Positions 1-36,215 of a stretch of 36,215 bases of DNA are shown here, in pieces. The translations under genes were made by a program, and so were the position numbers. The notes beneath the pieces are model-generated. The model had not been told where the DNA came from. It saw only the letters and a program-made list of their open reading frames with translations, and made no database searches. How positions within the stretch are numbered: position 1 is the first letter of the stretch; each line of letters opens with the position of its first letter. The stretch spans positions 1 through 36,215 of the IMG/VR virus record IMGVR_UViG_2579779009_000001. One strand, 5' to 3'. The DNA comes from a virus. Lineage: Duplodnaviria; Heunggongvirae; Uroviricota; Caudoviricetes.

Positions 1-1254
1 ATGCTGGAACAAATGGGCATTGCCGCGAAGCAAGCCTCGTATAAATTAGCGCAACTCTCCAGCCGCGAAAAAAATCGCGTGCTGGAAAAAATCGCCGATG
101 AACTGGAAGCACAAAGCGAAATCATCCTCAACGCTAACGCCCAGGATGTTGCTGACGCGCGTGCCAATGGCCTTGGCGAAGCGATGCTTGACCGTCTGGC
201 ACTGACGCCCGCACGGCTGAAAGGCATTGCCGATGATGTGCGCCAGGTGTGTAACCTCGCCGATCCGGTGGGGCAGGTAATCGATGGCAGCGTACTGGAC
301 AGCGGCCTGCGTCTTGAGCGTCGTCGCGTACCGCTGGGGGTTATTGGCGTGATTTATGAAGCGCGCCCGAACGTGACGGTTGATGTCGCTTCGCTGTGCC
401 TGAAAACCGGTAATGCGGTGATCCTGCGCGGTGGCAAAGAAACGTGTCGCACTAACGCTGCAACGGTGGCGGTGATTCAGGACGCCCTGAAATCCTGCGG
501 CTTACCGGCGGGTGCCGTGCAGGCGATTGATAATCCTGACCGTGCGCTGGTCAGTGAAATGCTGCGTATGGATAAATACATCGACATGCTGATCCCGCGT
601 GGTGGCGCTGGTTTGCATAAACTGTGCCGTGAACAGTCGACAATCCCGGTGATCACAGGTGGTATAGGCGTATGCCATATTTACGTTGATGAAAGTGTAG
701 AGATCGCTGAAGCATTAAAAGTGATCGTCAACGCGAAAACTCAGCGTCCGAGCACATGTAATACGGTTGAAACGTTGCTGGTGAATAAAAACATCGCCGA
801 TAGCTTCCTGCCCGCATTAAGCAAACAAATGGCGGAAAGCGGCGTGACATTACACGCAGATGCAGCTGCACTGGCGCAGTTGCAGGCAGGCCCTGCGAAG
901 GTGGTTGCTGTTAAAGCCGAAGAGTATGACGATGAGTTTCTGTCATTAGATTTGAACGTCAAAATCGTCAGCGATCTTGACGATGCCATCGCCCATATTC
1001 GTGAACACGGCACACAACACTCCGATGCGATCCTGACCCGCGATATGCGCAACGCCCAGCGTTTTGTTAACGAAGTGGATTCGTCCGCTGTTTACGTTAA
1101 CGCCTCTACGCGTTTTACCGACGGCGGCCAGTTTGGTCTGGGTGCGGAAGTGGCGGTAAGCACACAAAAACTCCACGCGCGTGGCCCAATGGGGCTGGAA
1201 GCACTGACCACTTACAAGTGGATCGGCATTGGTGATTACACCATTCGTGCGTAA
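1..1254 (+). CDS. proA: gamma-glutamyl phosphate reductase (complete, 417 aa)
   Basis: Full-length ORF whose translation ([41 protein letters not shown]...) I recognise as E. coli-type ProA; sits immediately upstream of thrW as in Enterobacteriaceae. Confidence 0.95.
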
Positions 1255-1368
1255 ATAAAACCGGGTGATGCAAAAGTAGCCATTTGATTCACAAGGCCAT
1301 TGACGCATCGCCCGGTTAGTTTTAACCTTGTCCACCGTGATTCACGTTCGTGAACATGTCCTTTCAGG

Positions 1369-1444
1369 GCCGATATAGCTCAGTTGGTAGAGCAGCGCAT
1401 TCGTAATGCGAAGGTCGTAGGTTCGACTCCTATTATCGGCACCA
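1369..1444 (+). tRNA. thrW: tRNA-Thr (anticodon CGU)
   Basis: 76-nt GCCGATATAGCTCAGTTGGTAGAGCAGCGCATTCGTAATGCGAAGGTCGTAGGTTCGACTCCTATTATCGGCACCA with cloverleaf arms, anticodon loop tCGTaa and 3' CCA; proA-thrW synteny. Confidence 0.92.
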
Positions 1445-1458
1445 TTTAAATCAATAAG

Positions 1459-2622
1459 TTACACATCATTAGTACCTTCCTTATTTTTTGACTGGGACAA
1501 ATTTGGGACCGATGGGTTCAGGATCGAGTCTATTTGCCGTGCGTGTTCGGTAAGGTGATTAGGTGCAAGGTGAGCATATCGACGAACCATTTCGATAGAC
1601 TCCCAGCCTCCCATTTCCTGTAACACTGACAACGGGACTCCGGCTTGAACCAGCCAACTTGCCCAGGTGTGTCTCAAGTCGTGAAATCTGAAATCATCAA
1701 TACCAGCCCGTCTCAGCGCCGCTTTCCAGGCTGTGTTTGCGTCATACCGCATCTTCCTTACTGTTGGCGCTTTCGTTCCGTCTGGTTTGGTACAGCTTTC
1801 CTTGTACACAAATACCCAACGGTGATGATTCCCGATTTGTTTTTTCAAAACGCGACATGCAGTATCATTCAGCGCAACGCCGATTGCGCGGTTTGATTTA
1901 CTCTCTTCCGGGTTTATCCATGCCACCCGGCGCTGCATATCTATTTGTTGCCATTCAAGGTTGATGATGTTCGAGCGTCTTAAGCCTGTTGCCAGTGCAA
2001 ATTCAACAACAGACTTTAATGGCTCCGGACATTCATCAATCAGCCTTTGTGCTTCATGGGGCTCCAGCCAGCGGATCCGTTTATTCTTTGGTTGAGGCAC
2101 TTTAATAATTGGTGCCTTATCCAGCATTTTCCATTCACGCTCTGCGGCTCTTAGTAGGGCCTTTATAAATGAAAGATGCGTAGCCTTCGTTGCAACGGAC
2201 GCTGGTTTTGGCGTGTATTCTGGAACAGGTTTCCCTTTTTTTCTGCATGCTTCTGCCCTGAGTTTCCAGTTTTCCTCATGACGCCGGTTCGTCATTTTCT
2301 GCATTGCTGAATAAATTTTTGATTCAGTAATGTCTCTTAGTTGCATTCCTGCGAAATGTTGAAGCCAGAATCCGATCCGGCTTTTGTCATCGTCCAGTGA
2401 TTTTTTATATGCTTTCTCTTCAAGCCACCTGACACACGCTTCCTCGAACGTTATATCAGGTATTTCACCAAGTTTGCTGACCCGCCATGCTTCAGCCTTT
2501 AGCTTGTCATGGAGTTCTGTCGCCTGCCTTTTGTCCTTTGTTCCAAGAGACTGTTTAAATCTTTTACCGTTCGGCAATGTGAAACTGGCGTACCATATTT
2601 CACCTCTGCGGAAGAGTGACAT
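1459..2622 (-). CDS. int: Tyrosine-recombinase integrase, P22-type
   Basis: 387-aa ORF convergent on the tRNA; N-terminus [46 protein letters not shown] and C-terminal [10 protein letters not shown]...VRRYAHL catalytic region are typical of P22-like Int, whose attB is in thrW. Confidence 0.92.
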
Positions 2623-2849
2623 TTTCTTTCCTCTGTTATGCCATCACCCGCGCTCACCTGGACAGTATGCAGCGGAGACTGAAGAGCCGCAATGCAGGCT
2701 TGTCGTGTTGTGAGGTAAGGAGATTTATTCTTAGTGGGATCTTTGCGTGTTGCCTGAAGACGCCCTGTGCGTATCCAGTTAATGGCAGTCGGTCTGGATA
2801 TCTTGAGAAAATGACAGGCCTCATCGAGTGTGAGGCTGTATGGCTCCAT
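2499..2849 (-). CDS. xis: Excisionase (Xis-like)
   Basis: Internal start [31 protein letters not shown] preceded by GAGGTGA; 116 aa; HTH-like N-terminus; 3' end overlaps the int start as in P22/lambda. The longer track ORF (from 2933) is rejected as an upstream extension. Confidence 0.55.
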
Positions 2850-3154
2850 TATTTCACCTCTTGCTGTGACATTGTTGAAAAATGGATACCAGCTCGTTGC
2901 TGCCAGACGATCCAACCGAGAGTCATATCCCATGCCATGTATTCGTTATCGCCGTTTTTTGCTCTCCGACGATCTACTAAGTCATCGAAACGCTTTTCCA
3001 TGAATAATTCATAAGCTTCGCGTTCATCTGGTTCTACTTCCAGAGATAGGAGTGCGATTTCATAAGCACGGCGCTCAATATCGTCTCGCACGTCAAGGCT
3101 GCTGATACGCTCTTTAATTTCTTTAATCAGTTCTTTGTCGGTAAAAGTGGTCAT
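2849..3154 (-). CDS. Hypothetical early-left phage protein (YfdT-like by position and length, 101 aa)
   Basis: ORF in the leftward operon; its stop overlaps the xis start (TAATG); acidic/helical composition. Confidence 0.55.
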   Translation of the reverse strand: MTTFTDKELIKEIKERISSLDVRDDIERRAYEIALLSLEVEPDEREAYELFMEKRFDDLVDRRRAKNGDNEYMAWDMTLGWIVWQQRAGIHFSTMSQQEVK

Positions 3155-3516
3155 TATGCTCCAGCCTCCGGTGCTTTTGGCATTACTGCCCAGTGAGTGA
3201 TATTGACGTTTTCAAGGTCCCCGACCTGAAATGTCCACTGCCATTCTCCGGTTTCTTTTTGTCCCCAGGTGTACCAGAGAGAACGCCAGCCAATTAGCCA
3301 GCCTTCTCCGTTAGCATCGAATAACAAAACACTTTCATTTGCTGGTGGCAGTTCAGTTGACACTGGTATTACTTTGTTTTCCTGTGCTGCACATTTAGCT
3401 TCAAGCGCATCGAATTTACGCACCAGGTATTCAGCATCTGTTTCATTTACTTTCAGATCTCGCGGTACACATCTCCCACGAAGAAACCCTTCCATTTCGA
3501 AAACATTCATGCGCAT
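3154..3516 (-). CDS. Hypothetical Trp-rich phage protein (YfdS-like by position, 120 aa)
   Basis: ORF in the leftward operon, overlapping the stop of the upstream gene; Trp-rich C-terminal half (GWLIGWRSLWYTWGQKETGEWQW). Confidence 0.55.
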   Translation of the reverse strand: MRMNVFEMEGFLRGRCVPRDLKVNETDAEYLVRKFDALEAKCAAQENKVIPVSTELPPANESVLLFDANGEGWLIGWRSLWYTWGQKETGEWQWTFQVGDLENVNITHWAVMPKAPEAGA

Positions 3517-4043
3517 TTGCGTAACTCCGATAACTCGTTAAAGCGTTCCATAAACATCCCGTAGGCATGGCCCGGTGCCAGTGGAATCACGTTGAACATC
3601 TCTGTTGCCGGGATACCTTCCAGTACAGGCCAGAAAGAGCCATCATCAAGCCCGAGATCGCGGCGTTCGGTTGCCAGCATGATGAGATCGGCATATTTCA
3701 CGGGCGTACTCATAACTGGGGGTAACCCGTATTTCTCACGGATTACGGCGTCTATTTTTTCTTCCATTTGTTTATAGTCAGGAAGAAGGCGTTTCAGTGG
3801 TGCGGGAATGTCCTGGCAATACGCTTCTGTTGCATCATGCATTAACGCTTCAAAAGCAAATTCCTGCGGCACCAGCTGGCTGCAAAGAACCGCATGTTGG
3901 GCGACGCTGTAGAAGTGCGAAAGATGACCGGCAAAGCGACAGATATTTGAAAGGGAAACCGCGATATCGTTAATATCGATGTCGTCTTTATTTATCCTGT
4001 CATAATAAAAATGCTTCCCGGAAAAAGTTTTAATAAATGACAT
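3507..4043 (-). CDS. HD-domain phosphohydrolase (YfdR-like, 178 aa)
   Basis: Start chosen at MSFIKTF (GGAG 6 nt upstream); H..HD metal-binding motif (HAVLCSQ...HDATEAY); length and position match the CPS-53 yfdR-type gene. Confidence 0.75.
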   Translation of the reverse strand: MSFIKTFSGKHFYYDRINKDDIDINDIAVSLSNICRFAGHLSHFYSVAQHAVLCSQLVPQEFAFEALMHDATEAYCQDIPAPLKRLLPDYKQMEEKIDAVIREKYGLPPVMSTPVKYADLIMLATERRDLGLDDGSFWPVLEGIPATEMFNVIPLAPGHAYGMFMERFNELSELRKCA

Positions 4044-4170
4044 TTTGTTCTCCACGTATATGCGCTGCACCGCGCTGAATTCTGGTAAAAAGAATCCCTC
4101 ACCATCCGGCGATTATTGAGTAAATTACGTTTCCATAAATGCCCCCGCAGGGGCATTTGCAGTAATGAAA

Positions 4171-4995
4171 TCAGGCGGTGAAAGTACCAATAAAGGTTTC
4201 TACTTTGCTGTCCTTGAATTTCTCAACAAGCAGATCACGAAATTCGTTAGCCATTTCTTCCTGCACCGCCTCCAGCTGAATAATGCGCAGAACCAGTACA
4301 GGACGATCGCCAGTGATAATACTGAGGCGTAATTTAAACGGACGTTCTTTCAGACCTTCAAACGGAACGCATTTAAATTCAAATGCCACTGGCATAATGT
4401 CTTTGGTCTTCGCTTCGACAGACTCCATCAGGGAGCGTTTGCCGCTGAAGTCATTATCTTCAAAATCAGCGGTCTGGTTTGCTTCAATCGTGATTTTACG
4501 GACAGCCGCAGCCGCTTTTGTTGCCTGAATAGCGTCACCATTAGCATCAAAGCCCACAAGATAGTCGGCCCAGTCTTCAATCCATTCTGCCAGTGACTTC
4601 TGGGAGTTACGCTCGCCGTTAACAGACAACAGAGCAGAGAACGGTGCTGTCTTTTTCAGTTTGAGTGTGGCGGTGTTATCTGCGTGACCTGGTTCATCAA
4701 TAGTACCCAGGTTAAGCACACTGACAGCACGCATATTATCAGCATCGATAAAGCAGCGGGTGCCTTCATCTGCAAGATCTTTAGAATAACGGGTAAAGTC
4801 ATCGATGCTGGCAGTGGAAAGCGCACCACGGAAACGGAAGCGATTTAAATTAAATTTTTCCAGATCATGAATGCGGAAATTCTCAGGCAATGCCACAGCA
4901 TCGGCACCAATCTTACTGATAATTTCATTAACACCCTGAGCAGAAATAAGGGCATGGATTTGATTAATTGCGGTTGCGTCTAAGTTCTGAGACAT
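4171..4995 (-). CDS. DUF2303/YfdQ-like phage protein (274 aa)
   Basis: ORF with GAGGA RBS; N-terminus [16 protein letters not shown] and length match my recollection of E. coli CPS-53 YfdQ. Confidence 0.7.
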
Positions 4996-5060
4996 AATAA
5001 GTCCTCACTATATTAAGATATTCAGTGATGAGATAAATAATCAGTTAATTAAGAACGATA

Positions 5061-5423
5061 TTAATGACCTGCTGCGCGGAGTTTTCCGTCAGGTTCACCG
5101 GCAAGAGTCAGTAATTGTCCCTGGTCTTCCTGCAGAATAGTCAGGCGACCACCGCGATTGACATACATCGGCGTTTCGGTAGTGTCTTCTTCGGAAATTT
5201 TCCCGCGGTTAGTTGGGCGAACATATGAGAGTTTGTGTTTGATTTTCACACGGTTCTCATCAAATGGTTCAATTTCTAGGTTGAGCGAGACCTTACCTTT
5301 GGTTTTCGTGTTCATCACACCGGAAGCGACTTCACTGAGAACTGCGCCGATTTTGGTTTCAAATACGCCGCCGTCCAGCTCCCCGATAAATGCCTGCACA
5401 TCAGTACTGCGTTCGCTAGCCAT
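5061..5423 (-). CDS. Hypothetical early-left phage protein (YfdP-like by position, 120 aa)
   Basis: Start at internal ATG (MASERSTDVQAF...) with AGGAGC RBS; the upstream 106 codons of the track ORF are R/P/C-rich and lie in a structured non-coding region. Confidence 0.65.
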   Translation of the reverse strand: MASERSTDVQAFIGELDGGVFETKIGAVLSEVASGVMNTKTKGKVSLNLEIEPFDENRVKIKHKLSYVRPTNRGKISEEDTTETPMYVNRGGRLTILQEDQGQLLTLAGEPDGKLRAAGH

Positions 5424-5471
5424 TTTGCTGCTCCTCATCATATCGACCCTGCAAGGCCGATTAGTTTCTCC

Positions 5472-5560
5472 ACAAAACAGAGAAGAACACCTGCGGTGGC
5501 AGCCGCCCGGATGGATTGGGTTATGAGCCCGTCGTCCGGTGATGCTCTTCTCTGTTTTGT
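5472..5560. repeat. Long inverted repeat (15-bp perfect arms ACAAAACAGAGAAGA / TCTTCTCTGTTTTGT, ~55-nt GC-rich loop) inside an ORF-poor structured region (~5430-5760)
   Basis: Arms at 5472-5486 and 5546-5560 read directly; further hairpins downstream, e.g. GCCTGG-cgaaggttgcaca-CCAGGC (~5653-5677); no U-tract follows on either strand. Confidence 0.6.
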
Positions 5561-5860
5561 AAAAAGGACGGTACCAGCCGGAAGCAAGGGTACAAACTGG
5601 TACCGCCAGGACTACACACAGCATAAAGTTGTGGTGCCGGGTGCCTCCCGGTGCCTGGCGAAGGTTGCACACCAGGCGGGTGGGTATCCACAGAAGGTCG
5701 ACTGTCAGCCTCAACCTTAACCCGCGTGCGCTGAGCCGCATTCACCACAACGCTAAGGATTCTCTCTGGTTGAAAATACTTAGCTGTTATGTGCCTGTCT
5801 TTTCACCACTTCAGGCTCGGTGGTATCCTTTTAAGCCCGTATACATAAAAGGAAAATCAA

Positions 5861-6106
5861 ATGACTTTTGATGAAAAAGAACTTGATAATGCAATTAATA
5901 AAATCATCGTAACGTCGCTCTTTTCCTGTCTCAGCGACACTCAGCAGAAACAGTTCTACGAATCGGCTTTCAACATGATCGAGCGTTGTTGTTTCTGCGA
6001 TGCCGACGAGTTACCTGAAAAAATCAGGAAACAGTTGGCTGATGCTCTTCGAGTGCGACTTTCTGACCAATTTTCTGAAATGTGCTCTCCGAATTTGGAC
6101 AAATAG
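5861..6106 (+). CDS. Hypothetical small protein (81 aa), transcribed opposite to the early-left operon
   Basis: AAGGA RBS 7 nt upstream of ATG; protein-like composition (MTFDEKELDNAINKIIV...); 3' end overlaps the convergent minus-strand ORF 6024..6299. Confidence 0.5.
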   Translation: MTFDEKELDNAINKIIVTSLFSCLSDTQQKQFYESAFNMIERCCFCDADELPEKIRKQLADALRVRLSDQFSEMCSPNLDK

Positions 6107-6299
6107 AAAAAGGCCATTTCCATTCAGGGTCTGATGGAAATACTTCAGCCTGTTCCAAAGCACGGCGTAAAGAGAATACAACTCCAGCCATAATCTGATG
6201 TTTCCCATTGGTCCAGCTATCGCCGCTCTGATCTACAGGAGCGGCTATGTCGTATGACCAAACGATTTCACCACTATTGTTTAAAATCTGGACTTTCAT
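6024..6299 (-). CDS. Hypothetical small protein (91 aa), early-left operon
   Basis: ORF directly downstream of the ClpX-ZBD-like gene on the same strand; GGAGG upstream; 3' end overlaps the plus-strand ORF, so the true extent is uncertain. Confidence 0.45.
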   Translation of the reverse strand: MKVQILNNSGEIVWSYDIAAPVDQSGDSWTNGKHQIMAGVVFSLRRALEQAEVFPSDPEWKWPFSICPNSESTFQKIGQKVALEEHQPTVS

Positions 6300-6307
6300 T
6301 TTGTTCT

Positions 6308-6511
6308 TTAACCTCCAGATTTCCGCGCATCTAAAGGCGCATTCTCATTTGGTGTGAACTGAATAGTTGTGCTGATATTGATTAATGCTCCGACACACAA
6401 GACTACGCACTCAGAGCAGATAGCAACTTCATCTTTTCCGCCTTTGGAGATGATTTTTTTTGCCTGCAGCTCGTTTGCGCCACAAAACGAGCATGTGAAA
6501 TAACGGTTCAT
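6308..6511 (-). CDS. Standalone ClpX-type C4 zinc-finger (ZBD-like) mini-protein (~67 aa; alternative start 6529)
   Basis: TCSFCG...KKII...ICSECVVLC aligns with the ClpX N-terminal zinc-binding domain ([31 protein letters not shown]); first gene of the leftward operon after the OL-like operator. Confidence 0.65.
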   Translation of the reverse strand: MNRYFTCSFCGANELQAKKIISKGGKDEVAICSECVVLCVGALINISTTIQFTPNENAPLDARKSGG

Positions 6512-6615
6512 TTGCGCTCTCTTACACATAGTATTTAACGAATCATCCGGTCATTCATACGCCACCGGCGGCTACTTCGTGGGCGTCCTGCCTGTCCGTG
6601 ATAGCTTACATTATG

Positions 6616-6665
6616 TTGCTACTTAAAGTAGCAAAAATCAACAACAAAAAGTAGATATTTGTTGT
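6616..6665. promoter_or_regulatory. OL-like operator region (candidate PL): 19-bp perfect palindrome TTGCTACTTAAAGTAGCAA plus adjacent inverted repeat AACAACAAA...TTTGTTGTT
   Basis: The palindrome half-site CTACTTAAAGTAG recurs twice in the cI-cro intergenic region; lies between the ParA-like gene terminator and the first early-left gene. Confidence 0.6.
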
Positions 6666-6824
6666 TGTCTATGATTTTTCTATAATTAATTGAAAGTTAA
6701 ATGTTTTTGCTGATTTACTATGCTGTAAACTGAAAATATCGCACGAAGTTGGAGTAGGTATTGAGCATAGTGAATTATGAGGAGGGAGTTTTTTATGAGA
6801 TTAATCAGGGAGAAAGAAGAGTAA

Positions 6825-6846
6825 AGCCCGGTTATGCGGCCGGGCA
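6825..6846 (-). terminator. Hairpin terminator downstream of the ParA-like gene
   Basis: GC stem GCCCGG-(ttatgc)-CCGGGC just after the stop at 6853; on the minus strand it is followed by TTTACTCTTCTTTC (U/C-rich, not a pure U-tract). Confidence 0.5.
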
Positions 6847-6852
6847 CATGCA

Positions 6853-7929
6853 TTACTTTGTAAGTTCTAGAACTCGTTGAGCCAGCCCTTTAAATTGTTC
6901 GTTAAAGGCGTCTCTGCTTGATTTCATTGTATTTAAGGCATGCCCAAATTGCCCTGAATCGCGAATTTGCTGATCACTGATGGAGAAAACAGGTGTCGCT
7001 AGTTGTTGGCTTATTGCGATTAATGAGTTGAAATCGGAAATATGCGCAAGATCATAGGCTGATAAATCTCCACTGACTGTTGTTTTGTTAATTGCATGTT
7101 GCACTTTATCTCGTGGAATTATGCAGGTAATTTTTTCTAGATTTGGCACTAAGATCGAATCAACAGCATCACGGATAGCTGCCATCCATTTTTCGAAAGA
7201 TTTTACAGGTGCTCCTTTACGCGGCCTGTATCTCTGCTGAATCATACCTAGAAACTGCGGTGCATTTTTAATTGATTGTGAAGAGTTACCATCATTATTT
7301 TCTTTAAATAATGCTAATTCTTTGTGCCAGCGAGGTATATTTTTTGAGAGAGAGCGAATTGCTTGCCAGCAAAAAAAGTCTGGAGCTACAGGTACGATAA
7401 AATAGTCACTTGACATGAGAACTACTTCATTTAAACCTCCAACATTAGGGCTGAGATCATAAAGAATGTAATCAATATTATTCTTCAAGGCGATTAGCTG
7501 TAATATTTTTGGCAGGTTCCCTGGTATATTTCTTGTAGCAGGAATACCAGCAGCAATTTTTAGAGAAACACTTATCTGTGAATCTAAGTCCGAAACATCT
7601 AAATGTCCGGGAAGAAGCAGAAGGTTTTCATGCAGTGTAGGGTGTAATTTTCCCGTTTCTTTTTCAAGGTATGCTTCAGGTTGTCCGCCATTAATCAAAT
7701 ATTCTACAATAGGTCCAAGAGTTAAGTTATCTCTGCTAGAATAAAAAGAATCTAAACCCTCATCAATCTTTTCATAGCCAAGAACCATTCCTGTTAGATT
7801 ACATTGCGAATCAAGGTCAACCATCAATACTTTCTTGCCTTCATCCGCAAGTGCCCATCCAAGATTGAAGGTTGTTGTGGTTTTACTTACCCCACCTTTA
7901 TGATTAAAAAAACAAATTGATTTTGTCAT
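6853..7929 (-). CDS. ParA/MinD-family P-loop ATPase (358 aa) with extended C-terminal region; lone gene between OL and cI
   Basis: Deviant Walker A at residues 10-17 (NHKGGVSKTTTTFNLGWALADEGKKVLMVDLDSQ), Walker B-like YILYDLSP; AAGGA RBS; AT-rich by eye; same strand as and downstream of cI. No adjacent ParB-like gene. Confidence 0.8.
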   Translation of the reverse strand: MTKSICFFNHKGGVSKTTTTFNLGWALADEGKKVLMVDLDSQCNLTGMVLGYEKIDEGLDSFYSSRDNLTLGPIVEYLINGGQPEAYLEKETGKLHPTLHENLLLLPGHLDVSDLDSQISVSLKIAAGIPATRNIPGNLPKILQLIALKNNIDYILYDLSPNVGGLNEVVLMSSDYFIVPVAPDFFCWQAIRSLSKNIPRWHKELALFKENNDGNSSQSIKNAPQFLGMIQQRYRPRKGAPVKSFEKWMAAIRDAVDSILVPNLEKITCIIPRDKVQHAINKTTVSGDLSAYDLAHISDFNSLIAISQQLATPVFSISDQQIRDSGQFGHALNTMKSSRDAFNEQFKGLAQRVLELTK

Positions 7930-8099
7930 GTTTCTCTATCCTTTCGACCCCCAGCATATTGTAATTTACGCTGGGTAATTATTTTATATTGTTAATGATA
8001 ATGTTTAATAAAAATAAGAGAGTAAAACAACTATTAGTAATAGCACTTGCTTGCTAAATATTATTTTTTTACCTTTAGTTCTATAGTCTAAACGAAGAA

Positions 8100-8804
8100 C
8101 TAAAGCCGGTTGTATTTAATTGATTCGTGTATCAATGCTTTGCCCATAACATAAAGTTGATCTTGGGACTTCTCATCAATGTACCATTTCTCATAGGCTG
8201 GATTATCCGAAAGAACGGCGAGTTTGTTGCCTTGCATTTGTAGACGTTTAACGTGGAACGTCTTACCATAAACGAAAGAGTAAACACCATCAGTTTGGAA
8301 GTTGCGAACAGAAATGTCGACAAACAGTCGATCTCCGGAAACTAGAGTAGGGGACATGCTGTCGCCATTTACAGTCATAACTTTAATATCATCTTGAGAA
8401 CGATTACCGAAAAGAGAACGGGCATGCTCTGTTGTGAACTCAATGGCGTAGAGCACATCAACATAGTCTGAAAGCATATAGGTCCCAGGTCCTGCGCTAA
8501 CGCTAAGATCCAAAACTTCTATCCTGTATACATCGGGTTTTGTTGGATTGGGGATGCTTGCCATTTCCTTACATCCTTCTCTCTCGCCAACACCATATTC
8601 TAAATATGAAGCTGATACCCCCAGAGCCAATGCAAGTTTATTCATGACAGAGGCACGAGGCTTCGCAGCGCCGATTGTGTATCGCCGCGCCATTTCATAT
8701 GTAACGCCCACAAGACTTTTGAGTTGGGTGACAGAAATTCCCTTGTTTGTCATTAGCTCGTTTAGTCTCTTGGCGAAATCTGGATACTTCTGTTCTTCTA
8801 CCAT
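8100..8804 (-). CDS. cI: CI-type prophage repressor (N-terminal HTH + C-terminal S24 LexA-like autopeptidase); start uncertain (8804, 8840 or 8861)
   Basis: HTH region (KRLNELMTNKGISVTQLKSLVGVTYEMARRY), S24-like C-terminus (MTVNGDSMSPTLVSGDRLFVD...KR); divergent from a cro-like gene; the 5' 57 nt of the track ORF contain operator repeats, so the 8804 start (MVEEQ...) is preferred. Confidence 0.85.
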   Translation of the reverse strand: MVEEQKYPDFAKRLNELMTNKGISVTQLKSLVGVTYEMARRYTIGAAKPRASVMNKLALALGVSASYLEYGVGEREGCKEMASIPNPTKPDVYRIEVLDLSVSAGPGTYMLSDYVDVLYAIEFTTEHARSLFGNRSQDDIKVMTVNGDSMSPTLVSGDRLFVDISVRNFQTDGVYSFVYGKTFHVKRLQMQGNKLAVLSDNPAYEKWYIDEKSQDQLYVMGKALIHESIKYNRL

Positions 8805-8842
8805 AGGTAGAAGATTACTCGCATCACATACGCTAGTCATTT

Positions 8843-8878
8843 CTATTTTAAGTAGTTGCATTTTGCTATTTTAAGTAG
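8843..8878. promoter_or_regulatory. OR-like operator repeats (two copies of CTATTTTAAGTAG) in the cI-cro divergent promoter region
   Basis: Direct read: tCTATTTTAAGTAGttgcattttgCTATTTTAAGTAGca; same half-site as the OL palindrome at 6616-6634. Confidence 0.6.
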
Positions 8879-8910
8879 CATCATCCATCTGAATTTCGGA
8901 GGAGAAAGGT

Positions 8911-9174
8911 ATGTCATCTCAAAACTACACAGAGAAAGCAGTAAAAGCTGCGGGAAAATCTTTATCTGAAGTAGCCCGTCACTTTGGTTTTAAGTCCACT
9001 CAATCCGTCGCTAATTGGGTAATTAACAATCAAGTCCCGTCAGAACGGGTTTTACAACTTTGTGAGTTGGGAAACTGGTCCGTGACCCCTCATGAACTGC
9101 GTCCTGATATTTACCCCAATCCAAATGATGGATTACCTGAGTGCTATTCAAAAGTTAGCGGTTCAGCTGCGTAA
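8911..9174 (+). CDS. cro: Cro-like HTH regulator (87 aa)
   Basis: GGAGGAGAAAGG RBS; divergent from cI; HTH-like segment (KSLSEVARHFGFKSTQSVANWV). Confidence 0.7.
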   Translation: MSSQNYTEKAVKAAGKSLSEVARHFGFKSTQSVANWVINNQVPSERVLQLCELGNWSVTPHELRPDIYPNPNDGLPECYSKVSGSAA

Positions 9175-9202
9175 ACGTAACCACAGAAACGAGGAGTTAA
9201 CC

Positions 9203-9754
9203 GTGGGTAAGCATCACTGGAAAATAGAAAAACAGCCTGAGTGGTACGTGAAAGCTGTCAGAAAAACTATCGCGGCGTTGCCGGGTGGTTACGCTGAAGC
9301 GGCTGACTGGCTGGATGTAACAGAGAACGCATTATTTAACCGCCTTCGTGCCGATGGCGATCAGATTTTCCCGCTGGGATGGGCAATGATTTTGCAACGT
9401 GCTGGTGGAACTCACTTCATTGCTGACGCTGTGGCGCAGTCTGCAAATGGCGTCTTTGTGTCTCTTCCTGACGTCGAGGATGTGGACAACGCCGATATTA
9501 ACCAGCGTCTGCTGGAAGTCATTGAACAGATCGGCAGTTATTCAAAACAGATTCGTTCAGCAATCGAAGACGGTGTAGTGGAACCGCATGAGAAGACAGC
9601 AATTAACGACGAGCTGTATCTCTCAATTTCGAAGCTGCAGGAGCATGCAGCACTGGTCTACAAAATCTTTTGCATTTCAGAAAGTAATGACGCCCGCGAG
9701 TGTGCAGCTCCGGGCGCCGTGGCGTGTCGTGACTGTGGAGAAACTAACGCATGA
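9203..9754 (+). CDS. CII-like phage regulatory protein (CP76-type; GTG start)
   Basis: GAGGAG RBS 6 nt before GTG; position immediately after cro; the track's upstream ATG start would overlap cro and is rejected. Confidence 0.6.
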
Positions 9755-10089
9755 ACAGTTTAACAACACACTACCGTCGCTCGCAACTGATTGCGCTTCC
9801 TGTACCGGGTGGAAAAGCGAAGGTGGAGTATTGCTATGCAGTGAATGTACCAGGTGACAGGGAAATTGTAACCCACAGCTTTGCAGAGTGGGCTGTGGGT
9901 GATTTCAACCGGCAGAAGGAGACAGTCCTTTGCGACAAGTTAACCGCTGGTTCAAAGATCACTACGGAGTGCCCGTCAGAGTCATTCGTTGGGAACCGGA
10001 AACACAACGGGTTATCTACCTCCGCGAAGGCTATGAGCATGAGTGCTTCAGTCCGCTCGAACAGTTTCGTCGTAAATTCAGGGAAATAG
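9751..10089 (+). CDS. Hypothetical ORF (112 aa); reading frame uncertain, see alternative ORF 9930..10109
   Basis: Start ATG overlaps the cII-like stop (ATGA); the C-terminal half is Ser-rich and low-complexity, while a different frame has a strong RBS. Confidence 0.35.
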
Positions 10090-10098
10090 AGGTCGGTC

Positions 10099-11040
10099 AT
10101 GAGCACTAAATTAACCGGCTATGTATGGGATGGTTGCGCAGCGTCAGGCATGAAATTATCCAGCGTGGCAATTATGGCCCGCCTGGCTGATTTCAGTAAT
10201 GACGAAGGTGTGTGCTGGCCATCGATTGAAACCATTGCCCGCCAGATTGGCGCGGGGATGAGTACCGTCAGAACGGCTATCGCACGGCTGGAAGCAGAAG
10301 GCTGGTTAACGCGTAAGGCGCGTCGCCAGGGTAACCGCAATGCGTCGAATGTTTATCAGCTTAACGTTGCGAAGCTTCAGGCAGCGGCATTTTCTCAACT
10401 GTCAGATTCTGACCCGTCAAAATCTGACGCATCAAAATCTGACCCGTCAAAATTTGATGCGTCGAAATCTGGCAAAAAAGCGGGTTTTCACCCGTCAGAA
10501 TCTGGCGGGGATCCGTCAGTAAAATCAAAACATGATCCATCAGATAAAAAACCTTCTCGTCCGGACGCTTCGCAACCGGACACGCAGATGGATGAACAGG
10601 ATTTTTTAACTCGCCATCCTGATGCGGTTGTATTCAGCCCTAAAAAGCGCCAGTGGGGAACGCAGGATGATTTGACCTGCGCACAGTGGCTCTGGAAAAA
10701 AATCATCGCCCTGTACGAGCAGGCCGCCGAATGTGACGGCGAGGTGGTTCGTCCCAAAGAACCTAACTGGACAGCCTGGGCAAACGAAATTCGCCTGATG
10801 TGTGTGCAGGATGGTCGTACTCACAAACAAATCTGCGAGATGTACAGCCGCGTCAGCCGCGATCCGTTCTGGTGCCGTAACGTGCTCAGCCCGTCGAAGT
10901 TGCGGGAAAAATGGGATGAGCTTTCCCTGCGCTTATCGCCGTCCGTCAGCACGCACACAGAAAAACGCGAAGACCCGTACTTCAAAGCCAGTTACGACAA
11001 TGTGGACTACAGCCAGATCCCGGCGGGATTCAGGGGGTGA
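10099..11040 (+). CDS. Replication initiator (lambda O-like: N-terminal HTH, iteron-bearing middle, C-terminal domain)
   Basis: N-terminal HTH (ETIARQIGAGMSTVRTAIARLEAEGWL); low-complexity middle encoded by DNA iterons; position after cro/cII. Confidence 0.75.
   Translation: MSTKLTGYVWDGCAASGMKLSSVAIMARLADFSNDEGVCWPSIETIARQIGAGMSTVRTAIARLEAEGWLTRKARRQGNRNASNVYQLNVAKLQAAAFSQLSDSDPSKSDASKSDPSKFDASKSGKKAGFHPSESGGDPSVKSKHDPSDKKPSRPDASQPDTQMDEQDFLTRHPDAVVFSPKKRQWGTQDDLTCAQWLWKKIIALYEQAAECDGEVVRPKEPNWTAWANEIRLMCVQDGRTHKQICEMYSRVSRDPFWCRNVLSPSKLREKWDELSLRLSPSVSTHTEKREDPYFKASYDNVDYSQIPAGFRG
10401..10553. repeat. Iteron array plus adjacent A+T-rich tract (candidate phage origin) inside the replication initiator gene
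   Basis: At least six ~12-15-bp direct repeats of the form (C)CGTCAAAATCTGAC, followed by aaaatcaaaacatgatccatcagataaaaaa; encodes the DPSKSDASKSDPSKFDASKS repeat. Confidence 0.7.
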
Positions 11041-11042
11041 TC

Positions 11043-11531
11043 ATGAGTCTTTTGAATGACGTTCAGAAATTCATTGAAGCCCATCCGGGGTGTACTTCCG
11101 GAGACATTGCGGATGCTTTTGCAGGTTACTCACGGCAGCGCGTTCTGCAGTCAGCAAGCAAGTTACGTCAGAGTGGGCGTGTGGCTCACCGTTGTGAAGG
11201 AGATACACGCAGACATTTCCCGCGCCTGACTGAGAGAGCGCAGGAGCCGGAACCACAACCAGTTCGTGAAACCAGACCTGTGCGCAATTTCTATGTCGGC
11301 ACTAACGATCCACGGGTAATTTTGTGCCTGACCCGCCAGGCTGAAGAACTGGAGTCCAGGGGCTTATACCGTCGTGCTGCAACCGTGTGGATGGCGGCAT
11401 TCCGTGAAAGCCACTCCCAACCAGAACGAAACAATTTTCTGACGCGTCGTGAGCGGTGTTTACGGAAAAGCAGCAAGCGCGCTGCATCGGGTGAAGAGTG
11501 GTATCTGTCAGGGAATTACGTGGGGGCTTAA
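11043..11531 (+). CDS. Hypothetical protein, possible winged-helix (162 aa), in the position of a helicase-loader gene
   Basis: AGGGGG RBS then ATG at 11043; start abuts the O-like stop; Arg-rich basic protein; no recognisable DnaC/P motifs. Confidence 0.5.
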   Translation: MSLLNDVQKFIEAHPGCTSGDIADAFAGYSRQRVLQSASKLRQSGRVAHRCEGDTRRHFPRLTERAQEPEPQPVRETRPVRNFYVGTNDPRVILCLTRQAEELESRGLYRRAATVWMAAFRESHSQPERNNFLTRRERCLRKSSKRAASGEEWYLSGNYVGA

Positions 11532-12184
11532 TGAGTAATAAATATTGCCAGGCGCTGGTGGAACTGCGGAACAAACCAGCCCATGAACTGAAGGAAGTGG
11601 GCGATCAGTGGCGCACGCCGGATAACATTTTCTGGGGAATTAACACCCTGTTTGGCCCGTTTGTTCTGGATCTGTTCACTGACGGTGATAACGCCAAATG
11701 TGCTGCGTATTACACGGCGGAAGACAACGCGCTGGCGCATGACTGGTCAGAACGTCTTGCGGAGCTTAAAGGTGCTGCCTTTGGTAATCCCCCATACAGC
11801 CGCGCCAGTCAGCATGAGGGGCAATATATCACAGGCATGCGTTACATCATGAAGCATGCCAGTGCCATGCGTGATAAAGGTGGGCGCTATGTTTTCCTGA
11901 TCAAAGCTGCCACCAGCGAAGTGTGGTGGCCGGAAGATGCAGATCATATTGCTTTTATTCGCGGGCGTATCGGTTTTGAACTGCCTGCCTGGTTTATCCC
12001 GAAGGATGGGAAGCAGGTGCCGACAGGCGCTTTCTTCGCTGGTGCTATTGCTGTTTTCGACAAGACCTGGAAGGGACCGGCAATCAGCTACATCGGGCGC
12101 GATGAACTTGAGGCATGTGGTGAGGCCTTTCTGGCGCAGGTTCGCCTGCAGGCAGAAAAACTGGTCAGGGAGATGGCGGCATGA
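11531..12184 (+). CDS. Phage N6-adenine DNA methyltransferase (Dam-like)
   Basis: NPPY catalytic motif (AAFGNPPYSRASQ); start ATG overlaps the upstream stop (TAATG). Confidence 0.8.
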   Translation: MSNKYCQALVELRNKPAHELKEVGDQWRTPDNIFWGINTLFGPFVLDLFTDGDNAKCAAYYTAEDNALAHDWSERLAELKGAAFGNPPYSRASQHEGQYITGMRYIMKHASAMRDKGGRYVFLIKAATSEVWWPEDADHIAFIRGRIGFELPAWFIPKDGKQVPTGAFFAGAIAVFDKTWKGPAISYIGRDELEACGEAFLAQVRLQAEKLVREMAA

Positions 12185-12507
12185 CGAAGTTAACTCAATG
12201 CCAGCAGCAGGTGCTGGATATGCTGATTTCTTATCAGAAAGAACGTGGCTTCCCGCCAACCAATCAGGAAGTGGCAACGATGCTGGGATACCGTTCGGTG
12301 AATGCAGCGGTGGAGCATCTTCGCGCACTGGAGAAAAAAGGCGTCATCACGATAAAGCGTGGTGTGGCCCGGGGGATCACGCTTCATACCGCGGTGAAGG
12401 ACGACGACAGCGAGGCGGTCGGGATTATCCGCTCACTGCTTGCCGGTGAGGAAAACGCAAGGCTGCGTGCAACTCACTGGTTACATGAGAGAGGCCTGAA
12501 AGTATGA
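12181..12507 (+). CDS. LexA N-terminal DNA-binding-domain-only protein (108 aa, no S24 peptidase domain)
   Basis: Aligns along the whole LexA DBD: LTQCQQQVLDMLISYQKERGFPPTNQEVATMLGYRSVNAAVEHLRALEKKGVI vs E. coli LexA [53 protein letters not shown]; ends after ~35 further residues. Confidence 0.75.
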   Translation: MTKLTQCQQQVLDMLISYQKERGFPPTNQEVATMLGYRSVNAAVEHLRALEKKGVITIKRGVARGITLHTAVKDDDSEAVGIIRSLLAGEENARLRATHWLHERGLKV

Positions 12508-12893
12508 AGCTGATCCTGCCTTTCCCGCCCAGCGTGAACACGTACTGGCGACACCCCAACAAAGGGGCATTTGCTGGTAAGAGCCTGATAAGCGCGGCGG
12601 GGCGAAAATTTCAGAGCGCGGCGTGTGCAGCAATAGTTGAGCAGTTACGTCGTCTGCCAAAACCAACGTCGGCACCTGCTTCAGTGGAGATCGTGTTGTT
12701 TCCTCCGGATAACCGGATCCGCGATCTGGACAACTATAACAAGGCGCTGTTTGACGCCCTGACCCATGCGGGTGTGTGGGAAGACGACAGACAGGTGAAA
12801 AGAATGCTGGTGGAGTGGGGACCGGTTATCCCGAAAGGGAAGGTCGAGATCACTATCAGTAAGTATGAGAAACCGGCGGGTGCAGCCGCCTGA
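12504..12893 (+). CDS. rusA: RusA-type Holliday junction resolvase
   Basis: PFPPSVNTYWRH...DLDNYNKALFDALTHAGVWEDDRQV matches the RusA family; nin-region position. Confidence 0.85.
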   Translation: MKLILPFPPSVNTYWRHPNKGAFAGKSLISAAGRKFQSAACAAIVEQLRRLPKPTSAPASVEIVLFPPDNRIRDLDNYNKALFDALTHAGVWEDDRQVKRMLVEWGPVIPKGKVEITISKYEKPAGAAA

Positions 12894-12912
12894 TTAAGAG
12901 GAGAAACGAAGT

Positions 12913-13722
12913 ATGAATAATCTGATGGTCATTGATGGTATTGAAGTTCGTCGTGATGCTTATGGGCGTTACAGCCTGAACGATCTGCATCGCGCAGCAG
13001 TAGCATCTGGTGCAAATGCCAGAACCAAGGAGCCAGGAAAGTTTCTTTCCAGCCAACAAACTGTTGAGCTTGTTCATGAATTGACCAACACCCAGAATTT
13101 GGGTGTTGACCCGGTGAGTGTGATTCATGGGGGAAATGAACGGGGAACGTATGTCTGCAAAGAACTGGTGTATGCCTATGCAATGTGGATCAGCCCGTCA
13201 TTCCATCTGAAGGTGATCCGTACTTTCGATATGGTAACCAGCGCACCGGAAAAATTATCCGGGCAGGCTGCTGACAAGATGCAGGCTGGTGTGATTCTGC
13301 TGGACTTTATGCGCAGGGAGTTAAACCTGTCTAACTCTTCAGTGCTTGGTGCCTGTCAGAAACTCCAGGAGGCTGTTGGCTTACCGAATCTGGCACCGCG
13401 CTATGCCATTGATGCTCCTGCTGACGCGCCTGATGGCTCAAGCCGCCCCACGCTGTCACTGAGTGCACTGCTGAAGCAGTATGGTATCCGCCTGACAGCT
13501 AATCAGGCATATCACCAGATGGTGAAACTGGGGATCGTCGAACAGCGCGAACGATACAGCCGTACCGCGATTAACAACATCAAAAAATTCTGGTCGCTGA
13601 CGGCGAAAGGCTGCATGTTCGGCAAGAACATCACCAGTCCCGCAAATCCGCGCGAGACGCAGCCGCATTTCTTCGAATCCCGATTCCCTGAGCTGTTAAA
13701 GCTGCTCGATACCGTTCATTGA
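12913..13722 (+). CDS. KilA-N domain protein (possible antirepressor)
   Basis: N-terminal KilA-N-type segment (VIDGIEVRRDAYGRYSLNDLHRAA); GAGGAGAAACGAAG RBS. Confidence 0.7.
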   Translation: MNNLMVIDGIEVRRDAYGRYSLNDLHRAAVASGANARTKEPGKFLSSQQTVELVHELTNTQNLGVDPVSVIHGGNERGTYVCKELVYAYAMWISPSFHLKVIRTFDMVTSAPEKLSGQAADKMQAGVILLDFMRRELNLSNSSVLGACQKLQEAVGLPNLAPRYAIDAPADAPDGSSRPTLSLSALLKQYGIRLTANQAYHQMVKLGIVEQRERYSRTAINNIKKFWSLTAKGCMFGKNITSPANPRETQPHFFESRFPELLKLLDTVH

Positions 13723-13723
13723 G

Positions 13724-14719
13724 GTGACCGTGAGAGCACTACTGACCCCTGAAATTGCCCCGCGTATGGGGATCGTATTGTTCAGACCAGGTTCAGAGCT
13801 GATGCCCCTGTTTATGCAGGGGCGTGTCCTGCTGGAGCCTGAGCCGGAACGTTATTCATCTTTCGCCAGTGGTGCCGTTCCGGCGGCATCACAACCGCTG
13901 GCGGATGATCCTGCCGTTCGGGCAGTGTTCCGCAATGAGGCAGTGATTCGTCGTGCTGGTGGAGTGGAATGTCTTGAAAGCTGGTTACTTCGTGAAAAAG
14001 GCTGTCAGTGGCCTCATTCCGACTGGCACAGCGAGAACATGACCACAATGCGACACGCGCCGGGCGCAATCCGTCTGTGCTGGCACTGTGATAACCAGCT
14101 GCGTGATCAGTTCACGGAACAGCTGGAATCAATGGCAACGGATAACTGTGCCCGCTGGGTGTTGTCTGTCGTGCGCCGTGATCTCGGTTTTGATGACAGT
14201 CACGTTGTGACAATGCCGGAGCTGTGCTGGTGGCTGGTTCGTAATGATCTGGCGGATGCCTTACCGGAAAGTGCAGCCCGTAAGGCACTGAGATTACCGA
14301 AGCCTGTTGTGCCGTCTGTCACCCGGGAAAGTGACCTTGTGCCTTCGCTTCCTGCCACCAGCATCATCCAGGATAAAGCGAAAAAGGTGCTGGTGCTGAA
14401 AGTGGAGCCGGAGTCGCCGGAGTCTTTTATGTTACGCCCAAAACGTCGCCGCTGGGTTAATGAAAAGTACACGCGCTGGGTTAAGACACAGCCGTGCTCA
14501 TGTTGTGGAAAACCTGCTGATGATCCCCACCACCTGATAGGTCACGGTCAGGGGGGAATGGGTATAAAAGCGCATGACCTCTTTGTGTTGCCTTTGTGCA
14601 GAAAGCATCACGACGAGCTGCATGCGGATACCGTGGCATTTGAAGAAAAGTATGGCTCCCAGTTGGAGCTGATATTTCGTTTTATCGATCGTGCGCTGGC
14701 AATTGGCGTGCTGGCCTGA
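13724..14719 (+). CDS. DUF968-family protein with Cys/His-rich C-terminus; start uncertain
   Basis: C-terminal CSCCGKPADDPHHL...CRKHHDELH cluster; position between KilA-N and Q; GTG start in track. Confidence 0.6.
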   Translation: MTVRALLTPEIAPRMGIVLFRPGSELMPLFMQGRVLLEPEPERYSSFASGAVPAASQPLADDPAVRAVFRNEAVIRRAGGVECLESWLLREKGCQWPHSDWHSENMTTMRHAPGAIRLCWHCDNQLRDQFTEQLESMATDNCARWVLSVVRRDLGFDDSHVVTMPELCWWLVRNDLADALPESAARKALRLPKPVVPSVTRESDLVPSLPATSIIQDKAKKVLVLKVEPESPESFMLRPKRRRWVNEKYTRWVKTQPCSCCGKPADDPHHLIGHGQGGMGIKAHDLFVLPLCRKHHDELHADTVAFEEKYGSQLELIFRFIDRALAIGVLA

Positions 14720-14736
14720 TTTTGTGGAGAAGGTTG

Positions 14737-15078
14737 ATGCGTGATATGTATGAAGTTTTGGACCGCTGGGGAGCATGGGCGGCAGCAGATAACAGTGGTG
14801 TGGACTGGCAACCGATAGCTGCAGGCTTCAAGGGGCTTTTACCTCATGGCAAAAAGTCTCGCCTCCAGTGTGATGATGATGAAGGGATCATGATAGACGG
14901 TTGTGTCGCACGGTTACGTAAATATAAACAAGAAGAATATGAGTTAGTTATTGCCCACTTTGTTATTGGTATTTCATTACGCACCATTGCGAAGAAGCGT
15001 AAGTGTTCTGATGGGACAATTAGAAAAGATATGCAAACAGCATTAGGTTTTGTTAGTGGTGTGCTATCAATGCTATGA
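14737..15078 (+). CDS. Putative late-gene antiterminator (Q-like, 113 aa)
   Basis: GGAGAAGG RBS before the ATG at 14737; last gene before the lysis region; C-terminal HTH-like segment. Call is by position and size, not strong homology. Confidence 0.5.
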   Translation: MRDMYEVLDRWGAWAAADNSGVDWQPIAAGFKGLLPHGKKSRLQCDDDEGIMIDGCVARLRKYKQEEYELVIAHFVIGISLRTIAKKRKCSDGTIRKDMQTALGFVSGVLSML

Positions 15079-15082
15079 TTAT

Positions 15083-15104
15083 AAGAGGCCTTAGGGCCTC
15101 TTTG
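15083..15104. terminator. Bidirectional hairpin between Q-like gene and the convergent moron operon
   Basis: AGAGGCC-ttag-GGCCTCT palindrome followed by TTTGCT on plus and TTATAAT on minus. Confidence 0.55.
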
Positions 15105-15845
15105 CTAAATTACTTGGATGATGAAAGAAACAATCAATGCTGCTAAACCACCAACGGCAGATACTTTGAATTCCGAACCACGAAATGCCATCTTCCCATT
15201 GACCTTTATATTATTTGCAATGAATGGCGAGATTCCAACGGCCGCACTCATGAAATATAAAGAGAAAATCATTTTCTTTTGAAATTCATTCAAATCTGGT
15301 ATTAGCAGCGTAATTGATAAAAAAATACAAAAACATAAAAATCCAATAATGGCAGTGACAATTAATTTCCAATTCATTGGTGTGCCTATAGTAAATCCAT
15401 CGATTGGCAAATTTCGAGACTCAAATTCAGCAATAATAGGTGTGTAAATATCTTTTGATGAATACTTTTTAATGATTCTTTGGAGGTTTGATAGACCATC
15501 TTTGCTATACAGTACAATATTGTTTGGATCAATTTCTAGGCATTTAATGTTTGACACCATCATGTCGTAGTATTCTAAATAAGTTTCCAGAACCGCTCGA
15601 CAGTCTCCAACTAAGGAAATGGCAAATGTCTTATTGTCATCCAGTTTACATAAATCTACTTTTTGAACTAATTTAACAGCGGTATTAAAATATTTTGAAG
15701 CATGCTGCTGAATTTCATGTAGGTCAGCAAGGTTTGATATACCATTACACAAGTATGGCTGAATACCACGTAAAAATCTTTCCTTTGCAGAAATCAGCTC
15801 CGACGTTACTTCGTCGGGGCTGATCTGAAACACATCATTATTCAT
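15105..15845 (-). CDS. Membrane protein of unknown function: ~155-aa N-terminal soluble domain plus three C-terminal TM helices (246 aa)
   Basis: Hydrophobic segments WKLIVTAIIGFLCFCIFLSITLLI, MIFSLYFMSAAVGISPFIA, VSAVGGLAALIVSFIIQVI; start overlaps the upstream gene stop (ATGA); AT-rich; opposite strand to flanking late genes. Confidence 0.7.
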   Translation of the reverse strand: MNNDVFQISPDEVTSELISAKERFLRGIQPYLCNGISNLADLHEIQQHASKYFNTAVKLVQKVDLCKLDDNKTFAISLVGDCRAVLETYLEYYDMMVSNIKCLEIDPNNIVLYSKDGLSNLQRIIKKYSSKDIYTPIIAEFESRNLPIDGFTIGTPMNWKLIVTAIIGFLCFCIFLSITLLIPDLNEFQKKMIFSLYFMSAAVGISPFIANNIKVNGKMAFRGSEFKVSAVGGLAALIVSFIIQVI

Positions 15846-16105
15846 TTTTGTTTTGGCGCCAGCATTCTTAATGCAGTGTTAAGATCAGAGTTGTCCACAC
15901 TGTCGGTGATTAAGAAATGGGTATTGGGAACATGACGGCTGATAATGCCTTGGAGCATGCTACGACTTATAACTTTACCACTTTGAATCGCGGAGTTAAT
16001 GTCATTTTGTATCAAAGTGATTTCACGCTCGGCACAGGGGAAACCCCACCGAGTAACACATGCATATTGACCAATTTTTCTCTTAACTTCCAAGTAGTTA
16101 CTCAT
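15842..16105 (-). CDS. Small soluble protein of unknown function (87 aa), first gene of the two-gene moron operon
   Basis: AAGGAG RBS 7 nt before ATG at 16105 (MSNYLEVKRKIGQYACVTRWGFPCAERE...); stop overlaps the start of the membrane-protein gene. Confidence 0.65.
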   Translation of the reverse strand: MSNYLEVKRKIGQYACVTRWGFPCAEREITLIQNDINSAIQSGKVISRSMLQGIISRHVPNTHFLITDSVDNSDLNTALRMLAPKQK

Positions 16106-16225
16106 TGCTGTTCTCCTTGTTTGTAACCACGCCGATAGTATCAAAAAGTAAAGTAATAAAAAACTAACGCGTACGCAAAAAAAATTGTATCGTGTTAAGA
16201 GTGGTTACTTCGCCACACAGCTTAA

Positions 16226-16250
16226 ACCCGCCGTCGAGCGGGTTTTGTCG
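16226..16250 (+). terminator. tR'-like intrinsic terminator in the late-promoter leader upstream of the lysis genes
   Basis: ACCCGC-cgtcga-GCGGGT followed by TTTGTCGTTTCTG, ~150 nt upstream of the holin start, as for the lambda 6S RNA terminator. Confidence 0.55.
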
Positions 16251-16397
16251 TTTCTGTGGCTGGGGATTCGTTGGTCTTGGCCTATTCCGCAGTTATTCAT
16301 TGGTTCGGCTTCTTTGACGTTTCCGCTTCTGATTTGCGATACATGATGTTCCCTCAATTTGCACCTGCTGTATCGGCGAGGTGAGAGATAACTACAA

Positions 16398-16724
16398 ATG
16401 CCTCATAACCCAAATACTTGGCTGGAGTTGGTCCAGAGCTGGTGGCGTGGAGACACACCGCTGGGCGCAGTAATTATGTCGATCGTTATGGCTGGCTTGC
16501 GCATTGCCTATTTTGGCGGTGGTGGTGGCTGGAAGCGAAAAACGCTCGAGATTTTGCTCTGTGGTGCTCTGACGCTGTCTTTTGCATCCGCTCTTGAGTA
16601 TGTCGGATGGCCTAAATCTCTTTCTGTTGCTATTGGTGGTGGCGTTGGGCTGATCGGGGTCGATGCTATTCGTGGGGCTGCAATGAGAGTAATCGGTAAT
16701 AAGTTTGGTGGTTCTAAGGAGTAA
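16398..16724 (+). CDS. Holin
   Basis: 108-aa protein with hydrophobic TM segments and charged C-terminus, immediately upstream of the endolysin. Confidence 0.7.
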   Translation: MPHNPNTWLELVQSWWRGDTPLGAVIMSIVMAGLRIAYFGGGGGWKRKTLEILLCGALTLSFASALEYVGWPKSLSVAIGGGVGLIGVDAIRGAAMRVIGNKFGGSKE

Positions 16725-16727
16725 TTT

Positions 16728-17204
16728 ATGCAGGTGCTAAATTCCCAGCGTAAAGCTTTTCTGGATATGGTGGCCTGGTCAGAAGGAACAGATAACGGGC
16801 GACAACCGACACGTAATCACGGTTATGATGTTATTGTCGGTGGTGAACTCTTCACTGATTACTCCGATCACCCTCGTAAACTTGTCACTCTAAATCCAAA
16901 ACTTAAATCAACAGCCGCTGGACGCTATCAGCTTCTTTCACGCTGGTGGGATGCTTATCGTAAGCAGCTTGGGCTGAAAGACTTCTCTCCCAGAAGCCAG
17001 GACTCAGTGGCATTACAGCAGATTAAAGAGCGTGGCGCTTTACCGATGATTGATCGCGGTGATATCCGTCAGGCTATCGATCGTTGCAGCAATATCTGGG
17101 CTTCACTGCCGGGCGCTGGTTACGGTCAGTATGAGCATAAAATCGGTGACCTGATTGTCCGATTTAAAGAGGCTGGCGGGGTAGTAAATGAAGTTGAGCT
17201 ATAA
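16728..17204 (+). CDS. Endolysin, lambda R-type lytic transglycosylase
   Basis: NSQRKAFLDMVAWSEGTDNGRQPTRNHGYDVIVGGELFTDYSDHPRKLV... is near-identical to my recollection of lambda R. Confidence 0.92.
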   Translation: MQVLNSQRKAFLDMVAWSEGTDNGRQPTRNHGYDVIVGGELFTDYSDHPRKLVTLNPKLKSTAAGRYQLLSRWWDAYRKQLGLKDFSPRSQDSVALQQIKERGALPMIDRGDIRQAIDRCSNIWASLPGAGYGQYEHKIGDLIVRFKEAGGVVNEVEL

Positions 17205-17649
17205 GCTGGTTATCTCTGCTTTCTTCGTTACTGTCATTGGTTCTTTCATCTGGTCAGCAAATTATTACCACAGCAAAGCCATCGAATACAAAAAGCAGCG
17301 TGATGAGAATGCTATGGCATTAGATTCGGCTATGGCGACTATCTCTGATATGCAGAAGCGTCAACGTGATGTAGCAGAACTTGACGCCAGATACACAAAG
17401 GAGCTTGCTGATGCTAACGCGACTATCGAAAGTCTCCGTGCTGATGTTTCTTCTGGGCGTAAGCGCCTGCAAGTCGCCGCCACCTGTGCAAAATCAACGA
17501 CCAGAGCCAGCGGCATGGGCGATGGAGAAAGCCCAGGACTTACAGCAGATGCTGAACTCAATTATTACCGTCTCCGAAGTGGAATCGACAGGATAACCGC
17601 ACAGGTTAACTACCTGCAGGAGTACATCAGGACGCAATGCCTTCGATGA
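17188..17649 (+). CDS. i-spanin (Rz-like)
   Basis: N-terminal TM anchor (LVISAFFVTVIGSFIWSA) plus coiled-coil periplasmic domain; embedded Rz1 in the +1 frame. Confidence 0.85.
   Translation: MKLSYKLVISAFFVTVIGSFIWSANYYHSKAIEYKKQRDENAMALDSAMATISDMQKRQRDVAELDARYTKELADANATIESLRADVSSGRKRLQVAATCAKSTTRASGMGDGESPGLTADAELNYYRLRSGIDRITAQVNYLQEYIRTQCLR
17411..17596 (+). CDS. o-spanin lipoprotein (Rz1-like), embedded in the Rz gene
   Basis: AAGGAG RBS; signal peptide with lipobox (MLTRLSKVSVLMFLLGVSAC); Pro-rich mature part (PPPVQNQRPEPAAWA) like lambda Rz1. Confidence 0.75.
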   Translation: MLTRLSKVSVLMFLLGVSACKSPPPVQNQRPEPAAWAMEKAQDLQQMLNSIITVSEVESTG

Positions 17650-17916
17650 TAGCGATAATTTTACTCATCATCCTTCACATCAGGCTCTGTAGACAGAGTG
17701 GTGATTACTTCTGGAGTGGATTCAGATTAAACATCTCATTGCTAATGTTTGAGGTTAAGCATCTGGCGCGCGGTAAGTGGTTGCGTTGAAATCAGAGCCA
17801 GTCCATTACAAATCTCATCAAGCGTTATTGGTAAGGGTGATAATTATGAGATATCTCTTCACTAAGAGTAATCTTAAGGGTAATGTGTAACCTCACTTTT
17901 TAATACGGAGGTTGTA

Positions 17917-18141
17917 ATGTTAGAGAATTATTTCCCTTCAGGAATAGGTGCTCAGTCTGTAACTCAAGCTCAAAAACAGAGGGTTATAGCTGTTCAAGCT
18001 GCCCTTGAATTAGTTAAGGCTTCACTTTCTTCTGCAGGTGGTCAGGCTACAAGTGCAAAATTTGAACAGGAATTAAAAGCAGCTATTGGCTTAATTGAAC
18101 CATTAGCCGATGCCATTCAGAAAGCAATCAGCAAAGAATAA
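17917..18141 (+). CDS. Small helical protein of unknown function (74 aa)
   Basis: GGAGG RBS; AT-rich upstream region; followed by a strong intrinsic terminator; sits between lysis and packaging modules. Confidence 0.55.
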   Translation: MLENYFPSGIGAQSVTQAQKQRVIAVQAALELVKASLSSAGGQATSAKFEQELKAAIGLIEPLADAIQKAISKE

Positions 18142-18247
18142 ATAAACCACCTGCATTTTGTTTTATTTCCCAACTAACGGGCGTAATAATATTAATGTTT
18201 CCCGTGGATAGATAAGACAATAAGTACTCACCTTCAAGATATAAACG

Positions 18248-18272
18248 AGCCTCGCTAATGCGAGGCTTTTTT
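18248..18272 (+). terminator. Rho-independent terminator
   Basis: AGCCTCGC-taat-GCGAGGCT followed by TTTTTT. Confidence 0.85.
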
Positions 18273-18307
18273 ACGCATTGTAAGCGTGCGCCAAAGAGGG
18301 GATATGA

Positions 18308-18658
18308 ATGCCATCACGAACCCCAAAAGCCTGCCGTTTTCGCGGTTGCCGCCATACCACCACAGATTCGTCAGGCTACTGCGAAAGCCACAAAAGCGAA
18401 GGCTGGAAGCAATACAAACCTGGACAATCCCGTCATCAGCGCGGCTACGGTTCGAAGTGGGACAGTATCCGCGCGCGTGTACTGAAGCGTGACAAAGGCC
18501 TGTGCCAGTCATGTCTGCATGCTGGTGTGGTGCGTGAGGCGAAAACCGTTGACCACATCATCCCTAAAGCGCATGGCGGCACCGATGCCGACAGTAATCT
18601 GCAGAGTCTGTGCTGGCCCTGCCATAAGGCGAAGACGGCCCGTGAACGGTTAAAGTGA
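18308..18658 (+). CDS. HNH endonuclease (packaging-associated)
   Basis: Cys/His motifs (CQSCLHAG...VDHIIPKAHGG...NLQSLCWPCH) and position directly upstream of the terminase small subunit. Confidence 0.85.
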   Translation: MPSRTPKACRFRGCRHTTTDSSGYCESHKSEGWKQYKPGQSRHQRGYGSKWDSIRARVLKRDKGLCQSCLHAGVVREAKTVDHIIPKAHGGTDADSNLQSLCWPCHKAKTARERLK

Positions 18659-18784
18659 TAATAATTCTCAACTGTCTGTGAGGGAGGGGCGGGTCAAATC
18701 CCTGTGACCTGACGTCTTCCGGACTGCCCGCCCCATCGTTTTTTTATACCCGCGAAAAATGAAATTTAACCAGGAGTGCCGCAT

Positions 18785-19279
18785 ATGGCTGGAACGGCGG
18801 GGCGTTCCGGGCGTCGCCCCAAGCCAACGGCGCGCAAGGCGCTGGCCGGAAACCCCGGCAAGCGAGCCCTGAATAAAGATGAACCTGTTTTTACGCCCAT
18901 CAAAGGTGTTGAGCCACCGGAGTGGTTCGCTGAAGAAGATCTCCCTCTCGCCACGATCATGTGGCAACTGACAACCAAAGAACTCTGCGGTCAGGGCCTG
19001 CTGTGCGTGACTGACCTCGCGGTGCTTGAGCGGTGGTGTGTGGCCTATGAGTTCTGGCGACGTGCCGTGAAAAATATTGCCAGACAGGGCAACACCATCA
19101 CTGGTGCAATGGGCGGTATGGTCAAAAATCCTGAGCTGACCGCCAAAAAAGAACAGGAGTCCGAGATGAGCAGTACGGGGGCAATGCTCGGACTCGACCC
19201 CAGCAGCCGCCAGCGTCTGATTGGCCTGGCGGGGCAGAAGAAAGCCACTAACCCGTTTCTGAAAATTATCGAATCATGA
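18785..19279 (+). CDS. Terminase small subunit (P27-like)
   Basis: AGGAG RBS before ATG at 18785 ([14 protein letters not shown]...); immediately upstream of and overlapping the large subunit. Confidence 0.8.
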
Positions 19280-21009
19280 GCCGGAAATCTTACCCCAACG
19301 TAAATGCTGCCAATCAGTATGCCCGGGATGTCGTTCGCGGAAAGATTGTGGCCTGCCAGTTTGTGATTCAGGCCTGCCAGCGCCATCTTGATGACCTGAT
19401 GGCGGAAAAAAGTAAGTCGTTTCGTTACCGCTTCGACAAGGACCTGGCTGAACGGGCCGCCAAATTTATTCAGCTTTTGCCGCATACCAAGGGTGAGTGG
19501 GCATTCAAACGGATGCCCATCACGCTGGAGCCGTGGCAGCTCTTTGTGATCTGCTGTGCGTTTGGCTGGGTCAATAAAGGTACCCGGCTGCGCCGCTTCC
19601 GGGAGGTGTATACCGAAATCCCCCGTAAGAACGGCAAATCGGCAATCTCTGCCGGTGTTGCCCTGTATTGTTTTGCCTGTGATAACGAGTTTGGCGCGGA
19701 AGTGTATTCCGGTGCCACGACAGAGAAACAGGCGTGGGAAGTCTTTCGCCCGGCGCGACTGATGTGTAAACGCACACCCATGCTGACGGAAGCGTTCGGG
19801 ATTGAGGTTAACGCCTCAAACATGAACCGTCCGGAGGATGGCGCGCGGTTTGAACCGCTGATCGGTAACCCCGGTGATGGTTCATCACCCCACTGTGCTG
19901 TGGTGGATGAATATCACGAGCATGCCACAGATGCACTTTACACCACGATGCTTACCGGGATGGGCGCGCGACGTCAGCCACTGATGTGGGCCATCACCAC
20001 CGCCGGGTACAACATTGAGGGGCCGTGCTACGACAAGCGGCGGGAAGTCATCGAGATGCTCAACGGCTCGGTGCCTAACGATGAACTGTTCGGGATCATC
20101 TATACCGTTGATGAAGGTGACGACTGGACCGACCCGCAGGTGCTGGAAAAAGCCAATCCAAATATTGGCGTGTCGGTTTATCGCGAATTTTTGTTAAGTC
20201 AGCAGCAGCGTGCGAAAAATAACGCCCGTCTGGCAAACGTCTTTAAAACAAAACACCTCAATATCTGGGTGTCGGCACGTTCGGCGTATTTCAACCTGGT
20301 GAGCTGGCAGAGCTGCGAGGATAAATCACTGACCCTTGAGCAGTTCGAGGGGCAGCCGTGCATTCTGGCCTTTGACCTGGCGCGTAAGCTGGATATGAAC
20401 AGCATGGCGCGACTTTATACCCGCGAGATTGACGGTAAAACGCATTACTACAGTGTAGCCCCGCGTTTCTGGGTACCGTATGACACGGTGTACAGCGTCG
20501 AGAAAAATGAAGATCGCCGGACAGCCGAACGCTTTCAGAAATGGGTGGAAATGGGCGTCCTGACCGTTACCGATGGTGCAGAGGTGGATTATCGCTACAT
20601 CCTCGAAGAGGCCAAAGCGGCGAACAAAATCAGCCCGGTCAGCGAGTCACCCATCGACCCCTTCGGGGCGACCGGGCTCTCACATGACCTTGCTGATGAA
20701 GACCTGAATCCCGTCACTATCGTCCAGAACTTCACCAATATGTCCGATCCGATGAAAGAGCTGGAAGCGGCGATTGAATCGGGGCGCTTTCATCATGACG
20801 GCAATCCCATCATGACCTGGTGTATCGGCAACGTGGTCGGCAAAACCATTCCGGGTAACGATGATGTGGTGAAGCCTGTCAAGGAGCAGGCGGAAAACAA
20901 AATCGATGGTGCGGTTGCACTGATTATGGCGATCGGTCGGGCAATGCTCAAAGAACCCGACGATTTCCTCTCATCTCTTGATCCGGACGATGCTCTCTTA
21001 ATTCTATGA
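19276..21009 (+). CDS. Terminase large subunit
   Basis: 577-aa protein with ATPase-like ([14 protein letters not shown]) and nuclease-like regions; canonical position. Confidence 0.9.
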
Positions 21010-21167
21010 AATCACTAATTGCTGATGTTATCGGGCTGGCTGGTTTTGGCCTGCTTACGTGCGGGTTTTACCTGCAGTTTGGTATGGCTCCGGCTCTGAT
21101 GCTGTCCGGCGGTTTACTGCTGGTGGGCGCACTGGCTATGGCCAGAAGGGGGACGCGTGCTGCTTGA
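21006..21167 (+). CDS. Small hydrophobic protein (53 aa) between terminase and portal
   Basis: ATG overlaps the terminase stop (ATGA); [53 protein letters not shown]; below the track's length cutoff. Confidence 0.4.
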
Positions 21168-22383
21168 TGCTCTGTTCAGAAGTAAATCACTGGAGAATCC
21201 TTCCACCCCGATAACCGGGGATGCCGTTGATACTGATGGGCTGTTCCGGGCAGACGTTTATGTCAGTCCTGAAACTGCGATGAAACTGGCTGCGGTGTAT
21301 TCCTGTATCTATGTCCTGTCTTCCAGCCTTGCCCAGATGCCGTTGCATGTTATGCGCAGGCACAATGGGAAGGTTGAGCCCGCACGCGATCATCCGGCGT
21401 TTTATCTGGTTCATGATGAGCCCAATACCTGGCAAACCAGTTACAAATGGCGCGAACTGAAGCAACGTCACATCCTTGGCTGGGGGAATGGGTATACCTG
21501 GGTGAAACGTAATCGTCGCGGTGAAGTCATATCCCTGGATTGCTGTATGCCGTGGGAAACGACGCTGATGAATACTGGTGGCCGATACACCTACGGTTTG
21601 TACAACGAATATGGGGCGTTTGCGATCAGCCCCGACGATATGATCCACATCCGTGCGCTGGGTAATAATCAGAAGATGGGGCTGAGTCCGATTATGCAAC
21701 ATGCCGAAACAATAGGCATGGGGATGAGCGGTCAGAAATACACAGAAAGCTTCTTCAGCGGTAATGCCCGTCCGGCGGGGATAGTATCCGTTAAAAGCGG
21801 ACTCAATAAGGACAGCTGGGGCTGGCTTAAAGATCAGTGGCAGAAGGCATCGCAGGCGTTACGCAGCCAGGAAAACAAAACCATGCTGCTGCCAGCCGAT
21901 CTGGATTACAAGGCACTGACTGTGTCGCCAGTTGACGCTCAGATCATTGACATGATGAAACTGAACCGTTCAATGATTGCCGGTATTTTCAATATTCCTG
22001 CGCACATGATTAATGACCTCGAAAAAGCCACCTTCTCCAATATTTCTGCGCAGGCGATTCAGTTTGTCCGCTACACGATGATGCCGTGGGTGACGAACTG
22101 GGAGCAGGAGCTTAACCGTCGCTTGTTTACCCGCGCTGAGTTAGCCGCCGGGTATTACGTCAGGTTCAATCTGACGGGGCTTTTACGCGGAACTCCACAG
22201 GAGCGCGCGCAATTCTATCACTTCGCTATTACCGATGGATGGATGAGCCGTAATGAGGCCCGTGCATTCGAGGATATGAATCCGGTTGAAGGGCTGGATG
22301 AGATGCTGGTAAGCGTGAATGCTGCTAACCCGGCAGGAGATTTTAAGCCCCCAAAAAATGATGAGGGAAAAACCAATGAATGA
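21157..22383 (+). CDS. Portal protein (HK97 family); start uncertain (GTG)
   Basis: 408-aa ORF following the terminase; conserved portal order; composition and length typical. Confidence 0.85.
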   Translation: MLLDALFRSKSLENPSTPITGDAVDTDGLFRADVYVSPETAMKLAAVYSCIYVLSSSLAQMPLHVMRRHNGKVEPARDHPAFYLVHDEPNTWQTSYKWRELKQRHILGWGNGYTWVKRNRRGEVISLDCCMPWETTLMNTGGRYTYGLYNEYGAFAISPDDMIHIRALGNNQKMGLSPIMQHAETIGMGMSGQKYTESFFSGNARPAGIVSVKSGLNKDSWGWLKDQWQKASQALRSQENKTMLLPADLDYKALTVSPVDAQIIDMMKLNRSMIAGIFNIPAHMINDLEKATFSNISAQAIQFVRYTMMPWVTNWEQELNRRLFTRAELAAGYYVRFNLTGLLRGTPQERAQFYHFAITDGWMSRNEARAFEDMNPVEGLDEMLVSVNAANPAGDFKPPKNDEGKTNE

Positions 22384-22978
22384 CCGTGAAATCCGTTGTT
22401 ACAGCGGTGAGGTGCGTGCTGAGCGGCATGACGATAACCCTGCGCACATTATCGGTTATGGATCGGTGTTTGACTGTCGTTCTGAGCTGATATTTGGTTC
22501 ATTCCGCGAAATCATCCGGCCCGGCGCTTTTGACGATGTGCTTGGTGATGATGTACGCGCACTGTTTAACCACGATCCTAATTTTATTCTTGGGCGTAGT
22601 GCAGCAGGCACGCTGAATCTTTCAGTTGATGAGCGCGGATTGCGCTATGACATCCAGGCTCCGGAGACACAGACCATTCGTGATCTGGTGCTGGCCCCGA
22701 TGCAACGTGGAGATATTAACCAGTCATCTTTTGCTTTCCGTGTCGCCCGTGACGGCGAGGAGTGGTATCAGGATGAGGACGGGGTTGTTATTCGCGAGAT
22801 AACCCGCTTTTCCCGTCTGCTGGATGTCAGTCCTGTGACATATCCTGCCTATCAGGAGGCTGACTCGGCTGTTCGCTCCATGAAAGCATGGCAGGAGGCG
22901 CGCAACAGCGGCGCGCTACAGAAAGCCATTAATCAACGTATGGCGCGTGAACGCGTCCTGACCCTTCTTAACGCGTAA
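22376..22978 (+). CDS. Prohead protease (HK97 family)
   Basis: Start at MNDREIRCYSGEV... overlapping the portal stop; position between portal and major capsid. Confidence 0.8.
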   Translation: MNDREIRCYSGEVRAERHDDNPAHIIGYGSVFDCRSELIFGSFREIIRPGAFDDVLGDDVRALFNHDPNFILGRSAAGTLNLSVDERGLRYDIQAPETQTIRDLVLAPMQRGDINQSSFAFRVARDGEEWYQDEDGVVIREITRFSRLLDVSPVTYPAYQEADSAVRSMKAWQEARNSGALQKAINQRMARERVLTLLNA

Positions 22979-22988
22979 AGGAAACATC

Positions 22989-24218
22989 ATGAAACTGCAT
23001 GAACTGAAACAGAAACGTAATACTATCGCAACTGACATGCGCGCCCTGAATGAAAAAATTGGTGATAACGCATGGACGGAAGAGCAGCGCACTGAGTGGA
23101 ACAAAGCAAAATCCGAACTGGAAGCTCTTGATGAACGAATTGCACGCGAAGAAGAACTGCGTCGTCAGGATCAGGCGTACATTGAAAGCAATGAGGAAGA
23201 GCAGCGTCAGAATCTTGATCCGGAAAACAATTCGCAACAGGATGAGAAACGAGCTCAGGTTTTTGATAAGTGGATGCGTCACGGTGCCAGTGAGCTGACA
23301 TCAGAAGAGCGAAAGGCGTTGCGTGAACTTCGTGCCCAGGGTGTAGCTCAGGATGAAAAGGGCGGATATACCGTACCAGAAACATTCCTGGCGAAAGTTG
23401 TTGAGAAGATGAAATCCTACGGTGGCATCGCCAGTGTGGCGCAGATTCTGACCACTTCTGACGGTCGCACCATGGAGTGGGCAACAGCTGATGGTACTTC
23501 CGAAGTTGGTGTTCTGCTGGGCGAAAATGAAGAAGCCGGTGAAGAAGACACCGATTTCGGTATGGGAAGTCTTGGGGCGCTCAAAATGACATCGAAAATC
23601 ATTCGTGTGTCTAATGAGTTGCTGCAGGACAGCGCGATCGATATGGAAGCTTATCTTGCCCGTCGCATTGCTGAACGTATTGGTCGTGGTGAAGCCCGTT
23701 ATCTGATTCAGGGGACGGGGGCTGGTACGCCTAAACAACCCAAAGGGCTGGTCGCATCTGTGACCGGCACAACACAGACTGCCGCGGCAAATACGGTGAA
23801 GTGGCAGGAAATTCTGGCTCTGAAACACAGCATTGATCCTGCATATCGTCGCGGACCGAAATTCCGCCTGGCGTTTAACGATAATACGCTGAAACTGATC
23901 AGTGAGATGGAAGACGGTCAGGGACGCCCTTTATGGTTGCCGGATATTGTTGGTGTGGCACCTGCTTCAGTGTTGAATGTACCGTATGTCATTGATCAGG
24001 AAATTGATGATATCGGGGCGGGTAAAAAATTCATGTTCTGTGGTGACTTTGATCGCTTCATTATCCGTCGTGTGCGATACATGATTCTTAAACGTCTGGT
24101 TGAGCGTTACGCGGAATATGATCAGACCGGTTTTCTGGCCTTCCATCGTTTTGACTGTATCCTGGAAGACACCTCTGCCATTAAAGCGCTGGTGGGGAAA
24201 GGTAGCGTTGGTGGTTGA
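22989..24218 (+). CDS. Major capsid protein (HK97 fold) with N-terminal coiled-coil delta domain
   Basis: AAGGA RBS; charged coiled-coil first ~100 aa then capsid domain; followed by hairpins. Confidence 0.88.
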   Translation: MKLHELKQKRNTIATDMRALNEKIGDNAWTEEQRTEWNKAKSELEALDERIAREEELRRQDQAYIESNEEEQRQNLDPENNSQQDEKRAQVFDKWMRHGASELTSEERKALRELRAQGVAQDEKGGYTVPETFLAKVVEKMKSYGGIASVAQILTTSDGRTMEWATADGTSEVGVLLGENEEAGEEDTDFGMGSLGALKMTSKIIRVSNELLQDSAIDMEAYLARRIAERIGRGEARYLIQGTGAGTPKQPKGLVASVTGTTQTAAANTVKWQEILALKHSIDPAYRRGPKFRLAFNDNTLKLISEMEDGQGRPLWLPDIVGVAPASVLNVPYVIDQEIDDIGAGKKFMFCGDFDRFIIRRVRYMILKRLVERYAEYDQTGFLAFHRFDCILEDTSAIKALVGKGSVGG

Positions 24219-24296
24219 TTAGTCTTTTTACGTAATACAGCACGCCGCGTAATGCGGTTTTTTTGTGCCCGCGTTCTGGCGGGCACAGGAGGTTTT

Positions 24297-24620
24297 ATGC
24301 TGTTAAAAATGGAAGAGATTAAGCTTCAGCTCCGTCTGGATGATGATTTCTCTGATGAAGATGAGTTGCTTGAACTGCTTGGTAAGGCCGCTCAGAGTCG
24401 TACGGAAAACTTCCTTAACCGTAAGTTGTATGCAACCGCAGATGACAGGCCTGCGGATGATCCTGATGGGCTTGTGATATCTGATGATGTGAAGCTGGCG
24501 CTTCTGCTACTTGTCAGCCATTTCTACGAAAACCGCTCAACGGTTACAGACGTTGAGAAAATGGAGTTGCCAATGAGTTTTAACTGGTTGGTTGCTCCTT
24601 ATCGCCTTATACCACTATGA
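24297..24620 (+). CDS. Head-tail connector (gp6-like)
   Basis: AGGAGG RBS before ATG at 24297 (MLLKMEEIKLQL...); position after capsid gene. Confidence 0.65.
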   Translation: MLLKMEEIKLQLRLDDDFSDEDELLELLGKAAQSRTENFLNRKLYATADDRPADDPDGLVISDDVKLALLLLVSHFYENRSTVTDVEKMELPMSFNWLVAPYRLIPL

Positions 24621-25027
24621 AAATTCGTCAGGCGCAGACCAGCGCAACCTACATACTGCCGGACCCCGGCGAACTGAATAAACGCGTCCTGATCCGCCAG
24701 CGGGTGGATATGCCCGCGGATAACTTTGGCGTGGAGCCTCAATACCCGGTTGCGTTCCGGGCATGGGCGAAGGTTATCCAGACCAGTGCCACCACCTGGC
24801 AGGAAACCGCGCAGACCGGAGATGCCATCACCCATTACATCACCATTCGCTACCGCCGCGGGATCACTGCTGATTATGAGGTGGTCTGTGATGACAGTGT
24901 GTACCGGGTGAAACGTCAGCGCGATCTGAACGGGGCGCGGCGCTTTCTGCTGCTGGAGTGTACGGAACTGGGCGAATTTACGCAGAGTCACGGAGGCAGC
25001 AATGGCGACTCCCTTTTTTCACGTTGA
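24617..25027 (+). CDS. Head closure / head-tail joining protein
   Basis: Overlapping start/stop with neighbours in the head-tail joining block. Confidence 0.6.
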   Translation: MKIRQAQTSATYILPDPGELNKRVLIRQRVDMPADNFGVEPQYPVAFRAWAKVIQTSATTWQETAQTGDAITHYITIRYRRGITADYEVVCDDSVYRVKRQRDLNGARRFLLLECTELGEFTQSHGGSNGDSLFSR

Positions 25028-25508
25028 TGTTCAGCAGCCCGCGGAGATGCGCTTTAACCGCGCCCGTGTCCGGCGGGCGTTTGTCACGATTGGGCAGCGT
25101 CATATGCGTGATGCCCGTCGGCTGGTGATGCGCCGTGCGCGGTCGGCACCGGGTGAAAACCCCGGTTATCAGACCGGACGCCTGGCTCGTTCGATTGGTT
25201 ACATGGTGCCGAGAGCCAGTAAAAAGCGAGCCGGTTTTATGACACGCATTGCCCCTAACCAGCGCAACGGGAAGGGGAACCGGATGATCTCTGGTGACTT
25301 CTATCCGGCGTTTCTGTTTTTTGGTGTCCGGGGAGGAGCAAAACGTCGTCGTAGTCATCATCGTGGTGCATCCGGTGGCAGCGGCTGGCGGCTGGCTCCA
25401 CGTAATAACTTTATGGTGGAAACTCTTGAAAAGAACCGCAGCTGGACACGCTATTTTCTGGCGCGGGAATTACGTAAATCACTGAAGCCGGAGCGACGAC
25501 GCAGATGA
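25002..25508 (+). CDS. Tail-neck protein (HK97 gp10-like), basic
   Basis: Arg-rich protein in conserved order. Confidence 0.55.
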   Translation: MATPFFHVDVQQPAEMRFNRARVRRAFVTIGQRHMRDARRLVMRRARSAPGENPGYQTGRLARSIGYMVPRASKKRAGFMTRIAPNQRNGKGNRMISGDFYPAFLFFGVRGGAKRRRSHHRGASGGSGWRLAPRNNFMVETLEKNRSWTRYFLARELRKSLKPERRRR

Positions 25509-26065
25509 AACTGACGCCTGTTATTGCTGCGCTGCGTGCCCGCTGCCCGTATTTTGAAAACCGGGTGGCAGGCGCGGCACAGTTCAAAAATCTGCCGGAG
25601 GTCGGAAAGCTGAGACTCCCGGCGGCATATGTTGTACCGGGTGATGATTCTCCGGGAGAAAACAAAAGCCAGACCGACTACTGGCAGGAGCTGAAAGAGG
25701 GCTTCTCCGTGGTTGTCATACTGAGTAACGGGCGTGATGAGCGCGGTCAGTTTGCCTCGTATGATGTGGTGGACGATGTCCGGCAAATGCTCTTTAAGGC
25801 CCTGCTGGGCTGGAACCCGGAAGCGTGCGGTAACCCGATTACCTATGACGGCGGCACGCTGCTGGATCTGAATCGTCATGAGCTGATTTATCAGTTCGAT
25901 TTTTCGGTCATCAGCGAGCTGACCGAAGACGATACCCGCCAGCAGGATGACCTGAACAGTCTGGATGAACTGCGAACGCTGGCGATTGATGTTGATTATC
26001 TCGATCCCGGTAACGGGCCTGACGGCGATATCGAACATCACACCGAAATAACCCTTCCTTCCTGA
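25505..26065 (+). CDS. Tail completion/terminator-type protein
   Basis: Coupled start; precedes sheath gene. Confidence 0.55.
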   Translation: MKLTPVIAALRARCPYFENRVAGAAQFKNLPEVGKLRLPAAYVVPGDDSPGENKSQTDYWQELKEGFSVVVILSNGRDERGQFASYDVVDDVRQMLFKALLGWNPEACGNPITYDGGTLLDLNRHELIYQFDFSVISELTEDDTRQQDDLNSLDELRTLAIDVDYLDPGNGPDGDIEHHTEITLPS

Positions 26066-26073
26066 GAATCTTC

Positions 26074-26244
26074 ATGTTTGTGAAACCTGTTAAAGGGCGG
26101 TCAGTTCCTGACCCTGCCCGCGGCGACCTTTTGCCCGCCGAAGGGCGAAATGTTGACGAGAACAACTACTGGCTGCGCCGTGAAGCAGCGGGTGATATCC
26201 GGCGCGTGAATAAAAAGGTGAATACCGATGACGATAAGCTTTAA
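26074..26244 (+). CDS. Small conserved-position ORF (56 aa) upstream of the tail sheath
   Basis: ATG at 26074; 3' end overlaps the sheath start in another frame; weak RBS. Confidence 0.3.
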   Translation: MFVKPVKGRSVPDPARGDLLPAEGRNVDENNYWLRREAAGDIRRVNKKVNTDDDKL

Positions 26245-27724
26245 CACCATTCCGTCGAATACGCTGGTTCCGTTGTTTTATGCGGAAATGGATAACTCGG
26301 CGGCGAATACTGCACAGGACAGCGGAGCATCGCTGCTGATTGGTCATGCCAATAACGGTGCAGAGATTGTTGCCAACAGTCTGGTACTGATGCCGTCGGC
26401 AGACTATGCACGCCAGATTTGTGGTGCGGGAAGTCAGCTGGCGCGTATGGTCGAGGCTTATCGCCAGACCGACCCGTTTGGTGAGCTGTATGTGATTGCC
26501 GTTCCTGAATCCACAGGCGCGGCGGCAACGGTTACGCTGACGGTGACCGGGGCGGCAACCGAAACCGGCACGGTGAATGTCTATGTGGGACGTACCCGCG
26601 TGCAGGCTCCGGTGACCAACGGCGATAACGTCACGACGATTGCCAGCAGTATCAAAGATGCCATCAATGCCGTTCCGGCCCTGCCGTTTACGGCTTCATC
26701 TTCGGCAGGCGTGGTCACACTGACCGCGCGTCATAAGGGGCTTTGCGGGAATGAAATTCCTGTCAGCCTCAATTACTACGGCTTTGGTGGGGGCGAAGTG
26801 CTGCCAGCGGGCGTACAGATTGCCGTGGCGACGGGTACCGCCGGAACGGGTGCTCCGGTTCTCACCGGCGCGGTGGCTGCAATGGCGGATGAGCCGTTTG
26901 ATTATATCGGCCTGCCGTTCAACGACACGGCCTCCGTTAACACGCTGGTGACCGAGATGAACGATACCAGCGGTCGCTGGAGCTATGCGCGTCAGCTGTA
27001 TGGTCATGTGTATACGGCAAAGATCGGCACGCTGTCAGAACTGGTGACCGCAGGTGACCAGTTTAACCAGCAGCACATTACCCTGGCGGGGTACGAAAAA
27101 GAGACCCAGACGCCTGCCGACGAACTGGCGGCAAGCCGTACCGCCCGCGCTGCGGTGTTTATTCGCAACGATCCGGCACGTCCCACGCAGACCGGTGAGC
27201 TGGTGGGTATGCTGCCTGCGCCGAAGGGGAAACGGTTCACGATGACCGAACAACAGACCCTGCTGTCTCATGGCGTGGCAACGGCGTATGTCGAAAGCGG
27301 GGTACTGCGCATTCAGCGTGATGTCACCACGTACAGGAAAAACGCTTACGGGGTTGCGGATAACAGCTACCTAGACAGTGAGACTCTGCATACCAGCGCG
27401 TATGTACTGCGCAAACTGAAATCCGTCATTACCAGTAAGTACGGGCGTCACAAGCTTGCCAGTGACGGTACCCGCTTTGGTCCCGGTCAGGCGATTGTCA
27501 CCCCGGCGGTGATCAAAGGGGAACTGCTGGCAACCTACCGTCAGCTTGAGCGTGCGGGGATCGTGGAAAACTACGCACTGTTTAAGCAGTACCTAGTTGT
27601 GGAGCGTGATGCCAGCGATCCGAACCGCCTGAACACGCTGTTCCCGCCTGACTATGTTAACCAGTTGCGTGTCTTTGCCGTGGTTAACCAGTTCCGTCTT
27701 CAGTATTCAGAGGAGTCCGCATAA
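26228..27724 (+). CDS. Contractile tail sheath protein (Mu gpL-like)
   Basis: 498-aa protein (MTISFNTIPSNTLVPLFYAEMDNS...) followed by tube and chaperone genes. Confidence 0.85.
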   Translation: MTISFNTIPSNTLVPLFYAEMDNSAANTAQDSGASLLIGHANNGAEIVANSLVLMPSADYARQICGAGSQLARMVEAYRQTDPFGELYVIAVPESTGAAATVTLTVTGAATETGTVNVYVGRTRVQAPVTNGDNVTTIASSIKDAINAVPALPFTASSSAGVVTLTARHKGLCGNEIPVSLNYYGFGGGEVLPAGVQIAVATGTAGTGAPVLTGAVAAMADEPFDYIGLPFNDTASVNTLVTEMNDTSGRWSYARQLYGHVYTAKIGTLSELVTAGDQFNQQHITLAGYEKETQTPADELAASRTARAAVFIRNDPARPTQTGELVGMLPAPKGKRFTMTEQQTLLSHGVATAYVESGVLRIQRDVTTYRKNAYGVADNSYLDSETLHTSAYVLRKLKSVITSKYGRHKLASDGTRFGPGQAIVTPAVIKGELLATYRQLERAGIVENYALFKQYLVVERDASDPNRLNTLFPPDYVNQLRVFAVVNQFRLQYSEESA

Positions 27725-28080
27725 TGGCCCGTATCGGGGGAACCTGTTATTTCAAAATTGACGGTCAGCAGCTATCGCTGACCGGCGGCATTGAGGTGCC
27801 CATGAACAGGACGGTCAATGATGACATCATCGGCCTGGACGGTTCAGTGGACCGCAAGGAAACTCACCGTGCGCCTTATGTCAAAGGGACCTTCAAGGTG
27901 CCGAAGAATTTTCCGGTGAGCAAAATCACCTCGTCTGATGAGATGACCATCACTGCCGAGCTGGCGAACGGTCAGGTCTATGTACTGTCGTCTGCCTGGC
28001 TGCACGGCGAAGCGAACCATAATGCCGAAGAAGGCACGGTCGATCTTGAGTTCCACGGTGAAGAAGGGGATTACCAGTAA
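27724..28080 (+). CDS. Tail tube protein (Mu gpM-like)
   Basis: 118 aa, immediately after sheath. Confidence 0.8.
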   Translation: MARIGGTCYFKIDGQQLSLTGGIEVPMNRTVNDDIIGLDGSVDRKETHRAPYVKGTFKVPKNFPVSKITSSDEMTITAELANGQVYVLSSAWLHGEANHNAEEGTVDLEFHGEEGDYQ

Positions 28081-28349
28081 TGAAAGAGCTTGAGTTAAAG
28101 AAACCGATTACCGCTCATGGCGAGACACTCTCCGTACTGGAGTTTGATGAGCCCACCGGGAAAGATGTCCGCGAGCTGGGGTATCCCTACCAGATGAATC
28201 AGGATGAGTCCGTCAGACTTCTGGCGCATGTGGTGTCGAAATACATTGTGCGGCTGGCGAAAGTGCCGCAAAGCTCTGTCGACCAGATGTCTCCGGCAGA
28301 CCTGAATGCAGCGGCGTGGCTTGTGGCTGGTTTTTTCCTCCAGGCCTGA
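28080..28349 (+). CDS. Tail assembly chaperone (0-frame product)
   Basis: Between tube and tape-measure genes; overlaps a -1-frame ORF at a slippery site. Confidence 0.7.
   Translation: MKELELKKPITAHGETLSVLEFDEPTGKDVRELGYPYQMNQDESVRLLAHVVSKYIVRLAKVPQSSVDQMSPADLNAAAWLVAGFFLQA
28331..28337 (+). other. Candidate -1 programmed ribosomal frameshift site (T TTT TTC) joining 28080..28349 to the -1-frame ORF ending at 28498
   Basis: Heptamer in X XXY YYZ register in the chaperone 0 frame; the -1 frame stays open 160 nt to 28498 and overlaps the tape-measure start. Confidence 0.6.
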
Positions 28350-28490
28350 CGGCTGAATACCTCACTGATCGCTTCTTTGACTGCGCCAGCTACTGGCGCA
28401 TTAATCCCTTCGAATTGCTGAATATGCCGATCAGTGAAATTCCCTTGCTGGTCAGTCAGGCAAACAGGATAGAGCAGGAGAAACGCACAC

Positions 28491-30323
28491 ATGGCTGAAT
28501 TTGAGCTTAAGGCGTTGATCACCGGTGTCGACAGGCTTTCTCCCGCGCTGTCGAAAATGCAAAAGAAAATCCGGGGATTTAAACGCCAGGCGGAAGAAGC
28601 GTCACAGGGTGGGCTGGCGCTTGGTGGAGGACTGGCAGCGGGGCTGACGCTTTCCCTGAAATCTTATGCCGATCAGGAAAACGCCGCTACCGGGCTGAAA
28701 GTCGCCATGATGGATGCGAACGGCGAGGTTGGAAAGAGCTTTCAGGACATCAATAAACTGGCTATTGGCCTGGGTAACCAGCTACCCGGTACAACGGCTG
28801 ATTTCCAGAACATGATGCAGATGCTGGTGCGTCAGGGGATCCCGGCAGAAAACATTCTGGGTGGTGTGGGTAAAGCGACAGCTTATCTTGCGGTACAACT
28901 GAAAAAAACACCGGAAGCGGCTGCTGAGTTTGCTGCAAAGATGCAGGATGCTACCGGAACGGCGTCAGAAGACATGATGGGGCTGTTCGACACTATCCAG
29001 AAGGCGTTTTATCTGGGCGTTGACGATACCAACATGTTGTCCTTCTTCACTAAAACCAGTTCTGTTCTGAAGATGGTGAACAAGGACGGTCTTCAGGCTG
29101 CACAGAGCCTTGCCCCCATCAGCGTCATGATGGATCAGATGGGGATGAACGGGGAGTCGGCAGGTAATGCCCTGCGAAAAGTTATCCAGTCCGGATTAAG
29201 TGTTAAGAAAATCAGGGACGTCAATAAAGTCATGGCCCGCCAGAAACTCGGGGTACAGCTCGATTTTACTGACGGCAAAGGAAGTTTTGGCGGTCTTGAT
29301 AACATGTTCAGGCAACTGGCAAAGTTGCGAAAACTGACCGACGTTAAGCGAACAGGCGTACTTAAGGCAATATTTGGTGATGATGCCGAAACCCTTCAGG
29401 TGGTCAATGCCCTGATCGATAAAGGAAAGGATGGCTACGATCAGATCCAGCAGAAGATGAATAAACAGGCCAGCCTGAATAAACGTGTTCAGGCTCAGCT
29501 TGGTACGCTGTCCAACCTGTGGGAGGCAATGACGGGGACCGCAACTAACGGTCTTGCAGCTATTGGCGGCGCATTTTCTGGTGACGCTAAAAATATCACG
29601 CAATGGCTGGGGGAGTTGGGGGAAAAATTCACGAAGTTTGCGGATGAAAATCCCCGGGTTATTCGCGGCGTCGTCGGGCTTGCTGCCGGTCTTGCGATTC
29701 TGAAACTGGGATTGATGGGCGTTGGCGGTGCCATCAGTATTGTCAGCAGGATCATGTCGATGACGCCGATTGGCATGATTGCGACGGCGATAGCCCTGGC
29801 TGCGGGATTAATTATCACTAACTGGGATGTTGTCGGACCTTATTTTAAGAAACTCTGGGAAACCATTGGTCCTTATTTTGAGGCTGGCTGGGAACTCCTT
29901 AAGAAAGTTTTTGCCTGGTCGCCGCTGGGGATGGTGATCAATAACTGGGGGCCGGTTGTTAAGTGGTTTCAGGATATGTGGGACAAGCTGAAGCCAATTA
30001 TTGAGTGGTTTACCGACAGTTCCGGTGACACGGTCGATGCCATTAACTCTGCGCAGTGGGGCGCGGGTGCTTATGATGCTTATGGGACGGGAATACCGAC
30101 GCGGGGATACACACCTTATCCGGCGGTAGATCCGGCTCAGTCAAACAACGCCTCCGATGCCACAGGCCCGAATCCCTTCATGATTAACAAAGCTATCGCG
30201 CCAAAAGTTGATGGCGAGATCAAGGTTTCATTTATGAATATGCCACCAGGTCTGCGGGTTACGGAAACACGTTCCAGTGGCATTGATATTAATCACGATG
30301 TTGGGTACACCAGATTTAGGTAA
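28491..30323 (+). CDS. Tail tape measure protein
   Basis: 610-aa protein with hydrophobic central segments and Gly/Ala-rich helical repeats. Confidence 0.85.
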   Translation: MAEFELKALITGVDRLSPALSKMQKKIRGFKRQAEEASQGGLALGGGLAAGLTLSLKSYADQENAATGLKVAMMDANGEVGKSFQDINKLAIGLGNQLPGTTADFQNMMQMLVRQGIPAENILGGVGKATAYLAVQLKKTPEAAAEFAAKMQDATGTASEDMMGLFDTIQKAFYLGVDDTNMLSFFTKTSSVLKMVNKDGLQAAQSLAPISVMMDQMGMNGESAGNALRKVIQSGLSVKKIRDVNKVMARQKLGVQLDFTDGKGSFGGLDNMFRQLAKLRKLTDVKRTGVLKAIFGDDAETLQVVNALIDKGKDGYDQIQQKMNKQASLNKRVQAQLGTLSNLWEAMTGTATNGLAAIGGAFSGDAKNITQWLGELGEKFTKFADENPRVIRGVVGLAAGLAILKLGLMGVGGAISIVSRIMSMTPIGMIATAIALAAGLIITNWDVVGPYFKKLWETIGPYFEAGWELLKKVFAWSPLGMVINNWGPVVKWFQDMWDKLKPIIEWFTDSSGDTVDAINSAQWGAGAYDAYGTGIPTRGYTPYPAVDPAQSNNASDATGPNPFMINKAIAPKVDGEIKVSFMNMPPGLRVTETRSSGIDINHDVGYTRFR

Positions 30324-30354
30324 AGACGAACAGGGAGGGTCGCCCCCCCTGAAC

Positions 30355-30801
30355 TTACTGTGCGAACACGCAATTTCGGCCTGATGGGGAGCCGACAATT
30401 CTGGACATTTTTTCGCAAATAACAGTTACTTGTTCTCCTTTTTTAAGAGCAGCAGCTGTTGATTTTTCAGAGTCTTGCATCTCCATTCTTGCTGGCATGA
30501 ATTCATTTTCAGTTCTGAATTTAATAATTATAGAGTCAGTAAAGTCCTTATCAATGGATTGTACGATACCTCTAACGGCGATTAATTTACCTTTTAACTG
30601 TTCATCGGTAGCGACTTCATTTTCTTCATACTCTTTAAACAGCTGTCGAGCAGTAGTGTTGTAGATTTCTTTTTGCGGTGCCGCAGCTTCCGTATCGGAT
30701 GAGTATGAAGAATTAGAGCCTTTATCGTTATTGCCTGCAAAATATCCAATAATCACCAACCCGATGAAAATATATAAAATCCATTTTAATAATTTCTTCA
30801 T
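30355..30801 (-). CDS. Membrane-anchored protein with possible OB-fold-like soluble domain (148 aa); opposite-strand moron within the tail operon
   Basis: N-terminal anchor (MKKLLKWILYIFIGLVIIGYFAG, no lipobox Cys); AT-rich; AAGGTGA RBS and AT-rich upstream region with TATAAA-like element; OB-fold assignment is tentative. Confidence 0.7.
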   Translation of the reverse strand: MKKLLKWILYIFIGLVIIGYFAGNNDKGSNSSYSSDTEAAAPQKEIYNTTARQLFKEYEENEVATDEQLKGKLIAVRGIVQSIDKDFTDSIIIKFRTENEFMPARMEMQDSEKSTAAALKKGEQVTVICEKMSRIVGSPSGRNCVFAQ

Positions 30802-30911
30802 GTTATCACCTTAATGCTAATAATTTATATAGTTACAAATGGTAATGGCTACCACTACAAATTATGGCATTACCAGTAAATATTACTACTGATAATAAAT
30901 ATGGGACTTAT

Positions 30912-32240
30912 ATGACGTGGAAAGACAGGCTTCAGGATGCGTCATTTCGCAGCGTGCCGTTTAAGGTTGAAGAAGAAAGTGCGGGAACCGGTCGCCGTGT
31001 GGAAACACATGAATACCCGAACCGCGACAAGCCCTATACCGAAGATCTGGGAAAAGTCACTTTCCGCCCGTCCATCACAGCTTATGTGGTGGGAGATGAC
31101 TGCTTTGACCAGCGCGATCGCCTGATTGAAGCGCTGAATAAACCCGGTCCCGGCACGCTTGTCCACCCGACATATGGTGAGCTGAAAGTCTGTGTTGACG
31201 GGGAAGTTCGGGTCAGCACATCGAAAAGTGAAGGGCGTATTGTCCGCTTTGACCTGAAGTTTGTCGAAGCAGGAGAACTCTCTTACCCCACATCAGGTGC
31301 GGCGACGGCGCAGACGCTGATGTCATCCTGTTCTGCACTGGATGACTGCATCAGTGACAGCTTCAGCGGTTTCAGTATCGATGGTGTGGCGGATTTCGTG
31401 CAGAACGACGTTATCGGTAATGCCAGCATAATGCTGGGGTATGTTTCTGATGCGATGAAAGTGGTGGATTCTGCCGTATCGGATGCCGCCAGGCTGTTGC
31501 AGGGGGATATCTCGGTACTTCTGCCGCCGCCATCGTCAGGCAAAAATTTCGTTGAGCAGGTGCAGAAAATGTGGCGTACCGGGAAACGCCTTTATGGTAA
31601 CGCCAGCGACCTGGTCACCATGATCAAAACGCTTTCCGGTGTCAGCCTCGGCAGCGATCTGCAACCGCGCGGCGTCTGGAAAACGGACAGTAAAACCACC
31701 GCCACGGCGACGCAGCAGCGTAACGTGGTTGCCAGCACCCTTCGTACGACCGCAATCAGCGAAGCGGCGTATGCCGTCACCCGATTGCCTGCGCCAATAA
31801 CTTCCGCGGTGATGCAGAATTCCGCAGTGGGGCAGGCAACAACACCCGCGCAGAGCACTGGCTGGCCTTCCGTCACGCATCCGGCACTGAACAATGCACC
31901 GGCGGTGAAAAACACGGTTGACCTGCCGACGTGGGAAGAACTGACTGACATTCGCGACACACTGAATACGGCAATTGATAAGGAGTTGTCCCGTACAACC
32001 AGTGATGCGCTGTTTCTGGCGCTGCGCCGGGTGAAAGCAGATCTGAATGCGGATATCAACACGCGCCTTGAACAGTCTGCACGGATCATTCAGCGCACAC
32101 CGGATGAGGTTTTACCCGCGCTGGTGCTGGCGGCGACCTGGTTTGATAACGCGGCGCGTGACGCGGACATTATCCGGCGTAATGCCATTACGCATCCCGG
32201 CTTTGTGCCGGTGATCCCTCTGAAGGTGCCAGTGCAATGA
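30912..32240 (+). CDS. DNA circularization protein (Mu gpN-like); alternative start 30864
   Basis: N-terminus MTWKDRLQDASFRSVPFKVEEES fits the Mu N-like family; position after tape measure. Confidence 0.75.
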   Translation: MTWKDRLQDASFRSVPFKVEEESAGTGRRVETHEYPNRDKPYTEDLGKVTFRPSITAYVVGDDCFDQRDRLIEALNKPGPGTLVHPTYGELKVCVDGEVRVSTSKSEGRIVRFDLKFVEAGELSYPTSGAATAQTLMSSCSALDDCISDSFSGFSIDGVADFVQNDVIGNASIMLGYVSDAMKVVDSAVSDAARLLQGDISVLLPPPSSGKNFVEQVQKMWRTGKRLYGNASDLVTMIKTLSGVSLGSDLQPRGVWKTDSKTTATATQQRNVVASTLRTTAISEAAYAVTRLPAPITSAVMQNSAVGQATTPAQSTGWPSVTHPALNNAPAVKNTVDLPTWEELTDIRDTLNTAIDKELSRTTSDALFLALRRVKADLNADINTRLEQSARIIQRTPDEVLPALVLAATWFDNAARDADIIRRNAITHPGFVPVIPLKVPVQ

Positions 32241-33316
32241 ACGACAATGTCACGCTACGGGTAAATGGCCGGGAGTGGAATGGCTGGACATCGGTGCGCA
32301 TCGGTGCCGGTATTGAACGGCTGGCGCGGGATTTCAGTGTGGAGATCACTCGCCAGTGGCCGGGAGATGAGGGTATCACCACGCTTCAGCCGCGCATTAA
32401 AAACGGTTCAAAAGTGGAAGTGCTGATTGGTGATGAGCTGGTGATTACCGGCTGGGTGGAGGCGACTCCCGTTCGTTACGATGCCCGTTCGGTCAGCACC
32501 GGTATTGCCGGACGTAGTCTGACGGCTGACCTGATTGACTGTGCAGCCGAACCGACACAGTTTAACGGACGCTCGCTGGTGCAGATTGCGCAGGCGCTTG
32601 CTGCGCCTTTCGGCATTGAGGTGGTGAACAGCGGTGCGCCATCGGGTGTTATTCCTGATGTTCAGCCTGATCACGGTGAAACGGTGATTGAGGTAATCAA
32701 CAAAATACTCGGTCAGCAGCAGGCGCTGGCTTACGACGACCCGCACGGCAGGCTGGTGATTGGCGGTATTGGCTCAACGCGGGCACATACCGCGCTGGTA
32801 CTTGGGGAAAACATCCTTTCCTGTGATACGGAGAAGAGTATCCGGGAGCGGTTTTCTGTTTACCAGGTGGCGGGGCAGCGTGCCGGAAACGACGATGATT
32901 TCGGTGAGGCCACCACCACCGCGCTGCGGGCCCGCACAGAGGACGCATTTATTGCCCGTTACCGTCCGATGTATATCAGGCAGACAGGGCAGGCTACGGG
33001 GGCAGGCTGTATTGCGCGTGCTGACTTTGAAGCCCGGCAACGGGCGGCGCGGACGGATGAAACCACCTATGTGGTGCAGGGCTGGCGACAGGGTAACGGT
33101 ACGCTGTGGCAGCCCAACCAGCGGGTGATTGTCTTCGATCCGGTCTGTGGTTTCGACAATACCGAACTGCTTGTCTCGGAAGTCACGTTTACTCAGGACC
33201 AGAACGGCACCCTGACGGAAATCCGTGTCGGCCCGCCTGATGCTTATCTGCCTGAACCCGAAGATCCCGGCGCGCGGAAAAAGAAAAAAGCCAGAGTACA
33301 GGAGGACCCGTTCTGA
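32237..33316 (+). CDS. Baseplate hub / tail protein (Mu gpP-like, P2 gpD-like)
   Basis: 359-aa protein; coupled to neighbours in Mu-like order. Confidence 0.75.
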   Translation: MNDNVTLRVNGREWNGWTSVRIGAGIERLARDFSVEITRQWPGDEGITTLQPRIKNGSKVEVLIGDELVITGWVEATPVRYDARSVSTGIAGRSLTADLIDCAAEPTQFNGRSLVQIAQALAAPFGIEVVNSGAPSGVIPDVQPDHGETVIEVINKILGQQQALAYDDPHGRLVIGGIGSTRAHTALVLGENILSCDTEKSIRERFSVYQVAGQRAGNDDDFGEATTTALRARTEDAFIARYRPMYIRQTGQATGAGCIARADFEARQRAARTDETTYVVQGWRQGNGTLWQPNQRVIVFDPVCGFDNTELLVSEVTFTQDQNGTLTEIRVGPPDAYLPEPEDPGARKKKKARVQEDPF

Positions 33317-33864
33317 TGAGGACGATTGAAGCCATGCAGCGACAACTTCTCGGCCTGATTGGGCGGGCAGTGGTGAAAAGCATCAGTGCCGCCACGAAAT
33401 GTCAGACCGTGGATGTGTCCCTGATTGCCGGTGAACCCAAAGCCGGGGTTGAACATCTTGAACCCTACGGTTTTACCGCAAGGGCAAACAGCGGTGCGGA
33501 AGCGGTGGTGTTGTTTCCGGATGGCGACCGTTCTCATGCGGTGGTTGTTACGGTGTCGGACCGGCGCTACCGCCTGAAAGGGCTGCAGACGGGTGAGGTG
33601 GCTGTCTATGACGATCAGGGGCAGTCTGTGACGCTGACCCGGGAGGGGATCGTGGTGGACGGTGCAGGTAAAACGATCACGTTTCGCAATGCGCCCAGAG
33701 CACGTTTTGAAATGGACCTTGAAGTGACCGGACAGGTGAAAGACCTGTGCGACTCCGGCGGCACTACCATGTCAGCGATGCGGCTTGCCTATAACGGGCA
33801 TCGTCACAGAGAGAACGGTCAGGGCAGTAACACCGACAAACCTGATAAAGCGATGGAGGCATGA
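33316..33864 (+). CDS. Baseplate assembly protein V (spike)
   Basis: 182 aa; gpV-like order and size. Confidence 0.7.
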   Translation: MRTIEAMQRQLLGLIGRAVVKSISAATKCQTVDVSLIAGEPKAGVEHLEPYGFTARANSGAEAVVLFPDGDRSHAVVVTVSDRRYRLKGLQTGEVAVYDDQGQSVTLTREGIVVDGAGKTITFRNAPRARFEMDLEVTGQVKDLCDSGGTTMSAMRLAYNGHRHRENGQGSNTDKPDKAMEA

Positions 33865-34289
33865 TGGAACTGTGGCTGACGGTGAACGGTAAACGCACCT
33901 GCGCCAGCGCACCGCTGGATCCGCTGACCCGCGCCGTGGTGATTTCCCTGTTTACCTGGCGGCGGGCGGAGCCTGATGACAACGCCGACGTCCCGATGGG
34001 ATGGTGGGGGGATACCTGGCCTGCGGTACAGAATGACCGTTACGGCTCCCGACTGTGGCTGCTTCAGCGCAGCAAACTGACCAATCAGCTGGTGCAGACG
34101 GTAAGGGGGTATATCCGCGAATGCCTGCAATGGATGATTGATGACGGCGTGGTGTCCCGTATTGATCTGGATATCCGCCGCACCGGGATTAATGAGCTGG
34201 GTAACAGTATCACCCTCTGGCGTCGTGACGGACCGGTAATGATTTCTTTTGATGATCTGTGGAGTGCGATAACGCATGGCGGACAGTGA
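33861..34289 (+). CDS. Baseplate protein (GP46 family)
   Basis: 142 aa; position between gpV-like and Baseplate_J-like genes. Confidence 0.7.
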   Translation: MMELWLTVNGKRTCASAPLDPLTRAVVISLFTWRRAEPDDNADVPMGWWGDTWPAVQNDRYGSRLWLLQRSKLTNQLVQTVRGYIRECLQWMIDDGVVSRIDLDIRRTGINELGNSITLWRRDGPVMISFDDLWSAITHGGQ

Positions 34290-35334
34290 ATTTCAGCGCC
34301 CGACGCTGGCAGAAAATATCAGTATGCTCCGTAACGATTTATTCGCCAGGCTGGACGTCAGCGACACGCTCCGGCGCATGGATGAAGACGTGCGGGCAAA
34401 GGTGTATGCGGCGGCGCTGCATACGGTTTACGGTTACATCGATTATCTGGCAATGAACATGCTGCCTGACCTGTGCGATGAGTCCTGGCTGGCGCGACAT
34501 GCTGCGATGAAACGGTGTCCGCGCAAGGGGGCCACGGCTGCCAGCGGGTATATGCGCTGGGAAGGTGTCAGCGATGGCCTGAAGGTGACCGCCGGGAGCG
34601 TGATTCAGCGCGCTGACCTGGTTCAATACACGGCAACTGCTGATGCAACCAGCTCCGGTGGTGTCCTGCGCGTGCCGATCACTTGCTCAAGTGCAGGCGC
34701 GGTCGGTAACGCTGACGACGGTACGGCATTAATCCTGGTCACGCCGGTGAATGGTCTGCCGTCTTCCGGTGTTGCAGATACCCTGACTGGCGGATTCGAT
34801 ACTGAAGATCTGGAAACGTGGCGCGCCCGCGTCATTGAGCGGTATTACTGGACGCCTCAGGGCGGGGCTGACGGGGACTATGTCGTCTGGGCTAAAGAAG
34901 TGCCCGGCATTACCCGCGCATGGACATACCGTCACTGGATGGGAACGGGAACTGTCGGTGTGATGATTGCCAGCAGTGACCTGATTAATCCCATTCCGGA
35001 AGAATCAACGGAAACGGCGGCAAGACAACATATCGGGCCACTGGCCCCGGTGGCAGGCTCTGATTTGTATGTCTTCAGGCCGGTGGCGCATAAAGTGGAT
35101 TTTCATATCCGCGTGACGCCGGACACACCGGAAATACGGGCTGCCATCACCGCCGAGTTGCGTTCGTTCCTGCTGCGTGATGGTTATCCGCAGGGAGAAC
35201 TGAAGGTGTCGCGTATCAGTGAGGCGATTTCCGGTGCGAACGGGGAATACAGCCATCAGTTGTTTGCACCGGCAGACAATATCTCCATTGCAAAAAATGA
35301 ACTGGCGGTACTGGGGACGATTTCATGGACGTGA
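34276..35334 (+). CDS. Baseplate J-like protein (Mu gp47-like)
   Basis: 352 aa; conserved order. Confidence 0.8.
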
Positions 35335-35909
35335 CAAACGATGATTACATCCGTCTGTTGTCGGCACTGTTGCCCCCCGGTCCGGCGTGGTCAGCCAGCG
35401 ATCCGGCGATTGCCGGTGCGGCACCGTCATTAACCCGCGTTCATCAGCGTGCGGATGCCCTGATGCGGGAGCTGGATCCGCGCACCACCACCGAACTGAT
35501 AAATCGCTGGGAGCGTCTGTGCGGCCTGCCGGATGAATGTATTCCCGCAGGGACACAGACCCTTCGCCAGCGTCAGCAACGACTGGATGCGAAGGTTAAC
35601 CTGGCGGGCGGCATCAATGAGGATTTTTACCTTGCACAGCTTGCTGCCCTGGGCAGACCAGACGCCACCATCACGCGATACGACAAAAGCACGTTCACCT
35701 GCTCATCGGCCTGTACTGACGCGGTGAATGCGCCGGAATGGCGGTATTACTGGCAGGTCAACATGCCAGCCGCCACCAACACCACCTGGATGACATGTGG
35801 CGATCCCTGTGATTCCGCACTGCGTATCTGGGGCGACACCGTTGTCGAGTGTGTGCTTAACAAACTCTGCCCGTCGCATACCTACGTAATTTTTAAATAT
35901 CCGGAGTAA
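35325..35909 (+). CDS. Tail protein, DUF2313/YmfQ-like (Mu gp48-like)
   Basis: 194 aa; follows Baseplate_J as in Mu-like tails. Confidence 0.7.
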
Positions 35910-35912
35910 TCC

Positions 35913-36215
35913 ATGCATCGTATAGACACGAAAACCGCGCAGAAGGATAAGTTCGGCGCGGGTAAGAACGGTTTTACCCGTGGTAATCCCCAGACTGGTA
36001 CGCCTGCCACCGATCTGGATGATGACTACTTTGACATGTTGCAGGAGGAGCTTTGCAGCGTTGTGGAGGCATCCGGTGCCAGCCTGGAGAAGGGGCGGCA
36101 TGACCAGTTGCTTACCGCACTTCGCGCACTGCTGTTAAGCCGCAATAATCCGTTTGGTGATATCAAATCGGACGGCACGGTACCAACGGCTCTCGAAAAC
36201 CTTGGTTTGGGAGAA
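35913..36215 (+). CDS. Tail fibre protein, N-terminal part (truncated by window end)
   Basis: ORF from ATG 35913 ([43 protein letters not shown]...) runs open to the window end; position after baseplate genes. Confidence 0.65.

Follow-up and report, generated by a model that had tools for sequence, protein, structure and literature searches.

Directly upstream of the yfdP-like gene of an SfV/e14-type prophage, and within its leftward early operon, lies a real, conserved, multi-module non-coding RNA. It was located in a window of 36,215 nucleotides, by which we mean the whole stretch of viral DNA analysed (IMG/VR record IMGVR_UViG_2579779009_000001). The conclusion is carried by the fold of the region, its conservation and covariation, the preference for one strand, the terminator shape of one of its hairpins, modular homology to the dicF locus and to the STnc100 family, and the absence of a conserved reading frame. 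The best explanation of the region as a whole, which we hold with slightly better than even confidence, is a modular RNA transcribed leftward that would join a small-RNA and attenuator unit of the DicF type to a second module, the hairpin H.

Genomic setting, fold and conservation

The prophage is integrated at tRNA-Thr next to proA, and the thrW tRNA (1369-1444) is the sole tRNA called in the window by ARAGORN and the Rfam tRNA model. The int, xis, yfdT-, yfdR-, yfdQ- and yfdP-like genes lie on the minus strand as the leftward early-left operon; the yfdP-like gene (5423-5061, minus strand) falls in phrog_204 and corresponds to RefSeq 'protein YfdP'. The minus strand also encodes a CI-type repressor (8103-8861), and the plus strand a CII-like gene (9092-9751). 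The structured unit spans approximately 5441-5853, exceeding the 5430-5760 given in a preliminary description of this DNA. Read 5' to 3' on the minus strand, its order is hpA, hpB, hpC, the S domain, a linker, the terminator hairpin T1, the H hairpin, and GGAGAAACUAAU with a small hairpin h, after which come the Shine-Dalgarno sequence GAGGAG (5436-5431) and the AUG (5423-5421) of the yfdP-like gene, which is the first that this leader serves.

Strong structure had been claimed for the region and is confirmed, but the strands are unequal, the minus strand (-162.6 kcal/mol, z -6.3) folding much better than the plus strand (-140.3 kcal/mol, z -2.6). The perfect inverted repeat of 15 bp is present as described (5472-5486 / 5546-5560) and widens to arms of 25 nt with 84% complementarity; the longest perfect stem among 200 shuffles of 5430-5760 was 11. 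The hairpin GCCTGG...CCAGGC (5653-5677) is likewise found. A structured non-coding RNA, one of the roles proposed in the preliminary description, is now borne out by conservation, compensatory changes, preference for the leftward strand and near-threshold matches to prophage small-RNA families.

The stretch is present in 2815 of 5426 complete E. coli genomes, with up to 5 copies per genome, and in the phages SfV, SfII, SfIV, mEp460, ST64B (77% identity), Stx2c phages and others; the element is absent from Sp1 of O157 Sakai. The part at 5425-5608, which holds the big hairpin and the terminator hairpin, occurs in many phages without window-type sequence at 5609-5800, and judged by these sequence distributions the region is modular, its building blocks being common to temperate phages of enterobacteria. 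Comparison of related prophages revealed compensatory base changes both in S plus T1 and in H, and neither a lack of conservation or covariation nor a decayed coding sequence, the outcomes held beforehand to speak against an RNA, was encountered. The existence of two separable modules had been missed earlier, as had a look-alike of the initiator tRNA at the tip of the big hairpin.

Small elements flank the main modules on the minus strand. The hairpin hpA (5826..5853, CCUUUUA...UAAAAGG) stands just upstream of the conserved cassette, and its position is taken by hairpins of other sequence in K-12 e14, phiES15 and the loci L008 and L014. At the 5' edge of the cassette stands the conserved hpB (5805..5824), whose hairpin ACCACCGAGCCUGAAGUGGU is succeeded by GAAAAGACAGGC; a PL-like promoter, as read by eye, directly precedes hpB in phage LLS. 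A plus-strand terminator at 5805-5824 was considered and rejected, as its T-run is not conserved and is absent from the K-12 e14 copy. Abutting the S domain is hpC (5752..5784, GCUAAGUAUUUUC...GAAUCCUUAGC), identified as an inverted repeat and in the minimum free energy fold, with equivalents of other sequence in ST64B and phiES15. At the far end (5444..5471) the single strand GGAGAAACUAAU is conserved and is followed by h (5459-5444, loop UUGCAG), whose position is occupied in relatives by a hairpin of different sequence; recombination breakpoints leading to different downstream genes fall immediately after GGAGAAAC(U/C)AA.

A sigma-70 scan gave no convincing minus-strand promoter near 5785-5860, and the best candidate found by eye, AAGACA-17-TATTTT, was discarded because it matches at 8 of 12 positions and is not conserved. 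Since no convincing sigma-70 promoter adjoins the region, we infer from the operon layout that the RNA is transcribed together with the leftward operon. In ST64B, phiNP, LLS and mEp460 the interval from the repressor gene to yfdP measures 630-990 nt and carries no minus-strand ORF, two small hypothetical CDSs being annotated on the plus strand of this interval in mEp460. By eye, the stretch starts with the terminator of the repressor, operator-like inverted repeats and promoter-like sequence, and continues with terminators and structured modules. Extra genes lie between repressor and cassette in the window.

S domain, linker and terminator T1

The S domain (5628..5751, minus strand) is a multi-helix, STnc100-like structure closed by GUUGUGGUG/CACCACAAC, with inner hairpins that include CCGGG-AGGCA-CCCGG and the GCCUGG...CCAGGC hairpin at 5653-5677. 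In a permissive scan of 651 nt, Rfam family RF02076 (STnc100) matched on the minus strand with model positions 1-206 over 5559-5781 (E 5.4e-8) at 43.1 bits, just short of the curated gathering score of 47 bits, and a scan of the whole window at gathering thresholds returned no STnc100 hit. The full-length architecture of the family is nevertheless present, namely the UGGUGAAU start, the long-range closing helix, the CCGGG-AGGCA-CCCGG hairpin and a 3' terminator hairpin with U-tract. Homologues of the S domain in ST64B, phiES15, SJ46 and e14 match STnc100 at 29-42 bits. The domain preceding the terminator falls into at least six sequence classes in related phages; in each of the six, GUUGUGG...CCACAAC closes the domain, and a terminator hairpin of variable sequence with a U-tract comes next. 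A consensus fold of S plus T1 over a 9-sequence alignment comprises 36 pairs, with 93.8% of cells paired and 16 compensatory pairs; slid controls gave 1-4 compensatory pairs and none of 500 shuffles reached the observed values.

Between the S domain and the terminator lies the linker UUUAUGCUGUGUGUAGUCCU (5608..5627, minus strand), which the consensus fold predicts to be single-stranded. Different S-domain classes keep its core UGCUGUGUGUAGUC, and the linker occupies the position of the target-pairing 5' part of DicF. Inside the window, possible targets of the linker numbered 5 matches at up to 3 mismatches against 2.5 expected, which is the level of chance.

The preliminary description held that no hairpin on either strand was followed by a U-tract. 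This does not stand, as the minus-strand hairpin at 5607-5567 is followed by C-UUUUU-AC (5566-5559). This is T1 (5561..5607; stem 5607-5595 / 5579-5567; U5 at 5561-5565), with 13 pairs, -20.5 kcal/mol and z -4.0, and by its shape it is a genuine terminator-type hairpin with U-tract. The terminator scan overlooked it only because its loop exceeds 8 nt. All 7 T1 pairs of the consensus fold covary, T1 variants across relatives fold at -13 to -33 kcal/mol, and terminator hairpins of five unrelated sequences share its place, each followed by U5-7. The 5' arm GGCGGUACCAGUUU resembles the DicF terminator; against the cut-off of 48 bits, the DicF model (RF00039) scores a weak 15.7 bits for T1 of the window, 28.5 for the K-12 e14 copy and 76.7 for true DicF. 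The T1 loop is long (15-19 nt), and a long terminator loop can weaken termination.

The spacer between ydfC and dicB of the Qin prophage holds, in order, a long-stem module, an S domain, DicF (76.7 bits), a second STnc100-like domain (38.8 bits, E 3e-6) and the dicB start codon. DicF there fills the position of linker plus terminator, and the S domain of Qin is, by eye, near-identical to the S domain of the L011 type, which in mEp460-like contigs stands ahead of T1 and H. Given this same build at the Qin dicF locus, we read S, linker and T1 of the window as homologous to the DicF precursor, but with UGCUGUGUGUAGUC as the single-stranded segment. Judged by these matches and this architecture, S plus T1 is a divergent member of the STnc100/DicF-precursor kind.

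On the favoured explanation, the RNA would be transcribed leftward with the early-left operon, from the side of the CI-type repressor towards yfdP...xis-int, and S, linker and T1 would serve as an intra-operonic small-RNA and attenuator unit of the DicF type. Polymerases halting at T1 in vivo would release a discrete structured RNA of the STnc100/EcOnc27 kind, measuring approximately 200 nt or more. The 3' portion of this RNA, consisting of the UGCUGUGUGUAGUC single strand, the terminator hairpin and the U tail, appears laid out like an Hfq-type small RNA, may bind Hfq, and by analogy with DicF could be trimmed at the 5' side, possibly by RNase E, into a short small RNA with a target specificity of its own. 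Polymerases that read through would express yfdP-int, and since read-through past T1 is needed for yfdP-int, T1 would gate the operon. The read-through RNA would fold H, whose 20-bp stem is a candidate RNase III-type duplex, and a cut there could separate the small-RNA part from the yfdP mRNA, as occurs downstream of DicF. Counted against this explanation are the STnc100 and DicF matches below the Rfam curated cut-offs, the lack of a convincing sigma-70 promoter beside the unit, the long T1 loop, and a linker that is unlike the target-pairing sequence of DicF and for which the window yielded no target.

The region might instead be a purely cis-acting leader, comparable to the put RNA of HK022 or a nut site, that lets polymerase read through T1 and later terminators with no trans-acting small RNA; we regard this as rather unlikely. 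LLS and ST64B carry at least two intrinsic terminators between the promoter-like region after cI and yfdP, and the regions compared have no annotated N-like gene, so that an antitermination device seems needed. The position of hpB right after the promoter-like region in LLS also fits such a leader, as does the occurrence of the same kinds of modules after the first terminator of late operons. However, there is no sequence similarity to HK022 putL: a short-word blastn of the PL-nun region against five phage leaders and the window gave only chance hits of 12-14 nt. H cannot rescue T1 because it lies downstream of it, and the S domain with its terminator also occurs as a free-standing small-RNA gene (EcOnc27) and as the DicF precursor. 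The earlier proposal of an RNA processing or antitermination element is thus retained in part, with processing or termination control of the leftward transcript upheld and antitermination placed lower, as a rival.

The H hairpin, the initiator tRNA and other readings

The H module (5472..5560, minus strand) consists of the stem P1 of 19-20 bp (5560-5541 / 5491-5472), which includes the 15-bp inverted repeat, P2, the apical GGG-CUCAUAA-CCC (5530-5518) and a variable hairpin P3; the tip borne by the stem is three-way. H folds at -45.5 kcal/mol (z -7.3). Over 33 distinct sequences the fold is 95.6% paired, with 10 compensatory pairs covering 54 cells, compared with 0-4 compensatory pairs in slid controls; none of 500 shuffles reached the observed pairing, compensatory counts or covariation score; for further pair types the observed count was reached in 21 of 500. 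Only RNA of the minus strand accommodates the invariant U.G pair and the frequent G.U pairs. Searched with a covariance model built from the 33-sequence alignment, the window yields one copy, scoring 104 bits on the minus strand versus 39 on the plus. Even with E allowed up to 10, Rfam offers no family that matches H.

A core scan found H in more than 120 viral contigs. When a 19-nt core was sought in one genome per species, 24 of the 33 hits fell in Enterobacterales, in at least 15 genera; the 9 outside this order lack a surrounding hairpin and were set aside as chance matches. The U-tract of a terminator stands immediately before H in 21 of the 24 (the exceptions being L143, the type B copy L161 and L167), and nearly all early-left copies sit 2 nt past it. 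The core of approximately 30 nt, CACCNGG..GACGGGCUCAU(A/U)A(C/U)CCAAUCCA(U/C)C, is nearly invariant across these genera, whereas P1, P2 and P3 vary and the surrounding stems covary. The type B form, which scores 35-43 bits with the H model, is found in the late region of Klebsiella-type lambdoid phages directly after tRNA genes. Its stem, GGCCUG/CAGGCC, is 6 bp long, and in most copies (A/G)CCA comes next. Two further phages, Pantoea phage PA-1 and the P1-like SJ46, have an H-like module immediately before an S domain. H is an undescribed motif and probably a processing or recognition element. Such conservation usually implies a specific partner, and the invariant tip is probably the recognition surface for a putative one; a mere RNase III site leaves this tip unexplained, which also counts against the favoured explanation.

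The apex of H (5531-5518, minus strand), CGGGCUCAUAACCC, is identical to nt 28-41 of the E. coli initiator tRNA, including three G-C pairs and the loop CUCAUAA; the tRNA sequence was confirmed against the 5426 E. coli genomes, in which that tRNA-Met gene has 4 copies per genome. H might therefore mimic the anticodon arm of the initiator tRNA and act as a decoy or translational operator, the rest of the region merely delivering it, although we consider this improbable. Candidate binders or cutters on such a reading would be the ribosomal P site with IF3, MetRS, or an anticodon nuclease of the VapC type; VapC toxins of enterobacteria cleave initiator tRNA (PMC5175351). The near-invariant core amid covarying stems would suit a mimic, as would the acceptor-like 6-bp stem, mostly with (A/G)CCA, of the short-stem form that follows tRNA genes in Klebsiella-type late regions. 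Against it, the 14-nt match was noticed post hoc and has, by our estimate, a chance expectation of approximately 2% in the window; the loop reads UUAAUAA in K-12 e14 and CUCAUUA in ST64B and Klebsiella copies; and neither ARAGORN nor the Rfam tRNA model recognises a tRNA cloverleaf at the H region, nor was a tRNA called at the motif in the 33 genome loci. A tRNA gene or pseudogene was rejected separately: the Klebsiella 'tRNA-Arg/Asn' annotations overlap the matches by only 2 nt, and each match lies immediately 3' of the tRNA. We also dismissed base-pairing between the CAU loop and a downstream start codon, for any AUG pairs with CAU and the extensions are short, making it indistinguishable from chance.

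Should the mimicry hold, which we doubt, H could represent a new class of RNA in phages, one presenting a copy of the anticodon arm of the initiator tRNA and having also a tRNA-like short-stem form. It might then, with the same low probability, be a decoy for VapC-type nucleases that cleave tRNA-fMet or for another factor that recognises tRNA-fMet, or else an operator for the 30S P site, IF3 or MetRS beside the start codon that comes first in the operon. On this doubtful premise, what is called the 'gene' ymfH in K-12 would be this RNA. A partner in the initiator-tRNA machinery or an anticodon nuclease would make H a new kind of phage counter-defence or translational control.

That the region is a protein-coding or decayed gene, whether YmfH of K-12 e14 or a PGAP 'frameshifted hypothetical protein', seems to us very improbable. 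RefSeq does annotate 'protein YmfH' (103 aa, GTG start) on the homologous K-12 e14 copy, which is 90.7% identical, and a 'frameshifted hypothetical protein' (pseudogene) on the ACN002 copy, which is 100% identical, and a ymfH clone gave a phenotype in a retron screen. The YmfH frame is, however, broken: the window and SfV have a 1-nt indel as well as stops within it, and ST64B has stops. Substitutions are spread evenly across codon positions (9/12/11, 20/25/24 and 22/24/26). Furthermore, the changes are compensatory for RNA helices, and the ORF translation is rich in R, P, G and C and spans a terminator. The preliminary description was right to see no credible coding frame, the only long ORF being an in-frame N-terminal extension of yfdP. 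Found in about half of complete E. coli genomes, K-12 included, the sequence is labelled a protein or pseudogene yet has the behaviour of a structured RNA, a misannotation that bears on the reading of ymfH results from y-ome and overexpression screens. In the literature on ymfH, xisE and yfdP we found no description at the RNA level, and for the locus no expression, 3'-end, Hfq or RNase data; ymfH and xisE are not mentioned in the supplements of PMC5371410, on K-12 RNase III targets.

Action as DNA, in the form of a cruciform, a protein-binding inverted repeat as had been proposed, or a miniature transposable element with 15-bp terminal repeats, might be suggested by the perfect repeat and the multiple copies per E. 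coli genome, but is scarcely credible given that the U.G and G.U pairs exist on the minus-strand RNA only, that the model separates the strands so strongly, that the position is always fixed directly after the terminator and before the first gene, that by eye there is no target-site duplication, that each prophage region examined has one copy, and that the stems covary rather than being kept as sequence.

Comparison with known systems

The put RNAs of HK022 are cis-acting antiterminator RNAs in the PL and PR leaders. The likeness to them lies in a structured RNA in the early-left leader of phages without an annotated N-like gene in the regions compared, and the ST64B repressor is annotated as similar to HK022 cI. 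Sequence, size and fold differ, and the terminator that S and H surround is far downstream of any promoter. The sib site of lambda, with its retroregulation by RNase III, and the cut downstream of DicF share with H a long perfect duplex in a leftward transcript near int, putatively cleavable by RNase III, that could change the fate of the mRNA. However, sib is situated downstream of int, where its effect is on int mRNA decay, whereas H precedes the first gene of the operon and bears a tip that is conserved and not duplex.

The thrS operator, which is bound by ThrRS, is a mimic of a tRNA anticodon arm, and H resembles such mRNA-leader mimics as a leader stem-loop that copies an anticodon arm shortly upstream of a ribosome-binding site. 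It differs in having no gene for a cognate protein nearby, in that the initiator tRNA would be the one mimicked, and in that the module is also free-standing after tRNA genes.

With STnc100 the window shares the whole-model architecture, from the UGGUGAAU start, closing helix and CCGGGAGGCACCCGG hairpin to the 3' terminator, and a prophage-borne location. It differs in its interior helices and in its 43.1 bits, below the cut-off of 47. The usual place of STnc100 is the late region, downstream of Q or stx2B, whereas the window copy is in the early-left operon between repressor-side genes and yfdP. Canonical STnc100 is EcOnc27, for which the Tree 2014 supplement gives an RNA of 235/247 nt on northern blots, the 247-nt form being destabilised without Hfq. 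EcOnc27/STnc100 has been reported as related to the PasD small RNAs of lambdoid prophages, in a family diverse in sequence (bioRxiv 10.64898/2026.05.13.724894).

A parallel in layout is offered by ydfABC-dicF-dicB. A small-RNA unit, putative in the window, is embedded in each case in the early operon of a lambdoid prophage, Qin being a defective one, and in both an S-type domain is followed by a single strand with an intrinsic terminator, then by a further structured element, and lastly by the next gene. The terminators have a similar 5' arm, GGCGGUA(U/C)CAGUUU, and expression of the downstream gene would in both require read-through. The intra-operonic place, the preceding S-type domain and the terminal intrinsic terminator of DicF are all found in the window; its target-pairing 5' sequence UUUCUGGUGACGU is not, UGCUGUGUGUAGUC standing there instead. 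Processing by RNase E and RNase III is documented for DicF, of which a 53-nt form arises from early termination and RNase E and a 72-nt form from an RNase III cut downstream (PMC9438474); on our reading, the site of the latter cut would be the 15-bp helix that closes the second domain of Qin. Beyond the terminator, Qin has a second S domain where the window has H, and the target-pairing single strands, GCUGUGUGUAGUC in the window and UUUCUGGUGACGU in DicF, are unrelated, so that the targets of the window RNA should differ from those of DicF. STnc100-type domains are hereby tied to the DicF precursor, and they may represent one kit for placing small RNAs and terminators in the early and late operons of temperate phages; new regulators would then arise simply, by exchange of the short single-stranded 'seed' alone.

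ymfH and the genes around the leader

The ymfH region of the K-12 e14 prophage (L002 3502-3813) is homologous to window 5441-5750, and K-12 ymfH is the RNA region comprising the S domain, terminator T1 and the H hairpin, rather than a conserved ORF. According to one study (bioRxiv 10.1101/2020.06.22.160242), the retron-Sen2 toxin RcaT is triggered by a clone overexpressing ymfH; if ymfH is an RNA region, that trigger may itself be an RNA. Beside the leader, two ORFs overlap on opposite strands (window 5861-6106 (+) and 6024-6299 (-), with PHROG matches phrog_3311 and phrog_3195), which cannot easily both be real genes; ymfI occupies the same divergent position in e14. A ParA-like ATPase gene (window 6853-7929 (-); phrog_164) intervenes between repressor and early-left genes. 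SfV lacks it, and so does the ACN002 prophage, which is otherwise identical to the window around the leader RNA region. ST64B and mEp460 have P22 immI-like genes for IsrK and the C4 antisense RNA on the right-hand side of their immunity regions (loci L126 5731-5919 and L131 7674-7862); the window has no IsrK or C4 antisense RNA match at gathering thresholds.

STnc100-type domains at the dicF locus

At ydfC-dicF-dicB of the Qin prophage (L170 1290-1727), STnc100-type domains flank DicF on both sides. Since the upstream domain precedes DicF, DicF fills the position of that domain's linker and terminator. The second domain, which occupies the dicF-dicB spacer, scores 38.8 bits against STnc100 and has a closing helix of 15 bp, within which the published RNase III cut that yields the 72-nt DicF would fall.

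A further leader module and hpB

The leaders of Kp4866-6, phiNP and mEp460-like phages contain a further module (L127 about 3350-3500; also L128, L101 and L118), closed by the pair ACAACGAUGAGAGCAU...GUGCUCUCUUCGUUGU, within which two hairpins, GUCUGGUUCGAUUCCAGAC and GGUCCGUUCGAUUCGGAC, resemble canonical T arms. The 3' strand of the module overlaps with the GUUGUGG that opens the following S domain, and the two helices may therefore be alternatives. The hairpin hpB (window 5805-5824; CCACC-N-GCCUGA-N-GUGG, then AAAAGCAGGC) is conserved at the cassette's 5' edge, both in the window and in its relatives LLS, L007 and phiES15. In phage LLS a PL-like promoter, read by eye, is followed directly by hpB and then by the first leader terminator; hpB may be a nut- or put-like site.

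H-like modules and tRNA genes

A loop reading UUGCAG (or GUGGCAG) is common to the small hairpin h (window 5449-5454) and, in several genera, to the P3 hairpin of H, as in the copies L140, L157 and L138. In P1-family phages an H-like module and an S domain are located between two tRNA genes and tciA, as in the P1-like phage SJ46 (L136 2508-2701); the P1, P7 and D6 matches are H156-H164, and window 5722-5757 has a 32-36-nt match in P1 itself. Klebsiella-type lambdoid phages carry a second form of the H motif, type B, in their late region (L004 and L005, both 2473-2548, and about 15 more IMG/VR loci, e.g. L015, L017, L032 and L096), immediately 3' of tRNA-Arg or tRNA-Asn genes. With an acceptor-like stem of 6 bp, an (A/G)CCA tail in most copies and neither D arm nor T arm, it looks like a processed tRNA-like small RNA.

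What the first reader, a model, noticed from the sequence alone, without database searches (positions are those of the whole stretch)
6308..6529. Standalone ClpX zinc-finger (ZBD)-like mini-protein as the first early-left gene
The ~67-aa ORF aligns motif-for-motif with the N-terminal C4 zinc-binding domain of ClpX (CSFCG...K.I...ICSECV.LC) but has no AAA+ module. In ClpX this domain dimerises and binds adaptors and substrates; lambda O is a classic ClpXP substrate. A free copy expressed first from PL could compete for ClpX substrates or adaptors, or heterodimerise with host ClpX ZBDs, stabilising phage proteins such as the O-like initiator encoded here. That would be a host-takeover mechanism by protease-receptor mimicry.
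Basis: partly seen in the sequence, partly recalled or inferred. Interest (0 to 1): 0.55.

Follow-up and report, generated by a model that had tools for sequence, protein, structure and literature searches.

The report
Phage early gene: lone ClpX zinc-finger
A small prophage gene really does encode a free-standing copy of the zinc-binding "docking" domain of the host ClpX protease, placed first in the repressor-controlled early-left operon; it may blunt part of ClpXP's activity, but that is untested, and just upstream lies an undescribed conserved structured RNA that may be the more novel feature.

Summary
Window 6308-6529 (-) is a real gene under purifying selection; its likely start is ATG 6511, giving 67 aa. 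Residues 5-46 match Pfam zf-C4_ClpX above the curated cut-off. The AlphaFold model superposes on the E. coli ClpX zinc-binding domain (ZBD) at 1.3 A. There is no AAA+ module. RefSeq already names it "ClpX C4-type zinc finger protein", so the domain call is not new.

Its position is also confirmed. It is the first cistron after an OL/PL-like operator-promoter in an SfV/e14-like prophage, and it sits beside many different repressor alleles in 80 related contigs. It is optional: SfV lacks it, and the slot holds dozens of other small genes in related phages.

The proposed mechanism, a decoy for the ClpX docking domain, is plausible. Free ClpX ZBD inhibits adaptor-dependent ClpXP degradation in vitro. 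It is not demonstrated here. The phage domain differs from ClpX at several conserved positions, groups with other stand-alone ZBDs, and the replication initiator here is not a lambda O homologue.

The gene lies 22 nt downstream of a 72-nt structured RNA at the 5' end of the early-left transcript. It has two covarying helices, no Rfam match, and occurs in about 25% of complete E. coli genomes, including K-12 e14.

The parts
6308..6511 (-). Stand-alone ZBD gene, most likely reading frame (67 aa plus stop): MNRYFTCSFCGANELQAKKIISKGGKDEVAICSECVVLCVGALINISTTIQFTPNENAPLDARKSGG
   Evidence: ORF list. Pfam zf-C4_ClpX 40.7 bits against cut-off 27. The 67-aa form dominates the database. Purifying selection. 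RefSeq names it 'ClpX C4-type zinc finger protein'.
6512..6529 (-). Six extra N-terminal codons (MCKRAQ) of the longest ORF, the 73-aa form annotated by PGAP; probably not translated
   Evidence: There is no Shine-Dalgarno sequence upstream of ATG 6529, which lies 4 nt from the 3' end of the leader RNA match. The 67-aa form is the majority.
6374..6499 (-). Treble-clef C4 zinc-binding domain: residues 5-46 of the 67-aa protein, with Cys 7, 10, 32 and 35 and the C-terminal helix 33-49
   Evidence: Pfam match. AF2 model. Foldseek to 2ds5/2ds6/2ds8 at rmsd 1.3 A. Invariant C7, F9, C10, I31, C32, C35 and C39.
6311..6373 (-). C-terminal tail (residues 47-67). It is predicted disordered and differs between allele classes; other alleles replace it with 60-70-aa extensions.
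   Evidence: pLDDT below 50 for residues 52-67. Allele list. The extensions match only PHROGs of unknown function.
6517..6523 (-). Shine-Dalgarno-like AAGAGAG, 5 nt upstream of ATG 6511
   Evidence: Read directly from the sequence.
6533..6604 (-). Conserved structured leader RNA at the 5' end of the early-left transcript.
- P1: 6595-6600 pairs with 6537-6542.
- An invariant strand: AGGCAGGACGCCCACGAAGUAGCCGCC.
- P2: 6564-6568 pairs with 6547-6551, with loop GGCGUAUGAAUG.
   Evidence: Covariance model R1 scores 85.2 bits, E 2.9e-25, and finds this single copy in the window. Covariation counts. No Rfam family matches.
6610..6615 (-). Probable -10 hexamer (CATAAT) of the PL-like promoter. The -35 is ambiguous: TTGATT lies 20 nt upstream, and an alternative reading is TTGATT-17-CAACAT.
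   Evidence: It aligns with the -10 of the SfV promoter TTGACA-16-CATAAT and of several other immunity types. The simple consensus scan did not call it.
6613..6658 (.). OL-like operator region, including the 19-bp palindrome TTGCTACTTAAAGTAGCAA (6616-6634)
   Evidence: 46 nt, 80% complementary to 8839-8884 in the cI-cro intergenic region (repeats I1, D4 and I9).
6826..6845 (-). Intrinsic-terminator-like hairpin that ends the cI/ParA-like transcription unit upstream of OL/PL
   Evidence: Terminator scan: a 6-bp all-GC stem followed by a T-rich tail.
6853..7929 (-). ParA/AAA_31-like ATPase gene between the repressor gene and OL (the position rexAB holds in lambda). It is context, not part of the early-left operon.
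   Evidence: Pfam AAA_31 at 2.4e-29. PHROG 164. Only a weak PADLOC PDC-M28B match.
8100..8804 (-). CI-type repressor (HTH_3 plus Peptidase_S24)
   Evidence: Pfam. PGAP start as in EC11.
8839..8884 (.). OR-like operators between the repressor gene and the cro-like gene
   Evidence: Repeats D10 and D18, plus I1 against the OL region. Sequence.
6024..6299 (-). Second cistron of the early-left operon (91 aa; SfV orf33 / phrog_3195, function unknown). Its GGAGG ribosome-binding site lies in the last codons of the ZBD gene.

Best explanation
Shown:
- The gene encodes a 67-aa protein: one ClpX-type C4 treble-clef zinc-binding domain followed by a short disordered tail.
- It is the first cistron of the repressor-controlled early-left operon of an SfV/e14-like prophage integrated next to tRNA-Thr in E. 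coli.
- It is therefore made immediately on induction or infection and is silent in the lysogen.
- It is an optional cargo gene. It sits in a hypervariable first slot just downstream of a conserved structured leader RNA.

Inferred, and the mechanism I think most likely:
- Like the isolated ClpX N-domain, the protein dimerises and presents a hydrophobic docking surface.
- It then competes with the N-domains of host ClpX for docking motifs of adaptors (SspB- or RssB-type XB-like motifs) or of N-domain-dependent substrates. Alternatively it may pair with newly made ClpX N-domains.
- This would selectively weaken the N-domain-dependent branch of ClpXP proteolysis early in the lytic programme.
- Pore-recognised, ssrA-like degrons would be unaffected. 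That includes repressor or LexA fragments whose removal helps induction (my inference from general knowledge of those degrons).
- In effect it would work like lambda cIII (an FtsH inhibitor), T4 PinA or T7 gp4.5 (Lon inhibitors; these three from my own knowledge), but by copying the protease's receptor domain.
- Which phage or host protein is protected is unknown.
For: - Domain identity by profile, sequence and fold.
- The ClpX-conserved F16 equivalent (F9) and the CSFCG / ICxxC motifs are invariant in the family.
- Immediate-early position behind OL/PL, kept next to at least 8 different immunity types.
- Strong purifying selection on the domain.
- More distant stand-alone ZBD genes also sit in phage early or immunity regions. 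Examples are a Mu-like phage, directly downstream of the repressor gene, two high-GC prophages, directly after cro, and cassettes of small phage ORFs.
- Published biochemistry: free ClpX ZBD at 5-20 uM inhibits RssB-mediated sigma-S degradation by 0.6 uM ClpXP (PMC7226468). The ZBD is required for lambda O degradation, and its F16/I46 pocket is the shared docking region for lambda O, SspB, RssB and trigger factor (PMC7804408).
- The same slot holds a host-takeover gene in another phage: a Kil-like protein, phrog_294.
Against: - No interaction was or could be tested here.
- The phage domain is only 29-37% identical to the E. coli ZBD.
- It carries a 3-residue KGG insertion. It replaces ClpX Y34 with an invariant Ala. 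The positions equivalent to ClpX L42 and I46 vary (L/R/S/T/A/Q/K and A/T/V/I/K/L), so the docking pocket may differ.
- Its nearest relatives are other stand-alone or tandem ZBD proteins, some fused to unrelated enzymes such as an OTCase. The domain is therefore a general protein-binding and dimerisation module, not a marker of ClpX biology.
- Some alleles carry an extra 60-70-aa C-terminal region. That suggests the ZBD may simply be a scaffold for another activity.
- The gene is dispensable (SfV) and is frameshifted in several prophages.
- The initiator encoded here is not a lambda O homologue.
- In vitro competition needed roughly a 10-30-fold excess of ZBD over ClpXP (PMC7226468).
Confidence: 0.38

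Rival explanations
1. The ZBD is a generic zinc-stabilised dimerisation and peptide-binding module, and the protein acts on something other than ClpX. The partner would be a host or phage protein relevant to takeover, to the lysis-lysogeny switch or to counter-defence. The ClpX resemblance would reflect common ancestry of the fold only.
For: - Hundreds of stand-alone, tandem (2-4 copies) and fused ZBD proteins exist outside ClpX.
- The family is closer to those than to ClpX.
- ClpX pocket positions are not conserved.
- The slot is a hypervariable cargo site holding dozens of unrelated small proteins.
- Distant ZBD genes sit right beside repressor or cro genes, which fits a role in the switch itself.
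Against: - ClpX is the only biochemically characterised context of this domain in the literature I could reach.
- F16, part of the ClpX docking pocket, is invariant in the family.
- No alternative partner is suggested by any data here.
Confidence: 0.38
2. The protein is a hijacking adaptor rather than an inhibitor. Its ZBD pairs with a ClpX N-domain, or occupies its place on the hexamer, and the tail or C-terminal extension brings a chosen host or phage protein to ClpXP for destruction.
For: - The architecture is modular. A conserved ZBD is followed by allele-specific tails of 15-75 residues (61-67, 112 and 121-aa alleles).
- ClpX N-domains function as dimers, and adaptors act by tethering (PMC7804408, PMC7226468).
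Against: - The window's allele has only a 20-residue disordered tail with no recognisable motif.
- ClpX ZBD dimers are reported as constitutive (Pfam description, recalled from my own knowledge), so exchange into existing hexamers is doubtful.
- Nothing here identifies a target.
Confidence: 0.12
3. The protein is a nucleic-acid- or RNA-polymerase-binding zinc ribbon that regulates early transcription. For example, it could act together with the conserved leader RNA in place of an N-type antiterminator.
For: - It occupies the position that N holds in lambda.
- No N homologue was seen among the early-region proteins scanned.
- Treble-clef fingers can bind nucleic acids (general knowledge).
Against: - The leader RNA is constant while the ZBD gene is present in only about 5 of 80 motif-bearing loci sampled. 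It is absent from SfV, which has the same downstream genes.
- An essential transcription factor would not be optional.
- There is no basic or DNA-binding signature, and the fold match is specifically to the protein-binding ClpX ZBD.
Confidence: 0.07
4. It is a chance ORF or a decaying remnant with no function.
For: Frameshifted copies exist (L047-L051; 203-bp copies with no CDS annotated in some E. coli genomes), and SfV lacks the gene.
Against: - dN is far below dS across allele classes with saturated synonymous sites.
- All zinc ligands are invariant.
- The position is conserved.
- The Pfam score is above the curated threshold.
Confidence: 0.02

Closest known systems
[quoted passage not shown]
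   Same: - CxxC...CxxC treble-clef fold followed by a helix.
- The CSFCG and ICxEC motifs.
- F16 and I35 equivalents are invariant.
- The model superposes at rmsd 1.3 A.
   Different: - No AAA+ module.
- 29-37% identity.
- A KGG insertion in the hairpin loop.
- Y34 replaced by Ala; L42 and I46 equivalents not conserved.
- Encoded by a phage as a separate early protein.
Phage-encoded inhibitors of host AAA+ proteases: lambda cIII (FtsH), T4 PinA and T7 gp4.5 (Lon). Recalled from my own knowledge.
   Same: A small protein made early from a phage early operon (cIII from PL). The proposed outcome is to spare selected proteins from a host ATP-dependent protease.
   Different: - No sequence relationship: no Pfam family other than zf-C4_ClpX passes threshold.
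- The target would be ClpXP.
- The means would be mimicry of the protease's own receptor domain, not acting as a substrate or active-site competitor.
- The function is unproven here.
Isolated ClpX ZBD used as a competitor in vitro (PMC7226468; also Wojtyra et al. 2003, JBC 278:48981, listed as reference 25 of PMC7804408; I could not read it)
   Same: A free ZBD dimer titrates RssB and so blocks adaptor-dependent degradation. This is the same principle as the proposed natural decoy.
   Different: It is a laboratory fragment of ClpX itself, used in large molar excess. The phage protein is a diverged homologue whose binding specificity is unknown.
ClpXP anti-adaptors IraD, IraM and IraP
   Same: Small proteins that protect a ClpXP substrate by blocking adaptor docking (PMC7226468, PMC6546054 abstract).
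   Different: They are unrelated in sequence and bind RssB through other surfaces. They are host stress-response genes; iraM lies just outside the annotated e14 prophage in K-12.
HK022 put RNAs (cis-acting antiterminator RNAs just downstream of PL and PR; recalled from my own knowledge). This is the closest analogue for the leader RNA, not for the protein.
   Same: A promoter-proximal structured RNA of about 70 nt at the start of an early operon in a lambdoid phage without a recognisable N.
   Different: - Only one copy here, on the left operon, with none after PR.
- HK022 is not among the 53 phage records matching the element.
- The element also occurs in virulent T5-like and Drulisvirus phages.
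- Its function is untested.

Membership tests
Pfam PF06689 zf-C4_ClpX (ClpX-type zinc-binding domain) | Profile match above the curated gathering score | tested here: met
   40.7 bits against 27, E 2.2e-10. 11 of the 13 alignment-fitted distant hits that were scanned also match: PF06689 was found in the six scanned directly and recorded for P0101, P0040, P0074, P0038 and P0131.
Pfam PF06689 zf-C4_ClpX (ClpX-type zinc-binding domain) | Four zinc-ligand cysteines in CxxC...CxxC spacing | tested here: met
   C7, C10, C32 and C35 are invariant in 17 aligned sequences, including E. coli ClpX.
Pfam PF06689 zf-C4_ClpX (ClpX-type zinc-binding domain) | Treble-clef fold with C-terminal helix, superposable on the solved ZBD | tested here: met
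   AF2 model with pLDDT 75-87 over residues 1-50. Foldseek matches to 2ds5/2ds6/2ds8 at target-normalised TM 0.81-0.86, rmsd 1.3 A, probability 1.00.
Pfam PF06689 zf-C4_ClpX (ClpX-type zinc-binding domain) | Binds zinc and forms a constitutive dimer | not testable with these tools
No metal or oligomer prediction was available.
ClpX AAA+ unfoldase (NCBIfam TIGR00382 / NF003745) | AAA+ ATPase module with pore loops and an IGF loop; full-length equivalog score | tested here: not met
   The protein is 67 aa. Equivalog scores are 25.1 and 21.5 bits against cut-offs of 359 and 371.
ClpX N-domain docking function (binding of the SspB XB tail, RssB, lambda O) | Conserved hydrophobic pocket including F16 and I46 (PMC7804408) | tested here: inconclusive
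   The F16 equivalent (F9) is invariant. The I46 equivalent is A42 here and varies in the family, while the neighbouring L43 is conserved as L/M/I. Binding itself was not testable.
Lambdoid early-left (PL) operon, first gene | Lies directly downstream of a promoter overlapped by operators that also occur at the cI-cro (OR) region, on the strand leading away from the repressor gene | tested here: met
   OL-like 6613-6658 matches OR-like 8839-8884. The -10 aligns with the SfV promoter. No ORF lies between the promoter and the gene. The same layout is seen in 80 loci. Transcription itself was not measured.
Phage protease inhibitors (lambda cIII family) | Sequence homology to cIII or another known inhibitor | tested here: not met
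   No Pfam family other than zf-C4_ClpX reaches threshold at E <= 1. PHROG hits have unknown function, or are labelled 'protease' only by ZBD similarity.
Rfam families (for the leader RNA at 6533-6604) | Match to any of the 4227 covariance models | tested here: not met
   Gathering-threshold scan of the whole window: only a tRNA. Permissive scan of 6250-6900: nothing on the element.
HK022 put-type antiterminator RNA (for the leader RNA) | Paired copies just downstream of both early promoters (putL and putR) | tested here: not met
   The covariance model with filters off finds a single copy in 36 kb; the next best hit scores 13 bits.

The most novel reading that the evidence does not exclude
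There are two linked novelties.

1. The mini-protein would be a natural receptor-domain decoy. It would selectively blind the N-domain/adaptor-dependent branch of host ClpXP at the very start of the lytic programme. That would be a new way for a virus to reprogramme a AAA+ protease. Relatives in Mu-like and other temperate phages may use the same trick beside their immunity switches.

2. The 72-nt structured RNA that precedes it would be a new class of promoter-proximal phage RNA. It acts on a conserved host machine (RNA polymerase, Rho, RNase E or the ribosome) and marks a hypervariable cargo slot for takeover and counter-defence genes. It is found in temperate lambdoids and in virulent T5-like and Drulisvirus phages.
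Probability: 0.3. Interest if true: 0.75.

Novelty: new member of a known kind. Interest (0 to 1): 0.48.

Why it matters
If the decoy idea holds, this would be, to my knowledge, the first natural inhibitor that works by copying ClpX's own docking domain. It would show how a temperate phage can protect N-domain-dependent ClpXP substrates, such as replication or regulatory proteins or antitoxins of abortive-infection systems, while leaving bulk ClpXP activity intact. It would also give a compact genetic tool for separating adaptor-dependent from adaptor-independent ClpXP proteolysis in vivo.

Independently, the leader RNA is a widespread, strongly covarying and unannotated element. It is in about a quarter of complete E. 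coli genomes and in laboratory K-12 (e14). It sits at the first nucleotides of phage early transcripts, so working out what it does could explain how N-less lambdoid phages control their early-left operons.

If the decoy idea fails, the finding is an ordinary accessory phage gene with a domain annotation that is already public.

Tried and rejected
- **YdaE of the Rac prophage** (a zinc-binding protein next to kilR) as a relative. Rejected: the Cys/His pattern is different and there is no similarity.
- **KilS sRNA of Rac** as a homologue of the leader. Rejected: no similarity, and the covariance model finds nothing in Rac.
- **Single-sequence MFE fold of the leader.** It was not better than shuffles (z -0.46), and its central stem is broken by common G-to-A variants. 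It is superseded by the covariation-supported P1/P2 structure.
- **A 7-codon mini-ORF (MNDRMIR) inside the leader.** Considered and rejected: the first ATG is lost in one allele class, and base-pair covariation explains the variation.
- **A put-like pair of elements.** Rejected: there is only one copy.
- **AF2 of the 121-aa allele (P0016) without an alignment.** pLDDT was 44, so it was unusable and no fold search was done.
- **The classic ZBD papers** (Wojtyra 2003, Thibault 2006, Park 2007). They are not held in the library, so the XB-contact residue list could not be checked. Only F16 and I46 come from a readable source (PMC7804408).
- **Nine completed literature searches on the protein or the leader RNA.** None turned up a paper on a phage stand-alone ZBD or on the leader sequence. 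A tenth search concerned the KilS sRNA.
- **First pattern scan for the RNA core.** It returned 0 hits because I mis-spaced the pattern; this was corrected.
- **PADLOC.** It gave nothing for the ZBD or its neighbours, and only a weak hit for the ParA-like gene.
Full report
**1. What is at the coordinates**

Window 6308..6529 (minus strand) is an open reading frame of 73 codons from ATG 6529, or 67 codons from ATG 6511. ATG 6511 is preceded by AAGAGAG (6517-6523). ATG 6529 has no ribosome-binding site and lies 4 nt from the end of a structured RNA. The 67-aa form is the one found in most database entries (P0001, 126 member sequences), so I take 6308-6511 as the gene. RefSeq's PGAP annotates the 73-aa form as 'ClpX C4-type zinc finger protein' (WP_306414814.1). 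The domain assignment is therefore already public.

**2. Domain identity**

- Pfam zf-C4_ClpX matches at 40.7 bits against a curated cut-off of 27 (E 2.2e-10).
- The best solved-structure sequence matches are all ClpX: the E. coli ZBD fragments 2ds5 and 1ovx at E 3e-4, then full-length ClpX chains.
- An AlphaFold2 model built on an alignment of 10 family members has pLDDT 75-87 over residues 1-50 and a disordered tail.
- Foldseek against the PDB returns ClpX as the top seven hits: one integrative full-length CLPX-CLPP model, then six ZBD crystal chains with target-normalised TM 0.81-0.86, rmsd 1.3-1.4 A and probability 1.00. The E-values are only 0.011-0.17 because the domain is so short.
- All four cysteines, plus F9 and I31 (F16 and I35 of ClpX), are invariant in an alignment of 16 stand-alone relatives with E. 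coli ClpX.
- There is no AAA+ module: the NCBIfam ClpX equivalogs score 25 bits against 359.
- The ORF is under purifying selection. Between allele classes dN is about 0.2-0.25 while synonymous sites are saturated, and omega is 0.09-0.30 where computable.

**3. Genomic setting**

The window is an SfV/e14-like prophage next to a tRNA gene that RefSeq annotates as tRNA-Thr in the near-identical E. coli EC11 locus.

Reading leftward, the elements are:
- a CI-type repressor gene (8804-8100; HTH_3 plus Peptidase_S24);
- a ParA/AAA_31-like ATPase gene (7929-6853);
- a GC-rich terminator hairpin (6845-6826);
- an operator-like region (6613-6658);
- a -10 CATAAT (6615-6610);
- a roughly 95-nt leader;
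- the ZBD gene;
- 8 nt later, the homologue of SfV orf33 (6299-6024).

The operator-like region contains the palindrome TTGCTACTTAAAGTAGCAA. It is 80% complementary over 46 nt to the repeated operators between the repressor and cro-like genes (8839-8884). The -10 aligns with the TTGACA-16-CATAAT promoter of SfV.

In 80 IMG/VR contigs that carry a relative of the gene, it always lies a few hundred bases to about 1.8 kb downstream of a repressor gene. Those repressors are only 27-100% identical to the one here. The promoter/operator DNA falls into at least eight unrelated types.

'First early-left gene' is thus well supported by sequence logic, although transcription itself was not measured.

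**4. The gene is optional cargo**

- SfV has the same promoter -10, leader and downstream gene but lacks the ZBD ORF cleanly.
- Five IMG/VR contigs carry frameshifted copies, and some E. coli genomes carry 203-bp copies with no CDS annotated over them.
- The gene is in 98 of 5,426 complete E. coli genomes.
- Among 80 phage contigs chosen only for having the leader RNA, the first ORF after the leader belongs to more than 50 different protein types. About five are ZBD proteins. Others include a Kil-like septation inhibitor and a recurrent 40-residue 'MIDFARKP' peptide of unknown function.

**5. Family breadth**

An exhaustive HMMER search of 1.84 billion representatives gave 129 significant hits. 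They are:
- close stand-alone relatives of 60-120 aa;
- many proteins with two to four tandem ZBDs;
- fusions, for example to an ornithine/aspartate carbamoyltransferase.

Hardly any have ClpX length, so the phage family is not a recent capture of host clpX.

Within the close family, the ZBD module is conserved and the C-terminus is not. Alleles of 61-67 aa have short tails. Alleles of 112 and 121 aa add 60-70 residues that match only PHROGs of unknown function.

More distant stand-alone ZBD genes are again in phage early or immunity regions:
- directly downstream of the repressor gene of a Mu-like element with MuA/MuB-type genes;
- directly after cro in two high-GC prophages;
- within runs of small overlapping phage ORFs.

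**6. Mechanism**

[quoted passage not shown] Its F16/I46 hydrophobic pocket overlaps the lambda O site, and SspB and RssB bind the same hydrophobic region (PMC7804408). Isolated ZBD added in trans at 5-20 uM inhibits RssB-dependent sigma-S turnover by 0.6 uM ClpXP (PMC7226468). A phage-made free ZBD could therefore act as a decoy for adaptors or N-domain-dependent substrates. It would spare pore-recognised degrons; that selectivity is my inference. It would also be compatible with the reported need for ClpX to remove cleaved repressor during induction in another system (PMC10584840, abstract).

*Evidence against.*
- Identity to the E. coli ZBD is 29-37%.
- There is a KGG insertion.
- The Y34 equivalent is an invariant Ala.
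- The L42 and I46 equivalents are not conserved.
- The domain clearly has non-ClpX lives.
- The replication initiator here (10099-11040) is an HTH_36/DnaD_N-like protein, not a lambda O homologue. Its N-terminus MSTKLTGY is not the lambda O degron.

*Weighting.* I put the ClpX-decoy reading at about 0.38, and a ClpX-independent protein-binding role at about the same. A ClpXP-hijacking adaptor gets about 0.12; the modular tails are its best argument. A transcription or RNA-binding role gets about 0.07. That last role is unlikely because the gene is optional while the leader RNA is constant. No function is excluded by the selection data.

**7. The leader RNA (outside the finding, found while checking 'first gene')**

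*Conservation.* The 60-70 nt between the -10 and the ZBD start are almost invariant across all immunity types and all three ZBD allele classes, even though the coding sequence downstream has saturated synonymous divergence. BLAST finds the element unannotated in 53 phage records from Escherichia, Salmonella, Shigella, Klebsiella, Yersinia, Pectobacterium, Pantoea, Citrobacter, Aeromonas and Providencia. These include virulent T5-like phages and a Drulisvirus. In every temperate phage whose record annotates a repressor-type gene beside the match, the element lies 50-190 nt after that gene's stop and ahead of the first early-left ORF; several other records carry no usable annotation there.

*Structure.* A 21-sequence alignment shows:
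- an outer helix P1, for example ACGGA/TTCGT, AGCGAA/TTCGCT, GTCATC/GATGAC, CCACC/GGTGG, GGAAC/GTTCC, TTCGG/CCGAA;
- an inner 5-bp helix P2, for example CCGGT/ACCGG, CCTGG/CCAGG, CTACC/GGTAG, CCAGT/ACTGG, CCCGA/TCGGG, CCGAC/GTCGG;
- between them, an invariant strand AGGCAGGACGCCCACGAAGUAGCCGCC;
- a conserved P2 loop GGCRUAYGAA.

*Pair counts.*
- On the 21 sequences: 89.6% of cells paired (shuffles 62.9 +/- 2.2, 0 of 500 as high). Ten of 11 pairs have changes on both sides. The covariation score is 0.683, against 0.195 for shuffles and at most 0.19 for slid registers.
- On 71 distinct sequences aligned with a covariance model: 94% paired, 11 of 11 pairs compensatory, score 0.743 against 0.188. 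This second alignment is fitted to the model and so leans towards it.

*Distribution.*
- No Rfam 15 family matches, and no paper in the library contains the core sequence in a relevant context.
- The model finds one copy in the window (6533-6604, 85 bits). There is none after PR, so the arrangement is not put-like in layout.
- It is in 1,356 of 5,426 complete E. coli genomes, with no annotated feature under the match in any of the ten records listed.
- It is in the e14 prophage of K-12 MG1655, between ymfK and ymfJ (NC_000913.3 1,202,108-1,202,180, minus strand).

*Function.* Its function is unknown. A cis-acting role on transcription elongation, Rho, RNA stability or translation of the variable first cistron is my guess.

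**8. Novelty and verdict**

The domain call is correct but already annotated. The position call is correct. The mechanism is a reasonable and testable hypothesis with in-vitro precedent, but it has no direct support and several sequence-level caveats. I file the protein as a new (uncharacterised) member of a known domain family, used as a phage immediate-early accessory gene. Interest is moderate for the protein. The leader RNA deserves its own follow-up and may be the more novel feature of this locus.

Noticed in passing
window 6533-6604 (-): A 72-nt structured RNA lies at the 5' end of the early-left transcript. It has two covarying helices (P1, P2), an invariant 27-nt strand and a conserved P2 loop. 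Pair counts: 94% paired and 11 of 11 pairs compensatory on 71 distinct sequences. There is no Rfam family and no relevant literature hit. It occurs in at least 120 IMG/VR contigs, 53 GenBank phage records (temperate lambdoids, T5-like Providencia phages, Drulisvirus Minorna) and 1,356 of 5,426 complete E. coli genomes.
   Followed up: yes
L229 6109-6181 (-) = NC_000913.3 1,202,108-1,202,180: The same RNA motif is present, unannotated, in the e14 prophage of E. coli K-12 MG1655 between ymfK (repressor) and ymfJ (71.5 bits). It can therefore be studied in the standard laboratory strain and in existing transcriptome data.
   Followed up: partly
L109-L188 (first ORF after the RNA motif): The first cistron after the leader RNA is a hypervariable cargo slot, with more than 50 protein types in 80 loci. 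They include ZBD proteins (about 5), a Kil-like septation inhibitor (phrog_294) and a recurrent 38-40-aa peptide MIDFARKP...LAQKGNP (phrog_22279/31129, function unknown).
   Followed up: partly
window 6853-7929 (-): A ParA/AAA_31-like ATPase gene sits between the repressor gene and OL, with its own terminator. This is the position of rexAB in lambda, so it is probably expressed in the lysogen and is a candidate exclusion or defence gene. It gives only a weak PADLOC match to PDC-M28B. Other immunity types have other inserts there.
   Followed up: partly
window 12181-12507 (+): A 108-aa protein consists of a LexA DNA-binding domain only (PF01726, 1.2e-19), with no S24 peptidase domain. It would be a non-cleavable LexA-like protein in the early-right operon, equivalent to SfV orf42.
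   Followed up: no
L057-L062 and L064-L083 (ZBD at about 5001): Some ZBD alleles have an extra C-terminal region. The 112-aa and 121-aa proteins have ends that match only phrog_28225 and phrog_20296 (function unknown), so the ZBD can be an N-terminal module of a larger protein. Single-sequence AF2 of the 121-aa form was uninformative.
   Followed up: partly
L047-L051; E. coli hits H60-H66 and H69: Some prophages carry frameshifted ZBD genes (a 1-nt deletion giving a 35-aa product). These include several complete E. coli genomes where RefSeq annotates no CDS under the match.
   Followed up: partly
L086 5001-5198; L090 5944-6492; L091 5917-6222: Distant stand-alone ZBD proteins lie next to other immunity switches. 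One is just downstream of the repressor gene of a Mu-like element (MuA/MuB-type genes are on the other strand). Two are directly after cro in high-GC prophages. The leader RNA motif is absent from these.
   Followed up: partly
window 5861-6106 (+) and 6024-6299 (-): Two convergent ORFs overlap by 83 nt, and both hit PHROG families strongly (phrog_3311 at 1e-55; phrog_3195 at 2e-63). RefSeq and the SfV record annotate only the minus-strand one. Whether the plus-strand 81-aa ORF is real is unresolved.
   Followed up: no
P0013, P0019, P0021, P0026, P0044 (one search hits): Many metagenomic proteins consist of 2-4 tandem ClpX-type ZBDs, or of ZBDs fused to enzymes such as an OTCase. One two-ZBD protein sits next to a C39 peptidase and a YkuD gene, which is not a phage context.
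   Followed up: no
window 5061-5741 (-): The longest ORF is 226 aa, but only its C-terminal ~125 residues match a phage family (phrog_204). The real gene probably starts near 5441, leaving about 420 nt of unassigned sequence before 5861.
   Followed up: no

Follow-up and report, generated by a model that had tools for sequence, protein, structure and literature searches.

The analysed stretch of DNA (hereafter the window, 36,215 nt) represents an integrated E. coli prophage, as is indicated by a tRNA-Thr attachment site with an adjoining tyrosine integrase gene; near-identical annotated prophages are located next to proA. Its immunity region contains a gene for a long ParA/MinD-type ATPase, which is surrounded by the following features:

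1369-1444, plus strand: tRNA-Thr(CGT) attachment site (ARAGORN)
1459-2622, minus strand: tyrosine integrase (ORF list)
6308..6529, minus strand: first gene left of OL and start of the early-left operon, ClpX-type zinc-finger protein (phrog_5259)
6616..6634, no strand: OL-type operator palindrome TTGCTACTTAAAGTAGCAA, matched to the OR copies by direct and inverted repeats
6826..6845, minus strand: intrinsic-terminator-like hairpin GCCCGG-loop-CCGGGC, then a T-rich tail, TTTACTCTTC (scan)
6853..7929, minus strand: long ParA/MinD-type ATPase gene, 358 aa, protein start MTKSICFFNHKGGVSKTTT
7930..8099, minus strand: AT-rich spacer between cI and the ATPase gene, 29% GC (composition, promoter/terminator scan)
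8100..8861, minus strand: cI-like repressor with HTH_3 and Peptidase_S24 domains (Pfam), 'XRE family transcriptional regulator' in E. coli annotations
8840-8855 and 8863-8880 (within 8840..8880), no strand: two OR-type operator copies, cI-cro (repeat search)
8911..9174, plus strand: cro-like regulator, divergent from cI (Pfam YdaS_toxin / CI-repressor HTH)

The ATPase gene lies 170 bp downstream of the cI-like repressor gene on the same strand and, because the OL palindrome at 6616-6634 matches two OR copies, between cI and OL. The coordinates and the matching operators thus confirmed the rexAB-like position that a first-pass annotation of this DNA had assigned to the gene. Lambda rexA-rexB and the window gene share this slot, which follows the repressor gene on the same strand, precedes OL/PL and houses lysogen-expressed exclusion genes. 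Rex is a two-component system, and RexB is a membrane protein. The window gene, in contrast, encodes one soluble cytoplasmic ATPase, which shows no kinship to Rex in sequence or fold (ParA-type families only in Pfam). Other cargo of the cI-to-OL slot comprises remAIN in Gifsy-1 of strain 14028s and DUF3024/PDC-S43 in P22-like phages.

The gene was found in 109 of 5,426 complete E. coli genomes, and every copy was at least 99.8% identical. All full-length copies (≥99.8% identity) in these genomes were chromosomal, and the carriers of the exact allele include ExPEC/APEC strains, e.g. IHE3034 and APEC O18. A related prophage at the same attachment site in ETEC H10407 lacks the ATPase gene, which marks the gene as optional cargo.

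The GC content of the ATPase gene (0.36–0.39) and of the spacer upstream of it (0.29) is low in comparison to the neighbouring DNA (0.44–0.55), and the terminator-like hairpin begins 7 nt past the stop codon. The earlier description of an AT-rich gene with its own terminator was therefore correct. A hairpin with T-run (CCCGGCC..CCGGG) also occurs 3' of the homologous gene in Salmonella, Klebsiella, phage ST160 and Pectobacterium; next to the homologue of Lonsdalea, the hairpin is present without a clear T-run. In the spacer, a conserved element (ATATAAAATAA, 7974-7989) overlaps weak promoter-like hexamers (8007..7978), and elements of this type are kept upstream of the homologues in Klebsiella, ST160, Lonsdalea and Pectobacterium. 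The element at 7974-8007 is putatively the promoter of the ATPase gene. A scan of the minus strand of 7930..8099 detected no terminator-like site between cI and the ATPase gene. Judged from the DNA sequence, the ATPase gene is a discrete cassette, whose conserved upstream AT-rich element and terminator move with it between phages. It would represent a 'moron', i.e. an accessory cassette between cI and OL in which one gene is preceded by its own probable promoter and followed by a terminator. In the lysogen, transcripts of the gene would most likely start at its own AT-rich promoter or reach it from the repressor promoter by read-through.

Pfam AAA_31 matched residues 3-204 of the gene product (E 2.4e-29), CbiA was matched too, and PHROG 164 ('ParA-like partition protein') showed a full-length match. 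Since the representatives of more than 5,000 clusters (90% identity) match the protein over its full length, 6853-7929 is no chance ORF. The deviant Walker A motif KGGVSKT, which had already been noticed near the N-terminus, corresponds to K11GGVSKT17 and contains the signature lysine K11 and the catalytic K16; further key residues are D38/D40 of switch I and D158 of Walker B. When the protein was compared to 22 homologues, K11, G12, G13, K16 and T17 were invariant. The homologue alignment likewise showed invariant D38, D40, Q42 and N44 in switch I (DLDSQCN) and an invariant D158 in Walker B (YDLSPN).

In the predicted structure, the whole chain forms a single ParA fold with insertions. The nearest structure is PDB 3pg5 (DIP2308 of Corynebacterium diphtheriae), an uncharacterised structural-genomics entry, and the closest folds include partition ParAs. 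A Foldseek search against viral structures (BFVD) gave only weak and uninformative matches to ParA proteins and kinases. The first-pass annotation had described the product as about 100–130 aa longer than typical ParA/MinD proteins, with an unrecognised C-terminal region. The additional length was confirmed at approximately 100 aa in comparison to canonical ParA; a separate C-terminal domain was rejected. The extra residues are accounted for by insertions (residues ~44-100, 185-218 and 243-290) and by a long helix at the C-terminus, which all lie inside the one ParA fold. A nuclease, toxin, membrane or other recognisable effector domain was not found in the protein.

With canonical ParA, Soj, McdA and MinD, the window ATPase shares the fold, the deviant Walker A with the signature lysine, the DxD of switch I and the aspartate of Walker B. 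It differs from them by the approximately 100 inserted residues, by sequence similarity that is confined to the P-loop and Walker B segments, and by the absence of a ParB-, McdB- or MinE-type partner, of a centromere and of a membrane-targeting helix. HMMER alignments to Soj stop short of the conserved motif QQRYRPR, so that we only infer, from the order of secondary-structure elements, that this motif carries the DNA-binding arginine of the Soj R189 type. A MinD-like membrane-targeting helix was not found, nor was any hydrophobic segment. The helix formed by residues 330-357 was considered as a C-terminal amphipathic helix of the MinD type and rejected, as it is packed and shows a hydrophobic moment of at most 0.56 and a mean hydrophobicity of about 0.

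The label 'ParA-like partition protein' used by PHROG and NCBI, together with partition ParAs as the closest folds, could suggest a genuine type Ib ParA partition ATPase with an unrecognised adaptor and centromere. This is highly improbable. Neither a ParB gene nor a parS array was detected in the 36-kb window (ORF list, repeat search), and no ParB is annotated in the near-identical prophages, in agreement with what had been noted before. The repeat search revealed no tandem or clustered repeats near the ATPase gene; the only tandem repeat array in the window (10408-10471) probably represents origin iterons, because it is located inside the replication-initiator gene. A small adaptor ORF downstream in the ATPase operon is also absent, as the stop codon is directly followed by the terminator and the gene after it is already part of the operon controlled by OL. 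A conserved downstream gene was not found in 80 loci of homologues either. The NCBIfam partition equivalog models matched only the first ~40-50 residues (SopA to ~180) and scored far below their cut-offs, including those for SopA, RepA and PrgP; NF041546 reached 55.5 bits against a cut-off of 180 and covered residues 5-43 only. A ParABS system serves a replicon that needs active segregation, whereas this prophage is integrated at tRNA-Thr and has a tyrosine integrase, and its relative at the same attachment site does without the gene. Moreover, a canonical parA-parB pair coexists with a homologue, at a distance of 2.5 kb, on a metagenome contig (L098). The earlier view that a partition role is unlikely was thus upheld.

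The ATPase belongs to a very large family of long ParA proteins (~345–370 aa), which is strongly conserved and patchily distributed over many phyla. Besides the clusters mentioned above, 273 cluster representatives at 50% identity scored E ≤ 1e-30 to the family. Identities amount to 60–65% across proteobacterial classes and to 40–45% to Firmicutes and Bacteroidota. Such a high conservation is atypical for a sensor that co-evolves with phage proteins and counts against a function in defence. When the locus was compared by megablast to 50,697 phage records, no match was obtained; the homologues in P22-like and Pf1-like phages were found by protein-level search only. A study of this family or of 3pg5 was not found in the literature searched, and the work on GiPD474 discussed below was the only relevant paper.

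Four further prophage lineages, whose repressors and replication modules are unrelated, show a family member at the position behind the repressor. Gifsy-like prophages of Salmonella carry a family member in the post-repressor slot after a 155-aa CI, a lambdoid prophage of Klebsiella carries one after an S24 repressor, the P22-like phages ST160/SE1 show the gene order c2, DUF3024, ParA-like, gp24, and in Pseudomonas prophages family members directly follow S24 repressors. An inovirus prophage of the Pf1-like type in Pseudomonas encodes a further true but uncharacterised relative, the Soj-like 'putative regulatory protein' Orf317, which is 31% identical across 99% of the query and reaches E 1e-37 with the family HMM. 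Like the window gene, its gene stands alone at the regulatory end of the prophage, divergent from the structural genes; Orf317 differs by its shorter length (317 aa) and by its occurrence in a filamentous phage.

These locations might be taken to mean that the ATPase regulates or assists the cycle of its own prophage, either as an anti-activator similar to Soj or FleN or by handling the phage genome when lysogeny is established or the prophage is induced. ParA-type modulators of transcription are known in Soj and FleN, the window gene lies in the immunity region beside the operators, its relative occupies the regulatory end of the inovirus prophage, and homologues are labelled 'regulatory protein' in older records (ST160, GU573886; Pf1-like Orf317). 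These labels are, however, annotations and not experiments. The family was found with unrelated repressors and operators and also where no phage genes are nearby, the otherwise similar prophage of H10407 lacks the gene, and the terminator and the conserved upstream element move with the gene. A role in the cycle of its own prophage is therefore quite unlikely. In a phmmer analysis of 80 species-representative loci, only two repressors and one integrase were detected, so that the prophage-immunity context is not the rule outside enterobacteria and Pseudomonas.

A defence function in the same slot is known from GiPD474 (STM474_RS13505), a single-gene defence protein of Gifsy-1 in S. Typhimurium 4/74, which by itself confers ~5-log protection against T4 and Alf5 as well as resistance to FO1 and whose transcript level in the lysogen exceeds 500 TPM (Bosma, Noireaux & Bowden 2025, PMC12724215). 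GiPD474 is also a single AAA_31/ParA-like gene directly downstream of a prophage repressor in the immunity region. Behind Gifsy repressors that are 94% identical lies either GiPD474 or a homologue of the window ATPase (73% identity), and the DNA homology between these alternative slots breaks at the end of cI. Both families are collinear over 306 columns (hhalign probability 99%, E 2.8e-18). The window ATPase was nevertheless rejected as a member of the GiPD474 family, which its authors defined by ≥70% identity and ≥70% coverage (PMC12724215): the two proteins are only 22% identical, GiPD474 scored 51.6 bits against the HMM of the window family, where a canonical chromosomal ParA reached 51.0 bits over a much shorter stretch, and two members of the window family scored 46.7–50.4 bits against the HMM of the GiPD474 family. 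The motifs differ as well (KGGVSKT and DLDSQ in the window ATPase; KGGVGKT and DACPQ in GiPD474), with the second aspartate of switch I being a cysteine in GiPD474. By these profile comparisons, the two are separate families, each of them widely radiated, with kinship at the superfamily level only. The demonstrated defence phenotype is that of GiPD474.

When all ORFs of 80 loci from many phyla were clustered, no recurrent neighbour gene of the family was detected; the 121 immediate neighbours fell into 118 Pfam families, i.e. there is no conserved partner. Outside prophages, most neighbours are housekeeping genes, which likewise counts against a function in defence. Gabija, Menshen, Mza, AbiL or DRT genes sometimes adjoin family members outside prophages. 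Immediate neighbours include GajA (E 7e-198, locus L053), MzaA (L021), DolB, NsnA, PDC-S21, PDC-S43 and PD-T4-2_A, and the second neighbours include NsnB, AbiLi, AbiK/DRT and AriA/Old-type genes (two of each). By rough impression, defence genes adjoin the family in other phyla above chance expectation. On contig L098, a GiPD474-family gene, a Polbeta/HEPN gene and a family member are located side by side in the mnmE-murB interval.

An orphan ATPase of this type could also act as a factor of lysogenic conversion or host physiology, which positions or regulates a conserved host machine like MinD, FlhG/FleN, BcsQ, McdA or MipZ, so that division, motility, matrix or nucleoid organisation of the lysogen would be altered and phages would not be blocked. 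Flagellar, cellulose, carboxysome and division genes were, however, never adjacent in the 80 loci, and no min genes were located nearby. The missing membrane-targeting helix and hydrophobic segment, the rare and patchy distribution and the cassette structure, which resemble mobile cargo, and the co-location with defence and GiPD474-family genes also point elsewhere, and we consider a host-directed role unlikely.

Interference with plasmids or other elements is another explanation, in which the lone ParA would cover the nucleoid or titrate away ParB-type adaptors of foreign origin, so that incoming plasmids or plasmid-prophages would be destabilised and lytic phages not blocked. The ParA fold with all residues of the ATP cycle intact would allow this, and the carriers are competing mobile elements, namely lambdoid and P22-like phages, an inovirus and a Mannheimia island in which the family member occurs along with RepB primase and ParE. 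The idea is, however, a pure inference for which no precedent was found, and GiPD474 as the one tested analogue in the slot acts on lytic phages; we regard it as very unlikely.

With a confidence slightly above even, we regard the window ATPase as acting alone in defence or exclusion and as being expressed by the lysogen. The gene is a good candidate for single-gene phage defence because it sits after the repressor, where prophages often keep anti-phage genes; the corresponding proposal of the first-pass annotation, a candidate lysogen-expressed exclusion or defence function encoded by one gene, is supported by sequence features and by analogy. The product would be a stand-alone, cytoplasmic ATPase of the long ParA form. 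As all catalytic and dimer residues are conserved, it presumably forms an ATP-sandwich dimer of the kind usual among deviant-Walker-A proteins, and this dimer would bind DNA or a target protein. The lysogen might thereby be protected against other phages or mobile elements, as with the distantly related GiPD474 in the same slot. Since no nuclease, toxin or membrane domain is present, the protection would have to be achieved by ATP-dependent binding or sequestration. Incoming or replicating phage DNA as well as a phage or host factor are candidate targets; alternatively, the ATPase may activate a partner that is supplied in trans.

A more far-reaching proposal, which we hold only tentatively and consider rather doubtful, is that the family constitutes a second, much larger and phylum-spanning group of effector-less ParA-type immune ATPases distinct from GiPD474, with the window gene as the founding E. 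coli example. The deviant-Walker-A ATP switch itself would then block infection, for example by ATP-dependent coating or mis-positioning of the invading DNA or by capture of a conserved phage or host factor. If the family defends against phages, single-gene defence by ParA-type proteins would be a widespread theme and not a curiosity of Salmonella and Gifsy, and at least two deeply diverged ParA-type families would replace each other in the same prophage slot. The ParA/MinD positioning machinery would join the cellular modules recruited for immunity, and the mechanism, which would be unlike nuclease, NADase, pore or abortive-toxin systems, would show how a switch of ATP-dependent dimerisation and DNA binding can stop a virus without an effector domain. 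About 2% of the complete E. coli genomes carry the exact allele, and the host range of therapeutic phages could be affected.

The family is missing from defence catalogues. PADLOC (2023 library) matched the window ATPase only with PDC-M28B (E 5.8e-9; model of 438 positions), and membership in PDC-M28 as component B was rejected, as the match is confined to the P-loop (residues 3-40). As GiPD474, whose defence function is proven, showed no PADLOC match either, this result was not counted against a role in defence. If the family does act in defence, the defence annotation of thousands of genomes would change, as a large family from many phyla is absent from these catalogues.

In rare relatives, the ATPase is fused to a cysteine protease of the CE clan (Ulp1/RickCE-like) or to a Schlafen AlbA_2 domain. 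A layout of switch plus effector, as in such fusions, is common in conflict systems. If the family consists of immune ATPases, the same switch would drive the fused CE-clan protease in these relatives, and the natural protease fusions offer a handle on the possible output of the ATPase switch.

The ORF 6853..7929 (-) encodes a ParA-like ATPase of 358 amino acids with the N-terminus MTKSICFFNHKGGVSKTTT, in which Pfam AAA_31 (residues 3-204, E 2.4e-29) and CbiA were detected. The gene and its product were analyzed in the context of the following features of the window:

1369-1444: tRNA-Thr(CGT), directly followed by a tyrosine integrase gene
6616-6634: OL-type palindrome TTGCTACTTAAAGTAGCAA
6845..6826 (-): G+C-rich hairpin with a T-rich tail, beginning 7 nt past the stop codon of the ParA-like gene
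8100..8861 (-): cI-like repressor gene (HTH_3 and Peptidase_S24), 170 bp upstream of the ParA-like gene
8840-8855 and 8863-8880: two operator copies in the cI-cro interval, matching the OL palindrome
8911..9174: cro-like gene, divergent from cI

Since the palindrome matches both operator copies between cI and cro, the ParA-like gene is located between cI and OL. This interval is occupied by rexAB in lambda, and the rexAB-like position proposed in the first-pass annotation is thereby confirmed. No terminator-like site was found on the same strand between cI and the ParA-like gene. The AT-richness noted earlier also holds, with GC values of 0.36-0.39 for the gene, 0.29 for the spacer preceding it and 0.44-0.55 for the surroundings, as does the presence of an own terminator in form of the hairpin. 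In the window, about 45 nt (7930-7975, -) with a potential CCCAGC..GCTGGG hairpin in the 5' leader additionally separate a conserved upstream element from the start codon. This insert is absent from the copies of Klebsiella, Lonsdalea and Pectobacterium, in which the element is directly followed by ATG with a good Shine-Dalgarno sequence; the annotated N-termini of the homologues therefore differ by 10-16 residues. Just beyond the terminator, Salmonella and Klebsiella prophages (L082-L086, about 9139-9349, -) possess a conserved, convergent ORF of 67-68 amino acids without Pfam match. At 6530-6850 of the window, the plus strand showed no counterpart with 40 or more amino acids.

The element is an integrated prophage, and near-identical prophages adjoin proA in complete E. 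coli genomes. PHROG 164 ('ParA-like partition protein') matched the protein along its full length. The NCBIfam models for partition proteins, MinD and BcsQ covered only the first ~40-75 residues (SopA up to ~180), far under their cut-offs. No ParB gene was detected across the 36-kb window, and its sole tandem repeat lies within the replication-initiator gene, which agrees with the earlier statement that an adjacent ParB partner and adjacent parS repeats are missing. True partition by this ATPase is thus highly improbable. The repeat itself (10408-10471) consists of 4.3 copies of the 15-bp unit TCTGACCCGTCAAAA within an HTH_36 replication-initiator-like gene (10099-11040, +) and is translated into a repeated DPSKSDASKS stretch. 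In lambda O, the iterons of the origin are embedded in the initiator gene, and the array probably represents such iterons.

The protein was described in the first-pass annotation as longer than typical ParA proteins, with an unrecognized C-terminal region. The length is correct (~100 residues more than a ParA of 255 amino acids), but the extra residues are no added domain: they are accounted for by segments inserted between the core strands (at roughly 44-100, 185-218 and 243-290) and by a long C-terminal helix (330-357). The family profile aligned with the nearest structure, the uncharacterized 3pg5, across residues 3-322 (E 4e-27). All residues of the ATP cycle (signature K11, K16, T17, D38, D40 and D158) are invariant in the alignment. 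The same holds for motifs specific to the family, among them PDFFC(W/L)QA, QQRYRPR and DFNSLIA. We infer that the protein dimerizes as an ATP-dependent sandwich. Soj possesses a DNA-binding arginine, and the basic QQRYRPR motif may occupy its position, as judged only from the order of secondary structure elements and not from any alignment. Neither a hydrophobic segment nor a convincing MinD-type membrane-targeting helix was found in the protein.

More than 5,000 cluster representatives matched the protein in full length, with 60-65% identity among Gamma-, Beta- and Deltaproteobacteria. A scan with one genome per species yielded 244 loci, including Helicobacter, Akkermansia, Veillonella, cyanobacteria, Planctomycetota, Bacteroidota and Firmicutes (40-56% identity), and the family HMM gave 273 matches at E<=1e-30 among 1.84 billion representatives. 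According to these counts, the family occurs rarely per genome and with a patchy distribution, and its conservation is strong. In E. coli, 109 of 5,426 complete genomes carry the gene, every copy with at least 99.8% identity. Clustering of every ORF of 80 species-representative loci revealed no recurrent neighbor or operonic partner; the 121 immediate neighbors were spread over 118 Pfam families, many of which have housekeeping functions. A role in host physiology is unlikely.

The position behind the repressor recurs in enterobacterial and Pseudomonas prophages. The gene follows a 155-aa CI in Gifsy-like prophages of Salmonella and S24 repressors in a Klebsiella lambdoid prophage and, directly, in two Pseudomonas species, while the P22-like phages ST160 and SE1 show the order c2, DUF3024, ParA-like gene, gp24. 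These prophages differ in repressors, replication genes and integrases. Self-regulation of the prophage by the ATPase is quite unlikely. The ATATAAAATAA-type upstream element is kept between contexts and a CCCGGCC..CCGGG-T terminator occurs downstream in most of them; the gene thus appears to move as a cassette. It is optional cargo, as a related prophage of ETEC H10407 at the same att site has the slot without the gene. Outside prophages, its contexts are a Mannheimia island that carries RepB primase and ParE, and lone insertions amid housekeeping genes. Anti-plasmid interference is very unlikely as its function. A true relative of the family (31% identity; E 1e-37 with the family HMM) is Orf317 of a Pf1-like Pseudomonas inovirus prophage (AY324828; L091 5079-6032), labelled 'putative regulatory protein, Soj-like', which lies alone at the prophage end, divergent from the structural genes. 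No functional study of Orf317 was found in the literature.

A single AAA_31/ParA-like gene downstream of the repressor in the Gifsy-1 immunity region of S. Typhimurium 4/74 encodes the 361-aa defence protein GiPD474, which is transcribed in the lysogen at >500 TPM, protects by about 5 logs from T4 and Alf5, renders the host resistant to Felix O1, and does not protect against T7, SP6 and S16 (2025, PMC12724215). Its sequence was recovered via the published primers. It is collinear with the window protein across about 350 residues (22% identity), and a profile-profile comparison of both families gave a probability of 99% (E 2.8e-18, 306 aligned columns). The HMM cross-scores reached only ~50 bits, which is not above canonical chromosomal ParA but extends over a much longer stretch, and the window protein has DLDSQ where GiPD474 has DACPQ. 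Both are thus separate families of one superfamily, and membership of the window protein in the GiPD474 family was rejected. The GiPD474 family is likewise widespread (345-361 aa, 55-65% identity across Proteobacteria). It is their position that links the two in function: behind Gifsy repressors with 94% identity lies either GiPD474 or a homologue sharing 73% identity with the window protein, and the homologous DNA stops at the cI 3' end.

With this proven analogue in the same slot and consistent circumstantial evidence, the ParA-like protein has somewhat better than even chances of being a stand-alone defence or exclusion factor that is expressed in the lysogen. Caution is advised, since the relation to GiPD474 is at superfamily level only, a phage sensor would not usually be so strongly conserved, and the window protein has no effector domain.

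PADLOC was applied to the first and second neighbors at the 80 loci. GajA (E 7e-198) lies directly downstream of the family member in L053 and a strongly matched MzaA directly upstream in L021; further strong matches were DolB, NsnA/NsnB, AbiLi, AbiK/DRT reverse transcriptases, AriA/Old-type ATPases, PDC-S21, PDC-S43 (DUF3024) and PD-T4-2_A. These neighbors are at most suggestive of a defence role. The DUF3024 protein, which matches the single-gene candidate PDC-S43 with E 1.6e-30, is encoded between repressor and ParA-like gene in ST160 (L090 4521-4862) and directly upstream of the latter in Morganella psychrotolerans (L002 7418-7756), so that both elements stack two candidate defence genes. 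On metagenome contig SRR21361704_118 (L098 10001-13015), a gene of the GiPD474 family, a Polbeta-nucleotidyltransferase/HEPN gene and one of the window protein's family form a three-gene islet flanked by mnmE and murB and close to gidB. At distances of 1.7-2.5 kb, the contig also contains a PIN toxin pair and canonical parA-parB, the latter at 2.5 kb.

In about fifteen rare relatives, the ATPase part is most similar to the window protein's family, with 37-39% identity to members. Those singled out as fused or duplicated are:

P0304, P0305, P0323, P0330: scanned relatives with a C-terminal CE-clan cysteine protease (Ulp1/RickCE-like)
P0380, P0252, P0382: further rare fused or duplicated relatives
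L099 7001-8914 and L100 7001-8959: loci of such relatives

Two further CE-clan protease fusions were present in the precomputed Pfam list; one relative combines an N-terminal Schlafen AlbA_2 domain with HATPase_c_4, and others are tandem duplications. Of the fusions, P0304 and P0306, the latter without Pfam protease match, were viewed in context and are likewise lone genes amid housekeeping genes. Since conflict systems often join an NTPase switch to an effector, these fusions suggest that the ATPase may serve as sensor or switch. The stand-alone form would act either through binding as such or via a factor provided in trans.

Further putative cargo was observed in the window. A 246-aa ORF (15105-15845, -) without Pfam or PADLOC match lies on the opposite strand in the interval between Q antiterminator and holin, and the equivalent slot of strain EC11 (L001 28487-30887) contains a gene for an MBL-fold hydrolase together with two hypothetical genes; in this type of prophage, the slot appears to be a second hotspot of variable cargo. 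Just past the tape-measure gene in the tail module, a gene for a tRNA_anti-like OB-fold protein (30355-30801, -; 148 aa) is likely another moron.

Follow-up and report, generated by a model that had tools for sequence, protein, structure and literature searches.

The window, by which is meant the whole stretch of 36,215 nt analysed here (IMG/VR record IMGVR_UViG_2579779009_000001), is a lambdoid prophage of the SfV/SfII/SfIV/mEp460 type. Within its early-right (nin-like) operon, and without a promoter of its own, it almost certainly carries an intact, selected gene whose product joins a LexA-type winged helix (residues 1-68) to a conserved hairpin of ~30 residues, similar to a helix-turn-helix, in place of the S24 cleavage and dimerisation domain. 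The best reading of this protein, to which a probability of about 0.4 is given, is that of a RecA*-insensitive LexA surrogate which dimerises via its helical tail and acts on SOS-type operators. The gene of the LexA-type DNA-binding domain (DBD), its parts and its neighbours are as follows.

8100..8861, minus strand: the prophage's own CI-type repressor, with HTH_3 and Peptidase_S24 (Pfam)
10099-11040: HTH_36 replication gene, to the right of CI and after a CII-like gene
11498..12184, plus strand: Dam-type N6-adenine methyltransferase gene, directly upstream of the LexA-DBD gene (Pfam Dam, 2.4e-45)
12167..12172, plus strand: Shine-Dalgarno-like AGGGAG, 8 nt 5′ of the ATG of the LexA-DBD gene (direct reading of the sequence)
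12181..12507 with the stop codon included, plus strand: gene of the LexA-DBD-plus-tail protein, 108 aa, ATG start (Pfam PF01726, PHROG 362)
12181..12384, plus strand: LexA-type winged helix-turn-helix, residues 1-68 (Pfam, phmmer, AlphaFold, Foldseek)
12391..12402, plus strand: acidic linker AVKD, residues 71-74, of low confidence (pLDDT <50 in both AlphaFold runs)
12403..12489, plus strand: predicted two-helix tail, residues 75-103, with helices 75-88 and 93-103 (AlphaFold pLDDT ~90)
12504..12893, plus strand: rusA, Holliday-junction resolvase (Pfam RusA, 1.3e-14)
12913-13722: KilA-N gene, downstream of rusA
13724-14719: DUF968/HNH gene, between KilA-N and Q

The rightward order of genes is CII-like, HTH_36 replication, PerC-like, Dam, LexA-DBD, RusA, KilA-N, DUF968/HNH and Q, in keeping with the nin-like location given in the first-pass annotation of this DNA. 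The start of the LexA-DBD gene overlaps the stop of the Dam gene in an ATGA at 12181-12184, and its own stop overlaps the start of rusA, again in an ATGA. The upstream neighbour, Dam in the window, varies between relatives. As neighbouring genes overlap or directly adjoin one another, with nothing like a promoter found upstream of the LexA-DBD gene, this gene is most likely part of the early-right transcript and would be expressed on infection or after cleavage of CI. The CI-type repressor is the RecA*-cleavable switch of this prophage and is separate from the LexA-DBD gene. Since the prophage has this S24-type CI of its own, the role of immunity repressor does not fall to the LexA-DBD gene.

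The Pfam profile LexA_DNA_bind (PF01726) is matched over positions 1-65 of 65 (E=1.2e-19, 70.3 bits against a cutoff of 23.7), and the Pfam scan of the 108-aa protein returned neither Peptidase_S24 nor any other significant family. In a phmmer search of the PDB, the E. coli LexA DBD (1lea) was matched at E=8.8e-16, with residues 2-69 aligned to 2-69 and no gaps; counted on this alignment, 35/69 positions (51%) are identical. The likeness of the first ~70 residues to the N-terminal winged helix of LexA, which the first-pass annotation had proposed, is borne out by these values, and the aligned segment quoted there (SVNAAVEHLRALEKKG) is correct, with 12/16 residues identical to LexA. Two AlphaFold runs, one on 12 close sequences (mean pLDDT 81.6) and the other on 15 diverse sequences (85.1), agree in predicting helices at residues 6-22, 28-35 and 40-52 and wing strands at 56-58 and 66-68. 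Foldseek superposes residues 1-68 of the AlphaFold model on LexA DBD structures with an rmsd of 1.1-1.3 Å over 67-69 residues.

Past the wing the protein runs for 40 residues and ends at residue 108. The S24 autopeptidase and dimerisation domain is absent, as had been claimed, and the protein would therefore be unable to cleave itself in the manner of LexA. The TIGR00498 lexA equivalog profile is matched with 71.6 bits (cutoff 110.95) and only at positions 1-91 of 203. Because the score lies below that cutoff and the S24 domain is lacking, the protein is, by profile and domain content, not a LexA.

The recognition helix is composed of S39 V40 N41 A42 A43 V44 E45 H46, and the wing contains R64 G65. 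The DNA contacts of LexA helix 3 are made by S39, N41, A42, E44 and E45 (PMC3091678), the N41 contact also being described in PMC5999292. Four of these five residues (S39, N41, A42 and E45) are retained in the window protein, whose residue 44 is Val instead of Glu; also retained, and collinear with LexA, are H46 and the R64-G65 pair of the wing. No member of the family keeps the E44 of LexA, and positions 42-45 are variable, with a helix 3 of SVNTITGH in the Citrobacter variant and of SANGAFEH or SPNAAAEH in other members.

The C-terminal tail had been put forward as an element in its own right, a view strengthened by its conservation down to ~40% identity and by its predicted fold, a helical hairpin with pLDDT ~90. 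It is retained, with A97 and L101 invariant, in relatives that are 38-49% identical. Beyond the wing, LexA can still be aligned, residues 79-90 (AVGIIRSLLAGE) being placed on LexA 75-86 (GLPLVGRVAAGE) by both phmmer and TIGR00498. The residues A88-G89-E90 thereby fall on the LexA cleavage site A84-G85-E86, with A88-G89 at the position of the A84-G85 cleavage bond, in a protein without a protease domain. Since the alignment extends as far as the cleavage site, it suggests that the ancestor was a lexA gene cut just past the hinge. The AGE motif is not conserved among distant family members. The tail may act as a dimerisation element.

Selection on the gene is evident from its alleles. The 82 full-length copies reduce to 38 distinct alleles, all of them intact, which differ by 43 synonymous and 11 non-synonymous changes; since the alleles were picked by protein similarity, the set favours low dN. 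In the comparison with the Citrobacter homologue, dN amounts to 0.22 and dS is saturated, and for the distant members it is only the order of dN, lower in the DBD than in the tail, that can be used. Escherichia, Shigella, Citrobacter, Salmonella and Hafnia all have homologues of 104-112 aa, and the tail is kept down to ~40% identity in relatives of 104-135 aa on different phage backbones. A profile search of 1.84 billion representatives yielded more short relatives at 38-49% identity, aligned through the tail, across which L4, E30, S39, L50, K53, R64, G65, I66, A97 and L101 are invariant. In that search, LexA proteins of full length, S24 domain included, came up with weaker scores only (for example P0150, E=1.3e-17). 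The first-pass annotation had raised the possibility of a truncated pseudogene of a longer lexA; this is ruled out by the intact alleles, the conserved length and tail, and the overlap of rusA with the stop codon.

The gene is also very widespread. Its DNA is present at a coverage of at least 80% in 2223/5426 complete E. coli genomes and gives a match of any kind in 2233/5426 (41%), almost always on the chromosome and annotated as “LexA family transcriptional regulator”. It is found in 50 phage records. The SfV copy is orf42 (“unknown”), those of SfII and mEp460 are termed “LexA DNA binding domain protein”, and further carriers include SfIV, the cdtI phage and the Stx2a, Stx2c and Stx2k phages. 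The family corresponds to PHROG 362, a “transcriptional repressor” (1.3e-59, residues 1-108 on profile positions 1-106 of 106). In a survey of Stx phages, a pham with PF01726 alone was given no function (PMC8136144). The gene was thus already widely annotated (SfV orf42, mEp460, PHROG 362) and was not the fresh observation for which it had been taken. No functional study of the enterobacterial family was found in the searchable literature, which covers papers outside subscription-only journals. The object is therefore annotated already, and its kind, a phage-encoded truncated LexA, has a characterised precedent. What is added here is the recognition of the tail as a conserved and, by prediction, structured element, of a gene that is constrained and very widespread, and of a sister branch whose SOS-box operons also contain DinI or a C-terminal piece of RecA.

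The first-pass annotation had called for a search for SOS boxes, and in the window this gave no site above chance. The position weight matrix used was derived from 20 E. coli boxes, which themselves score 13-27 bits; the best site of the window reached 8.9 bits, below both these known sites and the mean maximum of shuffled sequences (11.9). The pattern CTGT-N8-ACAG with at most one mismatch occurs 17 times in the window against 11 expected, in every case within an ORF, and the sole perfect copy, at 8359 inside cI, scores 6 bits only. Canonical LexA sites are thus missing from the window prophage. Among closely related IMG/VR loci, 41/80 have a box of at least 18 bits at most 8 kb from the gene. 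These boxes lie inside a different cI allele, across the beginning of an N6/N4 methylase gene that lies beyond Q, or at a junction of the rusA/KilA-N type; in five close relatives of the window, an SOS box is located directly between rusA and the KilA-N-type gene.

A sister subfamily (P0132, P0133, P0135 and P0148) is present in Klebsiella-type prophages, one member being encoded by Klebsiella phage Kp4865-4. Its proteins have an N-terminal extension of 30-60 residues; their identity to the window protein is 38-42%, and they have the same tail. The prophages in question contain short repressors similar to DicA/RacR together with YdaT. In all four of the loci looked at first, a terminator, a sigma-70-like promoter and a near-perfect SOS box (20.5-27.1 bits) precede the sister gene. 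The boxes are as follows.

L093, position 4560: SOS box ACCTGTACATTCATACAGTA, 20.5 bits
L094, position 4561: SOS box TACTGTTTATATATACAGTG, 26.5 bits
L097, position 513: SOS box TACTGTTTATTTATACAGTA, 27.1 bits
L098, positions 4242 and 4258: tandem SOS boxes, 26.3 and 17.7 bits

The probability of a site of at least 20 bits in a random 700 bp of the same composition is 5e-5, and the SOS box is the only motif common to the four promoters. A box of at least 18 bits at most 1.5 kb upstream was present in 98/113 further sister loci of IMG/VR, with 28 distinct box sequences. The bin from -1000 to -500 holds a box in 90/107 sister loci, and bins outside the 1.5 kb upstream hold 0-3.

The order of the sister operon is SOS box, DinI or RecA fragment, PHROG 1813 ORF, LexA-DBD gene, PHROG 1212 ORF, RusA, DUF968 and Q. 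DinI was found in 96/114 loci, PHROG 1813 in 107/114, PHROG 1212 in 108/114, RusA in 10/114 and DUF968 in 113/114; the PHROG 1813 ORF of L097 begins with GTG. In three loci the place of DinI is taken by a RecA fragment of 95 aa, which matches residues 248-325 of E. coli RecA at 1.6e-13 and Pfam RecA_C at 9e-10. The window contains no homologue of DinI, PHROG 1813 or PHROG 1212. Helix 3 of the sister proteins reads SSNAVLLH in 73 loci, SPNAVALH in 17, SPNAAAEH in 14 and SANAIAEH in two, so that E45 is replaced in most of them. Judged by its promoters, a large branch of the family is thus SOS-induced alongside other binders or fragments of the SOS machinery, and the family is in this way linked to SOS biology. 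That a gene lies in an operon of this sort is a sign of regulation by LexA and not of SOS-box binding.

Under the best reading, that of a RecA*-insensitive LexA surrogate, the protein would be made only upon infection or once CI has been cleaved, at a time when host LexA is depleted. The hairpin would stand in for the LexA C-terminal domain as dimerisation element, and the dimer would sit on operators of the CTGT type (SOS-box-like), from which RecA* could not remove it. As it does not end in the ...VAA of cleaved LexA 1-84, it might also escape clearance by ClpXP. The outcome would be that LexA-controlled promoters are re-repressed or modulated, the candidate targets being host SOS genes and the LexA-controlled antirepressor or accessory genes of the same or rival prophages. 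Antirepressor operons could thereby come under feedback, and rival LexA-dependent prophages could be suppressed.

An action on SOS boxes is made plausible by the four of five contact residues and the wing Arg-Gly that are kept, and by the sister subfamily in SOS-box operons with DinI or a RecA fragment. Against it are the lack of an SOS box in the window, the loss of E44 throughout the family and the replacement of E45 in most sister proteins. The variation of helix 3 is not the conservation expected of proteins that all bind the invariant SOS box of the host. The precedent of phage GIL01 gp6, in which specificity has diverged and transcription is activated, would by analogy also count against it.

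That precedent underlies the first alternative, according to which the domain taken from LexA has come by drift to recognise an operator specific to the phage and serves as a dedicated regulator, activating or repressing a phage promoter (for example in late or accessory timing), with the host SOS boxes not its target. The gp6 protein of GIL01 is a truncated LexA homologue encoded in an early operon under LexA repression, and it switches on the late promoter via a non-SOS palindrome; the variable helix 3 would fit such a role, as would the constant position of the LexA-DBD gene just 5′ of the DUF968-Q late-control block. It is nonetheless somewhat doubtful, as no candidate operator emerged. 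Neither the co-inherited module nor the intergenic regions held a convincing conserved palindrome, nothing convincing as a private promoter or operator was seen near the LexA-DBD gene, and the one motif shared by the sister promoters is the SOS box. Moreover, these phages already have Q antiterminators, and S39, N41, A42 and E45 are kept in the window protein, unlike in the gp6 helix (SHKTAHRY).

It has also been considered that the protein acts as a decoy at the protein level, through contacts with LexA, RecA* or a protease and not through specific DNA binding, the tail being for instance a pseudo-substrate. The LexA/TIGR00498 alignment up to position 86-91, with A88-G89-E90 on A84-G85-E86, would agree with this, and so would the DinI and the RecA C-terminal domain of the sister operons. 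The proposal is improbable, given that conservation is strongest in the DBD and at the DNA-contact positions and that the AGE motif is not conserved in more distant members. The tail is, in addition, predicted to be helical, whereas the cleavage region of LexA is a beta-hairpin.

Still less probable is an accessory role in DNA metabolism, in which the protein would be no transcription factor and would, for example, be a DNA-binding partner that guides or restrains RusA or the replication or methylation genes. Translational coupling to rusA through a -4 overlap is seen in 89/90 loci of the window subfamily, and rusA adjoins the gene in several distant members. This association breaks down elsewhere: none of the 80 loci in the largest sister group has rusA, and in L007 an opposite-strand gene lies between rusA and the LexA-DBD gene. 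An obligate partnership with RusA across the family is ruled out by the presence of rusA in only 10/114 sister loci, and RusA is not known to need a partner in other phages. Finally, a decaying and functionless remnant of a captured lexA, of which the sporadic frameshifted or fused copies (P0025, P0034, P0081, P0109 and, in Shigella, L009) might be signs, is extremely improbable in view of the 38/38 intact alleles with their 43:11 ratio, the length and tail conserved to ~40% identity on different phage backbones, and the presence of the gene in 41% of complete E. coli genomes and in the viable phages SfV, SfII, SfIV, mEp460 and the Stx2 phages.

If the protein is a RecA-proof LexA surrogate, models of SOS induction, of the antibiotic-triggered induction of Stx phages and of competition between co-resident prophages would change, and a compact natural tool for SOS repression would be at hand. 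If the protein instead has an operator of its own, it would be the second independent case, after GIL01 gp6, of a LexA head made into a private phage regulator. The gene belongs to about two-fifths of complete E. coli genomes and to Shiga-toxin, cdt and Shigella serotype-converting phages. A broader and rather unlikely proposal is that temperate enterobacterial phages carry a toolkit of host SOS fragments (LexA head, RecA C-terminal domain, DinI). In this toolkit the tail-dimerised LexA head would be an uncleavable surrogate that re-closes SOS boxes after induction, ending the antirepressor burst, silencing the host SOS response and blocking the induction of LexA-dependent rivals in polylysogens. 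Were this so, the gene would help on a wide scale to determine SOS dynamics and the hierarchy among prophages, given its presence in the 41% of complete E. coli genomes noted above, Stx2 phages included.

Of the known systems, the closest in sequence is E. coli LexA (1lea, 3jso, 1jhh), with which the N-terminal winged helix is collinear and S39, N41, A42, E45, H46 and R64-G65 are identical. The phage protein differs in having Val in place of both E44 and P40, and in carrying a two-helix tail of ~30 residues instead of the C-terminal domain, so that the S24 peptidase and dimerisation domain with Ser119 and Lys156 is missing. Unlike the E. coli lexA gene, the window copy has no SOS box upstream. 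The LexA 1-84 fragment is likewise a DBD alone. Kim and Little are said to have found in 1992 that this N-terminal fragment on its own still binds operators, with residual repression, and Neher et al. reportedly found in 2003 that it is removed by ClpXP. The fragment exposes the ClpX degron ..VAA and is cleared, whereas the phage protein has a tail that is predicted to fold and ends in ..GLKV; it need not, to judge from that terminus, share the same fate.

The gp6 protein of the Betatectivirus GIL01 is likewise a phage-encoded LexA DBD without the catalytic domain, and it activates the late promoter P3 via a non-SOS site, GaCACAnnTGTGaC (PMC6182141). Both the gp6 gene and those of the sister subfamily lie in a LexA-repressed operon. 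GIL01 infects a Gram-positive host, and its capture of LexA was independent of that in the enterobacterial family. At 66 aa, gp6 lacks the tail of the 108-aa window protein, and its recognition helix is SHKTAHRY (based on K38) against SVNAAVEH. The two proteins gave no alignment in BLASTP, and hhalign matched the DBD only (96.7%, 32% identity). By these comparisons the window protein is not an orthologue of gp6: it is an independent capture with a different recognition helix and an extra tail. The function of gp6 has been demonstrated, whereas the window family is known here from its sequences.

The Gifsy prophages contain a LexA-controlled operon of dinI, antirepressor and irsA (PMC3121763). 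The sister operons have the same layout and genome position, with a terminator, an SOS-box promoter, dinI, a small ORF with a GTG start, more genes and Q. The window copy lies outside such an operon, in a prophage with a cleavable CI. Identity of the LexA-DBD protein with IrsA was ruled out, the Gifsy-2 irsA homologue STM1020 being unrelated to the family (hhalign probability 0.1). By eye, the small PHROG 1813 ORF has no obvious likeness to GftA. The DinI homologues, GIL01 gp7 and plasmid PsiB are other small proteins from mobile elements, with the LexA/RecA circuit as their target, and DinI shares its operon with the sister subfamily. These proteins bind RecA or LexA, whereas the window protein has the fold of a sequence-specific DNA-binding protein.

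A near-perfect SOS box lies within the coding sequence of a CI-type repressor (HTH plus S24) in some 24 related loci altogether, L008 (at 3103) and L010 (at 1865) among them. Scores in bits refer to a position weight matrix built from 20 E. coli SOS boxes.

L014:5043-5062, near-perfect SOS box TACTGTTTTTACATACAGTA within the cI-like ORF 4579-5271(-), 25.8 bits
Window 8359-8374, CTGTCGCCATTTACAG, the sole perfect CTGT-N8-ACAG of the window, inside the CI/S24 repressor ORF

The intra-cI box, whose variants score 23.7-27.1 bits, is situated in the inter-domain linker, ~210 nt from the start, and is kept among diverged cI alleles. The window match CTGTCGCCATTTACAG scores just 6 bits; due to this score and its position inside the ORF, it is most likely a chance match. 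The low-GC immunity region is adjoined by a gene for a ParA/AAA_31-type ATPase of 358 aa (window 6853-7929(-)), an unusual cargo beside cI.

Two further SOS boxes are associated with other phage genes.

L015:13000-13019 (25 loci) and L094:7739-7758, SOS box (T/C)ACTGTAAAAATAAACAGTG, 20.5-22.5 bits
L064:8765-8784, SOS box TACTGTATTTATGAACAGTG in the gap immediately after rusA, ahead of a KilA-N-type gene, 21.3 bits

Downstream of Q, the first is found where an N6/N4 DNA methyltransferase gene starts, or shortly ahead of that point, which suggests that this phage methylase is under LexA control. The second recurs in the same gap in L032, L067, L068 and L087; the corresponding slot of the window (12894-12912) is a 19-nt spacer without an SOS box. 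Where the prophage region of L094 ends, an AcrVA2-like gene (L094:8794-10357(-)) adjoins cas1.

Three of the 114 sister loci contain an ORF restricted to the C-terminal region of RecA. In L098 this ORF heads an SOS-box operon which also encodes the LexA-DBD protein.

L098:4242-4277, tandem SOS boxes
L098:4310-4597, 95-aa phage ORF, RecA C-terminal region only

The ORF matches residues 248-325 of E. coli RecA (E=1.6e-13) and Pfam RecA_C (9e-10), and its product could act as a decoy for the RecA filament.

Seven proteins from a search of sequence representatives (P0127, P0129, P0130, P0134, P0137, P0141 and P0146) have, according to Pfam, LexA_DNA_bind twice in tandem and lack S24, so that each may amount to a covalent LexA-head 'dimer'. 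P0146 also carries a fused 6-pyruvoyl-tetrahydropterin synthase domain. The LexA-DBD gene has decayed sporadically in some prophages, with occasional wing or tail frameshifts or fusion to adjoining ORFs (P0025, P0034, P0081, P0109 and the L009 copy).

L009:211-533, damaged LexA-DBD gene copy (Shigella flexneri CP182557.1)

Within the SOS-box operons, the LexA-DBD gene is flanked by two small conserved ORFs.

L093:4713-4961, L094:4724-4951 and L097:797-1024, PHROG 1813 ORF, upstream of the LexA-DBD gene
L093:5405-5608, PHROG 1212 ORF

The PHROG 1813 ORF has no match in PDB or Pfam. Compared by eye, without alignment, it bears no obvious resemblance to the Gifsy antirepressor GftA, although it holds the operon position equivalent to that of the Gifsy antirepressor.

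Follow-up and report, generated by a model that had tools for sequence, protein, structure and literature searches.

A candidate two-gene anti-phage module with a putative membrane effector between the antiterminator Q and the late promoter of a lambdoid prophage

A soluble partner or sensor is combined with an inner-membrane protein, presumed to destroy the integrity of the membrane, in RexAB of lambda, in the P4-satellite pair of a HAD-hydrolase and a transmembrane (TM) protein, and in the CBASS, Pycsar and retron systems with TM effectors. Such membrane-effector systems are encoded by prophages or satellites at hotspot positions, and the lysogen expresses them (PMC9122126). Kiwa and DS-1 are two-gene, opposite-strand operons that occupy the slot behind the antiterminator gene Q in E. 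coli prophages. The locus described here follows a similar logic to the former group and lies in the same slot as the latter two in a sister element. It was found in an E. coli prophage, on a 36,215-nt stretch of DNA from a member of the Caudoviricetes (IMG/VR record IMGVR_UViG_2579779009_000001, positions 1 to 36,215; hereafter the window) and consists of two genes, A and B, which are best read as a candidate new two-component defence system with a putative membrane effector.

The left border of the slot is the gene of the 118-aa antiterminator Q (14722-15078, plus strand), assigned by PF06530 (E 2.4e-45) and PHROG 79 'anti-termination protein Q-like'. Sequence homology with Q of phages mEp460 and SfII ends at about 15072, and SfII/mEp460 homology returns at 16156-16158. 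The GC content is 0.32-0.40 over 15000-16200 versus 0.50-0.57 on either side, and the AT-rich insert, put at about 1 kb in the initial annotation, measures about 1.09 kb. The right border is a plus-strand backbone block (16164-16255) composed of CTAACGCGTACGCAAAAA...GTGTTAAGAGTGGTTACTTCGCCACACAGCTTAA, a hairpin at 16224-16245 and a T-run. About 85 bp of this block (16164-16250) are conserved in six phages with four different cargos to the left, and the block is near-invariant whatever the cargo in SfII, mEp460 and the E. coli E1, Klebsiella and Citrobacter prophages, which bears out the earlier placement of the cargo between Q and the late-promoter unit. It is probably the Q-dependent late promoter, leader and tR' unit. 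The tR'-like terminator proposed before was recovered in the terminator scan as a terminator-like site with a T-rich tail at 16224-16245, while the sigma-70 hexamers of the late promoter received no confident assignment within the conserved block. The first late gene beyond the slot encodes a lambda-family holin (16398-16724, plus strand; PF05106, E 7e-25). The slot can now be bounded exactly at 15079-16163, from the Q stop codon to the invariant 85-bp block. In a megablast against phage records none spanned the insert, the matches lying only in the Q and holin flanks.

An insert after Q had been regarded as unusual for lambdoid phages; the insert is real, but cargo at this place is the rule here, as all six spread-sampled E. 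coli prophages with the DUF968+Q backbone carry a different opposite-strand cargo of two or three genes behind Q. The cargo of one of these loci (L032) is Kiwa, recognized by KwaB (PADLOC, E 2e-150), and that of the O104:H4 prophage is DS-1, which has been experimentally validated as anti-phage (PMC13092281, Tables S6 and S8). The candidate PDC-M53 occupies the slot in locus L030 and in phage SfII, and a DNA methyltransferase gene is located downstream of the block in mEp460 and locus L027. Since the Q backbone is present in 617 complete E. coli genomes, the slot is directly minable for further cargos. It also raises the question, suited to testing, of why all slot cargo is antisense to early rightward transcription.

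Gene B (15105-15845, minus strand) is an ORF of 246 aa for the putative membrane effector, and gene A (15842-16105, minus strand) encodes a soluble protein of 87 aa (pI 9.4) that is a putative partner, regulator or sensor. The mechanical ORF of gene A extends over 15842-16144 (minus strand) from a TTG start and has 100 aa, while the ATG at 16105 gives 87 aa; a Shine-Dalgarno sequence, AAGGAG, is read 7 nt 5' of this ATG (16113-16118, minus strand). The stop of A and the start of B overlap as ATGA (15842-15845), and the genes are translationally coupled. Of 5426 complete E. coli genomes, 21 have the same two coding sequences (741 and 264 nt) called by RefSeq PGAP as hypothetical proteins, so that ORFs, coordinates and gene calls agree with the opposite-strand pair of 87 and 246 aa with an ATGA overlap first described. 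Between B and its Klebsiella homologue, 78 synonymous and 104 replacement codon differences were counted, and among homologues of A and B at 50-60% protein identity many codon differences are likewise synonymous-only, which shows that A and B are real genes rather than chance ORFs.

A candidate extended -10 element of the cargo's own, TGATACTAT, lies at 16135-16143 on the minus strand and was recognized by conservation. The pattern TGnTAnnnT recurs at -38/-39 from the ATG of A in four diverged versions (the window, E. coli E1, Klebsiella and Citrobacter), and a V. parahaemolyticus cassette has TGGTATAAT at -33, suggesting that the pair carries a candidate promoter of its own. At the other end, a hairpin with an 8-bp GC-rich stem, AAGAGGCC-TTAG-GGCCTCTT, lies at 15083-15102 and separates the convergent stops of Q and B (dG about -13.4 kcal/mol, z -3.9, minus strand), and a hairpin of differing sequence stands at the equivalent place behind B in the Klebsiella and Citrobacter versions. 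It is probably the end of the A-B transcript. Neither strand carries a proper T-run at the hairpin, and the terminator scan passed it over on account of this weak T-run; the 'bidirectional hairpin' of the initial annotation (given there as 15083-15104) accordingly exists, but its role as a bidirectional terminator is at most plausible.

The N-terminal domain of B (residues about 10-145) is all-helical in the AF2 model with a pLDDT of 85-92. Three hydrophobic stretches stand out by hydropathy, at about 161-183, 192-210 and 228-246, the middle one being the weakest, and the model places helices at 159-181, 187-212 and 227-245, in agreement with the N-terminal domain followed by three TM helices that had been noticed at the outset. 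The mean number of Lys and Arg residues per loop over 26 B sequences is 0.7 between TM1 and TM2 and 2.8 between TM2 and TM3. From hydropathy and the positive-inside rule, B is predicted to sit in the inner membrane, with its helical bundle on the cytoplasmic side, followed by the three TM helices. The periplasmic part of the E. coli B comprises one 9-residue loop, and its C-terminus stops at TM3.

The B of the window aligns over its full length with 25 relatives (profile E-value 2.8e-91). B-type proteins were recognized by the motifs YFN, AE(D/T)C, MQRMV and LPxxGF in the N-terminal helical domain, followed by C-terminal TM helices; F53, Q122, G150 and F151 are invariant in the family, and N54, C82, L86, R123 and P147 nearly so. 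The family is rare, with 79 clusters among 1.84e9 representatives. Relatives join the N-terminal domain of B to other outputs, for example a single TM helix plus an alpha/beta-hydrolase of the PGAP1/DUF676 type, a fusion that fits a swappable effector aimed at the membrane. Other relatives have extra domains after the last TM helix, such as DUF3298, which by the positive-inside rule would face the periplasm. A likeness of the soluble tails of two relatives (P0088 and P0081) to the 'effector-associated domains' of conflict systems was considered, but Pfam did not bear it out, and it is at most a lead.

Protein A has no hydrophobic segment and is modelled by AF2 with a pLDDT of 80. Its C-terminal helix carries a motif described as invariant, VDNSDLNTLL / SVDNSDLNTALR, which reads SVDNSDLNTAL in the window copy (residues 69-79). 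A-type genes were defined by a C-terminal [SG][VIA]D[NT]SDLxTLL and by a position on the same strand directly 5' of B, overlapping or abutting it; the A of the window belongs to this type (alignments A2 and A5). Duplication or fusion of the small gene (A'-A) is seen in many lineages, with one A'-A fusion found, and the two small paralogues of three-gene versions differ in charge, one being basic and the other acidic (pI 4.3-5.4). A role of A as a DNA-binding autoregulator was considered in view of its mostly basic copies and rejected, given that the second paralogue is acidic and that no HTH fold was found. On plasmid CP137918.1, B is intact and A is truncated by an insertion sequence, an observation that counts against A as an essential antidote and is awkward unless B is unexpressed there.

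Neither protein had been recognized from the letters, and profile and structure searches likewise returned no relative. A and B gave nothing meaningful against Pfam, NCBIfam and PADLOC, and when all members of alignments A3 and A5 were scanned, the matches were scattered and sub-threshold. With PADLOC v2, whose models cover known and candidate defence systems, the single match of B was to a fragment of DndH and was judged spurious (E 0.003, 12.8 bits), and A matched nothing; the PDB sequences yielded no profile match below E 0.028, and a Foldseek comparison with viral structures had no result at E <= 0.001. Neither protein resembled any known effector or sensor in sequence or structure, and SLATT/DUF4231 was matched sub-threshold (E 0.036) by one of 26 family members and not by the B of the window. 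B matches PHROG 5814 over nearly its full length (E 1.7e-14) and A matches PHROG 31842 (E 5.6e-7); both families are unannotated and of unknown function, so these matches add no functional information. Confident homology to a non-defence function, named in the initial annotation as grounds for abandoning its reading, was looked for, and no characterised homologue of this sort appeared for A or B. The RefSeq accessions of A and B are cited in no paper text found, and a search of the supplements to three integron-cassette screens did not turn up the A-B sequence motifs.

The order [A']-A-B was observed in 28 of 28 profile-scored loci, five of which had been located via A alone. These loci span E. 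coli, Klebsiella, Citrobacter, Vibrio, Aeromonas, Acinetobacter, Pseudomonas, Comamonas, a zetaproteobacterium and an Ignavibacteriales MAG, demonstrating that A-B is an obligate, translationally coupled unit across distant bacteria. Conserved co-occurrence had been proposed as a check on the pair; the pairing held throughout, and the reading therefore does not fall through loss of pairing. A remains 5' of B even where the C-terminal part of B is divergent (locus L024), tracking the N-terminal domain of B.

The surroundings of the pair are diverse. In V. parahaemolyticus (locus L019), A-B makes up one cassette between attC-like repeats (6549-6670 and 7804-7872) of a 14-copy superintegron array, and the V. 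kyushuensis pair adjoins an integron-type integrase (PF13495 and PF00589); it is these homologues, not the window copy, that qualify as integron cassettes. A P2-like phage carries A-B between its tail-fibre assembly and tail-sheath genes, a class-1 integron plasmid has it beside HamA, a Pseudomonas copy is 5 kb from Lamassu LmuB (E 3e-143), and a Comamonas copy is near DUF4238. Several chromosomal copies (Aeromonas, Acinetobacter and Marinomonas) stand among housekeeping genes with no recognisable defence neighbour. Together, the post-Q slot, the integron cassette, the P2 tail slot and the Lamassu neighbour are contexts that point to defence.

B-type genes have also been flagged by machine learning. 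DefensePredictor gives the label 'Predicted novel defense gene' to a member of the cluster whose representative is WP_053886465.1, the B allele of E. coli E1 (locus L002, CDS 6026-6769; DeWeirdt et al., Science 2026, PMC13092281, Table S10), and this cluster has a mean log-odds of 7.88 versus a strict cut-off of 4 (PMC13092281). The E1 locus shares 93.7% DNA identity with the window, and the two B proteins are about 92% identical, with 18 differences over 246 aligned codons and one additional residue. A DefensePredictor cluster takes in proteins that share no less than 30% identity with its representative at a reciprocal coverage of 80% or more (PMC13092281), and by this rule the B of the window falls in the cluster. 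The overall validation rate of DefensePredictor hits is 45% (PMC13092281), and A and B are absent from its validated DS tables. As the tool takes in genomic context, its prediction is not fully independent of the argument from location. The entry is a machine-learning prediction for a B-type gene alone and covers neither gene A and its motif nor the wider family or its contexts.

Location, the other contexts and this prediction thus back the range of functions first suggested for the pair, namely defence, exclusion or toxin-antitoxin (TA). Within that range, we lean towards A-B being a self-contained, horizontally mobile two-component anti-phage module, carried as a prophage moron in a defence-cargo slot. 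The lysogen would transcribe A-B from its own extended -10 promoter, with the transcript predicted to start near 16128 (minus strand) and to end at the hairpin beside Q. The conserved C-terminal helix of A might bind the cytoplasmic N-terminal domain of B, and A would either keep B inactive or serve as its sensor. An infecting phage could then perturb A, upon which B would oligomerise and its oligomers would permeabilise or depolarise the inner membrane, aborting the infection. During lytic growth of the prophage, rightward transcription through Q, antisense over the cargo, may silence A-B. A more specific and rather speculative version, which we would not bet on, casts A-B as a new kind of two-component immune switch, with A as a 'safety-pin' that docks its invariant DNSDLNTLL helix into the bundle of B; the bundle would be a portable regulatory part that can turn three TM helices, a hydrolase or a periplasmic domain against the envelope, a phage-encoded trigger would displace or destroy A and so fire the effector, and the opposite-strand placement behind Q would provide self-immunity by antisense silencing.

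Superinfection exclusion, in which B in the inner membrane, aided by A, would block entry of the incoming phage genome while the cell survives, is an unlikely alternative that shares all the location evidence for defence. Envelope-level exclusion is the business of the Sie-, Imm- and Cor-type prophage proteins, and B too is a prophage-encoded inner-membrane protein. The post-TM domains of some relatives (such as DUF3298) would lie on the periplasmic side, which phage ejection proteins reach, but the E. coli B has almost no periplasmic residues. Moreover, the portion of B that is both largest and most conserved lies in the cytoplasm, as does A, the obligate soluble partner of B, whereas an entry block needs neither, and the variant with a lipase-like hydrolase suits an effector better than a plug. 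A precedent does exist in the membrane-located integron cassette 'Deva': about a third of integron defence cassettes have TM helices, and one hinders genome injection (10.1101/2024.07.02.601719).

The chances of a plain TA system, with A as labile antitoxin and B as membrane toxin that together stabilise the carrier element and have no anti-phage role, are equally slim. The small upstream gene followed by a larger downstream one with a 1-4-nt overlap in every lineage agrees with it, as do the small stand-alone copies among housekeeping genes and the HigB/HTH and ParE-like modules in islands that also hold A-B. TA cassettes in superintegrons typically carry their own promoter, and the superintegron cassette with A-B seems to have one. 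Against this stand the lack of any match of A or B to TA families in Pfam, NCBIfam and PADLOC, the plasmid with an intact B and a truncated A, and the defence systems that sister phages place in the equivalent slot. TA activity is also compatible with abortive infection, so that this alternative overlaps the defence module preferred here.

A non-defence function, be it lysogenic conversion (membrane stress, transport or signalling to the benefit of the lysogen) or accessory regulation of lysis timing, is the least probable of all. In its favour, a lysis cassette adjoins A-B in all enterobacterial prophage copies, the Q-to-S interval also holds non-defence morons (stx, methyltransferases), and positive functional evidence for any role was not found. 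Against it, homologues in integron cassettes, chromosomal islets, a plasmid and the P2-like phage have no lysis genes near, and A and B lack similarity to holin, antiholin, spanin and transporter families (Pfam, PHROG). The lysis-accessory form of it was rejected on strand, promoter position and non-phage homologues, as transcription of A-B leads away from the late operon and the pair lies upstream of the late-promoter block, so that it is not co-expressed with the holin.

If validated, the defence module would be a system built from two protein families without Pfam, PADLOC or structural relatives, and it would raise for testing how a small soluble protein controls a membrane effector. It would also be an element that moves among three kinds of defence-exchange platform, namely the post-Q slot of lambdoid phages, the tail-gene slot of P2 and the integron cassette, which would make A-B a good tracer of the travel of immune genes.

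Among known systems, Kiwa shares with A-B the combination of a membrane protein and a soluble partner. KwaA and KwaB have no sequence similarity to A and B, and the KwaA/KwaB models of PADLOC match neither protein at E <= 1. In Kiwa the membrane protein is small and upstream and KwaB is a large DUF4868 protein, whereas in A-B the membrane protein is large and downstream and has a cytoplasmic domain of its own. DS-1 consists of a hypothetical protein and a YejK-like nucleoid-associated protein. The RexAB-type membrane-effector systems have no homology to A or B; RexB is a four-TM protein, whereas in B a 150-aa helical bundle precedes three C-terminal TM helices, and A is far smaller than RexA, the cyclases and the hydrolases and has no enzymatic signature. 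With type II TA systems, A-B shares a small upstream gene that overlaps a larger downstream one (by 4 nt in the window), an apparent promoter of its own, and an occurrence in both integron cassettes and prophages. Unlike them, A-B has neither an antitoxin-type DNA-binding fold nor a known toxin fold, and its small gene is often duplicated or fused.

The two adjoining minus-strand genes that follow the antiterminator gene Q in the window, hereafter A and B, form a credible, well-delimited, unvalidated defence candidate, one among thousands of such predictions. The window opens with proA and an integrase gene (1-2622), indicating that it holds an E. coli prophage integrated beside proA; SfII-like phages use the thrW tRNA site of that region. 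The early-right arm carries RusA, KilA-N and DUF968 genes and leads to Q (14722-15078, plus strand; PF06530, E 2e-45). Directly after Q lies B (15105-15845, 246 aa), joined by an ATGA overlap to A (15842-16105, 87 aa), whose ATG at 16105 is preceded by an AAGGAG box; the mechanical ORF call for A used a TTG start instead (15842-16144). The initial annotation of two overlapping opposite-strand genes was borne out by these ORFs and by RefSeq, in which exactly the same two CDSs, both hypothetical proteins, occur in 21 of 5426 complete E. coli genomes, invariably between Q and a lambda-family holin. Compared with the Klebsiella copy, synonymous-only versus replacement codon differences numbered 78 versus 104 in B and 19 versus 46 in A, and the synonymous-only changes indicate that both are real genes.

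The insert is AT-rich, as first described, with a GC content of 0.32-0.40 versus 0.50-0.57 on either flank. BLAST against related phages showed that Q-side homology stops at about 15072-15078 and restarts at 16156-16162; the cargo proper spans about 15079-16163. To its right, a block of ~85 bp from 16164 was near-invariant in a six-way alignment of the window, E. coli E1, SfII, mEp460, a Klebsiella prophage and a Citrobacter prophage, whatever lay to its left, where the sequences were unrelated except in phages with the same cargo. The block (16164-16255) runs from CTAACGCGTACGCAAAAA through TATTGTATCGTGTTAAGAGTGGTTACTTCGCCACACAGCTTAA to a hairpin at 16224-16245 and a T-run, and accompanies PF06530-type Q genes in E. 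coli, Shigella, Klebsiella and Citrobacter phages. Its association with this Q type, together with the intrinsic terminator at its end, makes it the strongest candidate for the Q-dependent late promoter, leader and tR' unit, and it has the appearance of the Q-utilisation unit of such phages; no late-promoter hexamers could be assigned within it with confidence. The phage comparison thus supports the proposed placement of the cargo between Q and the late promoter, and the block marks the right-hand edge precisely enough to serve as an anchor when the slot is mined. In the mEp460 record LR595868.1, a DUF968/HNH-like protein before Q (252-1241) is labelled 'Phage antitermination protein Q', apparently in error, since the PF06530-type Q is the 113-aa gene next to it.

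The cargo itself appears, from its sequence, to carry its own promoter- and terminator-like signals. A candidate extended -10 element, TGATACTAT, lies at 16143-16135 on the minus strand; the pattern TGnTAnnnT is kept in four diverged versions 38-39 nt 5' of A's ATG, and a perfect TGGTATAAT occurs at -33 in a Vibrio cassette. GC hairpins of differing sequence follow B in each enterobacterial lineage. The bidirectional hairpin proposed earlier for the window does have a strong 8-bp GC stem (15083-15102), but it lacks a T-run and was not called by the terminator scan.

Neither protein was recognisable, in agreement with the first reading: searches of Pfam, NCBIfam and PADLOC gave no match for A or B, and the only matches of the pair were to two PHROGs of unknown function. 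A is soluble (pI 9.4; AF2 mean pLDDT 80), and its homologues share an invariant C-terminal D-x-S-D-L-x-T-x-L motif (VDNSDLNTLL). Hydropathy analysis of B revealed three hydrophobic segments (about 161-183, 192-210 and 228-246), and the AF2 model placed helices at 159-181, 187-212 and 227-245 after a five-helix N-terminal bundle (pLDDT 85-92), so that the two agree on the predicted N-terminal domain with three C-terminal TM helices. Across 26 B sequences, the TM1-TM2 and TM2-TM3 loops contained on average 0.7 and 2.8 K+R, positive-inside statistics by which the N-domain is cytoplasmic and the C-terminus periplasmic. Conserved motifs of B include YFN (F53 N54), AE(D/T)C (C82), MQRMV (Q122 R123), LPxxGF (P147 G150 F151) and a glycine-rich TM3.

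Close homologues of A-B are few and enterobacterial. A B profile searched against 1.84 billion representatives retrieved 79 clusters, most of about 250 aa and matching over the full length; a second search retrieved 92, all annotated hypothetical, from Vibrio, Shewanella, Marinomonas, Acinetobacter, Aeromonas, Pseudomonas/Stutzerimonas, Comamonas, Noviherbaspirillum and Mariprofundaceae. An A-homologous small gene stood directly 5' of B in every context examined. With local A and B profiles, the conserved pairing held in 28/28 loci as [A']-A-B on one strand, A' being a second A-like gene; five of these loci, one of them an Ignavibacteriales MAG, had been found by A's motif alone. Many lineages carry two tandem A paralogues, which in a Comamonas MAG (L026, 5199-5675) are fused into a 158-aa protein with two IDNSDLxTLLA copies; this fusion precedes B, and an integrase fragment and a DUF4238 gene lie close by. 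In locus L024, A is retained 5' of a variant B with a different C-terminal part, while in other relatives (P0090, P0073, P0088, P0081) the B N-domain is fused to one TM plus a PGAP1/DUF676-type alpha/beta-hydrolase, to three TM plus DUF3298, or to short soluble tails. The soluble tails look like effector-associated adaptor domains, an identity that Pfam did not confirm. Such variants suggest that A works with B's N-domain, the membrane part serving as an interchangeable output. Exclusion of phages at the membrane would be in keeping with the membrane location of B and with the extensions into the periplasm in some relatives, but is an unlikely account, leaving the large conserved cytoplasmic domain and the soluble partner unexplained.

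The homologue survey for defence and moron sites located the pair in several mobile settings. In a V. parahaemolyticus superintegron, the pair makes up one 1.25-kb cassette flanked by attC-like repeats of a 14-copy array, and in V. kyushuensis it adjoins an integron-type integrase. In a P2-like phage, the pair is inserted in opposite orientation, with the tail-fibre assembly gene on one side and the tail-sheath gene on the other, a position that corresponds to the Z/fun moron site of P2. A 2026 survey described a hotspot for defence genes among the tail genes of P2 (PMC13586616). A Pseudomonas island holds the pair 5 kb from Lamassu LmuB (E 3e-143), a Comamonas copy lies near a DUF4238 gene, and some copies are bare two-gene islets amid housekeeping genes. 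On the P. aeruginosa class-1 integron plasmid CP137918.1 (L039, 3560-4657), an intact B homologue lies beside HamA, whereas A was cut by an IS1394 insertion that left only its last ~25 codons. A pure addiction toxin-antitoxin module, with which the gene order and the integron cassettes are compatible, is improbable given this plasmid, which retains B without an intact A, and given that no toxin-antitoxin fold was found.

The same slot in sister prophages is occupied by other operons. The DUF968+Q backbone is present at ≥80% coverage in 617 complete E. coli genomes, and six records picked at regular intervals along the ranking (L027-L032) all contained a minus-strand operon of 2-3 genes directly after Q, each different. 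One held Kiwa (KwaB, E 2e-150), and PDC-M53, a PADLOC candidate system, occupied the slot of another and of SfII. The O104:H4 cargo (WP_000150292.1 and WP_000355468.1) is DS-1, which was experimentally validated in the machine-learning DefensePredictor study (Tables S6 and S8; PMC13092281). Other cargos comprised a set of three genes, among them one for a TIGR04255 protein, and a pair of 182 and 308 aa; three sampled cargos are without annotation and are further defence candidates. Counting SfII, the cargo was antisense to Q-side transcription in 7/7 phage backbones, a suggestive orientation in which early rightward transcription on induction might silence it. Elsewhere in the window, ORFs of 50 aa (17637-17789) and 74 aa (17917-18141), hypothetical in RefSeq, lie where the GC content dips again (to 0.37), in the interval that separates the Rz-like lysis gene from the HNH/terminase genes, and this interval may be another moron slot. 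The Citrobacter prophage (L009/L010, 7063-7568) has extra ORFs of 95 aa (plus strand) and 73 aa (minus strand) between A-B and the holin, neither with a Pfam or PADLOC match.

An independent prediction comes from DefensePredictor, whose Table S10, drawn from 3,000 E. coli genomes, includes WP_126677159.1 as a 'Predicted novel defense gene' with a mean log-odds of 7.88 (range 7.04-9.11), against a strict cut-off of 4 and an overall experimental validation rate of 45% (PMC13092281). The representative of that protein's cluster, WP_053886465.1, is the B allele of E. coli E1. The B sequence is absent from the cloned and validated systems in the tables of that study. The pair probably acts against incoming phages somehow, exclusion included, and we lean slightly towards a defence module. 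From the observed gene structure, topology, pairing and contexts, a tentative mechanism, rather doubtful in its details, may be drawn: the operon would be expressed from the prophage, and the invariant C-terminal helix of A would bind the cytoplasmic bundle of B, keeping B off or sensing a phage cue. Infection would then free B to oligomerise and compromise the inner membrane, and the infection would abort. A non-defence or lysis-accessory role is quite improbable in view of the strand, the promoter position and the non-phage homologues.

Previously, the family was flagged only by the machine-learning list; as far as we found, and Brenes & Laub 2025 aside, the literature describes neither its partner gene and motifs nor its distribution and modular architecture. 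Profile tests for membership in known PADLOC systems assigned neither A nor B to any of them. In its logic, A-B is similar to RexAB, Kiwa and the hydrolase-plus-TM system of P4 satellites, in which, too, a mobile element carries a soluble partner and a membrane effector at a hotspot (PMC9122126).

Follow-up and report, generated by a model that had tools for sequence, protein, structure and literature searches.

The 148-residue product of open reading frame (ORF) 30355-30801 is, by sequence and profile comparison, a homolog of Sie2009 and a member of PHROG 8545. Its gene lies within the tail operon of a prophage that occupies the window, meaning the whole 36,215-nucleotide stretch of DNA that was analyzed, and its status as optional moron cargo in that operon is effectively settled. 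With moderate confidence, the product is taken to be a superinfection-exclusion (Sie) protein of the Sie2009 type that would be expressed by the lysogen and act in the periplasm, a reading supported by remote homology and guilt by association. Morons that encode Sie proteins are already known as a kind of element, and PHROG-based annotation would already label the gene.

Genomic setting and cassette

The window is a lambdoid prophage that resembles SfV and e14, combines an HK97-type head with a Mu-type tail, and is inserted at thrW beside proA. Its first bases fall in proA, next to thrW, and an integrase gene is on board. The initial annotation placed the gene in a Mu-like tail operon, and the likeness to Mu holds for the tail and not for the phage itself; a Mu-like identity for the window was rejected in favor of the lambdoid, SfV/e14-like assignment with its HK97-type head. 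The tail genes flanking the ORF are all on the plus strand. To its right lies a Mu-type baseplate set, DNA_circ_N followed by a GpP-like gene, and the Mu Gp45/46/48 families match the corresponding genes in two related prophages whose genes follow the same order.

Within this plus-strand operon, the AT-rich minus-strand gene described earlier is found exactly at 30355-30801, with an ATG start codon. RefSeq names its product 'OB-fold protein' (WP_000734912.1). The ORF has a GC content of 0.37, whereas the window as a whole averages 0.507 and the neighboring tape-measure and Mu-N-like genes lie at 0.51-0.58; a sliding window gives 0.33-0.41 over the ORF compared with 0.50-0.62 in the adjoining tail genes. 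The ribosome-binding site is kept in an E. coli variant allele. The borders of the cassette are set by alignment to empty-slot genomes, which ends at the tape-measure stop codon and restarts at the start codon of the Mu-N-like gene. That start codon is most likely at 30912 (ATGACGTGGAAAGAC), following the annotation in relatives; an ATG at 30864, which falls inside the cassette, is the less likely start. Features and their positions are collected in Table 1.

Table 1. Positions of the gene, its cassette and associated features in the window.
Feature	Position	Strand	Basis
CI-like S24 repressor	8100-8861		
Phage Q antiterminator	14722-15078		
Left flank, tail tape-measure gene	28491..30323	+	PF10145, tape-measure PHROGs
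Moron cassette, ~588 bp, AT-rich	30324..30911	.	Replaces 60-bp tape-measure/N spacer of 'empty' relatives
Terminator-like hairpin, 9-bp stem then TTCGTCTTTA	30331..30351	-	Scan match on minus strand only
CDS, 148 aa, Sie2009-like membrane-anchored OB-fold protein	30355..30801	-	ORF, PF12869, PHROG 8545, AF2, RefSeq
Predicted extracytoplasmic OB-fold domain, codons 44-147	30361..30672	-	pLDDT 95-98, invariant motifs
Predicted N-terminal signal-anchor/TM helix, codons 3-23	30733..30795	-	Kyte-Doolittle, AF2
Ribosome-binding site AAGGTGA, 4 nt 5' of ATG	30806..30812	-	Read from sequence
Candidate extended -10 element TGCCATAAT, ~59 nt 5' of ATG	30861..30869	-	Conservation, computational only
Right flank, Mu-N-like DNA-circularization/baseplate-hub gene, revised start	30912..32240	+	PF07157, phrog_184

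Transcription signals

The gene had been described as having its own promoter-like upstream region. A consensus scan found no canonical sigma-70 -35/-10 pair upstream of the ORF, and its lone match lies inside the gene; a conserved candidate extended -10 element, TGCCATAAT, is nevertheless present. Both the Buttiauxella allele and an E. coli allele of 71% identity keep it as TGCnATAAw amid diverged neighboring bases, and the pattern occurs only 7 times on both strands of the whole 36-kb window. The element is lost in a 142-bp deletion allele. Its conservation is suggestive of a promoter for the minus-strand gene.

A hairpin lies inside the 31-nt spacer that separates the two convergent stop codons. 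It had been described as shared with the 3′ end of the tape-measure gene, but the structure is biased to the minus strand. Read on the minus strand it has an energy of -17.5 kcal/mol (z -2.2) and a partly T-rich tail, compared with -13.4 kcal/mol (z -1.15) and no T-run on the plus strand. The hairpin is firmer on the minus strand because a G-U pair there becomes an A-C mismatch on the other. In the E. coli 042 variant, the stem is perfect. An Rfam search of 29900-31300 returned one sub-threshold chance match, to MALAT1 (E 0.079).

Domain structure and topology

PF12869, a tRNA_anti-like OB-fold family, is the sole Pfam match of the 148-residue protein, scoring 69.5 bits against a gathering cutoff of 23.5 and aligning residues 2-130 to positions 5-131 of the 146-position model. 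Searches with the same protein gave chance matches only among PDB sequences, no match in NCBIfam, and no match at E<=0.1 to the defense models of PADLOC-DB 2.0. An AF2 model built with 41 homologs (mean pLDDT 86) shows residues 2-21 as a helix, residues 24-39 as a disordered linker, and residues 46-146 as an OB-fold of strands and a capping helix. The best solved structural match is 3F1Z (KPN03535; E 5e-5), followed by the anticodon-binding OB domains of tRNA synthetases. Among viral structures, the matches bear the name tRNA_anti-like and, in one case, 'host cell surface-exposed lipoprotein'.

An N-terminal anchor without a lipobox had been read from the sequence, and the protein bears this out: its sole hydrophobic segment spans residues 3-23, with a Kyte-Doolittle peak of 2.16 in a 19-residue window, and its first cysteine is residue 129. 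Lysines K2, K3, and K6 precede the anchor. The OB domain carries the motifs YxxNEVAxD, QSIDKDF, and GxPxG and a cysteine pair, C129 and C144, that is invariant throughout the Gram-negative family. It is acidic (pI 5.6), which disfavors a role in binding nucleic acids such as the family name implies. Many relatives contain an N-terminal zinc ribbon, which is cytoplasmic, followed by the same helix and then the OB domain, while in others the anchor helix is exchanged for a lipobox or for a cleavable signal peptide. Because of the lysines before the helix, the invariant cysteine pair, and these zinc-ribbon, lipobox, and signal-peptide relatives, the anchor is predicted to be oriented with its N-terminus in the cytoplasm and the OB domain to lie outside it.

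Homology to Sie2009

The 148-residue protein matches PHROG 8545 ('superinfection exclusion Sie-like') over its full length with an E-value of 1.5e-49. The source of that name was traced to Tuc2009 orf2, which is Sie2009 and carries the same 'Sie-like' label; Sie2009 itself matches PHROG 8545 with an E-value of 1.7e-79 and passes the PF12869 threshold with an E-value of 3.5e-11. Alignment of an enterobacterial family profile with Sie2009 by hhalign gives 97.6% probability, an E-value of 3.6e-12, and 27% identity, and spans the anchor, the linker, and the OB domain, including a Y..N..AxD..KGK motif. Pairwise BLASTP against Sie2009 gives an E-value of 1e-6 with 36% identity over 47 residues.

Sie2009 is a membrane-associated lactococcal protein that blocks DNA injection, by a mechanism still described as unknown (PMC7693887, PMC10883804). 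The window protein resembles this type in being small, with a hydrophobic N-terminus and a predicted membrane association. Its gene also belongs to a temperate phage, as indicated by the integrase, CI-like repressor, and Q genes, and lies outside the essential set, being dispensable in relatives. A literature search found no study of a Gram-negative member of the PF12869/Sie-like family.

Slot polymorphism

The gene had been described as cargo, and genome comparison confirms it. The tape-measure and N genes adjoin in SfV, SfI, SfII, and many E. coli prophages; thus the ORF lies between genes that are adjacent in related phages, and it differs from them in base composition. Retention of the gene in all related tail operons would have spoken for a structural role, and it is absent from most of them.

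A 1.6-kb junction probe was run against 5426 complete E. coli genomes. It matched in 1093 and was fully covered in only 74, while the cassette alone was present in 79 of the 5426, with at least 99% identity in 72 of these. Cassette carriers thus make up 79 of the 1093 junction-bearing genomes. Slot states were read from an even sample down the probe ranking and from representative loci. Among the sampled genomes, the empty slot is the commonest state and consists of a 60-bp spacer with a hairpin and T-run, as in E. coli prophage L002; the slot is likewise empty in phages SfV, SfI, SfII, and vB_EcoM-689R6.

Across genomes, the slot is occupied by at least four unrelated alternative genes. A plus-strand gene for a 176-residue protein (phrog_5485) with an N-terminal hydrophobic segment fills it in 179 genomes and in phage SKA5, and a plus-strand gene for a bPH_1-domain protein fills it in 28 genomes. 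In one more divergent prophage, it holds a minus-strand gene for a 145-residue protein with two transmembrane segments. The 176- and 145-residue proteins were compared with the OB family and rejected as distant relatives, as no similarity was found, and the bPH protein matches bacterial PH-domain families only. The tape-measure/N junction of SfV-like prophages is therefore a cargo hotspot, with about one-quarter of the 1093 junction-bearing E. coli genomes holding one of the three counted cargo genes there. A literature search found no study of this slot as a cargo hotspot.

Damaged copies of the cassette also occur. The 142-bp deletion, found in E. coli 042 and others, removes the candidate promoter, ribosome-binding site, start codon, and anchor, and one further copy is interrupted by IS1. 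About one-fifth of the near-identical E. coli copies are truncated, and selection is therefore not strong everywhere.

Relatives and their genomic contexts

Relatives in the same slot and orientation are found in Buttiauxella (73% identity), in a second E. coli allele (71%), and in Scandinavium. Viral contigs yielded 70 loci, of which 22, dereplicated and outside the E. coli type, were inspected. In 8 of the 22, the next gene upstream, on the same strand, is recognizable as a repressor gene; six of these eight encode Phage_CI_repr plus CI_C proteins with gaps of 13-30 bp, and the other two encode S24 LexA-like proteins. Two more of the 22 loci have an HTH_3 protein directly upstream, and one has a shorter homolog of S24-type proteins in that position. 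In three loci of the P2-like kind, the second gene upstream encodes an HTH_3 repressor. P0081 comes directly after an S24 repressor, and in Burkholderia phage Carl1 and related P2-like contigs, the relative sits between the repressor and P2 tail gene D.

Other contexts include defense-like genes and tail operons. In Ralstonia-type contigs, the relative stands beside genes for an OLD/Gabija-like ATPase and a UvrD helicase, and SIR2 and TIR genes are also among the relatives' neighbors. In contig L065 and Klebsiella phage ST405-OXA48phi1.2, the relative lies on the opposite strand within other tail operons, and a Serratia relative lies at a prophage end with an acyltransferase alongside. In Pantoea and Pectobacterium, copies that look chromosomal are found next to CI remnants, which indicates that the gene outlasted its prophage there; an origin as a core chromosomal, non-phage family was rejected because tblastn places these CI-repressor remnants directly upstream.

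By tblastn, a detectable relative is present in only five isolated-phage records. The PF12869 family as a whole comprises 7795 clusters at 50% identity (E<=1e-3), is spread over Enterobacterales, Xanthomonadales, and Betaproteobacteria, and includes tandem-repeat forms. Its great size, KPN03535 included, counts against a confident Sie assignment.

Proposed mechanism

In the proposed mechanism, a cassette of ~588 bp takes the place of the short spacer between the tape-measure and Mu-N-like genes. Transcription would probably start at its own extended -10 promoter, oppose the late operon, and stop at the strand-biased hairpin. Such an arrangement would let the gene be expressed in a repressed lysogen, and late transcription, antiterminated by Q, would run across the cassette in the lytic phase. 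The product would reside in the inner membrane with its N-terminus inside, and a flexible linker of ~20 residues would hold the disulfide-stabilized OB domain in the periplasm. Rival phages would still adsorb to the lysogen. The OB domain may then bind the tape measure, the tail tip, or another part of the ejection apparatus, or else its entry partner in the inner membrane, and the ejected DNA would fail to enter the cytoplasm.

Superinfection exclusion was one of several functions listed in the initial annotation and is specifically supported because the protein is a Sie2009 homolog. It is also backed by the relatives in repressor operons and defense-like hotspots.

Alternative explanations

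Four other readings of the gene were weighed against superinfection exclusion. The product may instead be a lysogenic-conversion factor, modeled on lambda Bor, NlpE, and periplasmic BOF proteins, that alters host envelope physiology such as stress signaling or resistance to serum, antimicrobial peptides, or oxidants. The closest solved structure, KPN03535, is likened to NlpE by its authors and its gene adjoins a CpxP-like gene; OB-folds also bind oligosaccharides, and the copies beside decayed prophage remnants in Pantoea and Pectobacterium are as expected of a host-useful gene. However, the only characterized member of PHROG 8545 is a phage-exclusion protein, relatives are grouped in repressor operons and by defense-like genes, and Pfam matches to Bor or Ail/Lom are absent, which leaves a conversion role unlikely. 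An immunity protein, anchored in the inner membrane and directed against a periplasm-acting toxin (a T6SS or CDI effector, bacteriocin, or tailocin), appears quite improbable. The product is predicted to be a small periplasmic domain on a membrane tether, many immunity proteins are likewise anchored in the inner membrane, the family is large and diverse with tandem-repeat forms, and the Pantoea islet also contains a WapI-family immunity gene, but a cognate toxin gene was adjacent in none of the contexts inspected, and the systematic association is with phage repressors rather than toxin loci.

Abortive infection of the AbiP/PdpSau type, in which an anchored protein uses a cytoplasmic OB-like domain to bind nucleic acid and brings about the death of the infected cell, shares several traits with the window protein: those proteins are prophage- or plasmid-encoded, N-terminally anchored, and anti-phage, and have an OB-like domain. 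Such a function is very improbable for the window protein. The zinc-ribbon, lipobox, and signal-peptide relatives and the invariant cysteine pair predict an OB domain outside the cytoplasm, and the acidity of this domain (pI 5.6) contrasts with the positively charged C-terminus of PdpSau; a sequence link between these proteins and the window protein was not found. Because the gene sits between tail genes, and family members recur beside tape-measure genes, it could encode a structural or assembly part of the Mu-type tail from the other strand. This can hardly be credited, given that the isolated phages SfV, SfI, and SfII and most related prophages lack the gene, that unrelated genes substitute in the same slot, and that the protein has a membrane anchor and homologs in repressor operons.

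Significance

If the product is a Sie2009-type exclusion protein, the E. coli homolog offers a route to the mechanism with full phage and host genetics. The prophage slot is well defined and provides natural empty, alternative-cargo, and deletion alleles. The homology would also give a functional lead for thousands of genes named only 'OB-fold protein' or 'putative lipoprotein'.

A wider and more doubtful proposal is that extracytoplasmic PF12869 OB-fold proteins, tethered by a membrane segment or a lipid, form one huge cross-phylum family of Sie2009-type injection blockers. This family would comprise >7000 clusters at 50% identity and span Firmicutes phages, enterobacterial, Burkholderia/Ralstonia, and Xanthomonadales prophages, and possibly TcdC. 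If this is true, a single fold would serve in the envelopes of Gram-positive and Gram-negative cells and would have to recognize a target common to DNA ejection by tailed phages, such as the emerging tape measure or the DNA. In that case, a mechanism unknown since 2002 would gain its first genetically tractable model in the E. coli member.

Comparison with known systems

Lambda bor and lom are morons within or beside late genes that have their own transcription signals and are expressed from the prophage. The initial annotation had compared the gene with both; the genetic logic fits, but homology to either is absent. Bor is an outer-membrane lipoprotein and Lom an Ail-type beta-barrel, whereas the window protein belongs to PF12869 and is without a lipobox.

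HK97 gp15, TP-J34 Ltp, P22 SieA, and T4 Imm/Sp are envelope proteins of phages or prophages that act after adsorption to keep DNA from entering. The gene for HK97 gp15 is likewise a moron, and mutations that escape Ltp or gp15 map to the tape measure (PMC10883804). No search detected a sequence or fold relation between any of these proteins and the window protein, and they serve as a working model of the mechanism by functional analogy.

KPN03535 of Klebsiella pneumoniae (3F1Z) is likewise an exported OB-fold tethered to the membrane, and superposes with a TM score of 0.5-0.6. It is held by a lipid anchor in place of a helix, and shares 17-19% identity with the window protein. It is also basic (pI 9.4; PMC2954213), compared with a pI of 5.6 for the window OB domain. 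KPN03535, which is not reported to be phage-borne, is a lipoprotein of unknown function that its authors link to the Cpx stress pathway.

In TcdC of Clostridioides difficile, an N-terminal anchor precedes a C-terminal OB-fold, reported to be surface-exposed, and there is an extra coiled-coil dimerization region. A TcdC profile is reported to match PF12869 by HHpred, and TcdC homologs are reported between cI and int in Lactobacillus phages (PMC3575817; 10.1101/872283). An approximate TcdC query gave no match to a narrow family profile. On the basis of the literature, TcdC is possibly linked to the PF12869 family.

Sie2009 differs from the window protein in several respects. It is encoded in the lysogeny module rather than a tail operon, has no conserved cysteine pair, and acts in a different envelope, the window protein's host being Gram-negative and its domain predicted to be periplasmic. 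Because of the low identity and the differing envelopes, function may not be conserved. Sie2009 also acts against siphoviruses, whereas the window gene resides in a myovirus-tailed prophage, which counts against the Sie reading. On the other side, Sie2009 and the Sie proteins of lactococcal P335 prophages share with the window protein an architecture of N-terminal anchor, Ser/Thr-rich linker, and OB-type domain. Like ORF 30355-30801, sie2009 is a non-essential gene of a temperate phage, and its position next to the repressor is shared by many relatives of the window gene.

Mosaic organization and boundaries of the tail-module slot

The tail region of the window (24495-36215) is collinear with the corresponding prophage loci of strain 1916D18 (L001/L095) at 98.7% identity, but the early, lysis, and head regions (window 1-24500) show only patchy matches of 91-99%. 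The prophage is thus a mosaic in which the AT-rich cassette moves together with the tail module.

The slot that holds the cassette, at the junction of the tape-measure gene and the Mu-N-like gene N, carries a GC-rich hairpin and a trailing T-run just 5' of N in all empty-slot and plus-strand-cargo alleles (L002, an empty-slot E. coli prophage, and loci L003 and L004), and the window allele lacks this element. In phage SfII it is annotated as a "terminator". A mid-operon intrinsic terminator upstream of N implies dependence on Q antitermination, and the element may also serve as the recombination point of the slot. Mechanical ORF calling starts the Mu-N-like gene at 30864, within the cassette; the start ATG of N in relatives, including those with an empty slot, is the equivalent of 30912 (ATGACGTGGAAAGAC), which indicates that codons 1-16 of the long ORF (window 30864-30911) are probably untranslated.

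Coordinates of slot, family, and cargo features
Feature	Location	Strand	Remarks
Hairpin and T-run upstream of N	L002 2028-2087; L003 about 2660-2700; L004 about 2470-2515		Within late operon
263-aa ORF, Bordetella phage vB_BaM-IFTN4 (OM293953.1)	L007 3833-4624	+	Matches PF12869 and PHROG 8545
Two low-GC ORFs	window 15105-16144	-	Between Q antiterminator gene (14722-15078) and lysis cassette
ParA/AAA_31-type ATPase gene	window 6853-7929	-	Low GC, 0.38

Decayed and divergent family members

In E. coli 042 (L016; NC_017626.1 907783-908169), the locus has lost 142 bp between short TTA repeats, and with them the candidate promoter, the ribosome-binding site, the ATG, and the membrane anchor. What remains is probably a pseudogene, although it is still listed in RefSeq as a CDS for an "OB-fold protein" with a non-ATG first codon.

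The Bordetella phage ORF is located 3' of the repressor, in the same orientation, and its product carries a cleavable signal peptide. GenBank places a hypothetical CDS on the minus strand at this position, probably a strand mis-annotation. Uncalled CI-repressor remnants precede the chromosomal-looking family genes of Pantoea (L010-L012, L097; 61% identity over 199 aa) and Pectobacterium (L022, L104; shorter fragments), where the sie-like gene seems to survive longer than the remainder of the prophage. The N-terminal extension of the 206-aa Pectobacterium product is probably spurious. Some family members (P0091, P0094, P0110, and others) are extracytoplasmic forms with two to five tandem OB domains, preceded either by a signal peptide or by a zinc ribbon and TM helix; P0110, for instance, has five repeats in 580 aa.

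Other cargo and candidate cargo in the window

The interval between Q and the lysis cassette is a second moron slot. Its two ORFs encode products of 246 aa (GC 0.34) and 100 aa (GC 0.42), neither of which has a match in a Pfam search. Strain 1916D18 contains an NYN-domain gene at the equivalent position, and a moron has been described at the same position in phage SfIV. The ATPase gene follows the CI-like S24 repressor (8100-8861) directly, in the same orientation, and may be a further lysogen-expressed cargo gene; its position is that occupied by Sie2009-family genes in other prophages.
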